NCBI GenBank assembly: GCA_049599475.1
Contig: JBMYOQ010000096.1
Coordinates: forward strand, 1-14,025
Origin: Opitutales bacterium
GTDB lineage: Bacteria > Verrucomicrobiota > Verrucomicrobiia > Opitutales > JABSRG01
Direction: 5' to 3'
Length of the DNA stretch: 14,025 bases
The position numbers and the translations under genes were made by a program. Positions 1-14,025 of the stretch are shown one piece after another. Every line of letters begins with the position of its first letter. The stretch's first letter is position 1. The notes under the pieces are model-generated. The model was given only the letters and a program-made list of their open reading frames with translations, made no database searches and was not told the origin of the DNA.

Positions 1-10
1 TATAAATCCT

Positions 11-109
11 GGCAGCCCTCTATCTCCGAACGGACGATGGGGGTTGGTTGGGATGCGTAACAGATGGACGCAATTACTGCCTTCAGCCGCTCGGAGATCG
101 GCCTCTACC
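11..109. repeat. Inverted pair of REP-like elements (REPIN-like), one intact and one degenerate
   Basis: Minus strand 109..85 reads GGTAGAGGCCGATCTCCGAGCGGCT, i.e. GTAG followed by the hairpin GGCCG..CGGCT. Plus strand 11..35 reads GGCAGCCCTCTATCTCCGAACGGAC, 16/25 identical to it and sharing the core ATCTCCGARCGG. A small central hairpin TGCGT(54-58)/ACGCA(68-72) lies between them. Confidence 0.45.
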
Positions 110-126
110 GACGGCATCATTCTAAA

Positions 127-186
127 GTAGCGGCATTGCTACGCCATCTCTGGTAATCCCATGCCTGAGGGCAGACCTTCCCCTAC
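127..186. repeat. Two further GTAG-associated short hairpins in opposite orientation
   Basis: Plus 127-142 GTAGCG-GCAT-TGCTAC. Minus 186..167 GTAG-GG-GAAGG-TCTG-CCCTC (imperfect stem). Both are short and could arise by chance. Confidence 0.25.
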
Positions 187-260
187 TCACTGATGTATCG
201 TCGCCTCTAATCCATCACAACAACTTGCAAGGCAGAGATACTGCTTATGGTGGAGGCACT

Positions 261-701
261 ATGTCCTCGAAACTTAAAGCAATCCTCTTTGGAGGCGATA
301 CCGGCATGGGAGTCATGACGGATATCGGCCTCACCATTTTCCGTGTTTTCAGTGGCCTCGCGATGGCGTTCGCGCATGGTCTAGGCAAAGTTCCTCCCTC
401 CGGGGGATTCGTCAACAAAGTAGGCGAAATGGGGTTTCCTTCGCCGAGCCTGTTTGCGTGGGGTGCGGGCCTCTCTGAACTCGTCGGCGGCATTCTATTA
501 GCAATCGGCCTATGCACCCGCATTTCAGCATTGTTCCTCGCAGTTACACTCGGGATCGCAGCCTTCGTTGCTCACAGCAACGACTTGTTCGGAGACGGCA
601 GCTTCGTCGGCGCCGAGAAAGCCCTTCTCTTTTTTACCGGATACATCATTTTCCTCTTCGCTGGCAGCGGACGCTTCGGAGTGGATAAGTTTATCCGATA
701 A
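261..701 (+). CDS. DoxX family membrane protein (146 aa)
   Basis: Four hydrophobic segments. DoxX-type motifs FRVFSG..HGLGK, ELVGGILLAIGLCTR, H..., E and GSGRFGVD. ATG at 261 is preceded by GGAGG (252-256) and is preferred over the TTG at 225. Confidence 0.9.
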   Translation: MSSKLKAILFGGDTGMGVMTDIGLTIFRVFSGLAMAFAHGLGKVPPSGGFVNKVGEMGFPSPSLFAWGAGLSELVGGILLAIGLCTRISALFLAVTLGIAAFVAHSNDLFGDGSFVGAEKALLFFTGYIIFLFAGSGRFGVDKFIR

Positions 702-865
702 AGAAGTTTCTTTGGTGAAGGCCAGGCGCGCTTGATCGCGTTATCAAAATTAATTTCGCAAACAAATGGTACAAGGGAGAACCGTCTCGGTGAGACTATC
801 GGGGTTATTTCCTCCGGCTTGTTAATTCTAGGGTCATCATACTTCAACTCACAAGCTTTAGCGAG

Positions 866-1360
866 CTATCCAGTGCCACCTTCTTTGCTATTTCCTTGTT
901 TGGTACGTGCGATCTTGCTGACAGCCTCTTCCCTCTTCCTATCATATTCTCGAGCATCCCTGCCCTCCCAATACTCGTCACTTCCAACAGCCTTATAATA
1001 AAAGACGATTTCAGTGGCACTAACATCCAAGTGAGTACCGGTTGCCGAGAACCTTTCGCAACGCCCACCTGAGTGACACACAGGCAATCTTCGACGCGTT
1101 CCATCCTCAAAAACATCCAAAACCTCATCAGAAGCCCAACCAAACTCTTGTTCTGAGGAAGTGATAAGAATTCCGTCATCGGGATATTCGTGAACTCGAA
1201 ACCCATCGACAAGTGGCAACCCGGGAAACCCTGGCTGATTGAAAATAGTAATCACTACCCCTTCGTAATCCGAGGGTATCAGATATTGTGAGGGAGTGCG
1301 CTTCTTGTCGCACCCAAAGAGAAAAACAGCGCAGGCCAGAATAATAGGCGCCCGGATCAT
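866..1360 (-). CDS. Hypothetical lipoprotein, DUF6843-like (164 aa)
   Basis: From ATG 1360: MIRAPIILACAVFLFGC, a signal peptide with an LFGC lipobox. It is followed by YLIPSDYEGVVITIFNQPG..P.DGILIT, a pattern recalled for DUF6843. The family call needs an HMM check. Confidence 0.7.
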   Translation of the reverse strand: MIRAPIILACAVFLFGCDKKRTPSQYLIPSDYEGVVITIFNQPGFPGLPLVDGFRVHEYPDDGILITSSEQEFGWASDEVLDVFEDGTRRRLPVCHSGGRCERFSATGTHLDVSATEIVFYYKAVGSDEYWEGRDAREYDRKREEAVSKIARTKQGNSKEGGTG

Positions 1361-1448
1361 ATTTTTTGCGAACAGAATAAACGAAAACACTTTTGAGGAA
1401 CCGAATGGCCCTTATCGAAACTCATCCGCTGAGATCCACACCGCTCGA

Positions 1449-2402
1449 TCAAAGTGCGATTCCTTGATCCTTCATCAATCCTTCGACTACTTGGTTTGAC
1501 TCGAGCACCTGCTCTTTCGTGAGCTTCGGACTGAGCTCTAGGATAAACGCCTGATCGGGTTTAAAGAATTTCTTGATTCCATCCCAATCGATTACACCTG
1601 TACCGATTGTTTGGTGGTCCTTGCCCGCTTTGGAGACATCATGAAGATGCCAGGCGGTGAGCCGGTCCTGCAGGCTCTCCAGGTGCGGAATATGATCTAA
1701 GAGCCCGAGCTGGTGCTTGATCTGGGCGTGGCCTGCATCGTGCCAGTAGCGCGCTTCCGGCACATCCCCAACCGCATCTAAGTAGGCATTCCACCCAGCA
1801 TCCATAGGGAGCTCAGTAAATCCCTCTCGATTCTCCAGACCGAGGATTACGCCCATATCCCGCGCTGCGGGCACGAGTGCCTTGATGCTTTCAATCAGTC
1901 GAGCCATGCCCTTCTTTACCGGTCTACGCATTTTGCGCATGGCTTGGTCGCGCAGTTTTACAAATTGAGCGTCGTCCCCAAGATGCTCCTTATTATCGAG
2001 GCTGTCTTCGTATTCACGGAATTTCCCCGTGGGATCTCCCCAGAAAAACCAGCAGCTACCCGAGTGCACGACCACTCGTTTGGCTCCAATACGCTGGGCA
2101 AACTGCAATGTGTTCACCGAGTGCCGCATCCACATGGAAAGCTCCACCTGACTGGGCCCAGAAGGCTGAAAAACATTGGGCGCAGGCCGCGTAACACCTG
2201 GAGGCAAGGGACAAAAATTGTGAATAGAACTCGCCTTGACCCAGCCTTCCTCAAAGGCCTTTAGGATCCCTGGAACGAGTGATAAACGAATACCGTGGCT
2301 GAGCTCTACATACTCGAAGCCAAGATCCACCATCTCACGCAGCATCTCATACCCGTCGTCATGACGTTGCGAACACCAGCAGCTAGAAAGAGAAATCGGC
2401 AT
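1449..2402 (-). CDS. Sugar phosphate isomerase/epimerase family protein (xylose isomerase-like / AP endonuclease 2 TIM barrel)
   Basis: 317-aa ORF with metal-binding motifs LGF..VEL, VVVHSG, GLENRE, WHDAGH, WHLHD, DHQTIGTGVIDW and ILE. Confidence 0.88.
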   Translation of the reverse strand: MPISLSSCWCSQRHDDGYEMLREMVDLGFEYVELSHGIRLSLVPGILKAFEEGWVKASSIHNFCPLPPGVTRPAPNVFQPSGPSQVELSMWMRHSVNTLQFAQRIGAKRVVVHSGSCWFFWGDPTGKFREYEDSLDNKEHLGDDAQFVKLRDQAMRKMRRPVKKGMARLIESIKALVPAARDMGVILGLENREGFTELPMDAGWNAYLDAVGDVPEARYWHDAGHAQIKHQLGLLDHIPHLESLQDRLTAWHLHDVSKAGKDHQTIGTGVIDWDGIKKFFKPDQAFILELSPKLTKEQVLESNQVVEGLMKDQGIAL

Positions 2403-2419
2403 ATCTTATAAAACTATAC

Positions 2420-2450
2420 AAAAAAGGGCTTTCCCATAATGGAAAAGCCC
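2420..2450 (-). terminator. Rho-independent terminator downstream of rpsU
   Basis: Minus strand GGGCTTTTCC-ATTAT-GGGAAAGCCC-TTTTTT: 10-bp stem with one G-U pair, plus U6, 24 nt after the rpsU stop. Confidence 0.85.
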
Positions 2451-2474
2451 GAAAATTAGAGAATCAGCGCAAAA

Positions 2475-2675
2475 CTACATGTTTTGGTAACGCTGGCGAA
2501 GCATATTTGTGAACGCTGCTACTTTCTTCTTGCGACGCTTAGTTTCGCAAGGTTTCTCAAAGTAACGCTTAGCGCGCACATCGCGGATCACACCTTCGCG
2601 GTCGAGACGTTTCTTCAAACGACGCAACGCACGCTCTACGGGTTCACCTTTACGGATTTTAATCTCAATAGACAT
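2475..2675 (-). CDS. rpsU: 30S ribosomal protein bS21
   Basis: 66-aa basic protein with GEPVERALRRLKK, G..RDVR..RYFEKP...RRKKK, the typical S21 signature. Confidence 0.97.
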   Translation of the reverse strand: MSIEIKIRKGEPVERALRRLKKRLDREGVIRDVRAKRYFEKPCETKRRKKKVAAFTNMLRQRYQNM

Positions 2676-2684
2676 ATCTTTAAT

Positions 2685-2699
2685 TCACCTCGCTTTCTA
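2685..2699 (-). promoter_or_regulatory. Extended Shine-Dalgarno element of rpsU
   Basis: mRNA 5'-UAGAAAG-C-GAGGUGA-3', ending 9 nt before the ATG. The plus strand TCACCTC(G)CTTTCTA equals the common 16S rDNA 3' tail TCACCTCCTTTCTA with one inserted base. Confidence 0.8.
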
Positions 2700-2806
2700 G
2701 GAAACGGAAGAGAAAGACGGATATTGATGTTTGGGTCAACCTCGAATGAAGCATACCGCCAAGATTGACCACCCGGCGTTACCTCAGCCATATCAAACAT
2801 TAATTT

Positions 2807-2846
2807 TGTATGGACAAAGCATACATAAGTACGCATAAAGCATACA
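2807..2846. promoter_or_regulatory. Tandem palindromic operator upstream of the MNT-HEPN pair
   Basis: TGTATG-GACAAAG-CATACA (2807-2825, perfect 6-bp inverted repeat) and AGTACG-CATAAAG-CATACA (2828-2846), offset by 21 bp. Exact direct repeat AAAGCATACA at 2816-2825 and 2837-2846. Confidence 0.7.
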
Positions 2847-2848
2847 CA

Positions 2849-3433
2849 TTGAGTGTTTTAGAACAGATATTTCCCAAAGTAAGAGCCGAGATTATTCGCC
2901 TTTTGTTCGGTGACTCTGAAAGGCAGCTTCATTTGCGAGATCTAGCCCGGTTGAGCGGTCTGGCAGTGGGTACTGTGCAGAGAGAAGTCGCGAAAATGCG
3001 GGAAATTGAACTAATCAAAGAATATAGAGATGGAAACCGTCTATATTTTAGGGCAAATCGCGAACATTCAATCTATTCTGAATTACAAAGTATTGCTCTG
3101 AAGACAACTGGCTTAAAGCCACAGCTTTCCAATGCATTTCGAGACCTAGCGGGAGTTGACCTCGCCTTCGTATATGGATCCTTCGCAAAAGGTTCGCCGA
3201 CTTCGGATAGTGATATAGACTTGTTCATAATCGGTTCAATAGGACTCAGGAAATTAGCTCCCGCGCTTCGGACCGTCGCAAACAAAATGAATCGCGAGAT
3301 TAATCCAACAGTCATGTCTCTAGAGTCATTTAGAGAGAAGTATGTAAATGAAAATGTTTACGTTAGGAATGTAGCAGAAAGCAAAAAACTCTGGATAATC
3401 GGAGCCGAAGATGAGCTTACAACAGTGGTATAA
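2849..3433 (+). CDS. Winged-HTH plus minimal nucleotidyltransferase (MNT) protein, putative antitoxin
   Basis: N-terminal HTH (LHLRDLARLSGLAVGTVQREV...GNRLYFRAN). Pol-beta-type motif GS-x10-DxD (GSFAKGSPTSDSDID, 3176-3220) and C-terminal REINP. The start is uncertain: TTG 2849 is preferred because the alternative ATG 2810 lies inside the operator repeats. Confidence 0.88.
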   Translation: MSVLEQIFPKVRAEIIRLLFGDSERQLHLRDLARLSGLAVGTVQREVAKMREIELIKEYRDGNRLYFRANREHSIYSELQSIALKTTGLKPQLSNAFRDLAGVDLAFVYGSFAKGSPTSDSDIDLFIIGSIGLRKLAPALRTVANKMNREINPTVMSLESFREKYVNENVYVRNVAESKKLWIIGAEDELTTVV

Positions 3434-3854
3434 AAACGGATGGCTGCGCCCTCATACAACAAATCGCCAGCAGATCGCAGATCTTTTCGCGATTGTTGAA
3501 CGAGATCTAGCAGATGCGAAAACCGCCCGTTTAAGCTCCGATTGGCAGTTCGGAATTGCCTACAATGCGGCTCTAAAATTATGCACGATTCTCCTTTATG
3601 CTGAGGGCTTCAGACCTGAAAGGAATTTGGCTCATTACCGGACACTCCAATCTTTACCCATCATCTTGGGAAAGACTAAACAAGACGATGCGGATTACCT
3701 AGATAGCTGCCGCGCCAAACGTAATTTGGTAGAATACGATATGGCTGGTCGAACCAGCAATGAGGAAGCTGATGAACTAATCGGCTTCGCAGCAGAGTTT
3801 AATGCCGATGTCGTCAAGTGGCTCAAAGCAACACATCCTAGTCTGCTGCCTTGA
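3411..3854 (+). CDS. HEPN domain protein, putative toxin (RX4Y-type motif)
   Basis: 147-aa helical protein overlapping the MNT gene by 23 nt, with GGAG 6 nt upstream of the ATG. Motifs DL..A, AYNAA, GFRP....AH and RAKRNLVEYD. Confidence 0.82.
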   Translation: MSLQQWYKNGWLRPHTTNRQQIADLFAIVERDLADAKTARLSSDWQFGIAYNAALKLCTILLYAEGFRPERNLAHYRTLQSLPIILGKTKQDDADYLDSCRAKRNLVEYDMAGRTSNEEADELIGFAAEFNADVVKWLKATHPSLLP

Positions 3855-3867
3855 CCCGTTTACCCCA

Positions 3868-4815
3868 CTAAATCCGGTAATAAGCCTTCGCACTCTGGAC
3901 GTCCTTCGCGATCTGCTCTTTGAGGTGATCAAAGCTTTCGAATTTCATTTCAGGGCGGACGAAATTAAGCCAGCGCACATCGATAATATCTCCCGTATCC
4001 ATGTTTGGATGACCATCTAGCGCGTGTACCTCTAGCAGCGGCTCAGTGAGATCGCCGACTGTTGGGCGGAGACCGTAGTTGGCCACGGCGGGTCGCCAGT
4101 GCTGGGGCTTTTCCTGCAGGGCAACCTCTACGCAATACACGCCATAGCGTGGTTTAAGGTCAGGATCCCAGACCACATTTAGAGTCGGAAACCCAATTTT
4201 ACGGCCGTTTTGCTTACCAGGAACAACCTTTCCCTCTGAACAGTATGGATACCCCAGCAAATGGTTGGCTCCAGAAATACTGCCTTCAGCAATCAACTTT
4301 CGAATACGCGTAGAGCTGATTGCTTCCCCACTTTCGCGAACGCGATTCCCTGAGAAAATATATAAACCGAGCCCCTTGGCCTGCTCGATCAAGAGCTCGA
4401 CATCTCCGCCTCGGCCTGACCCAAAACGAAAATTTTCTCCGATAAAGATCTCTCGAAGCTCAGGAAGGCCTTGTTTCAACCACGGTAAGAAATCTTTGGC
4501 TTTCTGGCGTGCAAACTCTGTATCGAAGGGAATCTCCAGCATTAAATCCACACCCGAGGCCTCCAGACGGCGACGCTTTTGGTCCGGCTTAAGAATCATC
4601 AGAGTCGGGTCTTCGGGACGAAATATGCGGCTGGGATGAGGCCAAAAAGTAAGCACAATACAAACACCACGATCAATGACGGCACTGCGTCGTGCGGCAT
4701 TCAATACAGACTGGTGCCCGATGTGCACCCCATCGAACATGCCGATTGCCAGGAAAACAGGGCCACGGCCCTGGACCGCTGCAGAAGCTTCTTCGAGCGA
4801 ATGAACAATCTGCAT
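3868..4815 (-). CDS. ribF: Bifunctional riboflavin kinase / FAD synthetase
   Basis: GMFDGVHIGH, LTFWPHP, GENFRFG, ISSTRIR, GRKIGFPTLN, GVY, RPT, LEVH and RPEMKF. Confidence 0.97.
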   Translation of the reverse strand: MQIVHSLEEASAAVQGRGPVFLAIGMFDGVHIGHQSVLNAARRSAVIDRGVCIVLTFWPHPSRIFRPEDPTLMILKPDQKRRRLEASGVDLMLEIPFDTEFARQKAKDFLPWLKQGLPELREIFIGENFRFGSGRGGDVELLIEQAKGLGLYIFSGNRVRESGEAISSTRIRKLIAEGSISGANHLLGYPYCSEGKVVPGKQNGRKIGFPTLNVVWDPDLKPRYGVYCVEVALQEKPQHWRPAVANYGLRPTVGDLTEPLLEVHALDGHPNMDTGDIIDVRWLNFVRPEMKFESFDHLKEQIAKDVQSAKAYYRI

Positions 4816-4834
4816 AGAGTCTTCCGTGTATCGA

Positions 4835-5563
4835 CTATGAAATTACGTGCGTGGGGACTGCTTGATAGATTGGCATGAGTGCGCGGCGGCGCGCCACATT
4901 GTCCATCTCCACAAGCTGATCTAGAGTGACTGCGTCCTCTATTTTGAAGCGTTCAATCTCTGTGCGACGCAAAGCTGAAAGGTGTGCGCCACATCCCAAT
5001 TTTTCGCCGATATCATGAGCGACAGAGCGCACATAAGTCCCCTTACTGCAGGCCAGCCGGAAGGTAAACTTTGGCATTTCGAAGCTATTCAGGTCGAAAT
5101 CGGAAATGCGAATAAAACGAGGCTCACGCTCCACGGTCTTGCCCTTGCGTGCCATTTTGTAGAGCGGCACCCCCTTTATTTTCTTCGCCGAAAACATGGG
5201 AGGCGTTTGGTATTGGTCGCCCTTAAAGGTAGCCATCGCTTCAAGAAGGCCTTCTTGAGAGAGTTCTGGCAGTTCTTTTTCCGCGGTCACTTCGCCATCA
5301 GCGTCATAGGAATCCGTAGTAACACCTAAAGTCACTTCGCCGGTGTAGACCTTATCCAAACTCATGAGGAATTGAGACACTTTAGTCGCTTTTCCCACAA
5401 GAATAATGACCAAACCAGTCGCCATCGGATCTAAGGTCCCGGCGTGGCCCACCTGCTTCATACCGAAAGTGCGTCTTACCCGATCCACGACATCGTGGGA
5501 GGTTATTCCCTGCGGCTTATCTACTAATAGAATACCTTCTGGCTTCGTATCTACTTCGCTCAT
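4835..5563 (-). CDS. truB: tRNA pseudouridine(55) synthase
   Basis: [50 protein letters not shown] and LRR. ATG 5563 chosen, 7 nt after the upstream stop. Confidence 0.97.
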
Positions 5564-5570
5564 TAAATCT

Positions 5571-6566
5571 CTATGCTTTTCCGATCTCTTTCCAATGCGC
5601 GTCAATAGCGTCGATCAGTTTTGGGTAAAATTCTTCAATGGTCGTGTCTTGGTTAAGACCTGCTGCGGCAGCATGTCCCCCACCCGCAAATTGCTTAGCA
5701 ATGATATCTACACGGTATGCGGGATCCTTCGCCCGGAGGCTTCCCTTTAGCTTGCCCTTGTTTTCTTCGAGGAGCACTCCGAGGTCCACACCTTCGATAG
5801 CACGCGCGTAATCGACGAGGCCTTCTGTATCCTCGGCAGTCGTGCCCGTTTCTACATAGTCCTGCTCAGTAATCAGTCCCACGACCACTCGGCCACCGAA
5901 CTCCTTCTTGAACGAAGCCAAGAAACGCTGGAGGAGCTGAAGCTTCCCGTAGGTTTCGTTTTCGTAGAGTTCAAAAGCAGCTTTGGCGGGATCAGCACCG
6001 AGCTCAGTTAGGCGGCGGCACACGTCGAAAACGGCATCCGTTGTCGCTGAGAAACGGAATTGTCCGGTGTCGGTCGCGATACCGATGTAGCACGCTTGGG
6101 CTGTGACCGCATCGACTTCGTATCCACCGTCCAAAAACAGGTTCGCTAGAATTTCGCCTGTCGCAGAAGCGGTGCCAATAATGATATTCTCGGCAGCATA
6201 ACCTGGATTCGACAAGTGGTGGTCGATGTTGAGTGCGATATTTTCCGCATGAGGGATCACCCCGGAGCCAAATCGTTTCGTCGCCGCGCAGTCGACAGAG
6301 GCCAGTGCGTCTGCTGAGCCATCCCACTCCGAAGCTTCCATAAACGGCGTATCTCCGACAAAGGAAGTCAAAACGCGCGGCACAGGATCATTATTCACAC
6401 AAAAAGCATCTACGCCCTTCGTGCGCAAGACACGGCAGAGTGCCACTTGAGAGCCGATGCAATCACCATCTGGGCGCACATGACCAAGGATAGCGACTTT
6501 TTTGCCTTCGAGGCTCTTTACCGCTGCATCGAAGCGTTGTTGTTCTTCAGGATAGCTTACTGGCAT
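5571..6566 (-). CDS. nrnA: DHH/DHHA1 phosphoesterase, NrnA-like (nanoRNase / pAp phosphatase)
   Basis: [29 protein letters not shown] and GGGHAAAAG. Typical position between rbfA and truB. ATG 6566 lies 4 nt after the rbfA stop. Confidence 0.9.
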
Positions 6567-6570
6567 AAAT

Positions 6571-6939
6571 TTATTCGTTTTCAGGATTTTCGTCGTATTC
6601 GTCAGGCACCTCAATGTCCTCCAGGAGTTCCACGGTGCGCGCTCCACGTTGCATGGAGGTGTCTTCGACAAATTTCAAGAACGGTGTATATTTTATGAGC
6701 ACGCGCTTCATCGCTGCCTGACGGAGAGGGCCGGCAATTTTACGAAACAGATTCCGCGCCTTTTTACTATCTTCCTTACCTCCGAGCACCGAATAATAGA
6801 CCACCCCAGTCCGAAGATCCGGGGAGATATCGACATCGGTGATCGTAATCATCACTGATTCGGAGCGATAAGTCGTATGGAGCTGCTCCGAGATTTCCCG
6901 GTGCAGCAGCTCGTTGACGCGAACCATTCTCTGGCTCAT
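6571..6939 (-). CDS. rbfA: Ribosome-binding factor A
   Basis: RMVRVNELLHREIS, ITITDVDISPDLR and KYTPFLKFVEDTS..RG. Directly follows infB. Confidence 0.95.
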   Translation of the reverse strand: MSQRMVRVNELLHREISEQLHTTYRSESVMITITDVDISPDLRTGVVYYSVLGGKEDSKKARNLFRKIAGPLRQAAMKRVLIKYTPFLKFVEDTSMQRGARTVELLEDIEVPDEYDENPENE

Positions 6940-6957
6940 AGCAAGTATCGGCTAGGG

Positions 6958-9528
6958 TTAGAGCTTCGGACGAATCTTTTCGATTTCGAAGACTTCGATA
7001 ATATCGCCTTCTTCGTAATCGTTGAAATCGAACAGGTGAACACCACACTCGTAGCCCGCACGGACTTCGCTGACGTCGTCCTTGAAGCGGCGTAGTGTAT
7101 CGACTTTGGACTCCACGAGCACCTTGTCCTTGCGGAGGACACGAGCCACCGCGTTGCGGTTGACAATGCCTTCGATGACCATGCAACCCGCGACGACGCC
7201 CTTTCTGCCCATTGGGAAAAGAGCGCGCACTTCGACACGGCCCACCTTCTTCTCGCGCTTTTCGGGCTCGAGGAGATCGGTCATCGCCTCGGTGACCAAA
7301 TCCAGCAATTCGTAAATAATCGAGTGCTGGTAAATATTGATACCGTGGTGCTTTGCCTGGCCCTGGACGCCGTTTTCAATACGTGTATTGAAGCCAAAGA
7401 TAGTCGCACCAGAGGTGGTCGCCATGGTGACATCCTTCTTGGTGATATGGCCTACGGAGCTGGAAACGATCTCCAAGTCGACCTTATCACTCTTGATTTC
7501 CATCAAGCTCTGGCGAATCGCCGCAAGCGAGCCCGATACGTCGGACTTCACGATGATTCTCAAGCTCTTCTTTTGCTGGTTTTCAATCGCAGCAAAGAGA
7601 TCGTCAATAGTTGCTGGTCCGCCTTCGCCATCGCCCTTCTGAGCGTTGCTCGCTTCGATCTTCATCGAGTGCAAGCGCTCTTCGGCAAGCTTCTTGGCAG
7701 CACGCTCGTTCTTCTGGCTTTCGAAACGCGTTCCGACAAACGGCGTATCCGACCAACCTGTCACGCTGACAGGAGTGCCAGGAGTAGCGCCCTTTACTTG
7801 TTGCCCCTTGTCATCCGTAAGAGAACGGACGCGACAATAAGCAGTTCCACAAATGATTGCATCGCCTCGCTTGAGAGTGCCCTTTTCGATGATAACGGTA
7901 GCTGTCGCACCTTTGCCCTGCTCGATCTGAGACTCGATAATAATCCCTTGCGGCTGTGCATTTGGATTCGCCTTCAGCTCCATGATCTCGGACTGCAGCG
8001 CAATCATCTCAAGCAGAGAGTCAATCCCCTCGCCCTTCAACGCCGACACAGGCACACACAAGGTCTCACCACCCCAGTCTTCAGGAGCAATGCCGCGCTC
8101 TTGCATTTGATTCATCACGCGGTCGACATTTGCACCTTTCGCATCGGTCTTATTGATCGCCACCACGATGGCATTCTGCGCCTTGCGAGCAAATTTTAAG
8201 GCCTCATCGGTCTGCGGCATGAAACCGTCGTCAGCTGCAACAACCAACACAGCGATGTCCGTGACATTGGCTCCCATTTCACGCATCGCTGAAAACGCTG
8301 CGTGACCCGGTGTGTCGATAAAGGTAATGATTTCGCCAGAGTCTGGAGATTTCACCTTGTATGCACCGATGTGCTGGGTAATGCCGCCTGCTTCGCCAGT
8401 GACTACGTTCCCCTTGCGAATCGCATCGACGAGAGTGGTTTTACCATGGTCTACGTGGCCCAATACACAGACGACAGGAGGACGTGGTTTGAGGAAACGT
8501 TCGCCATCCTCGCTAACCTTTTCCTTCTTCTTCTCGGGCTGAGCTTGTTGATCACCACGATGACGGACTTCAAGCTGAACACCGTATTTCACGGCAACGC
8601 GCTTCGCGACGTCCTCTTCAACAGCACCGTTCATAGAGGCAAAAATGCCCATTTCCATGAACTCAGCTATGAGACGGAAACTCTTCACGCCCAGCGTATC
8701 CGCGAGATCGCGCAGAACAACTGGAGGTTTCATGGTGACCTGGCGCAGCTTCGTAGTCGGCGCAGCATCCTCAGGAGTCCCTTCATCCGATGCGGATGGT
8801 GGCGCGGCCTTGCCAGGCGCAGATGGCGGAGCTTTTACGCTTGGAGCACTGATAGCCTTGGGAGCGCCAGGGCCTTTAGGTGCAGAGACAGGAGCTGGAG
8901 CCGATGCCTTTGGCGGCCCACCTACGGGTGGTACCTTAGGCGGCGCGGCCGGAGACGGGCTTGCACTGGCTGGAGGCGGCACCTTTGGAGCCGGTGCCGA
9001 GGCTGGAGCGGGCACCTTCGCCGGTGAGGCAGGTGGCGGCGATCCAGCTGCTTTGAAAGGCGGTGTCGTTCCGGCAGGAGGCGTTGGAGCCTTCTTCACC
9101 CCGGATGGAGGGGCGATATTGCCAGGTCCCTTAGCCTTCGGAATGGGAGGCGAGGCCGGAGCGGATGCTTGAGGCGGCTTGGGTGCGCTCTTTGCGACAG
9201 CAGCAGCCTTCTTAGCAGCTTCCTCTTCCTTCGCAGCTTTTTCGGCTTTGGCAGCCTCCTCTTTTTCCTTTTCGATATCGTCCTTCGTTCTCACGAAGAC
9301 TCCGGCTGGAGGTGCTACGGGCTTAGGCTTTTCTTCGGCCTTTGCAGGCTCTTTGGAAGCAGCAGCTTCCTCTTTCTTAGCGAATTCTTCTTTCAGCGAT
9401 TCAGCGCTGATATTATCGATAGTACTGGAAACGCTTTTTACTTCATATCCGCGATCGCGCAAAAGCTCGAGGAGGTCTTTGTTTTCCATCCCGATCTCTT
9501 TTGCCAATTGGTGTATCCGAATACTCAT
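6958..9528 (-). CDS. infB: Translation initiation factor IF-2 (856 aa)
   Basis: IF2-N ([11 protein letters not shown]), a Pro/Ala/Lys-rich linker, G-domain motifs [25 protein letters not shown] and NKTD, and C-terminal [10 protein letters not shown]. Confidence 0.99.
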
Positions 9529-9591
9529 ATTTTACTTCTTGTGCCTTTCTTGCTGAGCTGTGCTTTAGAATGTGAAACACTGAATCCACAA

Positions 9592-10848
9592 TTATTCTGC
9601 AGATGCTGAGCCCAAAAAGGCATTCACTTTTTCCAGTATCAAATTCGATTCTTCTTCGTTAAATCCGATTCCTACGAGGTCTACCGCGGTAACACCATCG
9701 AAAACCTCAGGGCTGACAAATCCACAATTTACCAGGCGTGACGCCAAGTCTTGATCGAGGCCAGGGATCTGCGCCAAGCCCTCTTCCGCACGGTCGACAC
9801 GCTCGTCGAATCCGACCTTGCGGACTTCTTCCTTCGCGATATCAAGCTTCCATCCGAGAAGGCGCGAGGTAAGGCGGGCATTCTGACCACGGCGACCAAT
9901 CGCTACCGAAAGATCATCTTCGGCCACTTCAAAATACATGAGATGCTTCGCGTGATCCAATTTGATATTCTTTGGAATAGCTGGCTTGAGCGCCTCTTCG
10001 AGCATCGCAATTGGATCATCGTAATGGCGGATGATATCAATTTTTTCTCCACCCAATTCACGAACGATGCTCTTCACGCGAGCGCCACGGGCTCCCACAC
10101 ATGCACCGACCGGATCAACTTTAGGATCCGTAGAGTCTACTGAAATCTTAGCACGGTATCCTGGCTCACGCGCCATGCTGCGGATAGTCACGGTGCCATC
10201 TGCGATCTCTGCTACTTCGAGTTCGAACAGACGACGGACAAACTTAGGACTGCCGCGAGAAAGGATCAAATCTGGGCCGCGATTCGTAGTTTCAATATTA
10301 GAGAGCAGGCAACGGATACGTTCACCTGGGGCGTAGTCCTCACCGGGGACACGCTCGCGGGGGGGAAGGATTGCCTCAGCTTTTCCTAGATCGACAACCA
10401 GATCACCGCGTTCGCGACGGCGAACGGTGCCTGTTACGATGTCACCCACTTGGTCTTTAAAATCGTCGAAAATGCGCTCTTTTTCAAACTGGCGGATGCG
10501 CTGCATGATCGCCTGCCGTGCAGTCTGCGCCGCGATACGTCCTAGGTAAGCGGGATCCATCTCCTGCTCCACATAGTCGTCTAGCTTAGGCTCTTCGACC
10601 CACTCCCCTGCTTTACTGATGTGTATTTCCAGAGCAGGGTCGCTCACCGAATCCACGATTCTCAGAAGCTTCCAAGCCTTGAGTGCGCCTGTACGAGGGT
10701 TGATCTCGATCTTCAACTCCTGTCCAGCATTCGCGCCGCGTTGAGCAGCATTCTTAATGGCAGCCGCGATAGTAGTGATCATGTCTTCGCGACTGATCCC
10801 TTTCTCCTTCTCCATATACTCTAGGACTGACAAAATTTCGTTACTCAT
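9592..10848 (-). CDS. nusA: Transcription termination/antitermination factor NusA (418 aa)
   Basis: [15 protein letters not shown]1 domain, [34 protein letters not shown] and one C-terminal acidic HhH-like repeat. ATG 10848 chosen. Confidence 0.98.
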
Positions 10849-10869
10849 GACTGTAAAAGATGAACAAAT

Positions 10870-10895
10870 AAAAAAGCGGGTGAAAATACCCGCCT
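10870..10895 (-). terminator. Terminator-like attenuator hairpin in the nusA leader
   Basis: Minus strand AG-GCGGGT-ATTTTC-ACCCGC-TTTTTT, ending 21 nt before the nusA ATG and downstream of the predicted promoter. Confidence 0.75.
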
Positions 10896-10924
10896 CAAGC
10901 ACTTGTAGACTGTTGGGGTTACAG

Positions 10925-10952
10925 AAAGTAAAAATGAGGGGGCCTCTGTCAA
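10925..10952 (-). promoter_or_regulatory. Putative sigma70 promoter of the nusA operon
   Basis: Perfect TTGACA (10952..10947), 16-nt spacer, then TACTTT (10930..10925). Confidence 0.6.
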
Positions 10953-11090
10953 GGAACCCTTTAGGCTAATTGTAAAAAGCTGACCATTCTTACTCACGCG
11001 TGTTAGAAAACGAAACAATTCACACTTTCATTAGCCATTATTCGCATTCCTGCTTTGACCTTGGGTAAAAACTTGCTTTTGGGTACCCTC

Positions 11091-11792
11091 ATGAAACCAG
11101 TCGTCGCTATTCTGACTCTGTTACTCATCATCGCCCTCGGCTTGATGTTCTACGCGTTCTCTCAGTCGCAGTCCTCCTCCGAGCTCGCGGATGCAGCTCA
11201 GTTAAAAGAGCAAGAAGCGCTCGACGCTCTCGCCAAAGAAGAACAAATGGCCAAAGATGCTGAGGCTGCTAAGAAGGCTGCCGAAGAAGCAGCACGCCTT
11301 GCAGAGAAGGCGGCCGCCGAGCAAGAAGCTCAGCGCAAGGCAGCTATCGAAGCTCTGAATGCTAAACTCGAACAGGAAGCCGCCGCTCGCGCCCAAGCCG
11401 AAGCCGATGCGAAAGCACTCGCCACGCGATTAGGCGATCTCGAGGCCGCAATGAAGGCCGCGGAAGCGCGCCAAGCTGAGTTGATGAAGAAGCAAGAGGA
11501 GGCGCTCAAGGCTGCTCAGGCCGAGGCTGAGAAGCCAGATCCAGAGGCCGAGAAGAAAAAGGCAGAGCTGGCCGCGCTCCAGGCATCTCTGGATCAACGC
11601 AAAGCTGAACAAGAGAAACTAGCCATGGAGCTCGCTGAAATGGAGCGCAAGCGAGAGGAAGCCTTGAACAATCAAATCGCCATCGAAGAAGCCATAATCG
11701 AATCTGGCGGCGAAGTCACCATCAAGGGCTACATTTTCCGTTCACCTAATTACAAGCGCCACAACGCGGTAGGATTCCGCGGGGAGCTGTAG
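11091..11792 (+). CDS. Hypothetical membrane-anchored coiled-coil protein (233 aa)
   Basis: MKPVVAILTLLLIIALGLMFYAF signal/TM segment, a long Ala/Glu/Lys/Gln-rich helical stalk, a short non-coiled C-terminal tail and a downstream terminator. Confidence 0.85.
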   Translation: MKPVVAILTLLLIIALGLMFYAFSQSQSSSELADAAQLKEQEALDALAKEEQMAKDAEAAKKAAEEAARLAEKAAAEQEAQRKAAIEALNAKLEQEAAARAQAEADAKALATRLGDLEAAMKAAEARQAELMKKQEEALKAAQAEAEKPDPEAEKKKAELAALQASLDQRKAEQEKLAMELAEMERKREEALNNQIAIEEAIIESGGEVTIKGYIFRSPNYKRHNAVGFRGEL

Positions 11793-11816
11793 CACTCGGT
11801 ATAGTTCACATTTTCC

Positions 11817-11851
11817 AAAGCCGTTCGCGCATTTCGCAGGAACGGCTTTTT
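11817..11851 (+). terminator. Rho-independent terminator after the coiled-coil gene
   Basis: AAAGCCGTTC-(13 nt)-GAACGGCTTT-TT. Confidence 0.75.
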
Positions 11852-11959
11852 CATGCCTGCAGAAGCCTTTGAGCAAAGACTTGAAATCAGCGAAAACCTC
11901 TCTTTTATACCACGCTTCGATTTTCGAAAACATTTAGCATAAACCCAAGTAATACATAA

Positions 11960-13816
11960 ATGTCTACTGCAGCACCCGAAAAGCACGCATTCCAGGCTGA
12001 AACACAGCAAGTCCTGGATATCGTTATCAACTCTCTATACACCGACAAAGAGATCTTTGTCCGCGAGCTGATCTCGAATGCATCAGACGCCACTGAGAAA
12101 CTCCGCCACCTTCAACTGAAGGAAGAAGCCGTCTTCCAAGGCGACAAGGAGCTCGAAATTGAAGTAAGCTTCGAGGAAGAAGCCAAAACCATCACTATCA
12201 TCGACCGTGGTATCGGCATGAACCGCGACGAGCTGATGGAGAACCTCGGCACAATCGCGCACTCAGGTTCGAAAGCTTTCCTTAAGGCAATTGCCGAGGG
12301 AGGCACAAAGAACGAGAACGTCATCGGCCAATTCGGTGTTGGTTTTTACTCTGCGTTCATGGTCGCCAAGAAGGTAGAAGTCTTCACTCGCTCCTACCGT
12401 CCCGACGAATCAGGATTCGTATGGGTGAGCGAAGGTGCTGGCGAATACACAATCGAGCCAGCCAGCGAAGAGCTTGATCGTGGCTCTAAAATTGTCATCC
12501 ACCTTAAGGACGAATTCGAAGAATTCGCCAAAGACTGGAAGCTCAAGAGCATCATCAAAAAATACAGTGCCTTTGTACAGTTCCCGATCTCTCTCGGTGA
12601 TGAGAAGATCAATACAGTGCAAGCTATCTGGCTCCGCTCGAAGTCCGAGATCAAGGAGGAAGAATACAAGGAATTCTACAAATTCCAGTCCAACGCTTTC
12701 GACGAGCCGCTCACATGGATGCACTTCAGCGCAGATGCACCTCTCGCGATCAACTCGATTCTCTACGTCCCCACCGAGAATCCCGAGCGCCTTGGATTTG
12801 GCAAAAGCGAGCCAGCCGTAGCCCTACACTGCCGCAAAGTCCTGATCGACAGCAAACCGGACGGACTCCTTCCCGAGTGGATGCGTTTTGCAAAGGGTGT
12901 CGTCGACAGCTCTGACCTCCCGCTAAACATTTCTCGCGAGTCCATGCAGGACAGCTCTCTCATCGCGAAGCTCAACCAAGTCCTCACCAAGCGATTCCTC
13001 AAGCACCTCGCTGAAATTGCGAAGAAGGACGAGGAGCAATATGAGAAGATCTGGACGAATTTCGGAGTCTTCCTCAAGGAAGGTGTAGCGACAGACATGA
13101 CTCACCGTGATACTCTGGCCAAGCTCCTCCGCTTCGAGTCTTCATCAACCGAAAAGGGCAAGCTCACCACTCTCGAAGCCTACCTCGACCGCGCCAAAGA
13201 AGAGCAAAAGGAAATCTACTTCCTCTTTGGCCAAAATCGTGAAGCCATCGAAGCGGGTCCCTACCTAGAGGCATTCAAGGCACGCGACCTCGAAGTGCTC
13301 TACATTTACGAGCCAATCGACGAGTATGTGATGAACCACCTCCGCGAATACAAGGAGAAGAAGCTTGTATCCGGTGATCAAGACGATCTCGAGCTCGGCG
13401 AAGCAAAAGAAGGCCCCGAGGGCGAAGCACTCGCAGAGGAAGTCAGCACCAACCTGACAGCATGGATCAAGGAAAAGCTCGGCGACGAAGTGAAGGAAGT
13501 GAAAGTCTCTGACCGCCTCGTCGACAGCCCTGCCCTCGTCCTCAGCGGCGACAAGTTCATGTCTGCTCAGATGAAGCAAATGATGAAGAGCATGGGACAA
13601 GACGCAGCGATGCCTGAAGAAGGCGCCATCCTACAAATCAATCCACGTCACCCGCTCATCAAGAAGATTGCAGTTTCCTATGCAACACGCGGAGAGGAAA
13701 TGGAAGCCGTAGTAGCACAAATCTTCGATAACGCGAAAATGGCAGCAGGTCTCCTAGAAGATCCCAAAGACATGATCGCACGGATCTACAAGCTACTCGA
13801 AAAAGTCTCGGACTAA
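11960..13816 (+). CDS. htpG: Molecular chaperone HtpG (Hsp90)
   Basis: FQAE, LYTDKEIFVRELISNASDA, DRGIGM, NLGTIAHSGS, IGQFGVGFYSAFMV, GVVDSSDLPLNISRE and LQINPRHPLI. Confidence 0.99.
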   Translation: MSTAAPEKHAFQAETQQVLDIVINSLYTDKEIFVRELISNASDATEKLRHLQLKEEAVFQGDKELEIEVSFEEEAKTITIIDRGIGMNRDELMENLGTIAHSGSKAFLKAIAEGGTKNENVIGQFGVGFYSAFMVAKKVEVFTRSYRPDESGFVWVSEGAGEYTIEPASEELDRGSKIVIHLKDEFEEFAKDWKLKSIIKKYSAFVQFPISLGDEKINTVQAIWLRSKSEIKEEEYKEFYKFQSNAFDEPLTWMHFSADAPLAINSILYVPTENPERLGFGKSEPAVALHCRKVLIDSKPDGLLPEWMRFAKGVVDSSDLPLNISRESMQDSSLIAKLNQVLTKRFLKHLAEIAKKDEEQYEKIWTNFGVFLKEGVATDMTHRDTLAKLLRFESSSTEKGKLTTLEAYLDRAKEEQKEIYFLFGQNREAIEAGPYLEAFKARDLEVLYIYEPIDEYVMNHLREYKEKKLVSGDQDDLELGEAKEGPEGEALAEEVSTNLTAWIKEKLGDEVKEVKVSDRLVDSPALVLSGDKFMSAQMKQMMKSMGQDAAMPEEGAILQINPRHPLIKKIAVSYATRGEEMEAVVAQIFDNAKMAAGLLEDPKDMIARIYKLLEKVSD

Positions 13817-13845
13817 CTTTTGGGAATTCACACCCCCATTGAACC

Positions 13846-13875
13846 AAAGCCCTCCAGAAACGGAGGGCTTTTTTT
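13846..13875 (+). terminator. Rho-independent terminator after htpG
   Basis: AAAGCCCTCC-AGAAAC-GGAGGGC-TTTTTTT. Confidence 0.9.
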
Positions 13876-14025
13876 GCGCTCTTGGATACGAAACCGGTGG
13901 ATTTTACATTTTTTCTCAAAAGTATTTTCGGTTGTTCTGGTAAATCCACACTTTCAAAGAGCAGAAGTGATAGCAACTGTGTCGGGTTGTCTATGCATAT
14001 TCTAGTTTTTTGAGTAAAGATTGTA

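Follow-up and report, generated by a model that had tools for sequence, protein, structure and literature searches.

An extended, bulged Shine-Dalgarno sequence at rpsU of an SD-poor Opitutales genome and its possible role in bS21 feedback

In a genome of the Opitutales, rpsU, the gene for ribosomal protein bS21, is preceded by an extended Shine-Dalgarno (SD) sequence which, once a single bulge is allowed, gives the strongest pairing with the 16S rRNA tail of all 3540 predicted gene starts (-18.3 kcal/mol; next gene -16.4), although the genome as a whole is poor in SD sequences. The preferred reading, to which we give an even chance of being correct, is that the long helix between SD and anti-SD (ASD) competes with bS21, so that subunits lacking bS21 would translate rpsU better, as in Flavobacterium but without the pocket used there. 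Coordinates refer to the window, i.e., the whole stretch of 14,025 nt that was analysed; G000 denotes the genome holding it, G001 its congener, G003 a member of the sister genus and G006 a member of the same family. The initial annotation had placed the genome outside the Bacteroidota, in agreement with the labels Opitutales or Opitutaceae borne by proteins that are identical to the bS21 of same-family and same-order genomes. The features of the rpsU locus are collected in Table 1.

Table 1 Features of the rpsU locus, with positions in the window
Feature	Position	Strand	Evidence or remark
rpsU, bS21, 66 aa, single copy	2475..2675	minus	PF01165, E 3.7e-17
Extended SD, 3' half GAGGUGA	2685..2691	minus	pairs with 16S nt 1532-1538 including A1534; -11.5 kcal/mol alone (RNAduplex)
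Bulged C in SD core	2692..2692	minus	present in congener G001 too
Extended SD, 5' half UAGAAAG	2693..2699	minus	pairs with 16S nt 1539-1545
A/U-rich spacer, 9 nt	2676..2684	minus	G001 and G003 share the length, not the sequence
24-nt block identical in G001, flanks diverged	2683..2706	minus	sequence comparison
Candidate -35 hexamer TTGACC	2734..2739	minus	TTGAC also present in G001
Intrinsic-terminator-like hairpin, 11 pairs plus T run, directly 3' of rpsU	2426..2450	minus	largely kept in G001

The leader reads TAGAAAG-C-GAGGTGA (2699-2685, minus strand), followed by 9 nt and ATG, just as described in the initial annotation, and the pairing of up to 14 bp proposed there was reproduced as well: with the same-family tail, RNAduplex returned 13 bp and one bulged C (nt 1532-1544, in what we take to be the usual 16S numbering), and 14 bp with one nucleotide more. 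Judging from a predicted start site, the 24-nt block probably represents most of the rpsU 5' leader. Because a terminator-like hairpin lies 3' of the gene and a TTGAC hexamer upstream, rpsU is probably transcribed as a short, monocistronic mRNA; a consensus promoter scan upstream of rpsU gave no full promoter, and an Rfam search of the window no match. Small hairpins can be drawn in the leaders of G000, G001 and G003, but folding of the G000 leader does not surpass that of its shuffles (z 0.69), for which reason an SD-covering leader hairpin was dropped as a feature.

Several neighbours in the window are worth recording in their own right. Divergently from rpsU lies a nucleotidyltransferase and HEPN-like gene pair (2810-3854, plus strand) matching PADLOC PDC-M05A/B (E 1.5e-57 and 2.4e-44), a candidate system that is probably a recent insertion, since it was not seen at the same place in G001 or G003. 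The xylose-isomerase-like TIM-barrel gene (1449-2402, minus strand) follows rpsU on its 3' side in G000, G001, G002, G004 and G006, not in G003. Between nusA and htpG, an ORF (11055-11792, plus strand) encodes a membrane-anchored, coiled-coil-like protein of 245 aa with no Pfam match.

No 16S gene was found in G000 by motif search and Rfam, nor in G001, G003 or G004, and G002 contains only a 5' part; because G000, G001 and G003 hold no 16S, the tail of G006 was used for pairing. The 3' anchor motif of 16S occurs in 138 of 401 genomes of the order, and 33 of these loci were read in two sets (31 and 2). Tail plus trailer are identical in 29 of the 31 and in one of the two loci, one of the remaining loci ends after the core, one is foreign-looking and one differs in the trailer only, and the canonical core is present in all 33. 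To judge from these loci, the complementary tail on which the initial annotation had made its proposal depend is found throughout the order. Since the tail core is invariant in all 33 loci, covariation between SD and ASD has nothing to act on. As a side observation, the 16S 3' end at L053 (G108:C20, a short contig) is unlike the rest of the order and looks like mis-binned foreign rRNA.

With the 16S gene absent from both G000 and G001, the C might not be bulged at all if the genus carried a variant anti-SD in which one additional base pairs with it, orthogonal like ASD2/ASD3 of some Flavobacteriales. We regard this as very improbable. Such a 16S appeared neither in the genome contigs (five matches, none of them 16S) nor in the metagenome contigs (no match; near-window records may be missing), and comparison of the contigs of four runs with the same-family 16S 3' region revealed no ASD insertion among the matches listed, which mix many organisms and of which none is assignable to G000. 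Moreover, the core is canonical in every tail read, in G034 a canonical tail is accompanied by an imperfect rpsU SD, and canonical GGAGG is used by other G000 genes and by prfB.

For the genome-wide analysis, gene starts were taken from our own gene caller, mock windows were placed 25-40 nt upstream, and pairing energies are ViennaRNA and not free_scan values. The low SD use predicted in the initial annotation was borne out: FSD of G000 is negative both ungapped (-0.022) and with bulges (-0.108) over the 3540 starts, and likewise on the 902 most confident starts (-0.029 and -0.145). Gene starts have fewer SD-like matches than mock windows do, the positions preceding them are poor in G (0.15-0.18 at -13 to -4), and a small real SD class exists (88 vs 59 at -8 or stronger). 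The names nusA, infB, htpG, prfB and csrA are presumptive assignments here. Among the neighbours of rpsU that had been described as lacking a clear SD, nusA, rbfA, nrnA, the TIM-barrel gene and htpG indeed score 0 ungapped, and infB calls for a small correction, as a match of -7.1 kcal/mol lies further upstream; the HEPN gene reaches -4.1 kcal/mol and the DoxX gene -7.0, provided that it begins with the ATG at 261. Two further genes of G000 may be noted: a CsrA-like gene (G000:C100 12183-12464, plus strand) has an SD-like, GGA-rich leader that is among the strongest (-14.2 ungapped) and may be a self-binding site, and in a prfB-like frameshift site (G000:C15 near 40266, plus strand) the slippery-stop motif is closely preceded by canonical GGAGG. 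For comparison, an SD use of 4.8-7.2% of genes was reported for four Opitutae (supplement of PMC10783764), and for Verrucomicrobiales SD scarcity was described together with canonical CCUCC, ASD occlusion being raised as a question (PMC10798248).

The top rank of rpsU is unchanged by alternative gene starts and requires a mature 16S tail reaching nt 1543, as tail ends at 1540-1542 lower it to rank 7-9 of 3540. No mock window out of 3540 attains -18.3, and the bipartite SD pattern occurs once in 4.68 Mb. Without the bulge, rpsU is left with 7 consecutive pairs (-9.9 kcal/mol) and rank 40, and 25 mock windows are as strong. Relative to the published threshold of -13 kcal/mol with 9-13 consecutive pairs, G000 is too weak ungapped and lies beyond -13 once one bulge is allowed, whereas G003 is strong enough ungapped (-16.6). 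An exponential background of chance SDs has n=1 intercepts at -19.7 (ungapped) and -22.9 (bulged), beyond which no gene lies; rpsU is situated inside it, so the extreme outlier that had been expected was not observed, in contrast to F. johnsoniae, where rpsU is described as exceeding the exponential background by 8 kcal/mol.

Compared with other ribosomal protein genes, rpsU has the strongest SD, ranking first against the 40 others examined (25 confirmed by Pfam and a further 15, of which 13 bear presumed names; not the full set) with -9.9 vs -9.1 for the next gene ungapped and -18.3 vs -10.9 with bulges. Names of ribosomal protein genes outside the str-S10-spc-alpha cluster, except for bS6, bS18 and bS21, are those we presume. 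It might be argued that some gene must rank first and that one of 19,749 internal in-frame ATGs, the strongest of them, also reaches -18.2, but a chance match can scarcely account for a site at a gene named in advance that is kept in G001 and G003 and recurs in 7 families. Because rpsU was singled out beforehand by the work on Bacteroidota and then ranked first of 3540 in a genome of negative FSD, the extended SD is counted in favour of the circuit.

Conservation is strong at close range. The rpsU leaders of G000 and G001 share 24 identical nucleotides, compared with 5-16 for 19 other orthologous leaders, and 13 of 29 four-fold sites in the coding region differ between them. The extended SD of G003 is a different one and forms 11 consecutive pairs, and no such SD precedes rpsU in the three remaining family members that possess the gene; bS21 of the SD-less relatives is 86-92% identical to that of G000. 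Across the order, 109 of 196 genomes with a match were scored, a sample deliberately enriched for families f3 and f4 (G092 was excluded due to a contig edge, and G196 has -0.3 with its start corrected). Energies are bimodal: 21 genomes from 7 of 40 families reach -13 or beyond, 79 stay short of -6 and 9 lie in between, one of these owing to a mis-picked start. In family f3, all 10 genomes sampled carry the extended SD. Conservation in relatives, as foreseen in the initial annotation, therefore holds for the two nearest and fails for 88 of the 109 Opitutales. Outside the order, 23 of 30 Verrucomicrobiota (the best Pfam matches of 150), mostly from SD-using classes, possess an extended rpsU SD; in G404 and G473 (L213 and L212), which belong to another order of the same class, it contains a central mismatch and reaches about -15. 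Operon data were obtained for 17 SD-positive genomes, and in 16 of them rpsU surpasses every r-protein operon gene fetched.

Genome-wide FSD of relatives was sampled on 40-103 genes of each genome using an SD-blind caller, giving -0.03 for G003 (103 genes), -0.07 for G034 (70) and -0.09 for G404 (66), slightly positive values for G008, G009, G013 and G473, and +0.20 for the SD-using control G416. A homology-anchored FSD on 6-48 genes per genome was discarded because of its noise; for G006 it gave +0.36 on 14 genes, compared with +0.00 when the second method was applied to 46. Parsimony by hand on a 33-genome tree required 7 changes (one loss, four gains and two later losses) vs 11 losses from an SD-bearing ancestor; repeated gain of the extended rpsU SD in Opitutales is thus favoured, with some weak deep nodes and uneven sampling. 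The patchy spread fits a report that removal of the circuit carried no laboratory fitness cost in F. johnsoniae (PMC13000453).

Which part of the SD is retained is informative, too. At equal threshold, GTGA, which pairs with nt 1532-1535, is nearly fixed in strong rpsU leaders (42 of 44), whereas it is present in 6 of 22 among the other operon genes and in 4 of 19 among the other genes of G000, and perfect GGAGG occurs in only 20 of the 44; as these leaders stem from related genomes, the counts are not independent. The conserved block of G000 also extends 7 nt upstream of the SD, which is compatible with a leader that reads immature 30S subunits by pairing with the unprocessed 16S 3' trailer, so that late assembly intermediates would translate rpsU. 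Trailer-extended pairing indeed amounts to -24.4 in G000, -24.4 in G001 and -22.2 in G003 vs about -18.3, values obtained without a null model; most other SD-positive leaders, however, gain little from the trailer, and the start site may be what constrains the upstream bases. Nor are precursor subunits known to be efficient in initiation, and this explanation appears decidedly improbable to us.

On the protein side, bS21 of G000 aligns without gaps to F. johnsoniae bS21 (7jil_z), placing Phe55 on Tyr54. Phenylalanine occupies this position in all 109 Opitutales, and neither Phe nor Tyr does in any of 35 other members of the phylum (0/30 and 0/5), G404 and G473 having Lys there despite their extended SD; nor does Phe55 track the extended SD within the order, as the 88 SD-less Opitutales share it. 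The C-terminal domain of bS21 is basic (pI 11.6; order median 11.5), unlike the less basic domain of Bacteroidia. The ASD pocket of F. johnsoniae is formed by bS21, bS18 and bS6 (PMC7797042), and in bS18 of G000 its positions Phe50, Asn56, Gln58 and Lys/Arg37 are taken by Trp, Thr, Thr and Ser (offset 27, checked on Leu62 and Arg65 of PMC7797042); the Trp is confined to G000 and G001 (2 of 11 Opitutales parsed, the parsing having left out 9 of 31 genomes). The bS6 protein of G000 comprises 99 aa and ends four residues past the core without the helix bearing Trp100, Arg103 and Lys107, and it is equally short in correctly picked Opitutales rows. Among r-proteins in the PDB, it has significant or near-significant matches only to 9i5v (E 0.003) and to 7jil of F. 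johnsoniae (E 0.12). Of the four pocket features tested, one is thus present, the Tyr54 equivalent Phe55, and three are absent.

Some peculiarities of these proteins may be added. In G000, bS18 (G000:C15 8855-9049; L218 1356-1550) has only 64 aa with a short N-terminus and is encoded apart from rpsF, and bS6 (G000:C14 near 40170) is divergent (Pfam E 5.7e-10). The linkage of rpsF and rpsR is broken in those Opitutales and other class members that were checked, and kept in G407, G417, G418 and G456.

A full Bacteroidia-type circuit, with the ASD sequestered in a bS21/bS18/bS6 pocket and SD-blind ribosomes, would agree with the under-representation of SDs, Phe55, the Trp that replaces Phe50 of bS18 in G000 and G001, and the structural matches of bS6. 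It is improbable nonetheless, given the missing bS6 helix, the replacements at Asn56, Gln58 and Lys37 of bS18, the poor conservation of the bS18 Trp, and the conservation of short SDs. Moderate SDs are kept across the order at uL24 (19/20 genomes), uL23 (14/20), uL14 (14/20) and uL4 (13/20) (L178 6033-11102 and orthologues); these conserved SDs, together with the one at prfB of G000, indicate that the ASD can be used in Opitutales. In some Bacteroidia, rplW and rplX are reported to bear SDs as well. Since three of the four pocket features are lacking, the Opitutales case lies outside the Bacteroidia pocket type.

An ASD that is free would also suit a simply constitutive site, in which the long SD sets the rate or stability of the short monocistronic rpsU mRNA and bS21 is not sensed. 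Ordinary SDs conserved at several r-protein genes of the order and at prfB of G000, extended rpsU SDs in SD-using classes of the phylum, the absence of the Bacteroidia pocket, and an rpsU that is strongest in SD users such as Streptococcus salivarius (Table S1 of PMC9976891) all speak for this explanation, the foremost of the alternatives, which we consider unlikely, albeit deserving of some credence. It does not explain why rpsU alone, vs 40 other r-protein genes, is repeatedly given the longest helix, what preserves GTGA during decay of the GGAGG core, or how relatives with such similar bS21 manage without an SD.

Under the preferred reading of competition between helix and bS21, the selected extended SD would tie rpsU translation to a helix of 13-14 bp spanning the entire 16S tail, for which complementarity, rank and conservation provide the evidence. 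This helix would cover A1534 and pass the bS21 C-terminal helix, with Phe55 aligned where Tyr54 stacks on A1534 and presumably making a similar contact. On subunits without bS21, the long helix would form more easily and rpsU would be translated faster, whereby bS21 would limit its own synthesis. The gate would be bS21 alone, or bS21 with an unknown partner, rather than a deep bS21/bS18/bS6 pocket, and a weaker hold on the tail would explain both the tolerated bulge and the working short SDs at a few coupled r-protein genes. In F. johnsoniae, bS21 is seen by cryo-EM to be excluded by a 13-bp helix that collides with the C-terminal helix of the protein, and an SD mismatch not tolerated by the wild-type ribosome is accepted by pocket mutants in bS6 or bS18 (PMC13000457); to go by its protein sequences, the Opitutales subunit resembles these pocket mutants. 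Against the circuit, a single core mismatch abolishes initiation in wild-type F. johnsoniae (PMC13000453), and the SD-ASD helix coexists with bS21 in most bacterial structures (PMC13000457). Further points against it are the ungapped energy of only -9.9, the dependence of the top rank on a tail to nt 1543, the position of rpsU inside the background, the lack of any match between the occurrence of Phe55 and that of the SD, the basic bS21 tail, the usable ASD and the SD-using relatives with the same signature. The initial annotation had proposed that the same bS21 feedback circuit may operate here; low SD use, rank, conservation in the nearest relatives, the tail of the order and the placement in Opitutales support the idea in part, while outlier status, the ungapped -13 threshold, the 88 of 109 genomes and the pocket speak against it. 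Because outlier status, ungapped threshold, spread and bS6/bS18 pocket all failed to appear, 'same circuit' is too strong, and 'works like it' is the best guess.

As far as the available parts of the sources extend, bS21 autoregulation in Bacteroidota (PMC7797042, PMC9976891, PMC13000453, PMC13000457) shares with the present case the gene, an SD-poor genome, pairing at 1532-1544, the strongest r-protein SD, an aromatic residue at Tyr54 and a patchy distribution within the group, as among Bacteroidia orders. In contrast, the Opitutales helix is bulged in its core, whereas that of Bacteroidota has 9-13 consecutive pairs; rpsU is not far past background, and the tail core is invariant here, which leaves SD and ASD nothing to covary. 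The bS6 C-terminal helix and the bS18 signature residues are missing here as well, and the bS21 tail is basic. Chlorobia (PMC9976891) are similar in having an extended rpsU SD, an SD-poor lineage and a partial pocket, with autoregulation presumed; yet all Chlorobia possess the extended SD vs 21 of 109 Opitutales, and they lack Tyr54 but have 11 other contact residues, Opitutales being the reverse.

In Table S1 of PMC9976891, 'S21_Winner' designates genomes in which rpsU has the strongest r-protein SD, below -13 kcal/mol. It holds 360 winners, and four of nine among the matches listed are outside Bacteroidota, namely Mycoplasmoides pneumoniae, Streptococcus salivarius, Treponema putidum and Halobacteriovorax marinus; these are mostly SD-using organisms, in contrast to the SD-poor G000. 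Since such winners are tabulated, an extended rpsU SD outside Bacteroidota is not new as a signature. All seven Verrucomicrobiota rows among the matches listed, cultured members, are 'S21_Loser', and for ten additional names of genera or groups no row was among the matches listed. The survey text of PMC9976891, as far as available, covers Bacteroidota, with no discussion found of the non-Bacteroidota winners, and the available parts of PMC10798248 and PMC10783764 contain no mention of an rpsU SD in Verrucomicrobiota. Likewise, no paper on the subject was found in the open-access literature (PMC, bioRxiv), and neither the Opitutales case nor the bulged form nor the Phe55-only platform was encountered in print there. 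The published screen of 4,362 genomes is ungapped and misses bulged or mismatched SDs; G000 would escape it.

A bolder version of the preferred reading is possible, though in our view doubtful: the pocket may be unnecessary, the bS21 C-terminal helix (Phe55 on A1534) opposing the 1532-1544 helix being sufficient for feedback; the circuit may have arisen anew in Opitutales on three or more occasions; Phe55 may be part of a second, independent damping of the ASD in an SD-poor order; and the non-Bacteroidota rpsU 'winners' may represent one general sensor of ribosome composition. Among bacteria, specialised ribosomes are most clearly exemplified by the Flavobacterium circuit, and whether the ASD is occluded in other SD-poor groups such as Verrucomicrobiales was left as a question (PMC10798248). 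Opitutales, whose sister genera have near-identical bS21 and identical tails but differ in possessing the extended SD or not, lend themselves to comparison as a natural experiment, in which Phe at the Tyr54 position without the bS6/bS18 pocket separates steric gating by bS21 from pocket sequestration.
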